DNA of 64,000 bases from an uncultured Actinomycetes bacterium (GTDB taxonomy: Bacteria > Actinomycetota > UBA4738 > HRBIN12). Location of the stretch: positions 2,624,001 through 2,688,000 of the forward strand of contig OY969934.1 in NCBI GenBank assembly GCA_963704725.1. Direction: 5' to 3'. Position numbers and translations under genes: made by a program. Under the pieces are notes generated by a model. That model worked only from the letters and a program-made list of their open reading frames with translations. It was not told the origin of the DNA and did not search any database. Shown one piece after another: positions 1-64,000 of this stretch (position 1 is its first letter; the number at the start of each line of letters is the position of its first letter).

Positions 1-117
1 CGGGTACCGATACCCGCACGACCGGCAGGCCAGGATCTGCTCCGCCTCGAGGTAGTCGAGCTCCCCGCGATCGTTCGGGCAGACGAGGATCTCGAGCAGC
101 TCGGGATCGAGACTCAC
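1..117 (-). CDS. Trm112/YcaR family protein (partial, runs off window)
   Basis: Manual translation MSLDPELLEILVCPNDRGELDYLEAEQILACRSCGYRYP; GTG start overlaps the upstream stop (GTGA). Confidence 0.85.
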   Translation of the reverse strand, partial: MSLDPELLEILVCPNDRGELDYLEAEQILACRSCGYRYP

Positions 118-1478
118 GCTCCCCCTCCTTCGCTCCGGATCAGGCCGAGGACCCGATCCGTCTCGGTCCGCAGGAGCTCCTCGGTCCTGGCCTCCACGTT
201 CAGGCGCAGCAGCGGCTCCGTGTTGCTCGGCCGCACGTTGAACCACCAGTCGTCGAACTCTACCGTCAGCCCGTCCGTGCGATCCTGGCGGCCGTCCGCG
301 AACGTGGCGGCGATCTCCTCGATCTTGCCCGCCTGGTCCTCGACGCGGCTGTTGATCTCGCCGGAGGCCGCGTACCGCCGGTACGGCGCGAGGACCTCGG
401 ACAGCGGTTGCTCGCGGATCGAGAGTCGCTCGAGCACCATGAGCGCCGCGATCAGACCCGAATCCGCCCGGTAGTTGTCACGGAAGTAGTAATGGCCGGA
501 GTGCTCCCCCCCGAAGGCCGCGCCCGTCTCCGCCATGATCTGCTTGATGTAGGAGTGGCCGACGCGCGTCCGTACGGGCGTGCCACCGTGCTCCCGGATC
601 ACCTCCGGCACGGTCCACGAACAGATCAGGTTGTACACGATCGGCGCACCGGGATGACGCTCGAGCATGGCCTCCGCCACCAGCGCCGTCACGAGCGATC
701 CGCTCACGCCGTCGGCCCTCTCGTCGACGAGGAAGACACGATCCGCGTCGCCGTCGAACGCGAGCCCCACGTCCGCGCCGTTCGCGAGGACCTCGCGCTT
801 CAGGTCGACCTGGTTCTTCGGGTCGATCGGATCCGCCGGGTGGTTGGGGAAGGTCCCGTCAAGCTCGGCGAACAGGTACACCAGCCGCAGGGGCAGCCGG
901 CTGAAGACGGCCGGGGCGACCAGCCCGCCCATGCCGTTGGCGGTGTCGGCCACCACCGTGAGCGGACGGAGGCGCTCGACGTCGACGAACGACAGGACGT
1001 GGTCGGCATAGGCGTCGAGGAGGTCGCGGCGCTCGATCCGACCGGGCGCGACGGCGGGCGAGGCCTCGTCGCGCTCGGCCCGCTCCCGGATCTTCTCGAG
1101 CCCGGTCCCCTCGGCCACGGGGGTGGCCCCCGGCAGGCAGAACTTCAGCCCGTTGTAGCGGGGCGGGTTGTGGCTCGCGGTGAGCATCACCCCCCCGACG
1201 TCGAGCGAGCCCGAGGCGAAGTACAGCAGGTCGGTGGAGGCGAGGCCGAGATCGATCACGTCGGCGCCGCGTGAGGCGATGCCCTCCCGGACGGCCGCCG
1301 ACAGCGCGGGCGAGGAGAGGCGGCAGTCGTACCCGACCGCGATCGTGCGAACCCCCGACCATTCCGCGAACGCCGCGCCGATGGCTCGGGCGGCGACCTC
1401 GTCGAGCTCGTCGGGGACGACGCCGCGGACGTCGTAGGCCTTGAAGACGGAGCTGAGATCGCGAGGGGGCACGGTCAC
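114..1478 (-). CDS. manB: phosphomannomutase/phosphoglucomutase
   Basis: FKAYDVRG, TASHNP, DGDADR, GGEHSGH and RPSNTEP motifs. Confidence 0.93.
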   Translation of the reverse strand: MTVPPRDLSSVFKAYDVRGVVPDELDEVAARAIGAAFAEWSGVRTIAVGYDCRLSSPALSAAVREGIASRGADVIDLGLASTDLLYFASGSLDVGGVMLTASHNPPRYNGLKFCLPGATPVAEGTGLEKIRERAERDEASPAVAPGRIERRDLLDAYADHVLSFVDVERLRPLTVVADTANGMGGLVAPAVFSRLPLRLVYLFAELDGTFPNHPADPIDPKNQVDLKREVLANGADVGLAFDGDADRVFLVDERADGVSGSLVTALVAEAMLERHPGAPIVYNLICSWTVPEVIREHGGTPVRTRVGHSYIKQIMAETGAAFGGEHSGHYYFRDNYRADSGLIAALMVLERLSIREQPLSEVLAPYRRYAASGEINSRVEDQAGKIEEIAATFADGRQDRTDGLTVEFDDWWFNVRPSNTEPLLRLNVEARTEELLRTETDRVLGLIRSEGGGA

Positions 1479-1554
1479 GGCATCCTACTGAAGCGTCGGA
1501 TGGCCGTGGGTCGAGGCAGCCGCCCGTACCCGGCGGCGCCCTCGGTGGCCGAGC

Positions 1555-1746
1555 CTAGGCCCGCTGGGCGAGCACGTTGCCGATGACCGACTGGAGCGGC
1601 ACGGCCTCCCCGTCCCGGTACCACCACTTGGCCTCGCACATGTGGCAGGTGGTGAAGGACAGGTCGCTGCCGCTGACGGTCATCGTGATGCTGATGAGAT
1701 CACCGTGGTTGCACACGGGGCAGGAGCCCTGGACGTTCGATTCCAT
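1555..1746 (-). CDS. small zinc-ribbon protein
   Basis: CPVC...CHMC motif; ATG 6 nt after a CAGGAT -10-like hexamer. Confidence 0.65.
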   Translation of the reverse strand: MESNVQGSCPVCNHGDLISITMTVSGSDLSFTTCHMCEAKWWYRDGEAVPLQSVIGNVLAQRA

Positions 1747-1899
1747 GCCCATATCCTGGGGCACGAGGCTTCCGCGGCCCATAGCACGCCACGGTCATTT
1801 GTGGTCATCCGGTGGGGTCAGGAGGTGGGTCGGTCGGCTCGCGGCATGGGTCATCACCCCGGTCTCCGCGAGCCCGGGGGCAGGGGGAGGCCGAAGGTC

Positions 1900-2103
1900 T
1901 CAGGCCGGCAGCCGGACCTGCTCCCGAACGATCCTCCAGCCCATCGGCGCCGTCAGGCCCTCGGCGTGCTCCCGGCACAGATCCACGAGGTTGGGATCGT
2001 GCTCGGGCGTCAGCTCGCCGACGAGCACCTCGCGGTCTTCATAGCGGAGGGCGGCCGTTAGCGAGGCCAGAGAACCACATCGCGGTTTCGCACACGTGCG
2101 CAC
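1900..2103 (-). CDS. DUF3499 family protein
   Basis: RTCAKPRC...DLCREHAEGLTAPMGW pattern; usual actinobacterial position between manB and whiB. Confidence 0.85.
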   Translation of the reverse strand: MRTCAKPRCGSLASLTAALRYEDREVLVGELTPEHDPNLVDLCREHAEGLTAPMGWRIVREQVRLPA

Positions 2104-2109
2104 GCGGCG

Positions 2110-2137
2110 ATGCTAGATCACACAGGTGTGATTTCAA
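2110..2137 (-). promoter_or_regulatory. leaderless promoter (TTGAAA-N16-TAGCAT) overlapped by palindrome ATCACAC-AG-GTGTGAT
   Basis: -10 lies 6 nt before the DUF3499 GTG; palindrome at 2117-2132. Confidence 0.6.
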
Positions 2138-2167
2138 GCCTTTCCCGATCCCGCGTGCCGGTCCCCG

Positions 2168-3265
2168 CTACGGCTTGACGATGACGCGGGTCCCGATGGG
2201 GACGTGGGGATACAGCGCCTCGGAGTCCTGGACGTGCATCCGGATGCAGCCGTGCGAGGCCGCGGTCCCGATCGAGGAGTCGTCCCAGGTCCCGTGGATG
2301 CGGATCCCGGGCGCGTTCAGGTACATGGCCCGCGTCCCCAGTGGGTTGCCCGGTCCGGGCCCGATCGAGGCGGGCAAGCCCGCACCCCAAGTGTCGAGGG
2401 CGGGGTTGTACCAGGTGGGGTTCTCCACCTTGTTCACGATCTCGAACGTCCCGACGGGGGTGGGGTACTGCGGGGTGCCGGTGGCCACCCGGTACTGACG
2501 CTTCACCTTGAGGCCGTCGTAGAGCTGCAGCGTGTTGTCGGAGATGTCCACCACGATGGACTTGCCCAGGGATGCCGTCGTCACCTCGGGCGCCAAAGCC
2601 CGGGTCGGAACGTCCACGGTGTCCCCCTGGTGGGCAAGCGCCCGCATGATGACCTGCACGGCGACGCCGGACTTGAGCTCGACCCCCGTCTGCGACCGCC
2701 GGGTGACCAGCTCGCCGTCCTCGAGCACGAACCGCGCGTCCACGGGCTCGACCGCGACCTCCGTGGCCGCCTGCCGGACGAACGCGTCGACCGCCGCTTG
2801 GTCGTACGCGAACTCGAGGTCGAAGCTCCGCTCGATGGGCTCGTCGGCGATCCGGTGGTAGACGCGGGAGAACAGCGACAGGTCGTCGGCCAGCGCGAGG
2901 GCCTGGTCGACCGCCGCGTCGACGTCCGCCGACACGCCGAGGTCGGCCGCGGTGAGCTCCCACGACCGGTCTCCGGCGTGCACCGTCACCGAGCCGGATA
3001 GGCGCAGATCGGCCTGCTCCTGGACGCGGCGCATCGCGGCGTCCCGGGTCAGGTCACCGACGTCCACGCCGGCCACCGAGACCCCGGGCAGGATCCGGCC
3101 GGAGGCCGACCGGTCGTACCGGTACGCGGCGTAGGCGGTGCCGCCCCCCAGGAGCGCGAACACGCCGAGGCAGACGAGGAGGATCTTCCATCCCCGTCCA
3201 GCCCTGCGCTTGTGTCGTGCGGCCACGTGCTCGTCCCCTCGGTCGGGTCCTCGGCGAACCTCCAT
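2168..3265 (-). CDS. L,D-transpeptidase with peptidoglycan-binding domain
   Basis: N-terminal TM; GNPLG; IHGT...SHGCIRM YkuD catalytic motif; start reassigned within a longer ORF. Confidence 0.9.
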   Translation of the reverse strand: MEVRRGPDRGDEHVAARHKRRAGRGWKILLVCLGVFALLGGGTAYAAYRYDRSASGRILPGVSVAGVDVGDLTRDAAMRRVQEQADLRLSGSVTVHAGDRSWELTAADLGVSADVDAAVDQALALADDLSLFSRVYHRIADEPIERSFDLEFAYDQAAVDAFVRQAATEVAVEPVDARFVLEDGELVTRRSQTGVELKSGVAVQVIMRALAHQGDTVDVPTRALAPEVTTASLGKSIVVDISDNTLQLYDGLKVKRQYRVATGTPQYPTPVGTFEIVNKVENPTWYNPALDTWGAGLPASIGPGPGNPLGTRAMYLNAPGIRIHGTWDDSSIGTAASHGCIRMHVQDSEALYPHVPIGTRVIVKP

Positions 3266-3288
3266 GATAGGAGAGCCGAGCGATTCGT

Positions 3289-4659
3289 CTACGCCGGCAG
3301 CCAATCGTCGGGGATCGGGATCCCCAGGGCGACGGCGTAGGAAGCGAAACCCTCTCGCCCGAGGGAGTAGGACGCCGCCGCAGGCACGAAGGTTCCCGAG
3401 CTGGCGACGGCGATCACCGCTCCCTGCGGGGCGGCCTGCACGAACTCCGCCGGCGCCGTGGCCGTGCGGCCGGCGGGCACGGAGATCGAGACCTCCGGGC
3501 CGGCGGCGCCCAGGTACGTGAGCGTGACCTCCGCCGCCTCGGATCCGGGATTGGAGAGCACGAGCCCCGGGTGCGACGGCGCGCCGGCCACCGCGGGCAG
3601 GACCAGCCAGGCCGTCCCAGGCGCGGCGCCGTTCGAGGCCGCTTGGTCCGAGGTCTGGCCGAACGTCCGACGGGAGGCCGCGAGCCCGGGCGCGTCCGCC
3701 AAGAGCGAGATCGACGTGGGCCCGGACGTCGTCGAGGTGAACGTCCGTCCGGATTCGGGAGGCGGCGGCGAGTCGTCGACGCCGGCGAAGGGCCGGGCGG
3801 CCTCCTTCTCCTGCAGCTCCGCGCCGAGCGCGATGCGCTCGAGCCCGGTGTTCATGACCACGAGGTCCGTGCGGCCGGCGTCGGCGCCGCCGGGGAACGC
3901 GAGGCGTTCGGGAGGGGTGCCCAGATACCCGATCGCCGAGCGGATCCCCCCCGTCGTCGTCACGCCGAGCGTCGCGGCGGCGACCCGGCCGACCGACGCC
4001 TCGACGAGCGCCGAGACGGTTCGCTCTCCCTTCACCACGTTGAGTCGGACCACCCGGCTCCGGTAGGCCCCGATCTCCATGTCGGTGAGCCGGCCGTAGA
4101 TCACCGGTTCGTTGCGTTCGGAGTACAGGACGACCGACACGACGGCGGAGCGCGCGAAGGGGTTCATCACCACCACCGAGTCCTCGTCGGCGTCCGTCTC
4201 GGTCGTGCCGTCGGGCAGGAGCCAGCGGGTCCCGGCCGCCGGCGCGCAGGGCTCCGCCGCGACGCCGCCCTCGCCGCCGCCGGCGTGCGCGACCCATCCC
4301 ACGGCCACCCACTGGTCGAACCACTCGACCATCGACGCGCGTTCGCGCCCCTCGGCGGGCACCGGCACGCGCAGGAGGGAGCGCGGCTCGACGGTCATCG
4401 TCTGCGGCGCGGTCGGTCGCGTCGCGCCGAGCGTGCGAACGCGGATCGTCGCCGGCCGGTCCCCCGGGTTCGCCACCTGGAGGACCACCTCCCAGTCCGA
4501 CGCGCCGCCGCCGTGTGGGCAGAACCACTCGCCGGAGGCGGCCGCTGAGGGTGCGGCCGTGCCGGGGGCTCGCGGCCCGAGCTCGCGGTCGGCGTAGGCG
4601 GCGCCGCCGACGAGCAGCGCGAGGATGACGATCGCGGTGAGCACCTGGAGGCGCCTCAT
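3289..4659 (-). CDS. DUF5719-like secreted/membrane protein
   Basis: Signal/TM at MRRLQVLTAIV, WFCP and repeated V(A/M)NP segments; coupled to the upstream GT2. Confidence 0.65.
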   Translation of the reverse strand: MRRLQVLTAIVILALLVGGAAYADRELGPRAPGTAAPSAAASGEWFCPHGGGASDWEVVLQVANPGDRPATIRVRTLGATRPTAPQTMTVEPRSLLRVPVPAEGRERASMVEWFDQWVAVGWVAHAGGGEGGVAAEPCAPAAGTRWLLPDGTTETDADEDSVVVMNPFARSAVVSVVLYSERNEPVIYGRLTDMEIGAYRSRVVRLNVVKGERTVSALVEASVGRVAAATLGVTTTGGIRSAIGYLGTPPERLAFPGGADAGRTDLVVMNTGLERIALGAELQEKEAARPFAGVDDSPPPPESGRTFTSTTSGPTSISLLADAPGLAASRRTFGQTSDQAASNGAAPGTAWLVLPAVAGAPSHPGLVLSNPGSEAAEVTLTYLGAAGPEVSISVPAGRTATAPAEFVQAAPQGAVIAVASSGTFVPAAASYSLGREGFASYAVALGIPIPDDWLPA

Positions 4660-7600
4660 GCCGAACCGGGCTTCCTCGTGATCCACAGCGCGGCGATCCA
4701 CAGCACGCCCAGCACCGACATCTCGAGCGTGCGGACCCACTGCGCCGCATAGAAGAAGGAGACCTCGCCCGGCTCGAGCGCGGCCGAGACCGCCCAGCCG
4801 AACCCCCGGCGGGGCGCGACCTGCCGGTCCCCGTCGCGCACCCGCCAGCCCGGGTCGAACTGATCGGCCGCGACGATCTCGGCCGGGGCGACGACCGAGA
4901 CTCGCTCGCCCGCATCGGGCGGGGCGATGCGTTCGACGGCCACCACGGGCCGGGCGCCGATCGCCGCCGGGTCGGTCGTCTCGGTGCTCGAGGTCCACGC
5001 CGGGTCCGTCGCCACGAACGCCGTGGGCAGCTCGGCCGCGTTCCGGTAGATCGTGAGCCCGCCGGCGGGGACGCGGTCCAGGTCCGCCTGCGCATCGAGC
5101 CGCGACTGGACGGGCCCCGGCAGGTCGCCGGCCTCCGCCACCACGAAGCGGACGCCGAGCGAGCCGAGCATCGATCCGGCGTGGGCGGTCTGGCCGGCCA
5201 CGAGCTCCTCCAGGGCGTCGTTGGCCAGGTCGTAGCCGGGACCGTAGGCGGGCCGTCCGGTGTCGAGCGCGGTGATGCCGTGCCGGTCGGTGAGGGCGAA
5301 GCGCACGCTCGCGTCGCCGGCCTCCACGATGCCAAGGGGGTCGCCCCCCGGGGCGGGGAACCGGCTCCCCGTTGGATCGCCGATCCACAGGATCCGGAAG
5401 TCGCCCGGGGCGGTCGAGTCGATGACCGGCCACGCGGGAGGGAGACCGTTCGGATGGACCTCCCATTCGGCCAACGTCACCTGAAGGGCCTGCGCGCCGA
5501 TCCCCGTGAAGAGCACGACGGCGAGCAGGGCCGACCCGAGCTGTCGCGCTCCGAAGGACTGCTGCTCGAGCCCGGTGACCAGACCCGGCGCCCCGTATGC
5601 GACGAGCGCCGCCTCGGCGAAGGCCGCCGTCACCAGGTAGACGGGGGCGTTCGACAGGAAGTCCGGGAGGTAGCCGGCTGCGGAGAGCCACCCGAGCGTG
5701 GTAGCGGCCACCGCCACCGACATGGCCCGCCAGGCCCGGCCCCGGTGCGCCCGCTCGACGGCGGCGAAGCAGATCAGGGCGGAGAGAGGAAGGAACGCCG
5801 CCAGCGCCCAGGAGCCCGGGCCGTGCCCCGGGGCGAGGCGAAGGACCGACCACGGATCGTCCGTGCCCACGACGGAGCCGAGCGACGCCCCCGGATCCGA
5901 AAGGAGATCGCCCACGACGGGGAAGACGAGCAGCGCCGCCGAGACCGCGCCCAGCACGGTTAGGCCAACCCCCCGGTCGCGCCGGCGAGCGCCGAGCACG
6001 TGGGCCGCCCCGAACAACCCGACGCCGAGCAGGAGGCCCGGCTCGAACGCGGCGCCGACCGCCACCGCGACGCCGAGGCTCACCCCGAAGCGGATCGCGT
6101 GTTCGGGCCGCCGGCGACCGAAGGCGCCGTCGAGCCGGTCCCACACCACGGGGAGCGCGGCCAGGGCCACGAGCAGGTCGATCCGCCCTTCCGAGAACGC
6201 CCACAGGGCGGCGCCCGACAGGATGTACGCGGCCGCGGCGACCACGGCGCTGGCGGGCCTGCCGGTCTGACGGACGAAGGCGCGGTACGCGAGGATCGCG
6301 GCCAGGGGCGGGAGCGCCCCGAGCACGATCTTGATCGCGAGGGCCGTGTTCCCAGCCGAGAGCCACGATACGGCGCCGAGCACGGCCAGGGACGGGCTGG
6401 CCGGCTGAGCTCCGCCCAGGACCGTGGTTCGCACACCCGACAGCAGCTCGTGGAAGAAGTCCCGCGTGGCGGGCGGAAACGCGGCGAGCGCGCCCCCGGC
6501 GAGCGTCTCGGGCCCGACGAAGTGACGCACCGCGAGGGCGCCGAGGACGATCCCCACCGTCGAGGCGATCAGGACGGGGTGGCCGATGGCTACCGAGGCG
6601 GCCCGCCGCGAGAGCTGCCGGCCCGCCTCGGGCTCCTCGTCGAGCGCGCCCTCGAACCCCTCCTCCAGGAACTCCTCGGCGCGCTCGAACCATCGCGGGA
6701 GGCGGAACGTGGAGGCCATGAACCGCCGGACCGTCCCATCGCGCACCGATCGGACGGACTGGGCCCGTACGCGCCGGCGGATCGTCCCGGGGAGGTGCAC
6801 GAGGTTCCACCCCCAGCCGGCCAGCAGGTCGAACGCGTCCTCGAACCGCCGGGACACGGCGAGGAACGCCAGTCGCGCTACGCCCAGCACGGCGTACACC
6901 GGGAGGAGCCAGATCAGCGTGAACAGGCCGTAGTCCTTGAGCATGGAGGCGAGGCCCGCCCGCTCGGCGTAGTAGCGCGTGCTGCGCCGGCGATGCTCCA
7001 CGGGGCGCTCGCCGCGCGCCGTGGCCTCGCGGTGGCGCGCCACGGCGAGCGGCGTCATCAGCACGCGAAAGCCGGCCAGCCGGGCCCGCCAGCAGAAGTC
7101 CAGGTCGTCGTGGTGGCCGGCGTATCGCTCGTCGAATGGGCCGGTGCGCTGCCAGGCCTCCCGCGAGACCAGCATCGCGCAGCTCGACACGAACAGGACC
7201 TCCAGGACCCGGTCGTACTGCCCCTGGTCGCGCTCGCCCTCCTGCAGCGGCGTGTAGGGGTGGCCGAACCGGTCGGTGGAACGCCCAACCTCGCGGAGCA
7301 GTCGGGGGTCCTCCCAGTCCACGACCTTGGGTCCGACGATGCCGACCTGCTCCACGCCGGCGATCCCCTCCGCGGCCTCCACCATCCTGGCCACGGCGTC
7401 CGGCGCGAGCGCGGTGTCGTCGTGCAGGATCAGCAGGTAGTCCGCGGCGCGCGCGGCCGAGAGCTCGCTCGCCGCGCGCATCGCTCCGGCCAGGCCGCCG
7501 TTCTCCTCCAGCCGGATGACGCGTCGCTCGCCGAGAGCCTGCTCCAGGAGCTCGCGCGTCCCGTCGGTCGACGCGTTGTCGACGGCGACCACACCGAGAC

Positions 7601-7739
7601 GCGAGTGCGATTGGTTCGCGAGCGACTGCAGGCAGCCACGCAGCCATCCGGAAGCGTCCCGCGCGACGAGCACGACGAGGACGCTCGGGTTCCGGACGGC
7701 GTCGCTGGCGGCGGGTCGTTCTGCGTGCGTCGTGGCCAT
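4656..7739 (-). CDS. GT2 glycosyltransferase fused to large membrane domain
   Basis: VDNASTDG, LHDD, DLDFCWRARLAG motifs; many TM helices in the C-terminal part. Confidence 0.88.
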   Translation of the reverse strand: MATTHAERPAASDAVRNPSVLVVLVARDASGWLRGCLQSLANQSHSRLGVVAVDNASTDGTRELLEQALGERRVIRLEENGGLAGAMRAASELSAARAADYLLILHDDTALAPDAVARMVEAAEGIAGVEQVGIVGPKVVDWEDPRLLREVGRSTDRFGHPYTPLQEGERDQGQYDRVLEVLFVSSCAMLVSREAWQRTGPFDERYAGHHDDLDFCWRARLAGFRVLMTPLAVARHREATARGERPVEHRRRSTRYYAERAGLASMLKDYGLFTLIWLLPVYAVLGVARLAFLAVSRRFEDAFDLLAGWGWNLVHLPGTIRRRVRAQSVRSVRDGTVRRFMASTFRLPRWFERAEEFLEEGFEGALDEEPEAGRQLSRRAASVAIGHPVLIASTVGIVLGALAVRHFVGPETLAGGALAAFPPATRDFFHELLSGVRTTVLGGAQPASPSLAVLGAVSWLSAGNTALAIKIVLGALPPLAAILAYRAFVRQTGRPASAVVAAAAYILSGAALWAFSEGRIDLLVALAALPVVWDRLDGAFGRRRPEHAIRFGVSLGVAVAVGAAFEPGLLLGVGLFGAAHVLGARRRDRGVGLTVLGAVSAALLVFPVVGDLLSDPGASLGSVVGTDDPWSVLRLAPGHGPGSWALAAFLPLSALICFAAVERAHRGRAWRAMSVAVAATTLGWLSAAGYLPDFLSNAPVYLVTAAFAEAALVAYGAPGLVTGLEQQSFGARQLGSALLAVVLFTGIGAQALQVTLAEWEVHPNGLPPAWPVIDSTAPGDFRILWIGDPTGSRFPAPGGDPLGIVEAGDASVRFALTDRHGITALDTGRPAYGPGYDLANDALEELVAGQTAHAGSMLGSLGVRFVVAEAGDLPGPVQSRLDAQADLDRVPAGGLTIYRNAAELPTAFVATDPAWTSSTETTDPAAIGARPVVAVERIAPPDAGERVSVVAPAEIVAADQFDPGWRVRDGDRQVAPRRGFGWAVSAALEPGEVSFFYAAQWVRTLEMSVLGVLWIAALWITRKPGSA

Positions 7740-7793
7740 GAGGGTGCGCGAGAGCGCGGCGGCGAGCCTAGCACGCGCCCGTGGCGGAAACGG

Positions 7794-7820
7794 GGAAGGG
7801 GGGCTGCGCGCCCCCCTTCC
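7794..7820 (-). terminator. intrinsic terminator-like hairpin
   Basis: GGAAGGGGGGC/GCCCCCCTTCC stem just downstream of the histone-like gene; short T run on the minus strand. Confidence 0.6.
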
Positions 7821-7844
7821 GAACCGTCGTTCGTGCGAGCAGGC

Positions 7845-8201
7845 CTACCGCTTGGCGGCGGTCCGCTTGCGGGCCGCCGGCTTGCGCGCGGAGGTCCGCT
7901 TCTTGGCGGTCGACTTGCGCGCCGCGGGCTTGCGCGCCGCGGGCTTGCGTGCCGCCGGCTTCCGCGTGGTCCGCTTCTTGGCGGTCGACTTGCGGGCCGC
8001 GGGCTTGCGGGCCGCCGGCTTCCGCGCGGCGGTCTTCCGCTTCGCGGTCGTCTTCTTCTTGGCGGTCGACTTCCTCGCGGTCGTCTTGCGAGCCGCCGGC
8101 TTCCGCGCGGCGGTCTTCCGCTTCGCGGTCGTCTTCTTGGCCGCCGGCTTCCGGGCGGCAGTCTTCCGCTTCGCTGTCGACTTCTTCCTCGCTGGGGACA
8201 T
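7845..8201 (-). CDS. histone H1-like basic repeat protein
   Basis: 118 aa almost entirely K/R/A/T/P with ARKPA and KSTAKK repeats; SD AAGGGG; GC3-rich codons. Confidence 0.8.
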   Translation of the reverse strand: MSPARKKSTAKRKTAARKPAAKKTTAKRKTAARKPAARKTTARKSTAKKKTTAKRKTAARKPAARKPAARKSTAKKRTTRKPAARKPAARKPAARKSTAKKRTSARKPAARKRTAAKR

Positions 8202-8223
8202 CGGTCACCCCCTTCCCATCCGC

Positions 8224-8451
8224 TCAGGACGCCATGCGCTTCAGGCGTCTCCGTTCCCGTTCGCTCATGGCGCCCCACACTCCGTATCGCTCGTCGCGGC
8301 GGAGCGCGTAGTTCAGGCACTCGATGCGAACGGGGCAGTCAGCGCAGATCCGCTTGGCCTCCCTCGATGACCCTCCCTTCTCGGGGAAGAAGACCTCGGG
8401 GTCGTGCTCGCGGCACCGCGCCCGTTCTTGCCACGGGATGTAGTGATGCAC
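8224..8451 (-). CDS. whiB: WhiB-family Fe-S transcriptional regulator (WhiB2-like)
   Basis: WQERARC...FFPEKGGSSREAKRICADCPVRIECL...GVWG. Confidence 0.93.
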   Translation of the reverse strand: MHHYIPWQERARCREHDPEVFFPEKGGSSREAKRICADCPVRIECLNYALRRDERYGVWGAMSERERRRLKRMAS

Positions 8452-8464
8452 CGTCTCTCCCCCC

Positions 8465-8488
8465 CAGAATCACACGCTTGTGATTCTG
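8465..8488. promoter_or_regulatory. inverted repeat CAGAATCACA-CGCT-TGTGATTCTG upstream of whiB
   Basis: Perfect 10-bp arms; core matches the 2117-2132 palindrome. Confidence 0.55.
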
Positions 8489-8619
8489 CGGCATCCGTTC
8501 CCTCCTTGACAAGAGGGAAACCCGAGATCCGGAGCACCTCAACATGCGTTCCCCACATGAATGGAATACAGGCGCAACGCGATGTGCAAGGGCTCTCCCC
8601 CAGAAATGTCGCAGTAAAC

Positions 8620-8644
8620 GAGATTGACCAGAATGGTCAATCTC
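8620..8644. promoter_or_regulatory. AT-rich inverted repeat GAGATTGACCA-GAA-TGGTCAATCTC (operator or fbiC terminator)
   Basis: Perfect 11-bp arms in the fbiC-whiB intergenic region. Confidence 0.45.
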
Positions 8645-8684
8645 ATTGATGGACTCGCCCTCAGAACGCACCGAGCGGTGCTGT

Positions 8685-11210
8685 TCAGTCGCGCGCGGCA
8701 GCGAACACGGCGCCGTCTGCGCCGATCACGGAGTCCTGTGAACTGTTGCGGTGCAATTCATACGTGGTGGTGCGTTGCACGGGGACCCTGCCGATCGAGC
8801 GGATCGCCTCGTCGAACTCGCGCGCCTCCATGCTGATCCCCCACTCCGCGCCCGCCATCCGGCTGATCGTCTCCTCCATGAGCGTTCCGCCGAAATCGTT
8901 GGCTCCGCCCTGCAGGATGACCTTCGAAGCCTCGACGCCGAGCTTGACCCACGACACCTGAACGTTGTGGATAACTCCGTCGAGCAGCACGCGGGCCACC
9001 GCGTGCATCCGGCGGCTCTCGGCGAACGTCGCCCCCGGCCGGGCCCTGCCGGCGAGGTAGATCGGCGCGTTCTGATGGACGAACGGCAGCGGCACGAACT
9101 CCGTGAACCCCCCCGTGTCCCCTTGGATGCGCGCGATGCGCCGGATGTGGAAAACCCAGTGAGGCGGCGCGTCCACGTGCCCGTACATGATCGTCGACGA
9201 GCTGCGGATGCCCAGGCCGTGGGCGGTGCGGACGATCTCCTCCCACGTGTCCGCGGGCAGCTTGCCCTTCGTCAGGAGCCACCGGACGTCGTCATCCAGG
9301 ATCTCGGCGGCGGTCCCCGGGATCGTTCCCAGCCCGTGACGACGGCACTCCTGGAGGAACTCCGCGAACGAGACGCCGAGCTTGGTCGATCCGTTCAGGA
9401 TCTCCATGGGGCTGAACGCGTGGATGTGGATATCCGGCGCGGCGCCTTTGACCGCGTCCAGGAGGTCGAAGTAGAAGGTCCCGGGCAGGTCCGGGTGGAT
9501 CCCGCCCTGCATGCAGACCTCCGTCGCGCCGACCGCCACGGCCTCCCGCGTCCGCTCCGCGACCTCGTCGAGCGTGAGCGTGTAGCTCTCCGCGTCGACC
9601 TCGCGCTGGGCGAACGCGCAGAAGCGACACCCGACGTAGCAGACGTTCGTGAAGTTGATGTTCCGGTTCACGACGTAGGTGACGGCATCGCCGACGGCCT
9701 CGCGGCGCAGGTCGTCCGCGACCCGGCACAGGTGTTCGAGCGCCGCTCCCTCCGCGCGGAACAGCGCCAGGGCCTCGTCGTCCGAGATCGCCTCGTGGCG
9801 TTCGGCCTTGCGCAGCGCCGTCCGGATCTCGTCGTCGATGCGCTCCGGCGCGACGCGGGCGCTCGACCAGTCGCGGGTTACGTCCACGCCGGCCAGGTCG
9901 CCGTAGACGACCTCCGCGTCCGCACGCAGGCCCGCCGTCGCGCCCTTGGCGAACGTGAGCTCGGTCGACCGCGGCTTCCACTGGACGTCGGGGTCCTGCC
10001 ACGGCACCGGCTCCGCCACCCTCCCCGCGACGGCGAGCCCGTCCTCGCCCATGAGCGCGGCCACCGGCGCTCGCATCTTGCCGGCGAGGAACGGATCCGG
10101 GCGGCGGGCGAAGCCGGGGTGGATCGTCAGCCGCTCCCGGAGCTCGAGGCCGCGCTGGGCCGTGCGTGAGCCGAGCGCCTCGATCGCCGGCCACGGCCGC
10201 TCCGGGTTCACGTGGTCCGGGGTGAGGGGCGAGACCCCGCCCCAGTCGTCGATCCCCGCGTCTAGGAGCCGGAGCTGTCCGGGCGGGTCGGACAGGTTCG
10301 GCGGGGCCTGGACGGTCATCCTCGGCCCGAGCACGATGCGCGCCGTCGCGACGGCCGCCAGGTACAACTCCTCCTCCGGCGGCGGCGTCCGGTGCATCGC
10401 CGTGCCGGCCTTCGGGAGGAAGTTCTGGACGATGACCTCCTGCACGTGCCCGTACCGGCGGTGGACGTCTCGGATCGCGAACAGCGACTCCGCGCGCTCG
10501 CGAGCCGTCTCGCCGATGCCGACGAGGATCCCGGTCGTGAACGGGATGGCCAGCCGCCCCGCGTCCTCGATCGTGCGCAGCCGGACGGCCGGCACCTTGT
10601 CCGGGGAGCCGAAGTGCGGCCCGCCGCGCCGCGAGAGACGATCGGACGACGTCTCGAGCATGAGGCCCATCGACGCGCTCACGTGCTTGAGGCGGGCCAG
10701 GTCCTCGTACGACATGACCCCCGGGTTCAGGTGCGGCAGGAGGCCCGTCTCCTCGATCACGCGGATGGCGACGGCGCGCACGTAATCCAGGGTCGAGGCG
10801 TGGCCACGGGAAGACAGCCACTCCCGCGCCACCTCGTACCGGTCCTCGGGCCGGTCGCCCAGGGTGAACAGTGCCTCCTTGCATCCCATCCGGCGACCGC
10901 CCTCGGCGATCGCGACGGCCTCCTCCGGCGACAGGAACGGGGCGTCGAGCCGGGCGGGGGGCTTCGCGAACGTGCAGTAGTGGCAGTGGTCTCGGCACAG
11001 CATCGTCAGGGGGACGAAGACCTTGCGGGAGTAGGTGACGGTGGTCCCGTGTCCGAGATCGCGGAGCCGCGCGGCCACCGCCATGAGCTCGTCGAGCTGC
11101 TCCCCCCGAGCCTGCAGGAGCGCCCCGGCTTCGTCGACGGACAGCGGCTTCCCGGCCTCCGCGCGAGCGATCGCGCGATGCACGGCGCGAGGGTTCGCGG
11201 GCGCGGCCAT
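8685..11210 (-). CDS. fbiC: bifunctional FO synthase (CofG-CofH fusion)
   Basis: Two radical SAM motifs CRDHCHYC and CYVGCRFC; GGTLMEETISRMAG. Confidence 0.96.
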   Translation of the reverse strand: MAAPANPRAVHRAIARAEAGKPLSVDEAGALLQARGEQLDELMAVAARLRDLGHGTTVTYSRKVFVPLTMLCRDHCHYCTFAKPPARLDAPFLSPEEAVAIAEGGRRMGCKEALFTLGDRPEDRYEVAREWLSSRGHASTLDYVRAVAIRVIEETGLLPHLNPGVMSYEDLARLKHVSASMGLMLETSSDRLSRRGGPHFGSPDKVPAVRLRTIEDAGRLAIPFTTGILVGIGETARERAESLFAIRDVHRRYGHVQEVIVQNFLPKAGTAMHRTPPPEEELYLAAVATARIVLGPRMTVQAPPNLSDPPGQLRLLDAGIDDWGGVSPLTPDHVNPERPWPAIEALGSRTAQRGLELRERLTIHPGFARRPDPFLAGKMRAPVAALMGEDGLAVAGRVAEPVPWQDPDVQWKPRSTELTFAKGATAGLRADAEVVYGDLAGVDVTRDWSSARVAPERIDDEIRTALRKAERHEAISDDEALALFRAEGAALEHLCRVADDLRREAVGDAVTYVVNRNINFTNVCYVGCRFCAFAQREVDAESYTLTLDEVAERTREAVAVGATEVCMQGGIHPDLPGTFYFDLLDAVKGAAPDIHIHAFSPMEILNGSTKLGVSFAEFLQECRRHGLGTIPGTAAEILDDDVRWLLTKGKLPADTWEEIVRTAHGLGIRSSSTIMYGHVDAPPHWVFHIRRIARIQGDTGGFTEFVPLPFVHQNAPIYLAGRARPGATFAESRRMHAVARVLLDGVIHNVQVSWVKLGVEASKVILQGGANDFGGTLMEETISRMAGAEWGISMEAREFDEAIRSIGRVPVQRTTTYELHRNSSQDSVIGADGAVFAAARD

Positions 11211-11281
11211 CGGCTCGCGAGCGTATCACCGTACTGTCGTCGCCTTGCGCCCACCCCCGGGTGGACCGCACACTCCGGGCG

Positions 11282-12619
11282 ATGACCCCTCCGGAGACCC
11301 GGTACGCGAAGAGCGGCGACGTGCACGTCGCCTACCAGGTCTTCGGGCAGGGCCGGCTCGACCTCGTCTTCGTCGCCGAGTTCTGGAACTCGATCGAAGC
11401 CATGTGGGAGCAGGCGGACTATCGCCGCTGCCTCGAACGCCTCAGCTCGTTCGCCCGGGTGATCTGTCTCGACCAGCGAGGGACCGGGTCCTCGGACCCC
11501 GTCTCGCTGTCGGAGCTCCCCACGCTCGAGGTGTGGGCGGACGACGTGATCGCCGTGATGGAAGCCGTGGGGTCCGAACGGGCGGCGCTGCTCGGATCGG
11601 GAGGGGGCGGCGGCGTGAGCATGCTCTTCGCGGCGACCTTCCCCGAGCGCGTGCGGGCGCTCGTCCTGGTGAACTCGACGGCCCGGTACACGCGCGCGCC
11701 CGATTACCCCGTCGGGACCTCGCCCGAGTTCGAGGCGCGCATCGAGAAGGAGCTCGAGTTCGGATGGGGCCGGGGCGTGCTGCTCGAGACGGTCGGCCCG
11801 AGCGTGGCGCACGACGCCGGGTTCCGGACGTGGTGGGGCCGGTACCAGCGCCTGGGGTCGACCCCCGGCGTCGTCCGGGCCACCCGCCACATGCTGCAGC
11901 AGCTCGACGTCCGCGACGTCCTGCCCTCGATCCGCGTCCCGACCCTGATCGTGCACCGCTCGGACAACCGGCTCGTCGACGTCCGGCACGGCCGGTACCT
12001 GGCGGAGCGCATCCCCGGAGCGCGCTACGTCGAGCTGCCGGGCGACGACTACCTGTGGTTCGTCGGCGATGCCGACGCGATCTTGGACGAGGTCGAGGAG
12101 TTCCTGACGGGCTCGCGCCGAAGCCCGGGGTCGGACCGGGTCCTCGCGACCGTGCTGTTCACCGATGTCGTGGGGTCCACGGAGCGCGCGGCCTCGCTCG
12201 GGGACGCGGCGTGGCGGGACCTCCGCGCCGCGCACGACGACATCGTGCGGGCCGAGCTCGCACGCCACCGCGGCCGGGAGATCGACACCGCCGGCGACGG
12301 CTTCCTCGCCACGTTCGACGGGCCCGCCCGCGCCGTCCGATGCGCGTGCGCGATCCGCGACGGCGTCCGGGCGATCGGCCTGGAGATCCGGGTCGGGCTC
12401 CACACGGGCGAGGTCGAGATCGTCGGCGATCGGATCGCCGGCATCGCCGTCCACATCGGCGCCCGGGTCGCGGCCGGCGCCGAGCCCGGCCAGGTGCTGG
12501 CGTCGAGTACCGTCAGGGATCTGGTGGCGGGATCGGGCATCGAGTTCGAGGACCAGGGCTCGCACGAGCTGAAGGGCGTTCCCGGGGAGTGGCGACTGTT
12601 CGCGGTGACGAGGCCGTGA
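11282..12619 (+). CDS. alpha/beta-hydrolase-fold + class III nucleotidyl cyclase (LipJ-like)
   Basis: TRYAKSGDVHVAYQ, DQRGTGSSD; VLFTDVVGST, GDGF, GLHTGE. Confidence 0.9.
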   Translation: MTPPETRYAKSGDVHVAYQVFGQGRLDLVFVAEFWNSIEAMWEQADYRRCLERLSSFARVICLDQRGTGSSDPVSLSELPTLEVWADDVIAVMEAVGSERAALLGSGGGGGVSMLFAATFPERVRALVLVNSTARYTRAPDYPVGTSPEFEARIEKELEFGWGRGVLLETVGPSVAHDAGFRTWWGRYQRLGSTPGVVRATRHMLQQLDVRDVLPSIRVPTLIVHRSDNRLVDVRHGRYLAERIPGARYVELPGDDYLWFVGDADAILDEVEEFLTGSRRSPGSDRVLATVLFTDVVGSTERAASLGDAAWRDLRAAHDDIVRAELARHRGREIDTAGDGFLATFDGPARAVRCACAIRDGVRAIGLEIRVGLHTGEVEIVGDRIAGIAVHIGARVAAGAEPGQVLASSTVRDLVAGSGIEFEDQGSHELKGVPGEWRLFAVTRP

Positions 12620-13557
12620 GGGTCCTCTCGCTCGCCGGCGGGATCGGCGCGGGCAAGTTCCTCCGCGGCCTCGTCCGCGTGGTCCCGCCGGCGGACGTCA
12701 CCGTGGTCGTGAACACGGGCGACGACGTCGTGATGCACGGTCTGCACGTCTCTCCCGACCTCGACTCCGTCACCTACTGGCTCGGTGACGCGTTCGACCG
12801 GGAGCGGGGATGGGGACGGCGGGGGGAGACGTTCCGGGCCACCGAGGAGCTCCGAGCGTTCGATCCCGAGCTCGCGTGGTTCAACCTCGGGGACCTCGAC
12901 CTGGCGACGCACCTCTACCGGACCAACCGCCTCGGCTCGGGGGCGACGCTCACCGACGTCACCGCGGGGATCGCCGAGCGGTTCGGCGTGGGCGCGCGGC
13001 TGCTGCCGATGTCGGATGAGGCGGTGACCACTCGCGTCACGGTGGTGAAAGACGGGGAGGAGACCGACCTCCACTTCCAGGAGTACTGGGTGCGCCGCGG
13101 CGCACGGGACGAGGTGAAGTCCGTGCGCTACGAGGGCGCACCTCGGGCCCGGCCGGCCCCCGGCGTGCTCGAGGCGATCGCGGACGCCGACGCCATCGTG
13201 CTCTGCCCCTCCAACCCCGTCGCATCGCTCGGTCCGATCCTGTCCGTTCCCGGGATCCGGGAGGCCCTGGCCCGAAGGAGCGATCGCGCCGTCGGGATCA
13301 GCGGGATCGTCGGCGGCGCTCCGCTCGCCGGGATGGCGGACAAGCTGATGCCGGTGGCGGGCGTCGAGGTGACCGCGGCCGGCGCGGCCGAGTGCTACGA
13401 CGGCCTGCTCGCGGCGTGGGTGATCGACGAGGCCGATCGAGGGCTCGCGCCGAGGATCGAGGCGGCCGGCGTCCGCGTCGGCGTGACCGACACGATCATG
13501 ACCGACGACGCGAAGGCGGAGGCGCTGGCGCGGCTCGCGCTGCAGCTCCTGTCGTGA
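12616..13557 (+). CDS. fbiA: 2-phospho-L-lactate transferase
   Basis: LAGGIGAGKF, NTGDD, SPDLD, HFQEYWV, PSNP motifs. Confidence 0.95.
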   Translation: MRVLSLAGGIGAGKFLRGLVRVVPPADVTVVVNTGDDVVMHGLHVSPDLDSVTYWLGDAFDRERGWGRRGETFRATEELRAFDPELAWFNLGDLDLATHLYRTNRLGSGATLTDVTAGIAERFGVGARLLPMSDEAVTTRVTVVKDGEETDLHFQEYWVRRGARDEVKSVRYEGAPRARPAPGVLEAIADADAIVLCPSNPVASLGPILSVPGIREALARRSDRAVGISGIVGGAPLAGMADKLMPVAGVEVTAAGAAECYDGLLAAWVIDEADRGLAPRIEAAGVRVGVTDTIMTDDAKAEALARLALQLLS

Positions 13558-14843
13558 CGATCCGCGTCCTGCCCGTCGAGGGTCTTCCGGAGGTTCGGCC
13601 CGGGGACGACCTCGCGGCGATGCTCTCGCCGGCGCTCTCGGCGCTCGGCGTGCGCGAGCGGGACGTCGTCGTGGTCACGCAGAAGGTCGTTTCGAAGGCG
13701 GAGGGTCGCATCGTGCCCGAGGAGGGCGAGGGCCGGGCCGCGTGGGTCGAGCGCGAGACGCGACGCGTGGTGGCCCGTCGGGACGACCTCGTGATCGCGG
13801 AGACCGAGCACGGCTTCGTCTGCGCGAACGCCGGCGTCGACGCCTCGAACGTCGAGGCCGGCTTCCTCACGCTCCTGCCCGCCGACCCGGACGGCTCGGC
13901 CGACCGGCTCCGCTCCGCCCTGCGGGACCGGCTCGGGGTGGACGTCGGCGTCGTGGTGACCGACACGTTCGGCCGGGCGTGGCGCCGGGGCCTCGTCAAC
14001 GTCGCGATCGGCTGCGCCGGCCTGCCCGCGCTCGTCGACCTGCGCGGGACGAAGGACCACGAGGGCCGCGAGCTCGAGGTGACGGTCGTGGCGCTCGCCG
14101 ACGAGGTGGCCGCGGCGAGCGGCCTGGTGATGGGCAAGGCCGCCCGCGTGCCGGTCGCGGTGGTGCGTGGGCTCGACGTCGCGGCGCCGCCGGTGCCGGC
14201 ACGGGAGCTGGTGCGGCCGCCGGAGGAAGACCTCTTCCGCGAGTCGCCGCTGCTGTCGATCTCGGCGCGGCGCACGATCCGATCCTTCGGCGAGGGCGGC
14301 GTCCCTCGTGCGGCCGTCGAGGAGGCGGTGCGAGCCGCCGGCACCGCACCCTCGCCCCACGGCTCCACGCCGTGGTCGTTCACGGCGGTCGTGTCATCGG
14401 CGGCGAAGCGCCGGCTCGTCGCCGCGGTGGCCGAGGCGTGGCGGGCGGACCTCGAACGCGACGAGATCCCTCCGGGCGAGATCGAGCACCGCGTGGGCAG
14501 GAGCGAGGCCCTCCTCGGCGGGGCGCCGGTGCTCGTGGTCCCGTGGGTCCGGTTCGAGGCGATGCACCGCTACCCGGACGCCGAGCGGTCGCATGCCGAG
14601 CAGGAGCTGTTCCTGCTGTCATCGGGCGCCGCGATCCAGAACCTGTTGCTGGCGTTCCACGCGCAGGGCTACGGCTCTTGCTGGACGCCCACGACGTTGT
14701 TCTGCCAGGAGGAGGCGAGGGAGGCCCTCGGCATGCCGGCGGGGTGGTTCGCGCTCGGGACGGTGGCGGTCGGCCCGATGCCGAAGGGCGTCCCGCCCCC
14801 GCGACCGCCGCTCGACCTCGGGACGTTGCTGTCGGAGCGGTGA
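13554..14843 (+). CDS. fbiB: F420-0:gamma-glutamyl ligase with C-terminal nitroreductase domain
   Basis: KVVSKAEG, ANAGVDASN, DTFGRAWR; RRTIRSF/APSPH nitroreductase domain. Confidence 0.94.
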   Translation: MTIRVLPVEGLPEVRPGDDLAAMLSPALSALGVRERDVVVVTQKVVSKAEGRIVPEEGEGRAAWVERETRRVVARRDDLVIAETEHGFVCANAGVDASNVEAGFLTLLPADPDGSADRLRSALRDRLGVDVGVVVTDTFGRAWRRGLVNVAIGCAGLPALVDLRGTKDHEGRELEVTVVALADEVAAASGLVMGKAARVPVAVVRGLDVAAPPVPARELVRPPEEDLFRESPLLSISARRTIRSFGEGGVPRAAVEEAVRAAGTAPSPHGSTPWSFTAVVSSAAKRRLVAAVAEAWRADLERDEIPPGEIEHRVGRSEALLGGAPVLVVPWVRFEAMHRYPDAERSHAEQELFLLSSGAAIQNLLLAFHAQGYGSCWTPTTLFCQEEAREALGMPAGWFALGTVAVGPMPKGVPPPRPPLDLGTLLSER

Positions 14844-14847
14844 CCCC

Positions 14848-15789
14848 TCACTCGCGATGGAACGACGTCGCGAGCGCAGACGGCGGATCCGCCGTGAGGA
14901 ACGGGCGAAGGGCGGGATGTCGGTCCGCCAGGTCCCGGAAGAGACGGAGGTACACGAGCACCAGCGCGAAGATCATCAGCGGGAACGGCAGCAGCGGAAG
15001 GATCTGCGACAGGCCCGGGAAGATGGGTTGCAGCTTCAAAGCGGCGATCTGGAGCCCGCCGAACAGGTAAGCCCCGAACGCCACACGGACCGGATGCCAG
15101 CCCCCGAAGATCACGATCGCGAGCGCGATCCAGCCGTAGTTCGACGTGAGCCCCTCGCGCCACCCCAGCTTGACGTCGAGCGAGAACGCCGCACCGGCCA
15201 TCCCGGCCATCGCGCCGCCGGCGATCGCGTAGAGGTACCGCAGCCTATTCACCGGGATGCCCCGCGCGAACGCGGCCTCGGGGCGCTCCCCCACGCCGCG
15301 CAGCTCGAGGCCGCGCCGGGTCTTGAAGATCAGCAGGTAGGCCCCGGCGATCGCGAGGTAGCTCCCGTACACGGACAGGTTGTGACGGAACAGCACCCGC
15401 CCCAGGAACGGGATGTCCGCGAGGAGCGGGATCCGCAGGGCGGGAACGGCCGGCCCCGGCTGACCGACGTAGGGGTCCCCGAGGAAGCTGCTGAGCTCGA
15501 TCGCGAGCAGCGTCAGCACGAACCCCACCGCGATCTGGTTGAGCCGGAGCTCGATGCTGGCGAAGGCCACGATCGCCGCGATGACCATCCCGACCGCCAT
15601 CGCCGCGAGGAAGCCGAGCACCACCTGGCCCGTGACGTAGGCGACGGCGAAGCCGGTCATCGCGGAGAGCATGATGCTGCCCTCGAGCGACAGGTTCACG
15701 ATGCCCGCCTTCTCGGCGATCGTCTCTCCGACCGCGACGTACACGAGCGGGCTGGCCGCCGCGACGATGGACGCGAGGGTCGAGCCCAC
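14848..15789 (-). CDS. nucleoside/sugar ABC permease
   Basis: EKAGIVNLSLEG, GWIALAIVIFGGW. Confidence 0.9.
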   Translation of the reverse strand: MGSTLASIVAAASPLVYVAVGETIAEKAGIVNLSLEGSIMLSAMTGFAVAYVTGQVVLGFLAAMAVGMVIAAIVAFASIELRLNQIAVGFVLTLLAIELSSFLGDPYVGQPGPAVPALRIPLLADIPFLGRVLFRHNLSVYGSYLAIAGAYLLIFKTRRGLELRGVGERPEAAFARGIPVNRLRYLYAIAGGAMAGMAGAAFSLDVKLGWREGLTSNYGWIALAIVIFGGWHPVRVAFGAYLFGGLQIAALKLQPIFPGLSQILPLLPFPLMIFALVLVYLRLFRDLADRHPALRPFLTADPPSALATSFHRE

Positions 15790-15791
15790 GG

Positions 15792-16868
15792 CTACCCGTC
15801 CTCCGTGAGCTCGGTGGCTGCGGCCGGTGCGGCGATCGCGGCGCCGGCCCGTCGCGCCCGGCGAACCTGCCATCCCCCGCCCAAGATCACGAACAGGACG
15901 AGGATCCCCTGCAGGACGCCGCCGAGGGACGAGTCGAGGTCCAGGCGGAGCGACAGCTGCGTGCTCCCGACCGCCACCGCGGCGAAGAACGCGGCGATCG
16001 GCGCGGTCCACGCGGCGCGGAATCCGGCCAGCAGGACCACCAGGATCCCCAGGAACCCGTACCCGCCCGATGCGGCGGGGACGAGCTTGTGCAAGACGCC
16101 GGCGACCTGGATCGCGCCGGCCAGCCCCGCGAGCGCCCCGCAGACGGCGAACGCACCGAGCGTGTGACGCTCGGTGCGGATCCCCATGAGGTGCGCGCTC
16201 CGCGTGCTCTTCCCCACGGCCTTCAGGCGCAGGCCGAACATCGTCGAACGCATCAGGAGGTAGACCAGCACCACGCTCGCGACCGTGAGCCCGATCGCGA
16301 TCGCGGGGATCTGGGCCTTCCCCACCGTGGGGAGCCACGCCTCGGGGCGGAACAGGTCCGTGCCGCTCGTCGAGGCGATCCCGGCCCGCTTCCACGGTCC
16401 GATGACCAGGTAGATCGCGAGCCCCGAGGCCACGAAATCCAGGCCGAGCCCCCCGAAGATCTCGTTCACGCCCCCCCGCGTCTTCAGAACGCCGGCGAGG
16501 AGCGCCCACAGCGTGCCGCCGACGACCCCCGCCACCAGGATCAGCGGGATCAGCACGGGCGCCGGACCGGGCGCCTCGCGTGCGATCCACGTGCCGGCGA
16601 CGGCGCCGGCGATGATCTGGCCCTCGACCCCGATGTTCCACAGGCCGGCCGCGTACGTGACGACGAGGCCCGCCGAGGCGAGCGCGAGCGGCACCCACGC
16701 CGCGAGGGTGTCCGAGATCTTGGCCGTGCTGCCGACTGAGCCGTCCGCGAGCAGCCGCAGCGCCTCGAACGGCGGCGCGCCCGCGAGCTGCAGGAGCACG
16801 ATCGCGACGACGAACGCCAGCGCGATGGGGACGGCCAGCCCGGCGGCGGTCCGCACCCGGGGACTCAC
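15792..16868 (-). CDS. nucleoside/sugar ABC permease
   Basis: WNIGVEGQ, GYGFLGILVVLLA. Confidence 0.9.
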   Translation of the reverse strand: MSPRVRTAAGLAVPIALAFVVAIVLLQLAGAPPFEALRLLADGSVGSTAKISDTLAAWVPLALASAGLVVTYAAGLWNIGVEGQIIAGAVAGTWIAREAPGPAPVLIPLILVAGVVGGTLWALLAGVLKTRGGVNEIFGGLGLDFVASGLAIYLVIGPWKRAGIASTSGTDLFRPEAWLPTVGKAQIPAIAIGLTVASVVLVYLLMRSTMFGLRLKAVGKSTRSAHLMGIRTERHTLGAFAVCGALAGLAGAIQVAGVLHKLVPAASGGYGFLGILVVLLAGFRAAWTAPIAAFFAAVAVGSTQLSLRLDLDSSLGGVLQGILVLFVILGGGWQVRRARRAGAAIAAPAAATELTEDG

Positions 16869-18334
16869 GCCACCTCCGCGCCGCCGATGAGATGGCCGAG
16901 CTCCTCGCCGGTGGTGGCGCGCCCGTCGAGGACCCTCAGCACCGCGCCGGAGAAGAAGACGAGGATCCGGTCGCTGTAGCGCAGCAGCTCGTCGAGGTCC
17001 GCGGACGCGAACACGATGGCGCTCCCCGCGTCGCGGCGCTCGAGCAACCGCGCCCACACCCAGCTCGCCGACTCGATGTCGAGCCCCCGGGTGGGGTGCT
17101 CCATGAGCAGGAGCCGAACCTCGGCCGGCATCATCGCCAGCAGGAGCCGCTGCTGGTTGCCCCCCGACAGCGCGTCGGCCGTCGAGTCCGGAGAGCCGAC
17201 GATGTGGTGATCTCCGATCCTGCCCTGCGCCGATCGGCGTGCTTCGTCCCAGTCGACGAAGAAGCCGCGATCGCCGCCGGTCAGGACGAAGTGCTCGGCG
17301 ATCGTGAGCCCCGCCACGAGGCCCTCCTCGAGTCGCCCGGCGGGCAGGAAGTGCACGCCCGCTTCGAGGAACTCCCGGTAGCCCCGCCCCGTGAGATCGC
17401 GGCCCCCCACCCGCACGCGGCCCGAGACCGGCTCGAGCAGCCCCGCGCACGCGCGAAGCAGCGTTCGTTGGCCGCTGCCCTCGAGCCCGGCCAGACCGAT
17501 CACCTCGCCCTCCCGCGCGACCAGGGACAGGTCGTGCGTGGTGATCGTGGTGCCCCTGAGCGTGGCGCCCTCGAGCTCGAGCACCGGCTCGCCGGGCGGC
17601 CGGTCGGCCGGCTGGGACTCCACGAGGACCCGCCCGAACATCAGCTCGACGAGACGATCCGTAGGGCACGGCAGCTCGGCCTCGCCGACCGAGCGCCCTC
17701 GGCGCATGACGGTCACGCGCTGGCAGAGCTCAGCGACCTCCTCGAGCTTGTGCGAGACGAAGATCACGATCATCTGCATCTCGAAGGCGAGCGTGCGCAG
17801 GATCTCGAACAGCTTGATCCGCTGGCTCGCCGAGATGCCGCTCGTGGGCTCGTCGAGCACGAGCACCTTGGCGCCCAGCCAGAGCAGGCGGACGATCTCG
17901 AGCTGCTGGCGCTCGCCCACGGTGAGGCTCCGCGCCGGCGCGTCGAAGTCGAACGCGAACCCGAACTGGTCGCACATCTCGCGCAGCGCTCGCGCCCCGG
18001 CGCGCCGGTCGATGCGCACGCCGCCGGGGCCGCCGAGCAGGAAGTTGTCGAGGACGCTGAACGGCAGGAACACGAGCGGGTCCTGGTGGAGCATGCCGAT
18101 GCCGGCGCGGATGCCCTCGCGGGGGGAGGCGAGCTCGAGGCGGACGCCGTCCAGCACGATGTCGCCGGAGTCCGCCCCGATGAATCCCGACAGGATCTTC
18201 ATCAGCGTGGACTTGCCGGCCCCGTTCTCCCCCAGCAGCCCGTGGAGCGTCCCGGCCTCGACGGTGAGGGAGACGCCGTCGTTGGCATGGACGGGCCCGA
18301 ACGACTTCCGGATCGACCGCAGCTCGAGGCTCAT
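16865..18334 (-). CDS. ABC ATP-binding protein (tandem NBD)
   Basis: GENGAGKST, LDEPT, LSGGNQQ. Confidence 0.93.
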   Translation of the reverse strand: MSLELRSIRKSFGPVHANDGVSLTVEAGTLHGLLGENGAGKSTLMKILSGFIGADSGDIVLDGVRLELASPREGIRAGIGMLHQDPLVFLPFSVLDNFLLGGPGGVRIDRRAGARALREMCDQFGFAFDFDAPARSLTVGERQQLEIVRLLWLGAKVLVLDEPTSGISASQRIKLFEILRTLAFEMQMIVIFVSHKLEEVAELCQRVTVMRRGRSVGEAELPCPTDRLVELMFGRVLVESQPADRPPGEPVLELEGATLRGTTITTHDLSLVAREGEVIGLAGLEGSGQRTLLRACAGLLEPVSGRVRVGGRDLTGRGYREFLEAGVHFLPAGRLEEGLVAGLTIAEHFVLTGGDRGFFVDWDEARRSAQGRIGDHHIVGSPDSTADALSGGNQQRLLLAMMPAEVRLLLMEHPTRGLDIESASWVWARLLERRDAGSAIVFASADLDELLRYSDRILVFFSGAVLRVLDGRATTGEELGHLIGGAEVA

Positions 18335-18421
18335 GCGCGCGGACAGCTCGCGAGCGAAGGCGTCGACGACCGAGGCGGGATGGGCACGAGGCCCGCCCCG
18401 CCCCCGCCGTTCGCCGACCGG

Positions 18422-19684
18422 TCAGTCGGCAGAGCTCGCGCCCTCCATGCCCTCCAGGAGCTGCGTCTGGTACCAGATCTGCAGGTCGGTCGCCGTCTCA
18501 CCGTCGGCCAGGAACGTCGACCCGTCCTGCCAGTTCAACGGTCCGGTGTACAGGTTGATCGACCCGTCGGCGAGGCCCGCGATGAACTGGTCGAGGGTCG
18601 CCGCGTTGTCCGACGACAGGGCCGGGCCATTCTCGAACCCGACGGCGGATGTGTCCGGGTCGTTGATATCGGCCCAGTCCGGGCCGTTCCACGCGAACCC
18701 GGCCGAGAACGAATCCCCGGCGACGGAGCCGACGACGTCGGCGTAGGCCGGTCCCCAGTTGAAGTAGGGGACCCCGAGGCAGACGTTCGGGGCCTGGTCG
18801 CACGCGCCCTTGAAGTCGTACGGGATGGCCCACACGGCCTCGCCGGCGTCGGCGCGCTGCCCCGCCCGCACGAGCGCCTCGGTCGTGTCTATGCCGCTCA
18901 CGACGACGTCGGTGCCCGAGTCGAAGAAGTCGTTCGTCACCTGGGTCGGGTCGAGCGTCACGCCCGGGATGTTGAACCAGAACCCGATCCAGTTCACCGA
19001 GAACTGGAGCGCGGCAGGGTCCTCGCCCCGGTAGTTGTCCCAGCAGTACCGCGCGCCGAGGTAGACGGAGTTCGCCAGGCGCCGCGTCTCGTCGTTGATC
19101 AGCGGCCCCAGGTAGCCGATCTGGCCGGTCTGGGTGGTCAGCGCCGCCGCGCACCCGCCGATCATCTTGCCGTACTCCATGCGGCCCATGATGTTCCCGA
19201 GGTTCGTGAGGTCCGCGTGGTAGTCCTGCCCGTCCGTCCACGCGTTGTCGCCGGAGGTCCAGATCATCGGAACGTCCGGGTGCTCCGCGGCGGCGGCCAG
19301 GATGCCGTCCTTCATGTCGTCGGACGTCGCGAAGATCAGCTGGGCACCTTGGTCGATCATGTCGGAGGCGACCTGCTCGACGCTCGTCTCCGGACGATCC
19401 GACGGATTCACCTTGTCGATCACGATCATCGTGGCGCCGAGCTTGTCCTCGACGTACTTGCCGGCGTCGTAGTTCGCCTGGGACCAGCCGTGGTCGTTCT
19501 GCGGACCGACCAGGATCATCCCGAACGTGATCGGTGCTTGGCTCGGTTCGGCGCCGGTCGCTCCACCGGGTTCGGGACTCGTCGTCCCATCGCCCCCGTC
19601 GTCGCTACAGGACGCGGCGACCAGGGCCAGGACGGCGACGAGCGCCAGGAGCAACGGCAGCCGACGGCGTGCGCTTGCATCCAT
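18422..19684 (-). CDS. BMP family ABC substrate-binding lipoprotein
   Basis: Lipobox VAASC; GPQNDHGWSQA; YFNWGP. Confidence 0.9.
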   Translation of the reverse strand: MDASARRRLPLLLALVAVLALVAASCSDDGGDGTTSPEPGGATGAEPSQAPITFGMILVGPQNDHGWSQANYDAGKYVEDKLGATMIVIDKVNPSDRPETSVEQVASDMIDQGAQLIFATSDDMKDGILAAAAEHPDVPMIWTSGDNAWTDGQDYHADLTNLGNIMGRMEYGKMIGGCAAALTTQTGQIGYLGPLINDETRRLANSVYLGARYCWDNYRGEDPAALQFSVNWIGFWFNIPGVTLDPTQVTNDFFDSGTDVVVSGIDTTEALVRAGQRADAGEAVWAIPYDFKGACDQAPNVCLGVPYFNWGPAYADVVGSVAGDSFSAGFAWNGPDWADINDPDTSAVGFENGPALSSDNAATLDQFIAGLADGSINLYTGPLNWQDGSTFLADGETATDLQIWYQTQLLEGMEGASSAD

Positions 19685-19844
19685 CAAGACTCCCCCCTTT
19701 CCCCCACCTCGAGCGAGTATCGCATCGAGGCATCCGGGGCGCTCGGTGCCCGCCCCTGCTTCGGCGGGTCCAACGGCCCGGGACATCGGCGGCCATCGAC
19801 CTCGGTATCCTGAGTGACCCCAGACCCGGCGAACGAGAGACGAC

Positions 19845-20594
19845 ATGGCGAACCGGCAGGCCGGCACCAACCGCTCGACGAAGGCCGACCGCAAGGAACA
19901 AGCTCGGCAAGAGCGCCAGGAGATCCAGCGCAGGCTGGCCCGGGCCAGGCGGAACCGGTGGATCGCGCTCGGCGTGGTCGTGGTCGTCGCCGCGGGAGCG
20001 GCGGCCTTCGCGCTGACGCGGCCGAAGGCGGCCTCCGTCGACCCCGGGGGGCTGCTCGACCAGGCGGCGGCGGCGACGCAGGCCGCCGGGTGCGCCGACG
20101 TGCGGGACGTCGGCCCGTATCAGCCGAGCGATCAGGACCAGGCGCACACGTCGGACACGGAGCCCATGCCGCCGCTATCCACGTACCCCTCCGTGCCGCC
20201 GGCGTCCGGCCCGCACAATCCGACCCCGTTCGGCGCCGGCGTCTACGGCTCGGCGCCGCCCATCGACCAGGTGGTCCACTCGCTGGAGCACGGGGCCGCG
20301 ATCGTGTGGTACGCGCCGGGAGCGGGCGGCGCCCAGCTGGACCGGATCCGCGACTTCTACGGCGGCTCCGTCGGCGCTCGCGTCATCGTCGCCCCGTACG
20401 ACTACCCGGACCAGGGCGACGCCGGCCGGCTCCCCGCCGGCACCGAGATGGCGCTCGTCTCCTGGCACCACGTCGAGACCTGCGCCCAAGTGAACCTCGC
20501 CGCCGCGTTCGACTTCACCGCGAGATACTCGTTCCCGACGTTCGAGGGGCGACGGTACCTCGGGGACGCCCCGGAGGCGGGCGCCGCGTTCTGA
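19845..20594 (+). CDS. DUF3105 membrane-anchored protein
   Basis: PPASGPH, VHSLEHGAAIVWY, ALVSW. Confidence 0.82.
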   Translation: MANRQAGTNRSTKADRKEQARQERQEIQRRLARARRNRWIALGVVVVVAAGAAAFALTRPKAASVDPGGLLDQAAAATQAAGCADVRDVGPYQPSDQDQAHTSDTEPMPPLSTYPSVPPASGPHNPTPFGAGVYGSAPPIDQVVHSLEHGAAIVWYAPGAGGAQLDRIRDFYGGSVGARVIVAPYDYPDQGDAGRLPAGTEMALVSWHHVETCAQVNLAAAFDFTARYSFPTFEGRRYLGDAPEAGAAF

Positions 20595-20624
20595 CGCGGG
20601 CCCGAAGCGCGGAAGGAACCGTCG

Positions 20625-21461
20625 ATGGCGAAGAAGCGACGCAGGACCGGCAACCGGACACGCCCCCACCCGAACGCCCAGGGCGCCGTCGGCACCGCAG
20701 AACGCCCGGGCGAGGAGCCCCGGGCGCGTGCGGGGACGGATGCCGAGCCGGGCTCGCGGTCGCCATCGTCCCCTCGGGGCGGCGGTCCCCGGCGCACGCG
20801 GGCCGAGAAGAAGGAGCTCGCGCGCAGGCAGCGCGACGAGATCCGCCGCCGCATCAAGCGGGTGCAGCGCGCGCGCCGGCTCGTGTGGATCACCGGCATC
20901 GCGGCGGTGCTCTCGCTGGCCAGCCTGCTGCTTCTCGACCGGAACCAGGAGCTCACGCCCCCCGGCCAGCTCCCCGGGCTGCTGAAGACGCAGGATGTCC
21001 CGTGGCCGGCGAACTCGGCGCTGGTCTTGGACCGCGCCGGCGATCGCGGGCTGCCCGGCGCCGGCTCCGCGCTGCACATCCATGCGAACGTCCAGCTCTT
21101 CGTCCACGGGACGCAGGAGGAGGTCCCCCAGGGCATCGGGATCAACGGCAACGACGACGCGTCGATCCACACGCACACGGCCGACGGCGTCGTCCACATC
21201 GAGTCCGACACGCAGCGCGATTTCACGCTCGGCGACTTCTTCGACGTGTGGGGTGTTCGCCTGAGCTCGACGTGCCTGGGCGGGTTCTGCGACCAGGGAG
21301 CCGACCACGTGCAGGTGTTCGTGGACGGCACGGAGGTCACCACCTCGATCCGCGGCGTCGTGCTCGACGACCAGTCGGTCGTCGTCGTGACGTTCGGCAC
21401 CGCGGACGAGCTGCCGAGCCCGATCCCCAGCACGTTCGACTTCGGCTCGATCACGCCGTAG
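20625..21461 (+). CDS. membrane-anchored His-motif hypothetical protein
   Basis: TM followed by HIH, IHTH, VHIES and FTLGDFFDVWG. Confidence 0.7.
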   Translation: MAKKRRRTGNRTRPHPNAQGAVGTAERPGEEPRARAGTDAEPGSRSPSSPRGGGPRRTRAEKKELARRQRDEIRRRIKRVQRARRLVWITGIAAVLSLASLLLLDRNQELTPPGQLPGLLKTQDVPWPANSALVLDRAGDRGLPGAGSALHIHANVQLFVHGTQEEVPQGIGINGNDDASIHTHTADGVVHIESDTQRDFTLGDFFDVWGVRLSSTCLGGFCDQGADHVQVFVDGTEVTTSIRGVVLDDQSVVVVTFGTADELPSPIPSTFDFGSITP

Positions 21462-21465
21462 CCCC

Positions 21466-22161
21466 GTGTCCGGGACCAAGCGGCGGCGGGACCCGAGCGG
21501 TCGTCCGCCGGCTCGAACGGCCCCGCCCGCGCGGCCGCCCGATCGCGAGCGGCGATCGCTCGCGTACCGAACCGCCACGATCGTGGTGGTGGCCGTCCTC
21601 GGCTGGTTCCTCTTCCTGCGGGCGGCCGGGCCGGGCCCGATCTCCGCCGCCGCGCTCGACGCCGCGGAGGCCGCCGGCTGCGACGACCTGGAGCGCCCGG
21701 TGCTCGCCGACCCGAGCCGATCGCACCTCGACCCCGGAAGCGGCTTCGACTACCCGGACCGGCCGCCCGCGGCCGGCCCCCACGATCCCGATCCGCTGCC
21801 CCCGGATCCCCACGTCCACCCCGAGCCCGTCTCCGAGACCCGCGCCGTGCACAACCTCGAACACGCCTACGTGCTCATCTGGTATCGCCCCACCGCGGAC
21901 GGCGGACCCTCCGGCGACGCCGTCGACGCGCTCGAGACCGTGGCGCGGGCCGAGGACCGCGTGATCATGGCGCCCTACCCGGACCTGCCCGAAGGCCGTG
22001 CGCTCGCGCTCGTCGCCTGGAACACGCGGTGGCTCTGCCCTGCAGCGATCACGACCCAGCAGGCGACGACGATGGCGCGGTCGTTCATCCAGGCCTACGC
22101 CGGAACGACGAACGCGCCCGAAGCGCCTCGAGGGTTGATCGGCCGGCTGCTCTCCGGTTAG
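21466..22161 (+). CDS. DUF3105 membrane-anchored protein
   Basis: PPAAGPH, VHNLEHAYVLIWY, ALVAW. Confidence 0.82.
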   Translation: MSGTKRRRDPSGRPPARTAPPARPPDRERRSLAYRTATIVVVAVLGWFLFLRAAGPGPISAAALDAAEAAGCDDLERPVLADPSRSHLDPGSGFDYPDRPPAAGPHDPDPLPPDPHVHPEPVSETRAVHNLEHAYVLIWYRPTADGGPSGDAVDALETVARAEDRVIMAPYPDLPEGRALALVAWNTRWLCPAAITTQQATTMARSFIQAYAGTTNAPEAPRGLIGRLLSG

Positions 22162-23693
22162 CCCGTCCTGCAGGAGCTCGAGGTGCACGTGATCGTGCCG
22201 TGCTCGAACCTCGCGCGCTCGTTGCCGTTCGGCAGCCGTCGGACGTCCGAGGTGGGGAACCCCAACCGGCCGCCCGGTCCGCCCTTGCGGAGGTAGAAGG
22301 CGAGCACGGGATCGCTCAGCTCGTGGGCGCCCACGCCCTCCCGGAAGTAGATCGTGGCCCGCTCGAACGTCTGGCGCACCCCGCCGGCCACCGCCACCTG
22401 CCGGGACGTGGCGAGTCCGGCCGAGCACCCCTCCGCGTCGTACTTGGCTCGGATCTGGCCCGTGATCTGCCGGTTCCGGTCGATCCACACGCGGTCGTCG
22501 CGGAGCTCGAGGGCGGAGCGCAGAGTCGCGCCGCTGATCGAGGCGGTGCCGTTCTGGCCCCTGACCGTGACGGAGATGATCCGTCCGGACACGCCGCGCT
22601 GGGCGTCGACGAACCCCGTGACGGTGCCGATCCCCAGGGAGAGCGCTTGCGTCGCGTCCTGGGCCGGGACCGTCACCTCCCACGTGGCGCTTGGGTTGTC
22701 CAGCGTGTAGTCGCCGGGATCGCACACGCCACGCAGGTATCCGATGGGCTCTCCGCCCCACACGTTCTCGTTGTCCTCGGTGAACCCACCCGACGAGGAC
22801 ATGTAGAACGCCTGGATCGGGTCGCCGCCGTCCGCCACGACCTCGTTCGCCGTGCCGTCCACCGCGGCCACCCATCGGTCGCCGTCCGTGCCACTCTCCT
22901 TGTCCCAGCCCGCGTACACCTGGTCGAACGAGCTCGCGTAGAGCGCGCAGTCGCAGACCGGGCGATGTTGCGATGCCGCGGCCTTCGTGTACGCGTACGT
23001 CCGGGCCGCGATGGCCTGCGCCGCCAGCGCAGGCGTGGGCCAGGAGCTCGGCACCTCACCCAGCCCGTACAGGTACTCCTCCGGGCCGATCACCAGGACG
23101 AGCCGCATGGCGCACCCGTTCGTGCAGTTGTACAGGCCGAACTCGATCCAGCCTCGCGCGTAAGCGTGGCCGGCCTCGGGGATCCGGACGTGCGCCCCCG
23201 GCTCGTAGACGGCGACGAGCGGCGTGTCGGGTCCGCCGACGGTCGCCACCGTGGCCCCGCCCCCGTCCACGATGCGGTACGCGTCCTGCGACACGCGGAC
23301 GCGCCACGTCTGGCCGGCGGGCACGCTCGCCACCAGGTCCCCCGTTCGATCCCCCAGGTGGAGCTCGACGGCGCCGAGCTGCGCCTCCACCCGGACCGCC
23401 GGCACGGACTGCACGAGCCCGATGCGGAACCGTTCGGCCAGGGGCGGCATCTGCGTGACGCGCGTGCCCGAGTAGTAGTGGGTGAGGATCCGCCGCGCGC
23501 TCCAGCCGTCCCGGGCCAGCCCGAACGCGCCCCACTGGGACATCCCGAGCCCGTGGCCGAACCCCGAGCCGTAGAAGCGGAACCCCGGGATCCGGGCCTG
23601 GCGGGTTCGATCGTCGGACGCGCTCCGCGCCAGCGCGGCGGGCGCGGGAAGGACGACGGCGAGGAGGAGGAGGGCGACGAGGACTCTGCGCAT
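22158..23693 (-). CDS. SpoIID/LytB domain protein with LGFP repeats
   Basis: Signal peptide; GHGLGMSQWGA, EYLYGLGEVP, AQAIAARTY, LGFP. Confidence 0.9.
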   Translation of the reverse strand: MRRVLVALLLLAVVLPAPAALARSASDDRTRQARIPGFRFYGSGFGHGLGMSQWGAFGLARDGWSARRILTHYYSGTRVTQMPPLAERFRIGLVQSVPAVRVEAQLGAVELHLGDRTGDLVASVPAGQTWRVRVSQDAYRIVDGGGATVATVGGPDTPLVAVYEPGAHVRIPEAGHAYARGWIEFGLYNCTNGCAMRLVLVIGPEEYLYGLGEVPSSWPTPALAAQAIAARTYAYTKAAASQHRPVCDCALYASSFDQVYAGWDKESGTDGDRWVAAVDGTANEVVADGGDPIQAFYMSSSGGFTEDNENVWGGEPIGYLRGVCDPGDYTLDNPSATWEVTVPAQDATQALSLGIGTVTGFVDAQRGVSGRIISVTVRGQNGTASISGATLRSALELRDDRVWIDRNRQITGQIRAKYDAEGCSAGLATSRQVAVAGGVRQTFERATIYFREGVGAHELSDPVLAFYLRKGGPGGRLGFPTSDVRRLPNGNERARFEHGTITCTSSSCRTG

Positions 23694-23753
23694 GGTCGGG
23701 CCTTTCTGCGCGCGGTCGGGTTGTGAGGGTTCCCGAAGGAGCGAACGCGAATC

Positions 23754-24809
23754 CTACCCCACGGGTTGCCCCGGCCCGGGCATCCCGCCCGGATCCGCCT
23801 CGCGACCGGCCGAGACGCCGGTGTCCGCGAGCCTGGCGCCGGCCGGGACCGACGCCCCCTCGGCGAGCACGGACCCCTCGACCAGCGCCCGGGCCCCCAC
23901 GCGGGCGCGAGGACCCACGATCGAGCCCACGACGGTCGCCCCCGGCTCGACGACCGCCCCGGAGTGCACCACCGAGTCCTCGATCGTGGCCTCCGCACCC
24001 ACATCCGCCCCGGGGCCGATCACCACCCACCGCCCGAGATGCGCGCGGAGGTCGACGCGAGCGCCCTCGGCCACGTAGGGGGCGGGGTACCGGGTCTCGA
24101 ACCCCACCCGGCCCTCGAGGATGTCGAAGTTCGCCTGGAGGTACTTCTCGGGCGTGCCGAGGTCCAGCCAGTAGGCCTCGGACACGAACCCGTAGAGCCG
24201 CTCACCGGCGGCCACGAGCGCCGGGAAGATGTCGCGCTCGATCGAGAGGGTCCCGCCCGGCGACCACGACGACAGGCACGAGGGTTCGAGCACGTACGTG
24301 CCGGCGTTCACGTCCCCGGGGACGGCCTCGGCCGGCTTCTCGCGGAACTCGATCACTCGCCCGTCGGGTTCGATGGGCACGAGCCCGAACGGGCGGGCGT
24401 CCTCGACGTGCGTCAGGGCGATCGTGGCCGCCGCGCCCCGGTCGCGGTGCAGCGCCACCATCGCGGTGAGGTCGAGGTCCGTGAGGATGTCGCCGTTCAG
24501 CGCGAGGAAGGCCTCGTCCCCGTCGATCGCCGAGAGCGCATTCACGATCGCGCCCCCCGTCCCCAGCGGCTCGGACTCGGTGATCCAGGTGATCGCCGGG
24601 TCGCCCCGGCGGGCCTCGACGAAGGCGCGGAAGGTCTCCTCGAGGTACGAGCTCGAGAGCACCACCTCGTGCACGCCGTGACGCGCGAGGTGGTCCAGGA
24701 CGTGGTCCAGGCTGGCGCGGTCCATGAGGGGCACGAGCGGCTTGGGGATCGTCTCGGTGAGCGGACGGAGCCGCGTGCCCTCCCCGCCGACGAGCACGAC
24801 CGCCTTCAT
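23754..24809 (-). CDS. NDP-sugar synthase (mannose-1-phosphate guanylyltransferase-like)
   Basis: LVGGEGTRLRPLT, EPLGTGG, NGD, WLDLGTP; hexapeptide tail. Confidence 0.9.
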   Translation of the reverse strand: MKAVVLVGGEGTRLRPLTETIPKPLVPLMDRASLDHVLDHLARHGVHEVVLSSSYLEETFRAFVEARRGDPAITWITESEPLGTGGAIVNALSAIDGDEAFLALNGDILTDLDLTAMVALHRDRGAAATIALTHVEDARPFGLVPIEPDGRVIEFREKPAEAVPGDVNAGTYVLEPSCLSSWSPGGTLSIERDIFPALVAAGERLYGFVSEAYWLDLGTPEKYLQANFDILEGRVGFETRYPAPYVAEGARVDLRAHLGRWVVIGPGADVGAEATIEDSVVHSGAVVEPGATVVGSIVGPRARVGARALVEGSVLAEGASVPAGARLADTGVSAGREADPGGMPGPGQPVG

Positions 24810-25669
24810 CGGGCCGCCAGTCGATCCTTCAGCGCGACGAGCTCCGCCCTGGCCCGAAGCGCGAGCCACGCGGCCGGAAGCGTGGCGCGCCGCCAGCCGG
24901 CCGACCGGTGCTTGCGGTAGTACCGATAGACGCTCATCGAGTGCATCACGTGCATCCGGCGCGAGCGGCCGGTCGAGACGGCGCCCTCGTGGACGATCTC
25001 GAGCTCGGGCGTGTAGCGAACCGTCCACCCCGCGTCGCGGAGCCGGGTGCACAGGTCGAGCTCCTCCGCGTAGAGCCAGAACGCCTCGTCGAACCGCCCC
25101 ACCTCCTCGAACGCGGTGCGGCGCAACAGGAGACAGGCGCCGCTCACCCAGTCGACGGCCCGCTCGCTCGACCGGTCCCACTCGGACTGGCGGTAGGCGC
25201 GGGTGAAGCGGTTGCCGGGGACGAACGGGCCGAGGAACGCGTGGCCCAGGGCTCGTCCCACGCCCGGGAAGACGCGTCCGCTCTCGTAGATCGACCCGTC
25301 GGCGTTGCGGACGAGCGGCCCGAGCAGCGCCGCGTCGGGATGGGCCTCGCCGACCTTCACGAACGCCGCCAGATCGCCCGCCCAGATCTCGGCGTCGGGG
25401 TTCAGGAACAGGATCCACGGCGAGTCGGTCTCGGCCGCGCCCTGGTTCCACGCCGCGGACAGGCCCCGGTTCGACGGGTTCTCGATCAGCCGCATCGCCG
25501 GCAGGGCGTCCTTCGCGGCGCGCGCGCTCCCATCCCGTGACGCGTTGTCGACGACGAGGACGTCGAGCGCGAGCCCGCCGTCGTTCGCGAACACCGACTC
25601 GACGCATCGCGTGAGGTATCCGCCCGCGTTGTAGTTGACGATCACGACGGCCAGGTCGGCGGTGGACAT
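24806..25669 (-). CDS. GT2 glycosyltransferase (WbbL-like rhamnosyltransferase)
   Basis: IVNYN, FLNPD, VDWVSGAC, FDEAFWLYAEE. Confidence 0.85.
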   Translation of the reverse strand: MSTADLAVVIVNYNAGGYLTRCVESVFANDGGLALDVLVVDNASRDGSARAAKDALPAMRLIENPSNRGLSAAWNQGAAETDSPWILFLNPDAEIWAGDLAAFVKVGEAHPDAALLGPLVRNADGSIYESGRVFPGVGRALGHAFLGPFVPGNRFTRAYRQSEWDRSSERAVDWVSGACLLLRRTAFEEVGRFDEAFWLYAEELDLCTRLRDAGWTVRYTPELEIVHEGAVSTGRSRRMHVMHSMSVYRYYRKHRSAGWRRATLPAAWLALRARAELVALKDRLAAR

Positions 25670-26046
25670 CACGTGTGCGGCGTGCGCGAGACCAGGAAGA
25701 TCCCGACGGCGATGAACGCGACGCCCGCCCACCGGAGCGGCGGGACCTCCTCCTCGAGCGCGAAACGGTCGAACACGAGGATCAGGACGTAGGTCAGCGC
25801 GGCGAACGGATACGCGAACGAGAGCGAGGCGCGCGAGAGCACGACGAGCCACACGAGCGCGGAGAGCCCGAACAACGCCAGCCCCGTCCACACGAACGCC
25901 TCGCTCGAAACGGCCCGGAGCGAGGCGCCGTCGAACGAGAACGTCCCCGGCGAGAGCCGGTCGTTCACGCGGTTCATGCCGTGCTTCAGCGCGAGCTGCG
26001 CCACCGCCGCCACGGCGACGGACAGCAGGATCATCGCGATCAACAT
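25669..26046 (-). CDS. EamA/ArnE-F-like small transporter (flippase)
   Basis: AQLALKHGM, LSFAYP; four TM helices. Confidence 0.8.
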   Translation of the reverse strand: MLIAMILLSVAVAAVAQLALKHGMNRVNDRLSPGTFSFDGASLRAVSSEAFVWTGLALFGLSALVWLVVLSRASLSFAYPFAALTYVLILVFDRFALEEEVPPLRWAGVAFIAVGIFLVSRTPHT

Positions 26047-26120
26047 CGTCAGGTGTCCTTTCGTGGCGTTCGGCGCGTCGACGTCGCCCGCGGCGCCGGA
26101 TGCGCGGATCTCGCGCGCGC

Positions 26121-27302
26121 TCACAGCTCCTCGGTCTCCACCGCAACCGGCACGTCGAGGCGTTCCTGCACCTGCGGGGCGTCGACCACCTCGAACAGGT
26201 ACCGCTGGGTCTGCACGTGATAGAGGTGTCCCGTCGCCGTCGAGCTCAGGCCCACCGTCACCCAGTACTTCCCCGCCTCATACGGGAAGTGGTCGATGCG
26301 GAACCGGACCCGCCGCTTCCCGTCGACGTTGCCGAGATCGATCCCGGCGCGCGACGTCCGGGCGTCGAGCACCGGGTGGTTCGTCGCCCCGTCGAGGACC
26401 GCGACGTCCACGTCGAGATCGTCGACCGGCGCGTTCGTCCGCACGTCGACCTGGATCGTCACCGGGTCGTCGCGGAGCAGGGGCCCGGCCCCCGCCTCGT
26501 TCGCCCGGATGATCTGGACCTCGACGATCTCGGCCTCGCGCGTGCCCTCCTCCGGGACGAACCCGGGATCCGTGACGCCCAGCAGGACGTATCGCATCTC
26601 GCGGACGACGTCGTCCGGCGGCCCAAGCGCGTGCAGGAGCCCGTGATGGAGCATCGCCGCGCGGTCACAGATCTCGCGGACGGTGTCGAGCGCGTGGGTG
26701 ACGAGCACGATCGTGCGGCCCTCGCGCTGGAACTCCCGGACGCGGTCGATGCACTTGGCCTGGAAGGCCTCGTCGCCCACGGCCAGGACCTCGTCGACGA
26801 GCAGGACCTCCGGGTCGACGTGCACCGCGACGGCGAACCCCAGCCGCACGAGCATGCCGGAGGAGAAGAACTTCACCTGGTTGTCCATGAAGTCCTCGAG
26901 CTCCGCGAAGGCCACGATGCCGTCGTACACGCGATCCGTCTCCTTGCGGGAGAGCCCGAGGAACGACGCGTTCAGGTAGACGTTCTCGCGCCCGGTGAGC
27001 TCGGGGTGGAAGCCGGCGCCGAGCTCGAGCAGCGCGGCCAGGCGTCCGCGCTGGCGGACGACGCCCTCGGTCGGTCGCAGGATCCCCGCGATGCACTTGA
27101 GCAGCGTGGTCTTGCCCGAGCCGTTGTGCCCGATCAGGCCGAACGTCGATCCCTCCCGCACGTCGAGCGAGACGTCGCGAAGGGCCCAGAAGTCCTCGGA
27201 GCGCGAGTGCGCGGTGACCAGTCGCTGCTTCACCGAGGTCGGCTTCTCGCGGAACACGCGGAAGCGCTTCGAGATGCCGTCGACCTCGATCGCGGCCGGC
27301 AC
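26121..27302 (-). CDS. wzt: polysaccharide ABC ATP-binding protein with C-terminal domain
   Basis: GHNGSGKTT, ELGAGFHPELTGREN, SSGM. Confidence 0.92.
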   Translation of the reverse strand: MPAAIEVDGISKRFRVFREKPTSVKQRLVTAHSRSEDFWALRDVSLDVREGSTFGLIGHNGSGKTTLLKCIAGILRPTEGVVRQRGRLAALLELGAGFHPELTGRENVYLNASFLGLSRKETDRVYDGIVAFAELEDFMDNQVKFFSSGMLVRLGFAVAVHVDPEVLLVDEVLAVGDEAFQAKCIDRVREFQREGRTIVLVTHALDTVREICDRAAMLHHGLLHALGPPDDVVREMRYVLLGVTDPGFVPEEGTREAEIVEVQIIRANEAGAGPLLRDDPVTIQVDVRTNAPVDDLDVDVAVLDGATNHPVLDARTSRAGIDLGNVDGKRRVRFRIDHFPYEAGKYWVTVGLSSTATGHLYHVQTQRYLFEVVDAPQVQERLDVPVAVETEEL

Positions 27303-28195
27303 TACAGCTCCTCCGCGAAGTCGCCGGACCGCGAGAAGAAGTACCGCCACGTGAGCCACAGCATGCCGAGCGACAGGACGAGCACGGCGCCGAGCACCAG
27401 CGCCAGCCACGGCAGGCTCACCTCGAACAGGACGGGGTCCGGCGCCGCGGCCGGGTGGACGACGGCGTAGAGAGCGCGGTGCATCCCCCCGAAGATCGAG
27501 GTCAGCGGGTTCGCGAAGTAGAGCGGCCACAGGATGCCGTGCGGCAGCAGCTTGTCCTGCACGAGCCACTCCGGGTACACGATCGGGGACGCCCAGAACC
27601 ACACCAGGACCGCGATGTTGAGCAGGTGCCCGACGTCGCGGTAGCGGACGTTGAGCGCCGCGACCCAGAACGTCACCGCCGTCGTGAATGCGAGCAGCGT
27701 GGCGAACGCCAGCGGCAGCAGCGCGAGCTCGGGCACGTGGAGGCCGTACCCGGTCGCCACGATGAACAGCGCGAGCACGGCGACCTGCAGCACGTAGTCG
27801 ACGAGCGCGACGCCGATCGCCGACAGCGGCAGGATCTCCCGGGGGAACGCCACCTTCTTCACGAGGTTCGAGTTGTCCAGGACCGATCGGGCGCCGCTCA
27901 GCATCGACGCGCTGAACAGGTTCCAGGCCAGGAGCGCCGAGAGCAGGTACACGGGGAACTGGGGCACGTTGTTCCCGAGGATCACCACGACGAAGGTGAA
28001 GACGATCAGGAACACCACGGGGTTCAGCAGCGACCAGATGGCCCCGAGCACGGAGGCCGCGTACTTCACCTTGAGCTCCTTGCGGATCAGGTTGATCAGG
28101 ATCTCGCGGTGCGCGGCGAGGTCGCGAAGGCGCTCGCCGACCCGAAAGCGCGGCGATTCGGAGGTTCGTTCGACGGTCTGGACGGTGACTGCCAT
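27302..28195 (-). CDS. wzm: polysaccharide ABC permease
   Basis: ELKVKY..LGAIWSLLNP, NLVKKVAFP, SPIVYP. Confidence 0.92.
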   Translation of the reverse strand: MAVTVQTVERTSESPRFRVGERLRDLAAHREILINLIRKELKVKYAASVLGAIWSLLNPVVFLIVFTFVVVILGNNVPQFPVYLLSALLAWNLFSASMLSGARSVLDNSNLVKKVAFPREILPLSAIGVALVDYVLQVAVLALFIVATGYGLHVPELALLPLAFATLLAFTTAVTFWVAALNVRYRDVGHLLNIAVLVWFWASPIVYPEWLVQDKLLPHGILWPLYFANPLTSIFGGMHRALYAVVHPAAAPDPVLFEVSLPWLALVLGAVLVLSLGMLWLTWRYFFSRSGDFAEEL

Positions 28196-28258
28196 GGGCA
28201 CGCGCCGGCGGCCGCACGGCCCGGCCGGACTCCGGCCGAGTCTAGCAATCGCCGCTGG

Positions 28259-29551
28259 TCACCCCCGGGATGCGGGTGTGGCGAAATCGTCGAGGGCGCG
28301 GGCGTACGACAGGCCGTAACCCTGCGCGAGCGTCTCCTCGGTCACGCCGAGATCGACGAGCGCGCCGCCCCAGCGGGCCAGGACGCGCCGCGTGGGGTCG
28401 GCCAGCAGCGCCAGCGTCCGCTCGATCGCCTCCGCGTACCCGCGAGCCGTGGCCTCCGTCCTCACCAGCGCGGCCATGTGCTCCCGCGCCGCCGCGCCGA
28501 TCCGCTCGCGCCGCTCGTCGTCCTCGAGCAGACCGCGCAGCATCGTCGCCAGCTCGGCCGGCTCGAGCCGGCCCCGCGGGACGTGAACGACCAGCTCGTC
28601 CGGCAGATCGAGATACGTCCCCGTGGCGCTGACCACCGTCGGCCGCCCGCACTGCATCGAGCGCGCCAGCGAGCCGCTCACCTCGCCCCGATGCGGGAAG
28701 CGGAGGTCGACCGCGACGTCGGCGGCGCACGTCCACGCCAGGAAGTCGTCGTCGCTCACATCCGTGCGGACGTGGACGCGCGAGCCGAGCCCGCTCGCGC
28801 GGACCACGGCGTCGAGATCGTAGGCCTCGATCCGACGCCCCACGAGCGCGACATGGACGTCGGGGGGAAGGGTCGCCGCGGCGGCGAGCACGATGTCGAC
28901 GAGCTTCGCGGCGTTCTGATCGCCGAAGACGCCGACCAGCGAACGCATCCCCATCACCTCGAGCGGCGCCCGGACGACGCGGCGCCGGGCGAGCGCCTTG
29001 CCGACGGCCTGATCGGTCTCGACCGCCGGATGCGGGACGACGAACACCGGCGTCCGGCACCCGAACCCGCGCAGGTAGCGCTCGACGAACGGCGCGTGGA
29101 CGACGATCCCCCGGGCCCGCCGGACGACGTGCGCGACCAGCGGGACCCGCAGGGGCTCGTTCACGACCGCGTCGCTCAGATCCACGAGCCCGGACGCGTT
29201 CGCCAGGCCCTCGCGGACGGCCTGGTGGCCGAGCGGATCGCCGCCGGCGATCATCCCCCGGACGAAGTCGTCCAGCGCGAGATCGTGGATCACGACCAGC
29301 CCCGGCGTCTGGATGGCGTGCCGGTAGATCGCGCGGTGGAACTCGACGTTGTTGCCCAGGTGGTACACGCCCATCGTGTGCCACGGGATCGTGCCCTCGT
29401 GCTTCGGCTCGATCGGCCAGATCGGCCGGATCCGATGGGGACCTTGGGCGAACCCGATCCGCTCCAGGCCCTCGATCACGGCGCGCGAGTAGGTGGCGAC
29501 CCCGGACCGGGCGGGCGGCATGGGCGAGAGCCAGGCGATCCGGGGATCCAT
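28259..29551 (-). CDS. GT4 glycosyltransferase
   Basis: SPMPPARSGVATY, YHLGNN, LRFPHRGE; start uncertain (alternative 29605). Confidence 0.85.
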   Translation of the reverse strand: MDPRIAWLSPMPPARSGVATYSRAVIEGLERIGFAQGPHRIRPIWPIEPKHEGTIPWHTMGVYHLGNNVEFHRAIYRHAIQTPGLVVIHDLALDDFVRGMIAGGDPLGHQAVREGLANASGLVDLSDAVVNEPLRVPLVAHVVRRARGIVVHAPFVERYLRGFGCRTPVFVVPHPAVETDQAVGKALARRRVVRAPLEVMGMRSLVGVFGDQNAAKLVDIVLAAAATLPPDVHVALVGRRIEAYDLDAVVRASGLGSRVHVRTDVSDDDFLAWTCAADVAVDLRFPHRGEVSGSLARSMQCGRPTVVSATGTYLDLPDELVVHVPRGRLEPAELATMLRGLLEDDERRERIGAAAREHMAALVRTEATARGYAEAIERTLALLADPTRRVLARWGGALVDLGVTEETLAQGYGLSYARALDDFATPASRG

Positions 29552-29669
29552 CCGGTAGTCCCACCGGAAGGCACGACGGGCGGCCCCCACGATCCGATTG
29601 CCCATGGTCAGTCGTGGGGAACTACCGCTCGCCTGCAGGCTCGCTTCTTCAGCCCCCCACACCCCTCTC

Positions 29670-30719
29670 TCAGTCGGTGAGCCGGGCGACGACCTCGGGC
29701 CAGCCGGGGACTCGTTCGCGGACGAGGGCGTGGCCCGCCTCCCCCATCGCCTTCGCCTTGGGCCGGTTCGAGTACAGGACGTCGAACGCGTGGGCGATGG
29801 CCTCGGGCTCGGGCGGCGTGATCAGGCCGGTCTCGCCGTCGGCGACGAACTCGAGCGGCCCGCCGGCGTCGGTGAGCGTGACCACGGGGCGCCGGGCGGC
29901 GAACCCCTCGATCGTCACGTACCCGTAGTCCTCGTCGTAGGGGCCGTAGTACACGCCGAGCGCGCCGAGGTAGAGCTCGTGCAGGCGCTCGTCGGGCACA
30001 CGGCCCGCCAGCTCGACCCGTCCCCCGAGCTTGTGTCGGGCGATCTGCTCGCGGATGGCCGGCTCATCGGGCCCGCCGCCGATGAGGACCAGCTTCACCG
30101 GCGTCTTCACGTGGCGCATGGCCTCCACGACGAGGGGCTGGCGCTTCAGGGCTTCGAGCCGGCTGGGGAACACCACCGCGTCGCCGTACGGTCCGGGCTC
30201 GCGGCAGAGCAGCGCCTCGGCGATGGGCGAGGGATGATAGAGGACCTCGCTCGAGAGCCGGATCGAGCCCCACAGGCGGTCCTGCACGTTGCGCGAGTTC
30301 GTGAAGATGCGCTTCGCTTCGCCGAGCGCGACGCGGTCGCTCTGCACCACCATGTCGCGCAGCGCCGGCCCCTCCTCCTGCTTGGACAGGTCCGCGAATT
30401 CCGGGTGGTCCCACAGCTCGTAGGCGCTGCGGTGCTGGTGGATCAGCCACACGACCTTGCGCTCGTGCGGGACGAGATACGCCGGGAACTTCAGCGCGAT
30501 GACCATGTCGATCTTCAGCCCGTTCGACTCGGCCAGGTCGAGCGAGCGCCACACCGCCATCTGGTGCAGGAGCTCGGTCGCCGGGTACCACTTGCCGGCC
30601 ACCACGACCTCCTCGGCCTCGTGGCCGGCGGCTCGCAACGCGCGGACGAGCGCCTCGGTGTGCGTCTCCGCGCCGCCCCGGACGAACGGCGTCTGGGCGT
30701 GTGCGACGGCGATCCTCAC
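29670..30719 (-). CDS. GT4 glycosyltransferase
   Basis: PFVRGGAE, EDYGYVTIE. Confidence 0.88.
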   Translation of the reverse strand: MRIAVAHAQTPFVRGGAETHTEALVRALRAAGHEAEEVVVAGKWYPATELLHQMAVWRSLDLAESNGLKIDMVIALKFPAYLVPHERKVVWLIHQHRSAYELWDHPEFADLSKQEEGPALRDMVVQSDRVALGEAKRIFTNSRNVQDRLWGSIRLSSEVLYHPSPIAEALLCREPGPYGDAVVFPSRLEALKRQPLVVEAMRHVKTPVKLVLIGGGPDEPAIREQIARHKLGGRVELAGRVPDERLHELYLGALGVYYGPYDEDYGYVTIEGFAARRPVVTLTDAGGPLEFVADGETGLITPPEPEAIAHAFDVLYSNRPKAKAMGEAGHALVRERVPGWPEVVARLTD

Positions 30720-31069
30720 TCGCCGCGCTCCCGCTTCAGGCGAGCCACCTCGGCCTCCAGGACCGCGACCCGGTCGGCCAGGGCGGCGGTCAGCTCGCCG
30801 AGGTCGCCCAGCAGCCGGTCGTAGCGCCAGCTGATGGGGCGGAGCAGGCGGAACAGGCGGAACTTGAGCCGCCGGCGCCACCGGGTCCGGGAGGACAGGT
30901 TTGGCTCGCCGCGCGGCACGATCTGCTTCTCGTCGTCCCGCATGAGGACGGCGAAGTCGTGCAGCGCGTCGCGGACATCCCCCGTGTCCATCCTGGAGCG
31001 GGGCGTCGCCTCCTCGGCCCAATACATCTCGCGCGCGAGCGCCTCGCGCAGATCGTTCTCGCTGGTCAT
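30716..31069 (-). CDS. hypothetical protein with C-terminal coiled coil
   Basis: MTSENDLREALARE...AVLEAEVARLKRE; stop overlaps the GT4 start. Confidence 0.65.
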   Translation of the reverse strand: MTSENDLREALAREMYWAEEATPRSRMDTGDVRDALHDFAVLMRDDEKQIVPRGEPNLSSRTRWRRRLKFRLFRLLRPISWRYDRLLGDLGELTAALADRVAVLEAEVARLKRERGE

Positions 31070-31177
31070 CGGCCCCCGCAGCGTAGCATCGGCCCTCGCC
31101 GCGACGGCCTCGTTCGAGAACACCCACCCTGGCTTCGCCGATCGGATGCGCGGCGGGATGCGGCTATCGTGGCCGGC

Positions 31178-31942
31178 GTGACCGAGGATCACGTGCTCGC
31201 GAACCGCGCCACCTGGGACGCCGACGCCCCGAACTGGGTCGAACGCGGGCGGGCCTCCTGGGCCGGCGAGCCCGCCTGGGGCATCTGGCAGGTGCCCGAG
31301 TCCGAGCTCGGGCTCCTGCCCGACGTGGACGGGCTCGACTGCGTCGAGCTGGGGTGCGGGACCGGCTACGTCTCGGCCTGGCTGGCGCGCCTGGGCGCCC
31401 GGCCCGTCGCGCTCGACAACTCCGGGCAGCAGCTGGCGACGGCGAGACGGCTCCAGGAGGAGTTCGACCTGCGGTTCCCCCTCGTGCACGCCAGCGCCGA
31501 GCGACCGCCCTTTCGAGACGAGCGCTTCGACCTCGCCGTGTCCGAGTACGGCGCGGCGATCTGGTGCGACCCGTACGTGTGGATCCCGGAGGCGGCACGG
31601 ATCCTGCGACCGGGCGGGCGTCTCGTGTTCCTGGGCAACTCCTACGTGGCGATGCTCACGTTCCCCGACGTGGGCCCCGCGACCGAGACCCTGCAGCGCG
31701 ACCACTTCGGGATGCACCGTTTCGAGTGGCCGGACGCGGAGGGCGCGGTGGACTTCCACATCACCCATGGGGCGATGATCCGGCTGCTCCGCTCGTCCGG
31801 GTTCGAGGTCGAGGACCTCGTCGAGATCCGGGCGCCGGAGGACGCCCTCGGGGCGAGCCCCCCGACCGATCCGCTGGCCACGGCGGACTGGAGCCGGCGA
31901 TGGCCGATCGAGGAGGCCTGGCTGGCGCGGAGGCGTGACTGA
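31178..31942 (+). CDS. class I SAM-dependent methyltransferase
   Basis: VELGCGTG, FDLAVSEYGA, RILRPGG; TATCGT -10 lies 7 nt before the GTG. Confidence 0.9.
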   Translation: MTEDHVLANRATWDADAPNWVERGRASWAGEPAWGIWQVPESELGLLPDVDGLDCVELGCGTGYVSAWLARLGARPVALDNSGQQLATARRLQEEFDLRFPLVHASAERPPFRDERFDLAVSEYGAAIWCDPYVWIPEAARILRPGGRLVFLGNSYVAMLTFPDVGPATETLQRDHFGMHRFEWPDAEGAVDFHITHGAMIRLLRSSGFEVEDLVEIRAPEDALGASPPTDPLATADWSRRWPIEEAWLARRRD

Positions 31943-32134
31943 GACCTCGCACCGCAGGGTGGGGCGAGCGTACGTTCGGGCGCCGGCCTGCGTAGGCGAA
32001 ATACCGCGGCGACGGGATGCCCGGGGCGCTGTCCCCCGACAGGCTTACGGCACTCACGAACACGGGAGACCGAGATCGACGCGGGTCGAAACGTCGGCAC
32101 GACCGAGCCCGGCGCAGGGCGGGCGAGCGGGTAC

Positions 32135-32428
32135 GTGCCCCGGACGCGGAGCGACGTCCTCGCGCTGGACATGGGCGACGGGGTCATCCTCTACGACCAG
32201 CACTCGAGCCTGGTTCATCACCTGAACCCCTCGGCGTCGGTCCTGTGGAACCTGTGCGACGGGGAGGCGGACGGCACCGAGCTGGCCGCCGAGATCGCCG
32301 AGGCGTTCGGGCTGGATCGCGACGCCGTCGCGGCTCAGGTCGAGGGCTTCATCCAGGAGCTGGACGCGCTCGGGCTCATCGAGGACGCCGGCGGGGCCGA
32401 GAGGCCGACCGCGACGGACGGCTCGTGA
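32135..32428 (+). CDS. PqqD family peptide chaperone / RiPP recognition element
   Basis: ILYD...VHHLNPSASVLWNLCDG...IAEAF...FIQELDALGLI; start may lie further upstream. Confidence 0.9.
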   Translation: MPRTRSDVLALDMGDGVILYDQHSSLVHHLNPSASVLWNLCDGEADGTELAAEIAEAFGLDRDAVAAQVEGFIQELDALGLIEDAGGAERPTATDGS

Positions 32429-32451
32429 GCCCGGAGGAGGGGGAGCCGACG

Positions 32452-32862
32452 ATGGACTCGAGGGATGGGGAGCTGAAGCGGCGCGACTTCCTGCGCCGGG
32501 CCGCCGTGACGGGGATGGCCGCGGCGTGGGCGGCGCCGGTCATCCAGACGGTCGCGGCGACCCCGGCGTTCGCGCAGACCCAGGGGAGCCCCCCGTCCGA
32601 CGGCGGCTGCTTCCACTCGACGGGGACGAACGGCGGCTGCATGCCCGCCTGCGCGGACCTCGCCGGCTGCGGCGGGAACCAGTGCGGCGGCAACAACCCG
32701 AACAGCGCGAACGGGCCGTGCACCGCGTACTGCCCGCCGGGAGCGGGCGGCGGCAACCCGTGCTGCAACCCCGGCCTGTGCGACCCGGCCAACTTCACGT
32801 GCAGCACGTCCCAGAACGGCGTGGCGACGTACAACGGGTCGCTGGCCGGCTGCGCCGGCTGA
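32452..32862 (+). CDS. Tat-signal Cys-rich peptide, candidate RiPP-like precursor (136 aa)
   Basis: SD GGAGGAGG; KRRDFLRR; AWAAPVIQTV; PAFA cleavage site; Gly/Asn-rich core with 12 Cys. Confidence 0.85.
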   Translation: MDSRDGELKRRDFLRRAAVTGMAAAWAAPVIQTVAATPAFAQTQGSPPSDGGCFHSTGTNGGCMPACADLAGCGGNQCGGNNPNSANGPCTAYCPPGAGGGNPCCNPGLCDPANFTCSTSQNGVATYNGSLAGCAG

Positions 32863-32879
32863 ACACGAGCGGCGGACCG

Positions 32880-32907
32880 AGAGCGGCGGGCGTTCGCCCG
32901 CCGCTCT
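32880..32907. terminator. hairpin between convergent precursor and kinase genes
   Basis: AGAGCGGCGGGC-GTTC-GCCCGCCGCTCT perfect stem. Confidence 0.7.
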
Positions 32908-32913
32908 TGCGCG

Positions 32914-33789
32914 TCAGCCCGGAGGGAATCGCTCGTCCAGGAGCTCGGCCCGCTCCGGTGGGGTCCCTCCGGCCAGCTCGAACGCCTCGGCCCGCTCCGC
33001 GACCCGCGAGAGCAGGATCACCCCCCGCTCCGCGTACCGGTACAGGTTCGTCGAGTGCGCGGCCATCCGCTCGACCGCACCGGCCCGGGTGACCGGCGTG
33101 AGCCGCGGGGGGCCCACACGATCCTCCCCGATGAACACGATCCATCGGGGGTCCGTCGGCCCCGCGACCGTCGCGCCGAGGTCCTCCGGGCGCACGTGCC
33201 TGGTGGGGAGCCCGGCGCCGAGCCCCCCGCGGTCCTCGAGGCGCTCGTGCAGGTCTCCGAAGAACGCGAGCGCCTCGTCGTCGACCGCGATCCGCCGCTC
33301 GAACGGATGGATGCGCCCGGTGACGGGATCGATCGCTCCAAGCTCGTCCGACAGGTACGAGAACCCCCGCCGAAGGAGGCCGAGGACGAGCGAGGACTTG
33401 CCCACGTCCGGCCGGGCCGGCAGGAGCATCGCCTCACCCCTCCGCTCGACGGCCCCGGCGTGGATCAGGACGAAGTCGCGGGTGCGGGCCGAGACCTCCG
33501 CGTGCAGCAACCACACGGCGTGCGCGAGAACGCCGCTCAGGTCGTGCTGCGTATAACGGAGCGCGTTCCCCACGAACAGCGAGTACAGGGGCGGGTCGGC
33601 TCCGATGTCCTGCTCCTGCACGTACAGGTCGACGGGGAAGGCCGAGACCTCCGGCGTCGCCCGGCGGAACGGCGCGAGGTGCCAGGCCAGCGCCTCGGCG
33701 AAGCCCTCGTCCGTGGATCGGACGGTGAACGAGAGCGACAGCATCCGGTAGTGATCCTCTGCGACCCAGCCCGGGTCGAAGTCGTCCAC
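32914..33789 (-). CDS. HprK-related kinase
   Basis: IHAGAV, Walker A ARPDVGKSS, YLSDE, HPFER. Confidence 0.82.
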   Translation of the reverse strand: MDDFDPGWVAEDHYRMLSLSFTVRSTDEGFAEALAWHLAPFRRATPEVSAFPVDLYVQEQDIGADPPLYSLFVGNALRYTQHDLSGVLAHAVWLLHAEVSARTRDFVLIHAGAVERRGEAMLLPARPDVGKSSLVLGLLRRGFSYLSDELGAIDPVTGRIHPFERRIAVDDEALAFFGDLHERLEDRGGLGAGLPTRHVRPEDLGATVAGPTDPRWIVFIGEDRVGPPRLTPVTRAGAVERMAAHSTNLYRYAERGVILLSRVAERAEAFELAGGTPPERAELLDERFPPG

Positions 33790-33844
33790 TCAGCCGCCGC
33801 CCGACCGCACCGGCGCTCGCTCGTCCGCCACCTCGCTCACCCCC

Positions 33845-34711
33845 TCACTCGTGCTCTGTCGCCGTGGTCACGAGGAGCTCGGCGGCCTCCGGGATCGACC
33901 CCACGACCAACGTGGCCACCGGCACGGAACCCAGGAGGTCCTGCATGACGAGGAACGCCCGGTCCGTCCAGATGTGCAGGTTGAGGAGGGCCTGGGTGAA
34001 CCGGAACAGCGCCTCGGCGCGCCCGATCTCCTGCAGCTCCGTGGGGCGGCCGGGCGCGAACGTGGGGAACACGATCCACCCCGGGAGCGTCGGCTCGGCC
34101 GCCGCCCCCCGGAACTCCTCGATCCGGACGGGCCGCCGGGGCGTCCTCGCCCCCAGCCTGTCGGGATCGGCGAGCAGCGTCAGGCGCCGCCGCCCCGGCG
34201 CCCGCCCCAGCTCGGGGAACAGACCGATGTCCGTGGTGTCGATCAGCAGCGGCAGGACCGAGCCGTGCGCCCGGCGCAGCACCGGGTCCAGGCTCACGAG
34301 CTCGTCGCCCAAGTAGCCCGCGCCGCGGCGAACCATCGCCCCCACGAGCGCGGGCAGGTGCGGCTCGGGAACCGAGGGCAGCAGCAGCGCCCGCTTCCCG
34401 ATCGCCACGCCGCCGGCGCGGACCCGGATGTACTCGTTCGAGTGCTGCGTCGCGAGGTCGCGGACCCCGGAGATGATCCGGCCGGCCATCTCGTCCCGGT
34501 CGACCCCTTCGAAGATCTTCAGCGCACCGATGTACAGGCGGCTCTTGCCCCGGACGACCTTTCCGCCGGCGAGCACGGTGTCCGGACCGACGTCCGCCGA
34601 GAAGTGATTGACGGCTTCGGCCCGCTCCACGCGGAACGCGCGCAGGTGGGCGCGCAGGAGCTCCAGGAAGCTCTCGTCGGTGGCGCGCACGGTGAAGCCG
34701 AGGGCGTCCAC
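33845..34711 (-). CDS. HprK-related protein with degenerate Walker A (pseudokinase)
   Basis: Paralogous to the neighbour (FTVR, AGGV, YLGDE, WIVF) but no GKS; homology extends upstream toward ATG 34792 across an in-frame TGA. Confidence 0.72.
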   Translation of the reverse strand: MDALGFTVRATDESFLELLRAHLRAFRVERAEAVNHFSADVGPDTVLAGGKVVRGKSRLYIGALKIFEGVDRDEMAGRIISGVRDLATQHSNEYIRVRAGGVAIGKRALLLPSVPEPHLPALVGAMVRRGAGYLGDELVSLDPVLRRAHGSVLPLLIDTTDIGLFPELGRAPGRRRLTLLADPDRLGARTPRRPVRIEEFRGAAAEPTLPGWIVFPTFAPGRPTELQEIGRAEALFRFTQALLNLHIWTDRAFLVMQDLLGSVPVATLVVGSIPEAAELLVTTATEHE

Positions 34712-34855
34712 CGTGTAGTGATCCGTAGCGACCCAACCTAGCCGCTCGAGCTCGGCCTCTCAGTCGGTGCGCGGTCGGCGTTCCTCGACCATCCGGCCCC
34801 CTGCCCCGTCTCGTCGTGACGAACGCGGGTCACAGTAGCAAGCTGCGCCCGGTGG

Positions 34856-36220
34856 TCAGCTCGACGGCGCCCAGATGGGTCCGACGCAGTCGTCGCGCAG
34901 GGGGAGCACGGCCGGCCGTCGTGGCTCCCGATCGAAGTCGAAGGCCGACAGGAGGGGCGTCGCGTCGCGATCGCGATGGGTGAGCTGGGTGAGGCCCCAA
35001 TTGTCCTCGATGAAACGTAGCACGCTCGAGAACTCCCCCAGCTCGCTCGAGACCAGGCCCTGCTTGGCGTACGGGCTGATCAGGAGCATCGGGACGCGGA
35101 TCCCGAAGCCGAACTGGTCGACCTGAGGCGGCGGGACGTGGTCGTAGAAGCCCCCGTAGTCGTCCCACGTGAGGAAGATCGCGGTGTCCTTCCACATGGG
35201 CGAGCGCATGATCGCGTCGATGACCTTCGTGCTCCAGTTCTCGCCGTGGCAGAAGTTGAACTCCGGATGCTCGGACAGCTCGAATCGCGGCGTGATCCAC
35301 GTGACGGGCGGCAGCAGCCCCGCCCGGATGTCGTCGATCACGTTGTCGACCGGGTAGATGTGCCGCTGCCAGCGATCGGGATGCATGCGATACCGGTGGA
35401 TCGCGCTGTACGCGGACCAGATGTACCCGCGCTGGTCCTCCTGCGCCGCGTAGTACGCCCACGGGATGCTCGAGCGCGTGAGCAGGTCGCCCTCGGTGAG
35501 GAAGTCGAAGCAGGGCGCGACCATCTTGATCTTGCCCTCGCTGTCGTGCACCTCGACGAGCTGCTGGGCCGGGGCGTCGCACCCGAACGTGTTCGAGCCG
35601 CGGGTCGAGGGGAGGCTCCGTCGCGGGTTGTCGACCGCACCGCCCGAGGTGGCCGCGATCGAGTAGAGGTGGTTGGGGAACGACGGCCCCTGGGCGCTGG
35701 CGAAGAAGTTGTCGAACAGCACGAAGTCCTGGGCCCACGTCCAGTAGTTGGGGAGCTGGTCGCGGACGAGCTGCGAGTACGCCCACTCGGGGTTCTCGCC
35801 CTGCCAGAACCCGTCCATCGCGCCCTCGTTCCAGGCCTCGAGCGCGCACTGGTAGCAGTGTGGCAGGTCACCCGGCAGCCGCCCGTCGGTGCCCGGGATG
35901 AGGGGCCACGCCCGCCCGTCTCGCCGCCCCACGCTCACGCCGTTCGCACCGGGGAACGTGCCGAACAGGTTGTCGAACGTCCGGTTCTCCTTGATCAGGA
36001 ACACCACGTGCTTGATGGGGAACTCGGTCGGCAGCGAGCCGGCATCGAAGGCCTCGGGCGCCCCCGTCGTGATCACGCTCGGACTCGCCGACGCCGAGGG
36101 GGAGGCGGAGGGCGACCGCTGCGAAGCGTCGTCGCCGCCGTCGCAGGCCGCCGCGACCAGCGCGAGGGCGAGGAGGACGGCCGCCCAGCGAAGGGCGCGC
36201 GGGCTACGGGGGTGCCGCAT
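34856..36220 (-). CDS. phosphoesterase (phospholipase C family) lipoprotein
   Basis: Lipobox AAAC; [40 protein letters not shown]. Confidence 0.9.
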
Positions 36221-36301
36221 CGGTGCGAGGACGGTAGCAGCCCGACCTCGATCGGATCGGCCGGCCGGCCCGGTGATCGATCCCCCCGCCGACGCGCGCG
36301 G

Positions 36302-37135
36302 TCAGAGCGAGCCCAGCACCCCCCGGATCGAGGTGTCGAGCGGAGGGAACGGCGGGAGTCCGAGGTGTGGGACGAACGCGCTCGTCATCGCGCTGTACCG
36401 GGGGCGGGGGGCCCGCAGCGCGAGCTGGTCGGCCCGCTGCTCCTGCACGGTCCCCGGCAGGCCGGCTATCGATCTCGCCCGCGTCAGGACCTCGAACCAC
36501 GTCGTCGGCTCGGGACCGGCCAGGTGGTAGGTGCCGAAGCGGCCGGTGAGCGCCAGCGGGAGCAGGCGCTCGGCCAGGTCCCGCACGAACGTCGGGGTGC
36601 CGACACGGTCGACCAGACCGCCGGCGGGCTCCCCCACCGCCAGCCGGCGGAGCGCCCCGGTGAGGAAGTCCGTTCCCCCGCCGAACACGTACCCCGTCCG
36701 CACGACGAAGGACTCGGGCGCGAGCGCGCGGACGTGCCGCTCGCCGGCGAGCTTGCTCCGCCCGTACACGCTCAGGGGCCCGGTCGCGTCGAGCTCGTCG
36801 TACGGCGCGCCCTTCGCGCCGTCGAACACGTAGTCGGTCGAGACGTGCACCAGCACGGCGCCGGTCGATCTGGCCGCCAGCGCGAGCGACTGCGGACCGA
36901 GGGCGTTGTCACGCGCCGCCCGCGCCGGATCCGCTTCGCACGCGTCGACCTGCGTGAAGGCGGCTGCGTTCACGATCAGGTCGGGCGCGAGCGGCACGAG
37001 CGTGCGCATCACCGCGTGATGGTCGCCGACGTCGAGGTCCTCGTGCCCGAACGGATGCAGGTCGTGATGCGACGGACAGGCGTCGAGGAAGGCCCGCCCG
37101 AGGCCGCCCCCGGCCCCGGTCACGGCGATCCTCAC
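36302..37135 (-). CDS. rfbD: dTDP-4-dehydrorhamnose reductase
   Basis: TGAGGGLG, STDYVFDG, YGRSKLAGE, RPRYS. Confidence 0.93.
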   Translation of the reverse strand: MRIAVTGAGGGLGRAFLDACPSHHDLHPFGHEDLDVGDHHAVMRTLVPLAPDLIVNAAAFTQVDACEADPARAARDNALGPQSLALAARSTGAVLVHVSTDYVFDGAKGAPYDELDATGPLSVYGRSKLAGERHVRALAPESFVVRTGYVFGGGTDFLTGALRRLAVGEPAGGLVDRVGTPTFVRDLAERLLPLALTGRFGTYHLAGPEPTTWFEVLTRARSIAGLPGTVQEQRADQLALRAPRPRYSAMTSAFVPHLGLPPFPPLDTSIRGVLGSL

Positions 37136-37154
37136 GCGGGAGCCTCCGTTCGGC

Positions 37155-38132
37155 TCACGCGGGCGCCCCCGCGAGCACCTCGCCCACCCAGTCCTGGTGG
37201 TCGCGGTACCAGGCCAGCGTGATGGCCAGCCCGTCCGAGAACGGCGTGGCCGGTCGCCACCCGAGGCCATCGAGCCGATCCCACCGCAGGCCGTACGCGA
37301 GGTCGTGTCCGGGTCGGTCGGGCACGAAGGTGACGAGGCCTTCGTCGACGCCGAGGTAGGAGCAGATGCGCTTGGCCAGCTCGAGGTTGGTCATCTCGGT
37401 GCCGCCGCCGATGTTGTAGCTCGTGCCCGCCTGGCCGTGCTCGAGCACCAGCCCGACGGCCCGAACGAAGTCCCGGACGTACAGCCACTCCCGGCGGTTG
37501 CGGCCGTCGCCGTACACGGGGATGGGAAGTCCTTGCAGCGCAGCGTTCGCCCACGTGGGGATGGCCTTCTCCGGGTGCTGCCGCGGGCCGAACGCGTTCG
37601 TGCCCCGGATCGTCGTGACGGGCAGGCCGTAGGTGATCGCGTACGAGCGGCACAGCAGGTCGGCGCCGGCCTTGCTCGCCGCGTACGGGTTCCGGGGAAG
37701 CATGGGAGCGTCCTCGCCGAACGGCTCGGACTCGCTCGACCCGTAGACCTCGTCGGTCGACACGAACAGCAAGGGCTTGCCCAGCTCGCGGCACGCCTCG
37801 AGCACGACCTGCGTGCCGAGGACGTTCGAGAGCACGAACGCCCGGGCGTCGTCGATGCTGCGGTCGACGAAGGACTCGGCGGCGGCGTGAACGACCTTGT
37901 CCGCCCACTCGACCAGACCGACCACGTCCTGCGGGACCGCCACGTCGCCGAGCACGAAGCGGAACCTCGGATCGGGCTCGTGGTGGACGAGGTTCCGTCG
38001 CGTACCGGCGTACGTGAGCTTGTCCAGCACGGTGACGTCGGTGGTGGGCCGCTCGAGCAGCAGGTCCACGAGGTGGGAGCCGATGAAGCCGGCCCCTCCC
38101 GTGACGAGGACGTGCTCACGACGCTCGGCCAT
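37155..38132 (-). CDS. rfbB: dTDP-glucose 4,6-dehydratase
   Basis: GGAGFIGS, DKLTYAG, STDEVYG, YAASK, DRPGHD. Confidence 0.95.
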   Translation of the reverse strand: MAERREHVLVTGGAGFIGSHLVDLLLERPTTDVTVLDKLTYAGTRRNLVHHEPDPRFRFVLGDVAVPQDVVGLVEWADKVVHAAAESFVDRSIDDARAFVLSNVLGTQVVLEACRELGKPLLFVSTDEVYGSSESEPFGEDAPMLPRNPYAASKAGADLLCRSYAITYGLPVTTIRGTNAFGPRQHPEKAIPTWANAALQGLPIPVYGDGRNRREWLYVRDFVRAVGLVLEHGQAGTSYNIGGGTEMTNLELAKRICSYLGVDEGLVTFVPDRPGHDLAYGLRWDRLDGLGWRPATPFSDGLAITLAWYRDHQDWVGEVLAGAPA

Positions 38133-38145
38133 GGTGCGCCCGAGT

Positions 38146-39306
38146 CTACCGGCGGTGCCCTGCGCCGGCGCCCGCCGCCTGCAGCACCTCGGCCGTGCGC
38201 CGGGCCGTCTCCTGCCACGTGTACGCCCGGACCCGTTCGGCCCCGGCGCGGCGCAGCCCCTCCCGGAGCCCCTCGTCGCGCAGGAGGCGATCGAGGCCGT
38301 CGGCGATGGCCGCGGCGTCGAGCGGATCGACGAGCAGCGCGGCCCTCCCCGCCACCTCCGGAAGCGCGGAGGTGTCGGCCGTGAGCACGGGGAGCCCGGC
38401 GGCGAACGCCTCCAGCACGGGGAACCCGAAGCCCTCGTGGAGCGACGGGTACGCGAGCGCCTCCGCCCCGGCGAGGAGCGCACGCTTGTCCGCCTCCGAG
38501 ACGTAGCCCGTGAGGACGACGCGCCGGCGGACGGCCTCGGGGAGCTTCTCGACCGCCGCCCGCAGCCGCCCGGCCTCGTCGGGGATCCAGTTCACCTCAC
38601 CCCCGGCGATCACGAGCCAGGCGTCGGTACCGCAGGCGCGGAACGCCTCGACGAGCCGGACCAGGTTCTTGCGGGGGTCGATCCCTCCGACGAACAGCAC
38701 GTACCGCCCGCCGATGCCGAACCGTTCGCGGACGCCCGCGACCTCGGCCGGCGGCGGCGGCACGAACGCCTCCGCGCCGTGGGCGATCGCGTGGATCCGG
38801 GCCGGGTCGACGTCGTCGTGATGGACCAGGAGATCGCGTCTCGCGCTCTCCGACGGGACGATGACGCCTGCCGCTCGGCGCAGCCATCGACGGAACACCC
38901 GCCGCCAACGGGCGTCGATCTGCGGAGCCATCTCGGGGAAGCGCTCGTACGCGAGATCGTGGACGACGAGCACGACCCCTCGGCTCCTCGTGGCCGGGGG
39001 CAGGAAGTTGGTCGCCAGCAGCGCGTCGAAGTCCAGCCGCAGCCACTCGAGGCGCGGCATCCCGATCCGCCACGTGACCGGCTGGAACACGCGCGCGGGG
39101 AAGCGCGACGGATGCTCGGTGAGGTTCGGCGCGAGGCCCTCGAAGAACCGGCGCCGCGTGACCAGGCCTTTCGCGTGGAGGTACCAGGCGACGTACTCGG
39201 GCAAGGGGTCTTCGGCCGGGAGGTGCCGGAGGATCTGGCGCGTGTAGTGGCCGACGCCGGTGCCGTGCGGATCCAGTGCCGGGCGCGCGTCGATCGCGAT
39301 GCGCAC
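38146..39306 (-). CDS. GT4 glycosyltransferase
   Basis: TGVGHY, PRKN, PSLHEGFGFPVLEA. Confidence 0.9.
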   Translation of the reverse strand: MRIAIDARPALDPHGTGVGHYTRQILRHLPAEDPLPEYVAWYLHAKGLVTRRRFFEGLAPNLTEHPSRFPARVFQPVTWRIGMPRLEWLRLDFDALLATNFLPPATRSRGVVLVVHDLAYERFPEMAPQIDARWRRVFRRWLRRAAGVIVPSESARRDLLVHHDDVDPARIHAIAHGAEAFVPPPPAEVAGVRERFGIGGRYVLFVGGIDPRKNLVRLVEAFRACGTDAWLVIAGGEVNWIPDEAGRLRAAVEKLPEAVRRRVVLTGYVSEADKRALLAGAEALAYPSLHEGFGFPVLEAFAAGLPVLTADTSALPEVAGRAALLVDPLDAAAIADGLDRLLRDEGLREGLRRAGAERVRAYTWQETARRTAEVLQAAGAGAGHRR

Positions 39307-39312
39307 GCCGGT

Positions 39313-40371
39313 TCAGTCGACCTCGACGCGACTCTGGTCGCCGATCACGAGGCGCTGGACGCCCTCCACGCCGGAGTGGCGGACCTCGGCGTTGCGTCCC
39401 AGGATCGAACCGCGTACCGTCCGCACCCCCTCGATGCGCGAACCCTCCATCGCGATCGAGTCCTCGACGCGGCTCGAGGCGACGACGCACGACGCCGACA
39501 GCGCGACGTCGGGTCCGAGAGTGGAGTCCTCGACGAGCGAGCCCGCCCCCACGATCACCGGCCCGACGATCGTCGACCGCACGACCTTCGCGCCGGCCTC
39601 GACGACGACGATCCCGGACAGCTCCGACGCCTCGTCGACCTCTCCCGCGATCCTCGGCTCAAGAACCGAGAGCATCATCCGGTTCGCCTCGAGCAGGTCC
39701 TCGGGGCGGCCGGTGTCCTTCCAATAGCCCGTCACCATCTCGGCCCGGACGGTCCGGCCGTGATCGATCAGCCACTGGATGGCCTCGGTGATCTCGTACT
39801 CGCCCCGCCACGAGGGCTTCAGGGTCGCGGCGGCCTCGAGGATCGAGTCGTCGAACAGGTACACGCCGACGAGCGCGAGGTCCGACAGGAACTCCTTCGG
39901 CTTCTCGACCAGCCGGACGACCCGGTCGCCCTCCAGCACCGCCACGCCGAAGTGCTCGGGCTCGGGTACCCGGGCCAGGAAGATCTGCGCGTCGGGCCGG
40001 TGGCGCTCGAACTCCTCGACGAAGCGCCGGATCCCGCCCATGAGGACGTTGTCGCCGAGGTACATCACGAAGGGCTCGCCTCGGACGAAGTCGGCGGCCG
40101 TCGTCACGGCGTTCGCCAGTCCGAGCGGCGCCGGCTGGTGGATGTAGGTCACGTCCAGGCCCCACGCCGAGCCGTCGCCGACCGCTGCCCGCACCTCGTC
40201 CGCGGTCTGGCCGACGACGAGCCCCACCTCGACGATCCCGGCCTCCGCGATCGCCGACAGCACGTGGAACAGGATCGGGGTGTTGGCAACCGGGATCAGC
40301 TGCTTCGCGTTCGTGTGGGTGATCGGGCGGAGCCGGGAGCCCTCCCCGCCCGAGAGGACGAGCGCTCTCAC
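39313..40371 (-). CDS. rfbA: glucose-1-phosphate thymidylyltransferase (long form)
   Basis: GGEGSRLRPITHTNAKQL, YLGDN, RGEYEITEA, WKDTG. Confidence 0.94.
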   Translation of the reverse strand: MRALVLSGGEGSRLRPITHTNAKQLIPVANTPILFHVLSAIAEAGIVEVGLVVGQTADEVRAAVGDGSAWGLDVTYIHQPAPLGLANAVTTAADFVRGEPFVMYLGDNVLMGGIRRFVEEFERHRPDAQIFLARVPEPEHFGVAVLEGDRVVRLVEKPKEFLSDLALVGVYLFDDSILEAAATLKPSWRGEYEITEAIQWLIDHGRTVRAEMVTGYWKDTGRPEDLLEANRMMLSVLEPRIAGEVDEASELSGIVVVEAGAKVVRSTIVGPVIVGAGSLVEDSTLGPDVALSASCVVASSRVEDSIAMEGSRIEGVRTVRGSILGRNAEVRHSGVEGVQRLVIGDQSRVEVD

Positions 40372-41792
40372 GTGGGGCACTCTACCTGTGGACCGGTCTG
40401 CGGCGCAGGGATCCGGTAGCCGCCCGTGATGACGACCGCCACGTCCTGGCCGACCGGCAGCGTTCCGGGGGGCGCCGGGACGAGCTCCAGGTTGGGGAAG
40501 TACGTCCCCACGACCTTGGCCATGTCCTCGGTGCCCTCGCGATACAGGATCATCGCGCCCTTGCGCGGCGCGTCGACCGCCGATGCGTCGACGATCCCCG
40601 GAGACGTGTTGAACCCGCCCTCGGTGAGCACCGTCGACACCTCGGTCGCGACGCCGCCCGACCGCTTGTCCACGACGGAGACGACGATGTTGGCGGGCGA
40701 GGGGGCGACGCCGGCGAGCTCGAGGCCGAGGTCGCCGAGCGGCTGGTTGTCGCGAAGCCGCCTGAACAGCTCATTCGCGTCCGGCTGCACCATGTTCACG
40801 ATCGACAGGAACGTGCCGTTGCTGTCGTAGATCCCCGCGGGGGTGCTCGGCACGGAGCGGAAATCGGCGTTGTCCGTCCCTACGCTGCCGAGCTGGTCCG
40901 CGAGGTACACGAGGTCGGCCACGTTCATCCCCTCGTCGACGACGAGGTTGTCGAGGAGCTCGGGGACGAGGCTCGGCAGGTGGAGCAGCTCTCCCGGTTG
41001 GAGCAGCTTGCTGATGACGGCGCGCAGGAACTGCTGCTGTCGTCCGATCCGGGCGAAGTCGGGGACGCGGTCACAGGGTTGATGGCGTGTCCGCACGTAC
41101 GCGAGCGCCGTGGCCCCGTCGAAGTCCTGGCACCCGGCGCCGATGTCCAGCCCGGTGAGCTCGTCCTGCATCGGATAGGGGACGCACATCCGGACGCCGC
41201 CCAGCGCGTCCACCAGTCCCTCGAAGCCGGCGAGCGACACGTACATCACGTGGTGGACCTGCATCCCGGTGATCTGCGTGACGGTTCGCGCGACCCTGGC
41301 TGCCCCGGCGCCCTTGATACCGCCCGAGAACGCCGAGTTGATCTTGCCCTGCCCCATCCCCGGGATGTCGACCCACAGATCGCGTGGGAAGGACAGGAAC
41401 GTCGCCTCCTTCTGACCGGGGCGCGTGTGGACCAGGATGATCGTGTCGGAACGATTCTCGCCGCCGATGTCGGCGTTCGTGCCGAAATGCTCCTGCTCCT
41501 GCGCGGAGAGCCCTTGCCGCGAGTCGCTCCCCAGCAGGAGGTAGTTGCAGGCGTGCGTCGCGCACTTGCCCAGGATGTCGTGCACGTCGGGCTGCGGCGA
41601 GCCCGAGGGCACGGGCGCGTCGACGATGTCGATCGTCTGTCGCTGGGCGTTCGCCCAGACGTACGCCCCCATGCCGACGGCCGAGCCCAGCATCACGAGC
41701 GCGGCGAACGCGGCAGAGGCGCCGAGCAGCGTGCGGCGCAGGTGGGGATGCGGGTGGCCCTGTCGTGCGGGCGTGGCGGGTCCGTCGGACAT
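40368..41792 (-). CDS. LCP family protein with LytR C-terminal domain
   Basis: LLLGSDSR, RSDTI, FPRD, KINSAF, DFARIGRQQ. Confidence 0.92.
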   Translation of the reverse strand: MSDGPATPARQGHPHPHLRRTLLGASAAFAALVMLGSAVGMGAYVWANAQRQTIDIVDAPVPSGSPQPDVHDILGKCATHACNYLLLGSDSRQGLSAQEQEHFGTNADIGGENRSDTIILVHTRPGQKEATFLSFPRDLWVDIPGMGQGKINSAFSGGIKGAGAARVARTVTQITGMQVHHVMYVSLAGFEGLVDALGGVRMCVPYPMQDELTGLDIGAGCQDFDGATALAYVRTRHQPCDRVPDFARIGRQQQFLRAVISKLLQPGELLHLPSLVPELLDNLVVDEGMNVADLVYLADQLGSVGTDNADFRSVPSTPAGIYDSNGTFLSIVNMVQPDANELFRRLRDNQPLGDLGLELAGVAPSPANIVVSVVDKRSGGVATEVSTVLTEGGFNTSPGIVDASAVDAPRKGAMILYREGTEDMAKVVGTYFPNLELVPAPPGTLPVGQDVAVVITGGYRIPAPQTGPQVECPT

Positions 41793-41847
41793 AGGCTTTC
41801 GCCGACGAGCCTACCCGCAGCCCTCCCAGCCCGATACGGAGGCGCCC

Positions 41848-43782
41848 GTGACGATCGTGTGGCAACCCACCGAGGCCTACCTGGAGCGCGCCAACGTCAC
41901 GCGCTTCATGCGGGCCAACGGCATCGAGACGGAGGAGGAGCTGATCCGGCGCTCGACGACGGACGTCGCATGGTTCTGGGACGCGGTCGTGAAGGACCTC
42001 GGCCTCGAGTTCTTCGAGCCGTACGACCGGGTGCTGGACGTCTCGAACGGTCCCGAGTGGGCGACGTGGTTCGGGGGCGGGACCGTGAACCTGGCGCACG
42101 ACTGCGTCGACCGATGGGCCGAGCGCACGCCGGACGCCATCGCCGTGATCTGGGAGGGCGAGGAGGGCGGGGTCCGGCGCGTCACCTATCGAGAGCTCCG
42201 CGAGACCTCGGACGCGCTCGCGAACGGGCTCGTCGCGCTCGGCGTCGGGACCGGCGACGCCGTGGGGATCTTCCTCCCGATGTGTCCGGAGGCCGTGGCC
42301 TCGGTCATGGCGTGCTCGAAGCTCGGTGCCGTGTGGCTGCCCATCTTCAGCGGGTTCGGCGCCGACGCCGTCGCCACGCGACTGGCCGACGCCGAGGCGA
42401 AGGTGCTCATCACGGCGGATGGCTTCCCCCGTCGCGGCCGCCAGGTCCGGATGAAGGAGGTCGCGGACGAGGCGGTCGCCCTCGCGCCGACCGTGGCGCG
42501 CACGGTGGTGGTCCCCCGCCTCGGCCGCGACGATGTCCCGTGGGACGCGTCGCGCGACGTGATGTGGCAGCGCCTCCTCGACGAGCACACCGGGCCGTTC
42601 GAGACCCGACATCTGGATCCCGAGCATCCGCTGTTCGTCGCCTACACGAGCGGGACGACCGGCCGGCCCAAGGGCGCGGTGCACGTGCACGGAGGCTTCC
42701 TGGTGAAGATCGCCGAGGAGGTCGCGTACCAGGCCGACGTGCATCCCGGCGAGATCCTGTTCTGGTTCGCCGACCTCGGTTGGATCATGGGGCCGTGGGA
42801 GGTCGTCGGCGCCACGGCGCTCGGCGCCACGGTCTTCCTCTACGACGGCGCGCCGAACCACCCCGGACCCGACCGGCTGTGGTCGATGATCGAGCGCCAC
42901 CGGATCACGCACCTCGGCGTCTCGCCCACGCTGGTCCGCGCGCTGATCCCGGCCGGCGAGGAGCCGGTCCGGAGCCACGACCTCTCGTCCCTGCGGATCC
43001 TCGCGTCGACGGGCGAGCCGTGGAACCCCGAGCCCTACCGGTGGTTCCTCGAGGAGGTCGGCAGGGGAGACCTCCCCATCATCAACCTGTCCGGTGGGAC
43101 CGAGGTCGGCGCGTGCTTCCTCTCGCCTCATCCCATCAGCCCGTTGAAGTCGTGCTCGCTGCGGGGGCCGGCGCTCGGCATGGACATCGCCGTCTACCGG
43201 TCCGACGGGACCGAGGCCGCGGCCGGCGAGGTCGGCGAGCTAGTGTGCCGCAAGCCGTGGCCGGCCATGACCCGAGGCCTCCGCGGCGACCCGGAGCGCT
43301 ACCTCGACGCGTACTGGCGGCGATTCCCCGGGGTGTGGACGCACGGAGACTGGGCCAGCGTGGACGAGGACGGCTTCTGGTTCCTCCACGGCCGCAGCGA
43401 CGACACGATGAACGTGGCCGGCAAGCGGCTGGGGCCCGCGGAGGTCGAGAGCATCCTCACGCTCGACACGCGGATCGCCGAGTCGGCCGTCGTCGGCATC
43501 CCCGACGAGCTGAAGGGGGAGGCGATCTGGTGCTTCGTCGTGGCGCGTCCCGGCGTCGAGCCCGAGGAGGGTCTGGGCGAGGAGCTCCGGGCGCTCGTGG
43601 CCCGCCATCTCGGCAAGGCCTTCCGCCCGAGCCGGATCGTGTTCGTGCCCGAGCTGCCGAGGACGCGCTCGGCGAAGATCCTGCGCCGAGCCATCCGGGC
43701 CACCGTCGCCGGCGAGGACCCCGGCGACCTCTCCAGCCTGGAGAACCCCACGGCCATCGAGGCGATCCGAAGCGCCGTCTGA
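41848..43782 (+). CDS. acetyl-CoA synthetase-like AMP-binding enzyme
   Basis: YTSGTTGRPKG, SGGTE, HGD, GRSDD, PRTRSAKILRR. Confidence 0.9.
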   Translation: MTIVWQPTEAYLERANVTRFMRANGIETEEELIRRSTTDVAWFWDAVVKDLGLEFFEPYDRVLDVSNGPEWATWFGGGTVNLAHDCVDRWAERTPDAIAVIWEGEEGGVRRVTYRELRETSDALANGLVALGVGTGDAVGIFLPMCPEAVASVMACSKLGAVWLPIFSGFGADAVATRLADAEAKVLITADGFPRRGRQVRMKEVADEAVALAPTVARTVVVPRLGRDDVPWDASRDVMWQRLLDEHTGPFETRHLDPEHPLFVAYTSGTTGRPKGAVHVHGGFLVKIAEEVAYQADVHPGEILFWFADLGWIMGPWEVVGATALGATVFLYDGAPNHPGPDRLWSMIERHRITHLGVSPTLVRALIPAGEEPVRSHDLSSLRILASTGEPWNPEPYRWFLEEVGRGDLPIINLSGGTEVGACFLSPHPISPLKSCSLRGPALGMDIAVYRSDGTEAAAGEVGELVCRKPWPAMTRGLRGDPERYLDAYWRRFPGVWTHGDWASVDEDGFWFLHGRSDDTMNVAGKRLGPAEVESILTLDTRIAESAVVGIPDELKGEAIWCFVVARPGVEPEEGLGEELRALVARHLGKAFRPSRIVFVPELPRTRSAKILRRAIRATVAGEDPGDLSSLENPTAIEAIRSAV

Positions 43783-43803
43783 ACCCGACTACGCTTAGGC
43801 GTC

Positions 43804-44634
43804 ATGCCGGCGCCACCGATGTCCGTCCTCGCCGTGGGCGTGGCGGTGGACGACCTCCCCGGCGCCGCCGTCGAGACGACCGACGACCTCATCGGGGCGC
43901 TCGCGCGGCTGGCGGACGGCGGGCTGGATCTCGTGCTGCTCTCGCTCGAGCTGCCCGACGAGCCCGGTCTCGACGCGATCCGGGCGATCCGCGAGCGCGT
44001 TCCGGAGGTGCCGATCGTCGTCGTGGCCGTCGACGCGCTCGCTTCGTCGGCGCTCGGGGCCGGCGCCGACGAGGTCGTCCCGCCGGACGGTGGATCGCAG
44101 CTCCTCGCTCGCGCCGCCCGGTACGCGGTCGCCCTCCAGCGCATGCGGACCGAGCTCCACCGCCGCGAGATCGTCGACGAGGTCACCGGGCTGTACAACG
44201 CGAGGGGGTTCGAGGAGTTCGCGGCACACCACATGGCGCTCGCGAGCCGCTCGTCGCGGCCGCTCGTCATCCTGTCCGTGCGGATCGACGGCCCATCCGG
44301 CGCGAACGCGGCCGATCGGGGTCCGCGCAGGGACCACTCGCTCGCCGATGCGGCCGAGGTCCTGCGCGCCGCCGTCCGAGACTGCGACGTCCTGGCCAGG
44401 CGAGACGGCGGCGCGTTCTGCGTCCTGCTCACCGGAGACGCCGTCGGCGCCGAGGCGCTGGTGCTCTCGCGGCTGGTGAACGCCCTGGCCGTGAGCAACG
44501 CCCGGGCCGGCCGCACCGGGAACCTCTCCCTCTCGGTGGGAGCGGCCACCTACGACCCCTCGAACCCCCAGACGCTCGGGGACCTCCTCGCCGCCGCCGA
44601 CCGGGTCGGGGCGACCCCCGAGGAGCCCGCGTGA
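43804..44634 (+). CDS. degenerate REC-GGDEF protein
   Basis: DEVTGLYNARGF; ARRDGGAF in place of RxGGDEF; LLSLELPD in place of the receiver Asp. Confidence 0.75.
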   Translation: MPAPPMSVLAVGVAVDDLPGAAVETTDDLIGALARLADGGLDLVLLSLELPDEPGLDAIRAIRERVPEVPIVVVAVDALASSALGAGADEVVPPDGGSQLLARAARYAVALQRMRTELHRREIVDEVTGLYNARGFEEFAAHHMALASRSSRPLVILSVRIDGPSGANAADRGPRRDHSLADAAEVLRAAVRDCDVLARRDGGAFCVLLTGDAVGAEALVLSRLVNALAVSNARAGRTGNLSLSVGAATYDPSNPQTLGDLLAAADRVGATPEEPA

Positions 44635-44767
44635 GCCCGCCCCGCGCGCCGTCGAGCGATCCGCGGCCCACCCGGCCGCGAATCCCCACCGACGTCCCCC
44701 CGCTCCCGGCGCGCGCGAGTGACTCGGCGAGCGGGTTCGGCGAAGCGACGGCACGAGCGAAGGAGCC

Positions 44768-45397
44768 ATGGCGAGCGCGACCCTGCTCGACCCCAACCGG
44801 GTCGGCCGATCGGAGACGACCGTGGCGCTCGATCTGAGCGAGGCGCGGGATCGCGACCTGGTCCAGCGGATCGAGGCCGGCGACGAGGAGGCGTTCCGGG
44901 GGCTGTTCCGGCGGTACGGCCCCACCGCGACGGCGCTCGCCCGCCAGGTGGCCCGCCAGCCCTTCCTGGCCGAGGAGATCGTCCAGGAGGCCTTCCTGGC
45001 CGTGTGGCGGAACCCGTCCGGATACGACCAAGGGCGCGGCTCCGTGAAGTCCTGGTTGATGGGCATGGTCCACCACCGGGCGGTCGACGCCATCCGCCGG
45101 GAGGAGGCACAGCGCCGGCGCGCCGAGGACGCCCAGGCCACCGACGTCGTCGTCGTGGCGGACCCCGCCGAGGCGGTCGTGGAGGAGCTGGGCCTGCCGG
45201 ACGAGCGCCGGGCCGTCCGCGCCGCGCTCGATCACCTGCCGGCCGAGCAGCGTCAGGTGATCGAGCTGATGTACTTCGGCGGCCTGTCGCAATCCAGGAT
45301 CTCCGAGCGGCTCGGTCTGCCGCTCGGCACGGTGAAGTCACGGACGCTGCTCGGCATGCGCCGCCTGCGGAAGACCTTGATCGGGATGGAGCGATGA
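44768..45397 (+). CDS. ECF sigma factor (SigK-like)
   Basis: AEEIVQEAFLAVW, HHRAVDAIR, PLGTVKSR. Confidence 0.92.
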   Translation: MASATLLDPNRVGRSETTVALDLSEARDRDLVQRIEAGDEEAFRGLFRRYGPTATALARQVARQPFLAEEIVQEAFLAVWRNPSGYDQGRGSVKSWLMGMVHHRAVDAIRREEAQRRRAEDAQATDVVVVADPAEAVVEELGLPDERRAVRAALDHLPAEQRQVIELMYFGGLSQSRISERLGLPLGTVKSRTLLGMRRLRKTLIGMER

Positions 45398-46107
45398 GGG
45401 ATCACGAGGCGATCGAGGAGCTCCTGGCCGTCCGGGCCCTCGGCGGCCTCGATGCGGACGACGACGAACGGCTCCGCCGGGAGATGGCGGAGCACGGTGA
45501 CGACTGCCAGGAGTGTCGCCGCCTCGAGTTCGAGCTGGGCGAGGTGGCCGGCCGGCTGGCGTTCGCCCTCGACCCCGTGCACGTTCGCGACGGCGCCGAG
45601 AACCGGCTCGTCGCCGCCGCCACGCGCGAGCGGGTCCGGCTCCGGCCGGCGGGCGATCGCGGCCGGCGCTCGACGGGGTGGCCCGGGATGCGACTGCGTC
45701 CCCTGGTGGCGATCGCCGCGTCGGTCGTGCTCTTCGCCGCCGGGCTGGGAGTCGGGGTGGTGGCATCCGGGGGCGGCGACGGCGTGCCGCCCGACGCGCG
45801 GGTCGTGGCGTTCCAGGGCGAGGGCGCGGGGTCGCTGTCGGTGGCCTTCCGGCCGGGGAACGACGGCGTCTACCTGCTGGGCTCGGGCCTGCAGGAGCCC
45901 CCGTCGGGCCGCGTCTACGAGGTCTGGATGTTCCAGGGCGGCACGCCCGTGCCGACGACCTGCTTCCGACCGTCGCAGGACGGGTCGGTCTTCGAGTTCG
46001 TCGACGCCGGTCTGGGAACCACGGACGCGATGGCCGTCACGATCGAGCCGTCTGACTGCCCCTCGGCCCCCACGACCACGCCGATCCTGTCGGCCGAGAT
46101 CGCCTGA
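45394..46107 (+). CDS. anti-sigma factor (RskA-like)
   Basis: HGDDCQEC zinc motif, TM, YEVW, AVTIEP..SAPT. Confidence 0.88.
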   Translation: MRDHEAIEELLAVRALGGLDADDDERLRREMAEHGDDCQECRRLEFELGEVAGRLAFALDPVHVRDGAENRLVAAATRERVRLRPAGDRGRRSTGWPGMRLRPLVAIAASVVLFAAGLGVGVVASGGGDGVPPDARVVAFQGEGAGSLSVAFRPGNDGVYLLGSGLQEPPSGRVYEVWMFQGGTPVPTTCFRPSQDGSVFEFVDAGLGTTDAMAVTIEPSDCPSAPTTTPILSAEIA

Positions 46108-46121
46108 GCGCCCGGACCCGG

Positions 46122-46535
46122 CTAGCGGACGACGAGGACCGGCACCTCGGCGAGGTGCACGACCTTGTGGGCCACGCTGCCCATCAGCAGGCGGCTCCAC
46201 TCCGAGAGCCCACGCGTACCGAGGACGATGAGGCTGACGTTCTCGTCTCGAGCCGCGTCCAGGATCGCGCGCGGCGTCTGACCGAGCGGCACGCGGACGA
46301 TCTCGCCCCGGACGCTGACCCCGTCGTCCTTGAGCTGCCGCACGATCCGATCCACGAGGTTCATCGCCTCGTCCGAGCTCTCCGCATCGACGTCCACCCC
46401 GAGCGCGACCTCGTGCTCGCGGGCGTGGAAGACGAGGATCTCGGACCGATAGCGCTGGGCGAGGTCGATCGCGACCGGGATGGCCTTCGCGCTGTGCCGC
46501 GAACCGTCGACGGCGAGGAGGATCTTCTCGAACAC
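46122..46535 (-). CDS. universal stress protein
   Basis: ILLAVDGS, LGTRG...MGSVAHKV. Confidence 0.92.
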   Translation of the reverse strand: MFEKILLAVDGSRHSAKAIPVAIDLAQRYRSEILVFHAREHEVALGVDVDAESSDEAMNLVDRIVRQLKDDGVSVRGEIVRVPLGQTPRAILDAARDENVSLIVLGTRGLSEWSRLLMGSVAHKVVHLAEVPVLVVR

Positions 46536-46762
46536 CGCCACCACCTCCTCCTGGCGCGAAGCATCCCGCCCCCGCCCCAGCGCTCCGAGGGCCGTACGGG
46601 CCGCCCCGGGCGGTCCCATCGGCGGGCTCGGCCCACTCCGCTCGAACGCTCGTCCCCGCACGACGCCTCGCAGGCTTACCCAGCCCTTAACCATCACCTG
46701 GAATCCGCCTGAACCACCCGTCCGTAGCGTGACCCCTGTCCCCGGACCGAGGAGGTTGACGG

Positions 46763-47174
46763 ATGAAGAAGCGATCCGCGATGACGATCGCGGGCGGACT
46801 CGTCGCAGCGCTGCTCGCCGGCGCCGTGGCCCTGTCGCTCGGGTTCGCGAGCGGCTCCCCTTCGACGACGGCCGCCCCGACGACCCGAGAGCCCCGCGTC
46901 CGCACGATCGAGCGAACGATCAAGATCCACCGCAAGTCCAAGCACACCCCGGCGCCCGTCGTCCGGACGATCCCGGCGCCCGCCGCCCCAGCCCCGGCCG
47001 CGCCGGCAACGAGGTCCCGGCCGTCCGCCGACCGCCCGTCGTCCGGCACGCCGAGCGGTGGCATGGTCGGAGAGCGACGACGAGTCCGACGACCAGTTCG
47101 AGAGCGAGGAGGACCACAGCCAGGACCACGAGTCCGACGACGATGGCGAGGACGACGGCGGGTTCGATGACTGA
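46763..47174 (+). pseudogene. secreted Pro/Thr-rich protein with acidic tail, apparent +1 frameshift near 47063
   Basis: High-GC3 coding switches to a frame giving WSESDDESDDQFESEEDH...GGFDD*; may be a sequencing error. Confidence 0.55.
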
Positions 47175-47568
47175 GCGGTCGGCCGATCACCGTCCCCGGC
47201 GGCGGATCTCACGCCGCGCCCTGCGGATCTGGGCCTGGGTGAGCGGCGGGCTGGCGTTCCTCGCGCCGTTCGCCGCCCTCGGCGCCTCCCCGAAGCCGGC
47301 TGCGAACGTCGCCGGCGAGGCTCGCCGCCCCGTCCTCATCGTCCGCAGGATCACCAGGAAGGTGATCATCCGCGATCCCGCCCCCGCGCCCGTGCGGTAC
47401 GTCTACGCGCCCTCTTCCGGATACACGCCCTCCGGATCGGGCACGGTGGCCGCACCCTCCGGTGGGGGAAGCCCGGGCGGCGGCGGGGGCGGCGGCGCGC
47501 CGGCGCCGGCACCCGCGCCCGCGCCCGCTCCTCCTCCGCCGCCGCCCACCACCACGGGAGGATCGTGA
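47167..47568 (+). CDS. membrane-anchored Pro/Gly-rich protein ending TTTGGS
   Basis: MTERSADH..., TM, low-complexity linker; coupled to apbE. Confidence 0.7.
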   Translation: MTERSADHRPRRRISRRALRIWAWVSGGLAFLAPFAALGASPKPAANVAGEARRPVLIVRRITRKVIIRDPAPAPVRYVYAPSSGYTPSGSGTVAAPSGGGSPGGGGGGGAPAPAPAPAPAPPPPPPTTTGGS

Positions 47569-48533
47569 TGGCCCCCCTGAGCCGGTCCGCGTTCCGCTCG
47601 ATGGGCACGAACGTGTCGCTCATCGGACCCGCGTCCGACGGCTTCGAGATCGCCGACGCGGCAACTCGGGCGGTCTTCGACCAACAGGACCTGCGCTTCT
47701 CCCGGTTCCGTGCGGACAGCGAGCTGTCCCGGGTGAACGCCCGCGCCGGGAGCTGGACCCGCGTGTCTGAGGAGTTCGCGGCCGTGACCCGTCTCGCGCT
47801 CGCGGCCTGGTACGAGACGGCCGGACGCTTCGACCCCACGGTGCTCGATGCCGTGATCGCGGCGGGCTACGACCGCGACTTCGATGAGCTCCTGGCGGGA
47901 GCGCGGGGAGCGGTCCGCCCACCTCGGCCGTGCGGTCGCGTCCACGAGGTCGAGCTCGAAGACACCATGCTGCGCCTGCCCGAGGAGGTGGGCCTGGACC
48001 TCGGTGGGATCGCCAAGGGGTGGACCGTGGACGTGGCAGCCCAGACCTCGGTGGCCCTCGGCCTGCCGTGGGCCCTCGTGAACGCGGGCGGCGACCTGCG
48101 CGTGGCGGGGTCGCCACCCCCTGAGGGGGTCGAGGTGGGCGTCGAGGATCCACAGGACCCTGACGCCGAGGTGGGACGGCTGATCCTGGACGAGGGCGCG
48201 CTCGCCACCTCCTCCGTCACCCGCCGGGCGTGGGGCGCGGGGCTCCACCACCTGATCGATCCGTGGACGGGCCTGCCGTCCGACGGTGCGGTGCTCCAGG
48301 CCACCGTCTGGGCCCCCACGTGCGCCCAGGCCGAGATCCGGGCCAAGGAGGCGCTCCTGGAGGGCGAGCCCTACCTGGACCGCGGCGCGGCTACGCTCGT
48401 GCTCCGCGACGGTCGGATCGTGACGAACATGGTGGTCCAGGAACCGGGGCCCGACGACGGATCGGGGCCACGCCCCGTCGAGGAGGGCTCGACGGTACCG
48501 GGGGCCCCGCGGAACGAGGAGGTCGTGGCGTGA
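47568..48533 (+). CDS. apbE: FAD:protein FMN transferase
   Basis: MGT, FSRFRADSEL, DLGGIAKG, NAGGD, ATSS, HHLIDP. Confidence 0.93.
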   Translation: MAPLSRSAFRSMGTNVSLIGPASDGFEIADAATRAVFDQQDLRFSRFRADSELSRVNARAGSWTRVSEEFAAVTRLALAAWYETAGRFDPTVLDAVIAAGYDRDFDELLAGARGAVRPPRPCGRVHEVELEDTMLRLPEEVGLDLGGIAKGWTVDVAAQTSVALGLPWALVNAGGDLRVAGSPPPEGVEVGVEDPQDPDAEVGRLILDEGALATSSVTRRAWGAGLHHLIDPWTGLPSDGAVLQATVWAPTCAQAEIRAKEALLEGEPYLDRGAATLVLRDGRIVTNMVVQEPGPDDGSGPRPVEEGSTVPGAPRNEEVVA

Positions 48534-49213
48534 CGACGTGGATCGTGCTCCGGGCGGCCGGGATCGGCGCCTACGTGATGCTGTTCCTCTCGGTCGCGTG
48601 GGGGCTGGCGTCGACCACCACGATCCTCGGCAAGCGGTTCTCGAAGGCCTCCATGACGACGGTGCACCAGTTCACCGCGACGTGCGGACTGGTCCTGCTG
48701 GCCGTGCACATCGGCGGCCTGCTGGTCGACACGTTCACGCCGTTCTCCGTCGCGGACGTCACGATCCCGATGTCGACGACGTTCCACCCGGTGGCCGTGA
48801 CGTTCGGCATCGTGGCCATGTACGCGACGGTGTTCGTCATCGTCACGTCGTGGTTGCGCAAGCCGATCGGCACGAAGTGGTGGCGTCGGACGCACCTGTT
48901 GGCCGTCCCGACCTTCGTGCTCTCGATGATCCACGGCGTGTTCGCGGGCACCGACGCCGCCCGGCCGGCGATGTGGTGGACGTACGTGGCGACCGCCCTC
49001 ATCGTGCTGTTCCTGCTCGTGGTCCGCGGCCTCACCAGCGGGTTCCGACCCGAACGCGCCCCGCGGCCCGAACCCCGCCCCCGCGCCGCGGCGGCTGCGG
49101 CGCCCGCCGAACGTCCGGCGCAGCGAGTGCGTGCCGTTGCGGCGCCGTCCGAGCTACCCCCGCCGCCAGGGGATCCCGGGGCCGAGCTCAGAGCGCAGCC
49201 CGCGGTCGTCTGA
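48530..49213 (+). CDS. ferric reductase-like transmembrane (heme b) protein
   Basis: RAAG; TM histidines in VHQF, VHIG, WRRTH and IHG; GTD. Confidence 0.85.
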   Translation: MTTWIVLRAAGIGAYVMLFLSVAWGLASTTTILGKRFSKASMTTVHQFTATCGLVLLAVHIGGLLVDTFTPFSVADVTIPMSTTFHPVAVTFGIVAMYATVFVIVTSWLRKPIGTKWWRRTHLLAVPTFVLSMIHGVFAGTDAARPAMWWTYVATALIVLFLLVVRGLTSGFRPERAPRPEPRPRAAAAAAPAERPAQRVRAVAAPSELPPPPGDPGAELRAQPAVV

Positions 49214-49275
49214 CCCCGACCGGACGGGCCGAAGGTCGGCCGGAGCGGCCGGACCGCTCGCCGTAGGATGGCGGC

Positions 49276-51996
49276 ATGGCCATGGCCGCCTTCCCCGACC
49301 ATCTCGTTTCCGACGTCGTGCTCCGGGACGGCTCGACCGTTCGCGTCCGCCCGGCCCGGCCCACCGACGCCACACGCGTCGAGGACTATCTGATCGGGCT
49401 ATCGCCCGAAACGAGGCGGCTCCGGTTCTGGTCCCAGGCCATCGACGTCCGGGCCCTCGCCCGCAAGATCGTCGACGTCGACTACGACGACCACCTCACG
49501 CTGCTCGTCCTGCAGGGCGGCGACGAGGGCCGCATGGTCGGCGGCGCCCAGTACATCCGCATCGAAGGCGGCCGGGCCGAGGTGAGCCTGTCGGCCGCCG
49601 ACGAGTTCCAGGGCAAGGGGATGGGTTCGATCCTGCTCGGGCAGATGGCCCAGGAGGCCGCCCGCCACGGCATCTCGACGTTCGTGGCAGAGGTCCTGCC
49701 CGAGAACCACAAGATGGTGAACGTCTTCCGCGCGAGCGGCTTCACGGTCTCAATCCGCGCGACCCCCGGCTCGATCGAGGTCGAGTTCCCGATCCTGCTC
49801 ACCGAGGATGCCGTCGAGCGCTTCGAGGATCGCGAGACCCAGGCCGCCGTGAATGCCATGCGCACGTTCCTGCGCCCCGGTTCGGTGGCCGTCATCGGGG
49901 CGTCGCGGGACTCGTCGACGATCGGCGGACAGCTCTTCCACAACCTCCTGACGAACGAGTTCCACGGCCCCGTCTACCCCGTCAACCCGAAGGCGGACGT
50001 GGTGCACGGCGTCGTCGCGTATCCGTCCATCAAGGACATCGCCGGAGAGGTGGACGTGGCCTTCGTCTGCGTGCCGGCGGCCTACGTGGCGGGGGTCGCG
50101 CGCGAGTGCGGCGAGAAGGGCGTGCGAGGGCTCGTCGTCATCTCCTCCGGGTTCAGCGAGGTCGGGGGCGACGGGCCGAAGCGCCAGGACGAGCTCGTGG
50201 AGATCGCCCGCGCGTATGGGATGCGGATCATCGGACCGAACTGCATGGGCATCGTGAACACGTCCCCGGAGATCCGGATGGACGGGACGTTCGCGACCGT
50301 CTACCCGCCGCCGGGCCGCGTGGGGTTCCTGTCCCAGTCCGGCGCCCTCGGTCTGGCGGTCATGCAGTACGCGACGGAGCTGGACCTGGGGCTCTCCTCG
50401 TTCGTGTCGATCGGCAACAAGGCGGACATCTCGGGCAACGATCTCGTCGCCTACTGGGACGAGGACGGCGAGACCGACGTGGTGCTGCTGTACCTGGAGT
50501 CGTTCGGCAACCCCCGCAGGTTCGCGCGGCTGGCCCGCGACGTCAGCCGGCGCAAGCCAGTCATCTGCGTGAAGTCTGGACGGAGCGCGGCCGGGGCTCG
50601 CGCAGCGGCCTCCCACACCGGCGCGCTGCTCGCGGCGTCCGACATCACCGTCGACGCGCTGTTCCGCCAGGCCGGCGTGATCCGCACCGACACGCTCGAG
50701 GAGATGTTCGACGTCGCGACGATCCTGGCGAACCAGTCGGCGCCCAAGGGCGATCGCGTGGCGATCGTCACCAACGCGGGCGGCCTGGGGATCCTGTGCG
50801 CGGACACGTGCGAGGGGAACGGTCTGCGGGTCCCACCGCTCTCGGACGAGACGAAGGCGACGCTGCGCACGTTCCTGCCGGCCGAGGCATCCGTCGAGAA
50901 CCCGGTCGACATGATCGCCTCGGCCACCGCGGAGGACTACGAGCGGGCCATCGAGACCGTCGCCGCCGACCAGGAGGTCGACGCGGTCATCGTGATCTAC
51001 ATCCCGCCGCAGGCGACGAAGGCGGTCGAGATCGGCCATGCCATCGTCCGGGCCATCAACGAGGTTGGAGGGCGCATCCCGATCGCGACGACGTGGATGT
51101 CGACGAAGGGCTTGCCTCAGGAGCTGCAGGAGGCCGGGACGCGGATCCCATCCTTCGCCTTCCCCGAGCAGGCCGCGATCGCCATGGCCCACGCGGCCCG
51201 CTACGGCCGGTGGCGCGAGCGCCCGATCGGCTCGATCCCCCGGTTCCACGACACGAACACCGACGAGGCCGTGGCCGTCATCGCTGCCGCCCTGGGACGG
51301 GCGGACGCCGGATGGCTCACGGCGGAGGAGGTGGAACGGCTGTTCGCCTGCTACGGGCTCCGAACCGCCCGATCCGAACGGGTCGCCACGGCGGAGGAGG
51401 CCGGGGACGCCGCGTCGCGGATCGGCACCGCGGTCGCGATCAAGGCCTTCGGACCGGACATCGTCCACAAGACCGAGGTCGGGGCTGTAGCGCTGGGCCT
51501 GTCGGGGCCCGCCGAGACCACGTCGGCGGCCCGGCAGATGGCCGAGCGCGTCGCGGCCGCGGGGCTGACGCTCGAAGGCTTCCTCGTCCAGGAGATGGTG
51601 CAGGAGGGCGTCGAGATGCTCGTGGGCGTGGCGCACGACCCCCTGTTCGGCCCCGTGATCGCCTGCAGCGCGGGGGGCACCACCGTGGAGCTGGTCCGGG
51701 ACGTCGCCGTGCGCCTGACGCCGATCACCGACCTGGACGCGGGCGAGATGGTGCGATCGCTGCGGACCTTCCCGCTCCTGGAGGGGTTCCGCGGCGCGCC
51801 GAAGGTGGACGTCGCCGCCCTGGAGGACGTCCTCCTGCGCGTGAGCGAGCTCGTCGAGAACCACGCGGGGATCGCGGAGATGGACTGCAACCCGGTCATG
51901 GTCCTGCCCCGCGGGGCGCTGATCGTGGACGCGCGGGTCCGGGTGCAGGAGGGGCCGCCGCTGAAACCGCTCGCTGCACGCGCCGCGGCGGGCTGA
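49276..51996 (+). CDS. GNAT + CoA-binding/ATP-grasp protein (Pat-type lysine acetyltransferase)
   Basis: N-terminal GNAT (FQGKGMG), GPNCMG, SQSGA, SHTG, HKTEVG, DCNP. Confidence 0.88.
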   Translation: MAMAAFPDHLVSDVVLRDGSTVRVRPARPTDATRVEDYLIGLSPETRRLRFWSQAIDVRALARKIVDVDYDDHLTLLVLQGGDEGRMVGGAQYIRIEGGRAEVSLSAADEFQGKGMGSILLGQMAQEAARHGISTFVAEVLPENHKMVNVFRASGFTVSIRATPGSIEVEFPILLTEDAVERFEDRETQAAVNAMRTFLRPGSVAVIGASRDSSTIGGQLFHNLLTNEFHGPVYPVNPKADVVHGVVAYPSIKDIAGEVDVAFVCVPAAYVAGVARECGEKGVRGLVVISSGFSEVGGDGPKRQDELVEIARAYGMRIIGPNCMGIVNTSPEIRMDGTFATVYPPPGRVGFLSQSGALGLAVMQYATELDLGLSSFVSIGNKADISGNDLVAYWDEDGETDVVLLYLESFGNPRRFARLARDVSRRKPVICVKSGRSAAGARAAASHTGALLAASDITVDALFRQAGVIRTDTLEEMFDVATILANQSAPKGDRVAIVTNAGGLGILCADTCEGNGLRVPPLSDETKATLRTFLPAEASVENPVDMIASATAEDYERAIETVAADQEVDAVIVIYIPPQATKAVEIGHAIVRAINEVGGRIPIATTWMSTKGLPQELQEAGTRIPSFAFPEQAAIAMAHAARYGRWRERPIGSIPRFHDTNTDEAVAVIAAALGRADAGWLTAEEVERLFACYGLRTARSERVATAEEAGDAASRIGTAVAIKAFGPDIVHKTEVGAVALGLSGPAETTSAARQMAERVAAAGLTLEGFLVQEMVQEGVEMLVGVAHDPLFGPVIACSAGGTTVELVRDVAVRLTPITDLDAGEMVRSLRTFPLLEGFRGAPKVDVAALEDVLLRVSELVENHAGIAEMDCNPVMVLPRGALIVDARVRVQEGPPLKPLAARAAAG

Positions 51997-52003
51997 CGCC
52001 GGC

Positions 52004-52837
52004 TCAGCCCGGCCGGACCACCAGGACCGAGCAGGGGGCGTGCTGCGCGCAGTACTCGCTCACGCTGCCGAGCAGGACTCGGCGCACTCCGCTCAGCCCG
52101 CGATGGCCCACGACGAGCAGATCGGTCTCGCCACCGCTCGCCGCCTTCACGAGCGCGTGCTCGGGACGTCCCATCGCCACGTCCCGAACGGGGACGACAC
52201 CGCGCGAGGTGGACGCGAACACCGCCGGCTCGAGCTCCGGCGGCGTCGGCTCGTCCTCGTCGAGCGTCCACTCGTTGTCGTCGCCGCGAAAGACCGGGAT
52301 GACGTGCACCAGGCGCAGCTCGGCGCCGGCGGCGGCGGCGATCCCCGCGGCCGCGGCGGCGGTGTCCGCCGAGGCATCCGAGCCGTCAACGCCGCACGCG
52401 ATGCGGCGCGGGAACTCGGGGCCGGCCGCCCGCGCGACGAGAACCGACGCGCGAGACTCGCGCAGGACGTGCGCCGCCACCTGTCCGATCCGGATCGCGC
52501 CGCCGATGAGGCCGGCGTCGGGCCCCACGCAGATCAGGTCGGCGCCCTCCGCGACGGCCTCCTCGAGCAGCGTCCGGGCGGGGTCCCCCGCCAGGATCCG
52601 CGCGTCGACCGTCGCGCCGGCCTCCGCCGCCAGCACGGACGCGCGCGCCAGGGCGTCCTCGGCCTCGCGCTCCACGTCGTCGCGATGGGCACGGCCGGTG
52701 TCGACGACGAAGACGGCCTCGAGCGCGGCGCCCGTGGTCGAGGCGAGCCGCGCCCCCTGACGGACGGCCTCGTCGGCACGCGGGGACCCGTCGGTGGCCG
52801 CCAGGATCCGGGAGGGGAGACCGGGGCTTCCCGTCAA
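52004..52837 (-). CDS. tandem universal stress protein
   Basis: ILAATDGS and IACGVDGS; LLGSVSE; TTG start overlaps the CBS gene stop. Confidence 0.88.
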   Translation of the reverse strand: MTGSPGLPSRILAATDGSPRADEAVRQGARLASTTGAALEAVFVVDTGRAHRDDVEREAEDALARASVLAAEAGATVDARILAGDPARTLLEEAVAEGADLICVGPDAGLIGGAIRIGQVAAHVLRESRASVLVARAAGPEFPRRIACGVDGSDASADTAAAAAGIAAAAGAELRLVHVIPVFRGDDNEWTLDEDEPTPPELEPAVFASTSRGVVPVRDVAMGRPEHALVKAASGGETDLLVVGHRGLSGVRRVLLGSVSEYCAQHAPCSVLVVRPG

Positions 52838-53544
52838 CGAGAGACCTTCGGCACGATCGTCGTCCAGGGCAGAGGCAGGTCCGAGGGCGGCGCCGTGTCG
52901 TCGGTCAGGTAGGTGAGACGGTGCTCGAAGGCGACCACGCCCTCGGTCGAGAGCACGAGGCGCTCGAGGACGGGGATCAGGCTGCGACGCTCGAGCTGCC
53001 CTTCGATCGTGACGACGCCGTCGCGGACCACGGCCCGGATCGTATCCGGATCGATCCACAGCGTCCGCCGGATCACGTCCTCGCGGATCTCGTTCGCGAT
53101 GTCGGCGTCCTCGCGGAGGAACACCTTGAGCAGGTCCGTGCGGGACACGATCCCGAGGATCGCGCCGGAGTCAGGGTCCACCACCGGGAGCCGTTTCACG
53201 GTCCGGCGGTGCATGAGCCGGGCCGCCTCGCCCAGGCTCGCGTCCGGCCCGACGGAGATCACGGGCACGCTCATCACCTCCGAGGCGACGAGCCCCGCGG
53301 CCTTGGAGCGGTCGTGCCGGCGGTGGACGCCCTCGAAGAGGTGGGCCTCCCCCTCCAGCTCCGGGTCCTCCTTCAAGATGAGGTCGCCCTCGGAGACGAG
53401 CCCGAGCACCCGCTGGTCCTCGTCGACGACGGGGACCGCGCTCACCCGGTACTCCTGCATGCTCCGCACGATGTCCTTGAACGGCGTGAAGGCGTTCACG
53501 GACACGACGGTGCGGGTCATCACGTCCGAAACGGTCCGCTTCAT
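52834..53544 (-). CDS. CBS pair + BON domain protein
   Basis: VSDVMT, VPVVD, KRLPVVD, GIVSRTDLL, RDGVVTIEG. Confidence 0.9.
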   Translation of the reverse strand: MKRTVSDVMTRTVVSVNAFTPFKDIVRSMQEYRVSAVPVVDEDQRVLGLVSEGDLILKEDPELEGEAHLFEGVHRRHDRSKAAGLVASEVMSVPVISVGPDASLGEAARLMHRRTVKRLPVVDPDSGAILGIVSRTDLLKVFLREDADIANEIREDVIRRTLWIDPDTIRAVVRDGVVTIEGQLERRSLIPVLERLVLSTEGVVAFEHRLTYLTDDTAPPSDLPLPWTTIVPKVSR

Positions 53545-53655
53545 CGTCCGTCCCCTTCCACGAGGGAGTGGTGCTCAGGCTCACGGTAGGCCTGTGCTCG
53601 ATCGGCCCCCACGGCCGGAGGACCCTCGTAGGCACGGCCGCGGCCCGACGCGGGC

Positions 53656-53693
53656 GGGCCGCAGGTCCCGAACCCGCACGGGCCGTTCGGCGC
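53656..53693. promoter_or_regulatory. tandem DosR-like boxes
   Basis: GGGCCGCAGGTCCC and GGGCCGTTCGGCGC in the divergent CBS/kinase promoter. Confidence 0.5.
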
Positions 53694-53712
53694 GCGCTAC
53701 GCTTCATGGGGA

Positions 53713-55314
53713 ATGGACCGGCGCAACCGACTGATCCGATCCGGCCTCGCGATCGCCTCGGAGCTGAGCCTCGAGGTCGTGCTCCAGCGCATCGTGGAGG
53801 CGGCCGCCGAGCTGACGGACGCGCGGTACGGCGCCCTGGGGGTCCTGGGATCCGACGGGCGGATCGCCCAGTTCGTGACCACGGGGGTGAGCGCCGAGGA
53901 GCGGGCCCGGATCGGCGATCCGCCCACCGGCCACGGGATCCTCGGCCTCCTGATCCGCGAGGCGCGCCCCCTCCGGATCGCCGTCCTCGCGGACCACCCG
54001 CTCTCGTACGGCTTCCCCGAGAACCATCCCTCGATGACGTCGTTCCTCGGAGCTCCGGTGACCGCCCGGGGACGGGTGTTCGGGAACATCTACCTGACCG
54101 ACAAGCAGGGCGCCGAATCCTTCGACGCGCAGGACGAGGAGTCCCTGGAGATCCTGGCGGCCCAGGCGGGCATCGCCATCGAGAACGCGCACCTGTACGA
54201 GGAGTCGCAGGCTCGCCAGCGCTGGCTGGCCGCAACCGCCGAGATCGCCAGCGCGATCCTGTCCCGCTCCCACCCGGAGGAGGCGCTGCAGCTGGTCACG
54301 TCCAGGGCGCGCGAGCTGGTGAAGGCGGACCTGGCCTGGGTCGTGACCCCGGAGCCGGGCGGGATCCTTCGCGTGGCGTTCGCCGACGGCGCCCGGGCGG
54401 AATCGATCCTGGGGATGGCGGTCCCGCTCGAGGGCTCGATCTCCGGCGAGGTGGTCCGCACCGGCCATGCCGTGGTGGTCACCGACCCCAGGCAGGACGA
54501 GCGGGCGTTCCTTCCCATGGTGGAGGCCGGGAACACCGGACCCGCCGTCATCCTCCCGCTCACCGCGCACGGGCGGGCGTTCGGGACCCTGGCCGCCGCC
54601 CACGAGCCGGGCGAGGGGTTCTTCGACGACGACCAGGTGCGCCTGCTCGAGTCCTTCGCCGATCAGGCGGCGCTGGCGCTCGAGTACGGGCGGGCCCAGC
54701 GGGAGGCGGAGCGGCTGGTGGTGCTCGAGGATCGCGAGCGGATCGCCAAGGAGCTCCACGACGGCGTGATCCAGGCGCTGTTCGCCGTGGGGATGGGGCT
54801 GCAGGGGACGGCGCTGATGTCGGGCGACGACGAGCTGTCGACCCGGATCGAGGGCGCGGTGGGCGAGCTCGACCGCGTGATCCGGGACCTCCGCAACTAC
54901 ATCTTCGGGCTGCGGCCGGGGATCCTGGCCGATCGCCAGCTCGACAAGGCGCTGCGGGCGCTCGTCGAGGAGTTCCAGAGCCGGAGCGGCGTCGTGACGA
55001 TCATCGAGCTGGACGAGTCGGTGGCCTCGGAGATCTCCCCGATGGCCGCCGACATCGTGCAGCTCACCCGCGAGGCGCTGTCGAACGTTGGGCGCCACGC
55101 CTCGGCGACGACATGCCGGGTCTCCCTGTCGCAACGTGACGGGACGGCGGTCTTGGTGATCGACGACGACGGGAGCGGGTTCGACCCGGACACGGTGCGT
55201 CGCGGGGACGGCCTCACGAACCTCGAGGAGCGCGCCGAGGCCCTGGGCGGGAAGGCCTTCATCGAGTCGGCTCCCACCCAGGGCACCACGGTGCGGATCG
55301 AGCTGCCCCTGTAG
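53713..55314 (+). CDS. GAF-GAF histidine kinase (DosS/DosT-like)
   Basis: DARYGALGV, GFPENHPSM, ERIAKELHDGVIQ, DDGSGF. Confidence 0.92.
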   Translation: MDRRNRLIRSGLAIASELSLEVVLQRIVEAAAELTDARYGALGVLGSDGRIAQFVTTGVSAEERARIGDPPTGHGILGLLIREARPLRIAVLADHPLSYGFPENHPSMTSFLGAPVTARGRVFGNIYLTDKQGAESFDAQDEESLEILAAQAGIAIENAHLYEESQARQRWLAATAEIASAILSRSHPEEALQLVTSRARELVKADLAWVVTPEPGGILRVAFADGARAESILGMAVPLEGSISGEVVRTGHAVVVTDPRQDERAFLPMVEAGNTGPAVILPLTAHGRAFGTLAAAHEPGEGFFDDDQVRLLESFADQAALALEYGRAQREAERLVVLEDRERIAKELHDGVIQALFAVGMGLQGTALMSGDDELSTRIEGAVGELDRVIRDLRNYIFGLRPGILADRQLDKALRALVEEFQSRSGVVTIIELDESVASEISPMAADIVQLTREALSNVGRHASATTCRVSLSQRDGTAVLVIDDDGSGFDPDTVRRGDGLTNLEERAEALGGKAFIESAPTQGTTVRIELPL

Positions 55315-55324
55315 CGCTCGCGGA

Positions 55325-56695
55325 TCACTGCACGACGAGCGCGGTGACCATCCCGAACATGCCCTGCGGCCCCTCCACGTGCGGCAGGATGTGGCAGTGG
55401 AACGCCCACACGCCGGGGTTGTCGGCGTGCACGAGCACGTCGAACCGCTGGCCGGGGGCGACCATGATCGTGTCGGCCAGGTACCGGTTGGCCCGACTGA
55501 ACGCGTAGCCGTCCTCGGCGACCACCTCGAAATGGAAGCCGTGCAGGTGCATGGGGTGGATCATCGCGCCGTCGTTCGCGATGTGGATCAGCACGTCGTC
55601 GCCGAGCTGGGCCACGATCGGCTGGGTCGCGGGGAAGCCCTTGCCGTTGAGCACGTAGCCGAACGGGCCGTCGCCGAGGAACAGCGTGCTCTCCACCTCG
55701 ACCTTCTGGCCGTAGACGGAGCTCCAGTCGCCGTTCGGCGGATCCACGTAGAGCGCGCCGTACAGACCCTTGCCCACCTGCTCGGTCGAATTGAAGTGGG
55801 AGTGGTAGACGTACATCCCCGGCGGATCCACGATCGGGAACTCGTACGTGAAGAAGCCGCCCGGCAGGATGGGATCCTGCGTGATGTAGGGCACCCCGTC
55901 CATGTCGTTCGGCACTTCGAGACCGTGGAAGTGGACGGTGGTGGGCTGCGACATCTCGTTGCGCACCACGATCCGGACCTTGTCGCCCTGGTTCACGTGG
56001 ATCTCGGGGCCGGGGACGGTCCCGTTGAAGCCCATGGCGTCCACGAAGACGCCCGGGGAGGTCTCCCATCGGACCTCCTGGACCGTGAGCTCGAAGACCT
56101 TGACGCCGTTCTCGATCGTGGGCTCGAGGACCTGGTTGCCTTGGCCCTGCGTCTGGGCGGGGAACGCCTCCATCGCCGCGCGGTGGCCGTCGAGCATCTC
56201 CTGGCTGCTCATCCCGGCATGCGAGCTCATCCCGGGCATCGAGCCCGAGGAGCCGGAGGCCCCGCTCGCACCGGCCGCCACCACGCCTCCGGAGGAGACG
56301 GTCAGCGAGCCGACCATCCCGAGGTCGGCGTGGCCGGCGATCGTGCAGGAGTAGCGGTAGTCGCCCGCGTCGAGCCCCGCGACCTGGAGCGTCTGCGTCT
56401 CGCCGGGCTGCAGCTCGCGGGTCTGCTCGACGCCGCTCCCCGTGTCGACGGCGAAGGTATGGGCGGCCGTGCCGTCGTTCGAGACGTCGAACGACAGGGT
56501 CTGCCCGGAGGGCGCGTCGATGTGGGCCGGTGTGATCGCGAACTCGGTGAGCGAGACGGCGAACGAGGCCGGCGCCGCCTGGGTACCGTCGCCCTCCTGC
56601 GTCCCTCCCCCGTCACCGCCGCACGCCCCGGCCGCCAGCATCAGCACCGCGGCCGCGGCCCCGACCGCGAACGCCTGGACCCGCCTCGTCGTCAT
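55325..56695 (-). CDS. lipoprotein: cupredoxin domain + two-domain multicopper oxidase
   Basis: AAGAC lipobox; H..CTIAGHADLGM; HFHG, YHSH, HPMHLHG, HCHILPH. Confidence 0.88.
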   Translation of the reverse strand: MTTRRVQAFAVGAAAAVLMLAAGACGGDGGGTQEGDGTQAAPASFAVSLTEFAITPAHIDAPSGQTLSFDVSNDGTAAHTFAVDTGSGVEQTRELQPGETQTLQVAGLDAGDYRYSCTIAGHADLGMVGSLTVSSGGVVAAGASGASGSSGSMPGMSSHAGMSSQEMLDGHRAAMEAFPAQTQGQGNQVLEPTIENGVKVFELTVQEVRWETSPGVFVDAMGFNGTVPGPEIHVNQGDKVRIVVRNEMSQPTTVHFHGLEVPNDMDGVPYITQDPILPGGFFTYEFPIVDPPGMYVYHSHFNSTEQVGKGLYGALYVDPPNGDWSSVYGQKVEVESTLFLGDGPFGYVLNGKGFPATQPIVAQLGDDVLIHIANDGAMIHPMHLHGFHFEVVAEDGYAFSRANRYLADTIMVAPGQRFDVLVHADNPGVWAFHCHILPHVEGPQGMFGMVTALVVQ

Positions 56696-56765
56696 CGAGC
56701 GTCTCCTTCCGTCGTGCGTCCATCGCATGGCGGTAGATGCAACGAGATCGGGAGCGACGCGCTGA

Positions 56766-56779
56766 GGGCCGGACGGCCC
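56766..56779. promoter_or_regulatory. DosR-like box GGGCCGGACGGCCC
   Basis: Palindromic arms upstream of the oxidase gene. Confidence 0.5.
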
Positions 56780-56813
56780 GTTGCGGCCCGGGCGGACGGC
56801 CCCGCGCGGGCGT

Positions 56814-57209
56814 TCAGGCCAGGGTACGGACCGCGGCGACGAGCTCGTCGTGGCTCGGGTGGCGATGGAGCCTGCGCAGCTGGCCGGGGACGTCGTCGCC
56901 CGGGTGCGAGCCGAGCGCGACGACGCGGTGGCCCGACATCAGGTACAGGCCGAGCAGCTCCTCGGCCGGCGTCCCCATGACCACTCCCTCGCTCTGCAGG
57001 CTCATGTCGAGGACGACCAGGTCCGTCTCGGCGGCGAGGGGACACGTCCCCCCTCGCGCTCCGACGCAGGTGTAATCGGGCTCGGTTGGGCCGGGGCAGA
57101 GGACGACCTCGAACCCCTCGCGCTCGAGCCAGCCGCCGAAACGGGCGCGCTCGAGGGGATCCGCCTCGACGATCAGGACGCTGCCGCCCGTGTCCGCCCC
57201 CTCGGCCAT
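56814..57209 (-). CDS. single-domain receiver-like protein with Cys insertion
   Basis: VLIVE..GFEVVLCPGP..C..CPL..DLVVLD. Confidence 0.65.
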   Translation of the reverse strand: MAEGADTGGSVLIVEADPLERARFGGWLEREGFEVVLCPGPTEPDYTCVGARGGTCPLAAETDLVVLDMSLQSEGVVMGTPAEELLGLYLMSGHRVVALGSHPGDDVPGQLRRLHRHPSHDELVAAVRTLA

Positions 57210-57319
57210 CCGGCCAAGCATGCGCCGACCGGTCGGCCCGGTCGCCGGCTTCGGGTCCCTCGCCGGTGAGGCCCTTCGACCCTGAGTGGCCTACGCGCGG
57301 GACGCCCATCCTAGGTCGC

Positions 57320-57790
57320 ATGTTCGTGCGCTACTTCCTCGACCTGACCGTCCCGTTCGAGGCGGTGGAGGGATCCCTCCTGGACCACTCGGAGACCTGG
57401 GTCCCGGGCCTGCTCCGGGCGGCCGAGGATCGGGGCGAGCGGCTCCTGGCCGAGGTGGGGTTCGCCGTGGAGGCCCGCCGGATCGACAAGGAGGTGGAGA
57501 TCCGGCTCGGTACGCCCTACCGGATCCCGTCCAAGACCCTCCTGCCGATGACGTGGAGCGCGACCGGGGCCGAGCGGATGTTCCCTCAGCTCGACGCCGA
57601 CATCGAGGTCGCCGCGCTCGGGCCGAAGCGGACCCAGCTCTCGATCAGCGCCAGGTACCGCCCGCCGATGGGAGCGGTCGGCCGCGCGCTGGATCGCGCC
57701 ATGCTCCACCGGGTCGCGGAGGCCACCATCAAGGACTTCCTCGACCGGGTCGGCGAACGGATCCTCGCTCACGAGACGACGACCGCCTGA
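57320..57790 (+). CDS. hypothetical protein (possibly SRPBCC-like)
   Basis: MFVRYF...FPQLDADIEV...YRPPMG..GRALD; good codon bias. Confidence 0.7.
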   Translation: MFVRYFLDLTVPFEAVEGSLLDHSETWVPGLLRAAEDRGERLLAEVGFAVEARRIDKEVEIRLGTPYRIPSKTLLPMTWSATGAERMFPQLDADIEVAALGPKRTQLSISARYRPPMGAVGRALDRAMLHRVAEATIKDFLDRVGERILAHETTTA

Positions 57791-57807
57791 GCGGTAGGAT
57801 TCGCCCC

Positions 57808-58488
57808 GTGACCGAGAAGGCAACGAAGCTCCCACCCCTGCGCGTCCTGCTCGTCGACGACCACGAGGTCGTCCGGAGCGGGGTGAAAGCCCTGCTCCAG
57901 GCCACGGAGGACATCGTCGTCACCGCCGAGGCCGGCTCCGTCCGGGAGGCCGTCGACGAGGCCGACCGCACGCGCCCGGACGTGGTCGTCATGGACGTCC
58001 GGCTGGCCGACGGCAGCGGCATCGAGGCGACGCGGGAGATCCGGGCCCGCCACCCCAAGACCCAGGTCGTGATGCTGACCTCGTTCGCCGACGACGAGGC
58101 GTTGTTCGCCTCGATCATGGCCGGAGCCTCCGGGTACGTCCTGAAGCAGGTCAAGGGCGGCGAACTCGTGCGGGCGATCCGCACGGTGGGCAAGGGCGAG
58201 AGCCTGCTGGACCCGGCCGTGACGAGCGCGGTGCTCGACCGCCTCCGCAAGGGCAAGCACCTGCTCAAGGACGAGAAGCTCGCCCGCCTGTCCCCGCAGG
58301 AGGAGCGGATCCTGTCGCTCGTGGCCGACGGCAAGACGAACAAGGAGATCGGCGACGAGCTGAACCTGGCCGAGAAGACGGTCAAGAACTACGTCTCCAG
58401 CATCCTGTCCAAGCTCGAGGTGGCCCGGCGCGCCGAGGCCGCCGCCTACCTCGCCCGCCACACCACCACACCCGGCACCCAGGGCTGA
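57808..58488 (+). CDS. LuxR/NarL response regulator (DosR-like)
   Basis: VDDHEVVR, MDVRL, LTSFADDEAL, LAEKTVKNYVSSIL. Confidence 0.92.
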   Translation: MTEKATKLPPLRVLLVDDHEVVRSGVKALLQATEDIVVTAEAGSVREAVDEADRTRPDVVVMDVRLADGSGIEATREIRARHPKTQVVMLTSFADDEALFASIMAGASGYVLKQVKGGELVRAIRTVGKGESLLDPAVTSAVLDRLRKGKHLLKDEKLARLSPQEERILSLVADGKTNKEIGDELNLAEKTVKNYVSSILSKLEVARRAEAAAYLARHTTTPGTQG

Positions 58489-58503
58489 GCCGCGCCCGGC
58501 AGG

Positions 58504-58551
58504 GGGCCGAACGACCGCCTCTCGGCACGTCCGGCATGGGTCGAACGGCCC
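58504..58551. promoter_or_regulatory. tandem DosR-like boxes upstream of PFOR
   Basis: GGGCCGAACGACCG and GGGTCGAACGGCCC. Confidence 0.55.
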
Positions 58552-58622
58552 CGGTCCGCCCATCTCCGTCGCGCAAGCATGGGTCGAGACTCTGCAGGTA
58601 TGGCGATCACGGGGTGAGGTGG

Positions 58623-62248
<3,626 letters not shown>

Positions 62249-62252
<4 letters not shown>

Positions 62253-63286
62253 CGGCCGACCTTCGGACCACGTACCTGGGACTCTCCCTGTCCAACCCGC
62301 TCGTGCCGTCGGCCTCAACGCTGTCCTCGCGCATCGACAACTTGAAGCGCCTGGAAGACGCGGGTGCCTCGGCCATCGTCATGCAGTCGCTGTTCGAGGA
62401 GCAGATCGAGCACGAGGAACTCCAGATCCACCGCATGCTCGAGACCGGGGCGAACAGCAACCCGGAGTCGCTGACCCACTTCCCCGAGCTCGAGGACTAC
62501 AACACCGGCCCGGATGAGTACCTGCGGCACCTCGAGTCCTGCAAGAAGGAGCTCGAGATCCCGGTGATCGGGTCCCTGAACGGCTCCAGCGACGGTGGAT
62601 GGATCCGCTACGCGAAGCTGATCCAAGAGGCCGGCGCCGACGCCCTGGAGCTGAACGTCTACTTCGTCGCGGCCGATCCGGACGAGAACGGGTGGCAGGT
62701 CGAGCAGCGGTACCTCGAGCTGGTGCGCACGGTCAGAGACAGCGTGACGATCCCGCTCGCCGTCAAGATCGGCCCGTACTTCTCGTCCGTCGCGAACATG
62801 GCGCGCCAGCTCACCGAGGCGGGGGCGGACGGGCTCGTGCTCTTCAACCGCTTCTTTCAGCCGGACATCGATCTCGAGACGCTCGAGGTGGATCCCACGC
62901 TCCACCTGTCGACCTCGGACGAGATGCGGCTGCCGCTTCGGTGGATCGCGATCCTGCACGGGCGCGTCCCATGCTCGTTAGCGGCCACGAGCGGCATCCA
63001 CACGGCCGAGGACGCGGTGAAGCTGCTGCTCGCCGGCGCGGACGTGACGATGATGGCGTCCGCCCTGTTCCAGAACGGCCCCGAGCACCTGGCCACCGTG
63101 CTCACCGGCCTCCGGGAGTGGCTCGACGAGTACGGCTACCTCTCCGTCGAGCAGCTCAAGGGCAGCGTGAGCCAAGCCAACGTCGCCGATCCGTCGGCGT
63201 TCGCGCGGGCCAACTACATGCGGATGCTCGTGAACTACTCGAGCCCGTACGACTGGCGTGAGATCCCGGGGTCCGTCCAGGCCTAG
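62249..63286 (+). CDS. dihydroorotate dehydrogenase-like flavoprotein
   Basis: TYLGLSLSNP, SLFEEQ, LELN, LFNRFFQPD. Confidence 0.9.
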
Positions 63287-64000
63287 ACGAGCGTGAGCTC
63301 GCCGAGCGCGTGCCGGGAGCTCCACGCCCGGAGGCTGCCCCGGTACAGCGCGCGTTCGTGGAAGGCGCCGTCGGGACGCAGACCCGCCGTGCCGCCGCAC
63401 CGGACGAACGCCTCCAGCAGCGGGGCAAGCTGCGTCCCGTACAGCTCCATGCACCGCTTGGGATGCACCCCCGGCCACGAGTAGCACGACACGACGGGTC
63501 GCCGCTCGCCGGTCGGGATCGCCGAAGGGAGCGCGTCCCACGCCGGATCGTCCACCTCGAACACGTACCGGTCGAGGTTGCCCTGAGGGATCCCCTCGAT
63601 CCCCCGGACGGTCGGCGGGTGGGCCTCGAGTAGGTAGGGGTCCACGACCAGATCGCAGATCACCGCGTGCGCGGGGAGCCGGCCGAGCCAGGCGTTGACG
63701 ATCACCGGGACGGACGGATTGTCGCGCTGGGTGGCGTCGACGAGGATGTCGGTCACCTCGAGACGCTCGCGGAGGTACCCCTGGCTGCACGTGAGGTTGC
63801 GACCGATCGTCGTGACCTCGACGCCGGCCAGCCCGTATCGGCTGAGGAGACGGGAGCGCTGGACGTTGCCGTAGTGCGTCGCCGCGTCGACGGCGTGCCG
63901 GCCGATCTCGCCCGCCCCCATCACGGTGACGCGCACCGGGCCCCGCTCGCGGGAGGTGAGGAACGGCCAGGTACGCTCGAGCGTCTCGAACGCCGCCGCC
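63283..64000 (-). CDS. alanine dehydrogenase/PNT-like NAD-binding protein (partial)
   Basis: VMGAGEIG Rossmann motif, ILVDAT, VICDL, SWPG; frame runs off the window end. Confidence 0.6.
   Translation of the reverse strand, partial: AAAFETLERTWPFLTSRERGPVRVTVMGAGEIGRHAVDAATHYGNVQRSRLLSRYGLAGVEVTTIGRNLTCSQGYLRERLEVTDILVDATQRDNPSVPVIVNAWLGRLPAHAVICDLVVDPYLLEAHPPTVRGIEGIPQGNLDRYVFEVDDPAWDALPSAIPTGERRPVVSCYSWPGVHPKRCMELYGTQLAPLLEAFVRCGGTAGLRPDGAFHERALYRGSLRAWSSRHALGELTLV

Follow-up and report, generated by a model that had tools for sequence, protein, structure and literature searches.

The window, which is the whole stretch of 64,000 nucleotides analysed, contains a cassette at 32135-34711, whose four genes and hairpin all lie where the original prediction placed them. 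A stand-alone PqqD/RRE gene and a gene for a putative precursor protein are followed by the hairpin and then by two convergent HprK-like genes, which are designated K1 and K2. The features are as follows.

32135..32428, plus strand: stand-alone PqqD/RRE gene, 97 aa (PF05402 and TIGR04353 above cut-off)
32433..32445, plus strand: Shine-Dalgarno sequence, purine-rich GGAGGAGGGGGAG, with GGAGGAGG 7-15 nt 5' of the precursor gene (read from the sequence)
32452..32862, plus strand: precursor gene, 136 aa, with a Tat-type leader and a 12-Cys core (GC3, homologues and Cys framework)
32479..32484, plus strand: twin arginines R10-R11 in KRRDFLRR (RR in 31/31 aligned leaders)
32527..32544, plus strand: W26-A-A-P29-V-I31, candidate RRE-binding motif in the hydrophobic region of the signal (W and P in 31/31 leaders)
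32566..32574, plus strand: A39-F-A41, predicted signal peptidase I site (A-x-A nearly invariant)
32871..32919, bidirectional: terminator-like hairpin (folding against shuffles)
32914..33789, minus strand: K1, HprK-related kinase gene (TIGR04352, 88.6 bits)
33845..34711, minus strand: K2, degenerate HprK-like paralogue (TIGR04352, 58.4 bits)

The stop codon of the PqqD gene is separated from the ATG of the precursor gene by 23 nt. The hairpin between the convergent gene pairs has a perfect, G+C-rich stem of 14 bp and a folding energy of −38.8 kcal/mol (z −4.37), and none of 200 shuffles is equally stable. A terminator and promoter scan of the stretch lists nothing; the hairpin is missed by a simple terminator scan because it has no T-run. 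An antisense ORF at 32376-32834, in which GC3 is also high, is rejected because the 93 database homologues of the plus-strand frame share the conserved leader and Cys pattern. A methyltransferase gene (31226-31942) and a gene for a lipoprotein-type phosphoesterase just upstream of K2 (34856-36220) are not accepted as cassette members, because neither is conserved beside the cassette in other loci. Genes for a radical SAM enzyme, YcaO, lasso cyclase or leader protease are absent from the cassette, as had been claimed, and also from the 109 ORFs that neighbour it in 16 related loci. No RNA sequencing run containing the stretch is found, and three DNA sequencing runs contain 5-7% of its words.

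The precursor gene has a GC3 of 0.98 and 93 homologues, none of which contains a Pfam domain. Its product consists of a leader (residues 1-41), in which KRRDFLRR is followed by an Ala-rich h-region and by A-F-A then Q, and of a 95-aa core with 12 Cys. The 136-aa length, the twin-arginine-type leader and the 12 Cys of the original prediction are thereby borne out, and the leader is found to carry W-x-x-P-x-[I/V] as well. When 31 leaders, which precede unrelated cores of 60-190 aa, are aligned, only RR, W and P are invariant; YAAPIV stands in place of WAAPVI in one sub-clade of leaders. WAAPVI fits [Y/W]xxPx[L/V/I/A/F/Y], to which, according to the available part of PMC13381572, discrete RREs of the lasso and LPP systems bind. 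Tat models score slightly under cut-off on the precursor (TIGR01409, 15.7 against 16.7; PF10518, 13.3 against 22.7), and the genome encodes TatC (210.9 bits). The precursor may be exported by Tat and then cut after A-F-A41 by signal peptidase.

The core predicted to remain after this cleavage begins with Q42-T-Q-G-S46-P47, and T43, S46, S49 and S56 are candidate Ser/Thr residues near its start. Among type-A cores (75 of 94 sequences, the 19 that the pattern does not match being left out), [ST] is present at core position +5 in 62/75 and P at +6 in 58/75. The N-terminal part of the core contains no invariant Ser/Thr, and [ST]P occurs within the first nine core residues in 20/30 leaders. The Cys framework of the precursor is invariant among its homologues. 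The number of Cys is even in 75/75 type-A cores (10, 12 or 14 Cys) and in 29/30 cores across other loci, and these even counts therefore point to disulfides, of which the 12 Cys of the precursor would form six. The number falls to 0 or 2 Cys in some cores that carry the leader, and one leader-bearing paralogue ends with C-terminal collagen-like G-x-T repeats. The core is modelled with a pLDDT of 76-94. The best match of this model in a fold search against the PDB has a Z of 2.2, which is no match and no proof of a new fold, and an ESM Atlas search with the core gives no usable match.

The assignment of the stand-alone PqqD protein as an RRE is upheld, because it is lasso-B1-like and exceeds the cut-offs of two models, with 53.9 bits for PF05402 (cut-off 23.4) and 46.8 bits (E 4.3e-12, cut-off 35) for TIGR04353, which is named 'HPr-rel-A system PqqD family peptide chaperone'. 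It scores 36 bits with the lasso PqqD model NF033530, and among solved chains its profile comes closest to two lasso RREs, TbiB1 (5v1u, E 2.3e-8) and TfuB1 (6jx3, E 3.9e-7). Its homologues in the database carry the label 'PqqD family protein of HPr-rel-A system', and another locus, C, has two PqqD genes (TIGR04353, 54.1 and 41.1 bits). In L045 and L047 the PqqD domain is fused to a ResA/TlpA-like thioredoxin domain, and the RRE is therefore tied to a Cys-rich client. A complex of the RRE with leader residues 1-60 is predicted with a score of 0.38, while the best of three controls scores 0.00, which gives the expected pairing weak support. At least 85% of contacts are shared between runs, and the partner has a pLDDT of 56 or more. 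The mark set for such predictions is reached by 58/80 solved complexes and 2/110 mismatched pairs, and scores of 0.60 or less are given by 7/80 solved complexes and by both mismatched pairs that passed; the score may also come from model memory, because RRE-leader complexes have already been solved. Taken together with the motif, the model suggests that the PqqD/RRE protein may bind W-x-x-P-x-[I/V] of the signal peptide.

Both genes described as HprK-related kinases are HprK-like, but only K1 has intact motifs, whereas K2 lacks the His and the P-loop. K1 contains His110, the P-loop GKS at 130-132 (33391-33417) and Asp148-Glu149, and among 77 homologues the conservation of H110, G130, K131, D148 and E149 is 90% or higher. 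TIGR04352 (HprK_rel_A) is the best family for both K1 (88.6 bits) and K2 (58.4 bits), and K3, the other P-loop HprK-like protein of the genome, scores 115.5 bits. An orthologous function with this family is not assured, because K1 and K2 lie far under its cut-off of 200 bits, which is reached in 0/401 genomes of the phylum; the best E in a TIGR04352 scan of the 77 kinase homologues is not below 5e-49. By sequence, K1 matches PF07475 with an E of 0.092, and the profile of its alignment matches HprK chains in the PDB marginally (E 0.016-0.03). The model of K1 (pLDDT 96.7) aligns with HprK/P with a Z of 12.3-12.6 in VIA-align (1ko7, Z 12.6, rmsd 2.8 Å, 129 residues) and with PEPCK 1ii2 with a Z of 14.9 over 277 residues. 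The best 50 Foldseek matches are PEPCK chains only, HprK/P being absent among them. This modelled fold makes K1 a credible HprK/PEPCK-type kinase.

K2 is 33% identical to K1, with Arg in place of the His and S-V-P-E-P-H-L-P-A in place of the P-loop, and retains Y-L-G-D-E. The replacement P-x-P-H-L-P-A-L is present in 4/5 aligned K2 orthologues, and the fifth has P-R-L-P-A-L, likewise without G-K-[ST]. K2 does not qualify as an active HprK-type enzyme because its His and P-loop are lost, and it is probably a pseudokinase partner. The tandem K2-K1 pair is conserved across loci, K2 being absent from two type-A loci, both in one genome (G009). KC is degenerate and without a P-loop like K2, and K3 has a weak resemblance to FomB-type small-molecule kinases (E 4.6e-5).

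When a leader HMM is run on the 39,977 ORFs of the 3.45-Mb genome, only three matches are obtained, each about 1 kb or less from the P-loop HprK-like K1 or K3. A leader ORF adjoins an HprK-like gene in 16/16 loci of relatives and in the two loci of this genome with a P-loop HprK-like gene, 13 of these 18 loci having given no sequence to the HMM. A K1 homologue is present in 14/61 relatives, each of which belongs to the 18 that have a full-length match to the leader, and in 0/43 relatives without such a match, the related genomes being non-independent samples. Without the unpublished genomes G011 and G059 the counts are 13/13 among 16, and the 43 leader-negative relatives are unchanged because both of these genomes are leader-positive. 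The co-occurrence of kinase and PqqD with such peptides, on which the original prediction was staked, is thus observed, every K1-bearing relative having the leader, and the linkage among the cassette genes is not by chance. Leaders without a detectable kinase nearby are present in G052 (four solitary genes) and G006, and a leader is not found within 1.5 kb in 6/18 phylum-level loci. At least a tenth of the Actinomycetota sampled have this leader in front of unrelated cargos, which are 60-190 aa long.

The cassettes are mostly located inside surface-polysaccharide loci with CapD-like, DegT, GT1/GT4, Wzy_C, Wzm/Wzt and rml genes, and no ABC genes other than those of the Wzm/Wzt (ABC-2/TagH) type lie nearby. 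This setting suggests that the product acts at the cell surface or in the matrix. The four-gene core is also found at a distance from glycan genes (L038, L045), and beside Pup-ligase or ribosomal genes.

A precedent for an RRE and an HprK-like kinase without a lasso cyclase is provided by the LPP clusters (lppA-K-B-S-D-N; Nat Commun 2026;17:6633, PMC13381572), which are described in the available part of that paper as restricted to Bacillota. According to the same part, LppK, which is HprK-like, polyphosphorylates Ser3 in the core of precursors that are 35-200 aa long and bound to the RRE, and the clusters lie within capsule loci. The two systems share a discrete lasso-type RRE with an HprK-like kinase and no lasso cyclase, precursors with a conserved N-terminus containing [Y/W]xxP and variable C-termini, removal of the leader by a signal-peptidase-I-type enzyme (predicted here), location in capsule or polysaccharide loci, and a patchy phyletic spread. 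As far as that text goes, they differ in that the present cassette belongs to Actinomycetota and that its leader has the make-up of a complete twin-arginine signal, RR...WxxPx[IV]...AxA, presumably served by Tat and a housekeeping signal peptidase, whereas LPP clusters have a dedicated SipW-like LppS, an MsbA-like pump and the NTP transferase LppN. A SipW-type peptidase, an LppN-type NTP transferase and an exporter resembling MsbA are absent from the cassette and the 109 neighbouring ORFs. The cassette adds a degenerate kinase paralogue and a conserved 95-aa, 12-Cys core; the motif residue is Trp in the cassette but Tyr in LPP, and the longer LPP consensus YxxPxVLxHQxIxFETxxS quoted there is absent from the cassette leader. 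Neither Tat nor twin-arginine is mentioned in the available text of PMC13381572.

The cassette resembles the HPr-rel-A system (TIGR04352 and TIGR04353) in that its PqqD protein is over the TIGR04353 cut-off and TIGR04352 is the best family of both kinases, but both kinases, at 88.6 and 58.4 bits, fall short of the cut-off of 200. An HPr-rel-A cassette is expected to contain a nucleotidyltransferase (NTP_transf_5). None is present in the cassette or among the 109 ORFs of the 16 related loci; the only PF14907 gene of the genome (G000 2859952-2860680) is 204 kb away in another glycan locus, where it adjoins a fourth PqqD gene. No literature using the HPr-rel-A names is found, and HPr or a kinase is not mentioned in the RRE-Finder literature. 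The system is therefore not novel in the full sense claimed for it, because HPr-rel-A is already named by NCBIfam and LPP is in print (PMC13381572, available part), but the variant differs from both.

Paeninodin-type phosphorylated lasso clusters consist of a precursor, a B1 RRE, B2, C and an HprK-like kinase (Zhu et al. 2016, as cited in the available part of PMC13381572). The present cassette shares with them a B1-like RRE, an HprK-like kinase proposed to act on an RRE-bound precursor, and the [Y/W]xxPx[L/V/I] leader motif. In contrast, the macrolactam synthetase and B2 protease are absent from the cassette and the rest of the genome, in which a search for lasso C and B2 gives two sub-threshold PF13471 matches (ORFs of 839-1144 aa) and two short partial PF00733 matches 1.3-2 Mb off. 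The putative substrate is a 95-aa disulfide-type domain instead of a peptide of about 20 aa, and has no conserved C-terminal Ser. Tat proofreading chaperones such as TorD, DmsD and NapD hold the twin-arginine signal before export. The PqqD/RRE protein would likewise be a small cytoplasmic protein on a twin-arginine signal, but its winged helix is an unrelated fold, it has a kinase partner, and no cofactor-insertion role is evident.

These results favour, with a probability of roughly 55%, the reading that the cassette is a self-contained leader-guided protein-modification set, an actinobacterial Tat-dependent variant of the HPr-rel-A/LPP kind. The 136-aa precursor would be made in the cytoplasm with a twin-arginine signal that doubles as a RiPP-type leader, and the stand-alone RRE would dock on W-x-x-P-x-[I/V] in the hydrophobic region of this signal and hand the precursor to K1, which probably forms a hetero-oligomer with the degenerate K2. 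K1 most likely phosphorylates Ser/Thr of the precursor before secretion, moving at least one phosphate from ATP to a site that, by analogy with the action of LppK on core Ser3, is most likely near the mature start (Q42-T43-Q-G-S46-P). Export would probably be delayed while the RRE grips the signal peptide; after release, the precursor would exit via Tat, signal peptidase I would cleave after A-F-A41, and the six disulfides would form. Somewhat under an even chance is given to the fuller proposal that the Tat signal is the RiPP leader and that the RRE both recruits the kinase/pseudokinase and holds Tat export until the cargo is phosphorylated, perhaps to be linked later to glycan through the phosphate.

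Of the alternatives, the best surviving, although unlikely, is that phosphorylation is a first step, and that the phospho-Ser/Thr either is extended by nucleotidylation and glycosylation or anchors the local glycan to give a phosphoglycosylated surface protein. Phosphoglycosylated lasso peptides are a known case in which phosphate is built upon. The polysaccharide loci, the NTP_transf_5 gene adjoining the fourth PqqD gene, the collagen-like G-x-T repeats of the paralogue and the phosphoesterase gene upstream of K2 are consistent with this scheme, and such build-up is suspected for LPP, for which phosphorylated and glycosylated products are predicted by the authors (PMC13381572, available part). 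However, the cassette has neither a nucleotidyltransferase nor a glycosyltransferase of its own, its core is not tied to glycan genes in L038 and L045, where these lie elsewhere, and the methyltransferase and phosphoesterase neighbours are unconserved.

The next alternative, that the PqqD protein is an export-gating chaperone that makes no covalent change, is improbable. Like the Tat proofreading chaperones, it would hold the signal until the Cys-rich domain is folded or oxidised, and K1/K2 would not be a protein kinase but would use ATP to drive release or assembly. The position of the RRE motif within the signal peptide, the thioredoxin fusions at two loci, which suggest a function in the folding or redox state of the client, the degeneracy of K2 and KC and the lack of an invariant Ser/Thr acceptor are in its favour. 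Against it, K1 and K3 retain the His, G-K-[ST] and D-E, at least 90% conserved among the 77 homologues, and the sole characterised pairs of an RRE and an HprK-like protein phosphorylate the bound peptide, according to the available part of PMC13381572.

It is quite improbable that K1/K2 take their substrate from the local polysaccharide pathway, as a sugar, polyprenol or nucleotide intermediate, while the PqqD and Tat-protein genes have a separate role. The glycan-locus setting, the FomB-like resemblance of K3 and the match of the whole fold to PEPCK, a small-molecule kinase, would agree with such a role, but throughout this genome and in the relatives the kinases have leader ORFs next to them, irrespective of what else lies nearby, and the four-gene core persists beside Pup-ligase or ribosomal genes. 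No role of PqqD/RRE proteins in sugar metabolism is known.

A lanthipeptide-like route to thioether rings, in which K1 phosphorylates Ser/Thr, K2 eliminates the phosphate and Cys adds to the dehydro residue, is highly unlikely: Cys and Ser/Thr abound in the cores, HprK/P catalyses phosphorolysis at its kinase site and K2 retains Y-L-G-D-E, but the even Cys counts fit disulfide pairs instead of Cys-Ser/Thr links, only 0 or 2 Cys are present in some cores with a leader, K2 is absent from two type-A loci, and the cassette has no lyase or cyclase fold.

The preferred reading, leader-guided phosphorylation before Tat export, bears on genes that have been named HPr-rel-A in databases for years with the substrate lacking, and whose characterised relatives are LPP only (2026, from the available part of that report). 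A likely substrate is identified here via a specific leader, all three genome-wide matches of which lie beside kinases, and a direct test of the system therefore requires four genes and a mass spectrometer. If this reading is true, RRE-guided phosphorylation would extend to Actinomycetota and to whole small proteins, and an export signal would double as a modification leader. The cassette would then represent a class of RRE-dependent, Tat-exported modified proteins, in which RiPP leader recognition joins Tat signal proofreading, fields that have hitherto been separate. Its products would be a family of secreted disulfide-rich miniproteins of no known fold, whose link to glycan loci of the cell surface possibly connects them with envelope or biofilm biology.

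The PqqD gene, the precursor gene, the hairpin and the two convergent HprK-like genes are all found between 32135 and 34711, as the original prediction describes them. These elements and the adjoining phosphoesterase gene are as follows.

32135-32428, + strand: PqqD gene, encoding the RRE (97 aa; Pfam PqqD 53.9 bits, cut-off 23.4)
32452-32862, + strand: precursor gene (136 codons), starting 23 bases past the PqqD stop
Between the PqqD-precursor pair and convergent K1/K2: hairpin with a perfectly paired 14-bp stem (-38.8 kcal/mol, z -4.4)
32914-33789, - strand: K1, HprK-like gene; best family TIGR04352 'HprK-related kinase A', 88.6 bits
33845-34711, - strand: K2, HprK-like gene; best family TIGR04352, 58.4 bits
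34856-36220, - strand: phosphoesterase of PF04185 (phospholipase C / acid phosphatase family) with a lipoprotein-type signal (…LVAAAC…)

The four genes of the cassette are very probably linked in function. For the whole mechanism, in which the RRE would bind the signal peptide of the precursor, K1 would phosphorylate a Ser/Thr of the precursor, Tat would export it, signal peptidase would cleave it and disulfides would form in the product, we estimate a probability of roughly 0.55. The reading of the original prediction is the best available and has a published analogue; its chemistry is still putative.

The precursor start is preceded by the ribosome-binding site GGAGGAGG, and the product of the precursor gene has KRRDFLRR, a hydrophobic stretch rich in Ala, Gly and Thr, A-F-A followed by Q, and 12 Cys residues in a part of 95 aa. 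The GC3 of this ORF is 0.98. In databases, 93 homologues of the + frame share its leader (the N-terminal Tat-type signal) and Cys framework, and none of them has a Pfam domain; the fullest label among them is 'twin-arginine translocation signal domain-containing protein'. An antisense ORF over the precursor gene shares the high GC3 and is ruled out by these homologues of the + frame.

A homologue of K1 is detected in 14 of 61 relatives (one unpublished genome included). When the 61 genomes are searched with A5, a profile of 31 leaders, the matches are bimodal: 18 genomes have full-length matches that score 40 bits or more, 32 in total, and the remaining matches are short ones in large ordinary proteins, where they cover the RR region. 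The 14 genomes with a K1 homologue all belong to the 18 leader-positive genomes (13 of 13 among 16 without the two unpublished genomes), and none of the 43 other genomes has a K1 homologue. Three leader-positive genomes of the 16 remain. In G058, the leader gene is adjoined by three PqqD genes and two divergent kinase-like genes; in G052, four leader genes stand alone, and a PqqD gene and a weak kinase-like match lie on other contigs; and no further part of the cassette is found in G006, which is 89% complete. A leader ORF lies within about 2 kb of an HprK-like gene in all 16 loci fetched for comparison (published genomes only) and in the two P-loop HprK-like loci of the window's genome, and 13 of these 18 loci had no part in the building of the leader profile. 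The genes are arranged either with PqqD-precursor convergent on K1, with or without K2 (the window and L038-L043), or with the precursor followed by K3, a further HprK-like type, with or without PqqD and KC, a fourth type (L044-L053). Across the phylum, HprK_rel_A-like genes are present in 45 of 401 sampled genomes (five unpublished included), none of them over the family cut-off. At 18 new, published, non-duplicate loci of this sample, with flanks of only 1.5 kb, the leader is detected at E <= 1e-5 in ten, as a weak match in two and not at all in six. The counts overstate the independent evidence because the genomes are related; even so, the search for non-co-occurrence among the 61 relatives and the phylum loci clearly does not refute the original prediction that kinase, PqqD and leader peptide go together.

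The invariant residues of the 31 leaders are only four, the Arg pair, a Trp and a Pro, and their spacing is nearly fixed: RR, 14-15 residues, W-x-x-P-x-[I/V/L/A], about 10 residues and A-x-A. The cores behind these leaders are unrelated, including the window-type domain with 10-14 Cys residues, other Cys-rich peptides, 190-aa beta-type domains and one Cys-free core. Such conservation is unusual in the hydrophobic region of a signal peptide and suggests that a partner binds there specifically. According to the available text of PMC13381572, [Y/W]xxPx[L/V/I/A/F/Y] is the motif that most discrete lasso RREs recognise, and WAAPVI of the window leader matches it as given there; YAAPIV is found in one sub-clade of the window's peptide family. 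The homologues P0064-P0076 form a sub-clade that keeps the Cys-rich core and has another signal (…TRRTVVATGAKLAYAAPIVAASFK…), with Tyr for Trp in the x-x-P motif and often a Lys-rich tail at the end. L060 and L067, and the unpublished L054 and L063, have the same leader on a different cargo of about 190 aa, with A-W-A-Q-x-Y at its start, a Cys at either end and a middle part that is hydrophobic and repetitive; unrelated secreted proteins therefore share the leader module.

The PqqD protein of the window scores 46.8 bits (cut-off 35) with TIGR04353 'HPr-rel-A system PqqD family peptide chaperone', followed by 36 bits with the Streptomyces-type lasso PqqD model. Among solved structures, its profile comes closest to two lasso RREs, TbiB1 (E 2.3e-8) and TfuB1 (E 3.9e-7), and only then to PqqD itself. 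When the complex of the RRE with leader residues 1-60 is predicted, the score is 0.38, and that of the best of three controls is 0.00; at least 85% of the contacts agree between runs, and the pLDDT of the partner is at least 56. Of 80 solved complexes, 58 reach the mark for this prediction, as do two of 110 mismatched pairs, and scores of 0.60 or below include only seven of the 80 solved complexes and both passing mismatched pairs. This prediction weakly supports binding, and its score may reflect likeness instead, because RRE-leader complexes have already been solved. In two genomes of one family, PqqD and a ResA/TlpA/MauD-like thioredoxin-fold domain are joined in one protein (L045 7263-8069, - strand; L047 4160-4888, - strand), and these fusions hint that the client of the RRE is the Cys-rich protein. 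A main rival to the modification of such a client is that the cassette gates export and makes no covalent modification.

K1 and K2 are 33% identical, and both score far below the TIGR04352 cut-off of 200 bits. When 24 HprK-like proteins of the window's genome and its relatives are aligned, H-A-G-A, Walker-A D-x-G-K-[ST] and Y-L-S-D-E are kept in K1 and K3, and all motifs are lost in KC. His110, Gly130, Lys131, Asp148 and Glu149 (K1 numbering) are at least 90% conserved in 77 homologues. The K2 orthologues have Arg at the His position and keep Y-L-G-D-E; none of the five aligned has G-K-[ST], and the P-loop position is occupied by P-x-P-H-L-P-A-L in four of them and by P-R-L-P-A-L in the fifth. 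The K1 model (pLDDT 96.7) superposes with residues 104-291 on HPr kinase/phosphorylase (1ko7, Z 12.6, rmsd 2.8 A over 129 residues; 1jb1, Z 12.5) and with its whole chain on ATP-dependent PEP carboxykinase (Z 14.9 over 277 residues), with which Foldseek concurs. K1 is therefore credible as a P-loop kinase, because its motifs are kept and its confident model fits these enzymes. Both of the HprK-related kinase genes originally proposed are thus present, and K1 keeps the motifs, but K2 has lost the His and the P-loop and, judged by this loss, is most likely a non-catalytic partner. That the substrate of the kinase is a small molecule is a main rival to phosphorylation of the precursor by K1.

Type A, the window's core type, has seven invariant Cys residues, and four further columns, two Cys and the His and Ser of C-x-H-S, are conserved in at least 90% of 88 sequences. 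The number of Cys residues is even (10, 12 or 14) in 75 of 75 parsed type-A cores, a count that leaves out the 19 of 94 sequences unparsed by the pattern, and in 29 of 30 at other loci. The Cys residues therefore come and go in pairs, as is expected of disulfides, and the 12 Cys of the window's product would form six of them; lanthionine-like cross-linking, which would give -18 Da species, is a main rival. The core model is fairly confident (pLDDT 76-94) and matches no solved fold (best Z 2.2), which is no proof of a novel fold. The predicted mature part begins with Q-T-x-G-[S/T]-P, and of the 75 type-A cores, 62 have [ST] at +5 and 58 have Pro at +6. The predicted phosphorylation site of the window's precursor is T43 or S46, and S49 and S56 are alternative candidates.

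The window's genome (G000; 3.45 Mb, single contig, about 72% G+C) also holds a second, split system; its parts, and the NTP_transf_5 gene of the genome, are located as follows.

G000 2837952-2838878: K3, P-loop HprK-like, directly downstream of a 126-aa Tat/Cys-rich gene
G000:C1:2837952-2840561 (L008 8177-11561): K3 region, in the order DegT aminotransferase, 126-aa precursor and K3, with a 245-aa protein convergent
G000:C1:2859952-2861015 (L009 7667-9639): NTP_transf_5 nucleotidyltransferase, the only one of the genome, and a fourth PqqD gene
G000:C1:2872322-2873790 (L010 7322-8803): KC and two tandem PqqD genes, 35 kb from K3

The 245-aa protein is a leader-bearing Tat protein with collagen-like G-x-T repeats at its end and weak SclA/SclB-type matches. 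Both tandem PqqD genes exceed the TIGR04353 cut-off, and KC-PqqD-PqqD adjoins LuxR-type response regulators and a CapD-like gene. A stretch of 35 kb thus appears to divide the parts of this system, because KC, PqqD, K3 and the precursor stand together in L045 and L047. Only three of 39,977 ORFs of the genome match the leader profile at E <= 0.01, all beside K1 or K3, and the ordinary Tat substrates among these ORFs are unmatched. The NTP_transf_5 gene lies 204 kb from the cassette, directly downstream of the fourth PqqD gene and upstream of a Wzm/Wzt ABC pair; a sulfotransferase-like gene lies nearby.

The cassette is flanked on one side by a SAM methyltransferase, two GT1 glycosyltransferases and a Wzm/TagH-type ABC exporter, and on the other by the phosphoesterase, rmlD, rmlB, a glycosyltransferase and rmlA. 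The phosphoesterase gene shares the strand of K2, from which it is separated by 144 nt on the upstream side, and the cassettes of other loci do not have it as a conserved neighbour; alkaline-phosphatase-superfamily genes occur near the cassettes of L049 and L051. The related loci lie mostly within surface-glycan clusters (CapD-like, DegT, GT4, Wzy_C, LuxR regulators), and a main rival is that the phosphate is elaborated further into a glycan link. The exceptions are L038, adjoined by Pup ligase and PafBC, and L045, adjoined by ribosomal genes and SecY; the four genes are a unit of their own, because these two loci carry them away from glycan clusters. Elsewhere in the window are F420 biosynthesis genes ordinary for Actinomycetota (8688-14840: bifunctional CofGH/FbiC, 8688-11210; FbiB/CofE, 13392-14840), which enclose a LipJ-like lipase/cyclase gene, a multicopper-oxidase-like gene (55328-56728, - strand) and a single-chain pyruvate:ferredoxin oxidoreductase (58536-62249, + strand; TIGR02176, 1748 bits), unusual for an aerobic-type actinobacterium.

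The closest characterised system, as far as the available text of PMC13381572 describes it, is the linear polyphosphorylated peptide (LPP) family of Bacillota, whose precursors are 35-200 aa long with a conserved YxxP leader and whose clusters sit inside capsule loci and are stated to be limited to Bacillota. By this text, the RRE, the kinase, the leader logic and the genomic setting are common to the cassette and LPP. The cassette differs in its phylum, in its putative pseudokinase (by motif loss) and disulfide-type core, and in being without the transferase, peptidase and pump of LPP. Unlike the LPP leader described there, the cassette leader is a complete Tat signal, and therefore the general machinery would export and cleave the precursor. 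TatC is present in the window's genome, and no lasso cyclase or B2 protease is found there. The text of the LPP paper makes no mention of Tat or twin-arginine. The literature searched, which lies outside subscription journals and the LPP supplements, holds no link of a twin-arginine/Tat signal to PqqD/RRE, the terms co-occurring incidentally, as judged by titles and abstract openings. Database homologues of the window PqqD are already labelled HPr-rel-A, an NCBIfam name, and no paper that uses the HPr-rel-A system names is found in the literature searched. The main value of the present reading is that this orphan database 'system' gains a testable substrate.
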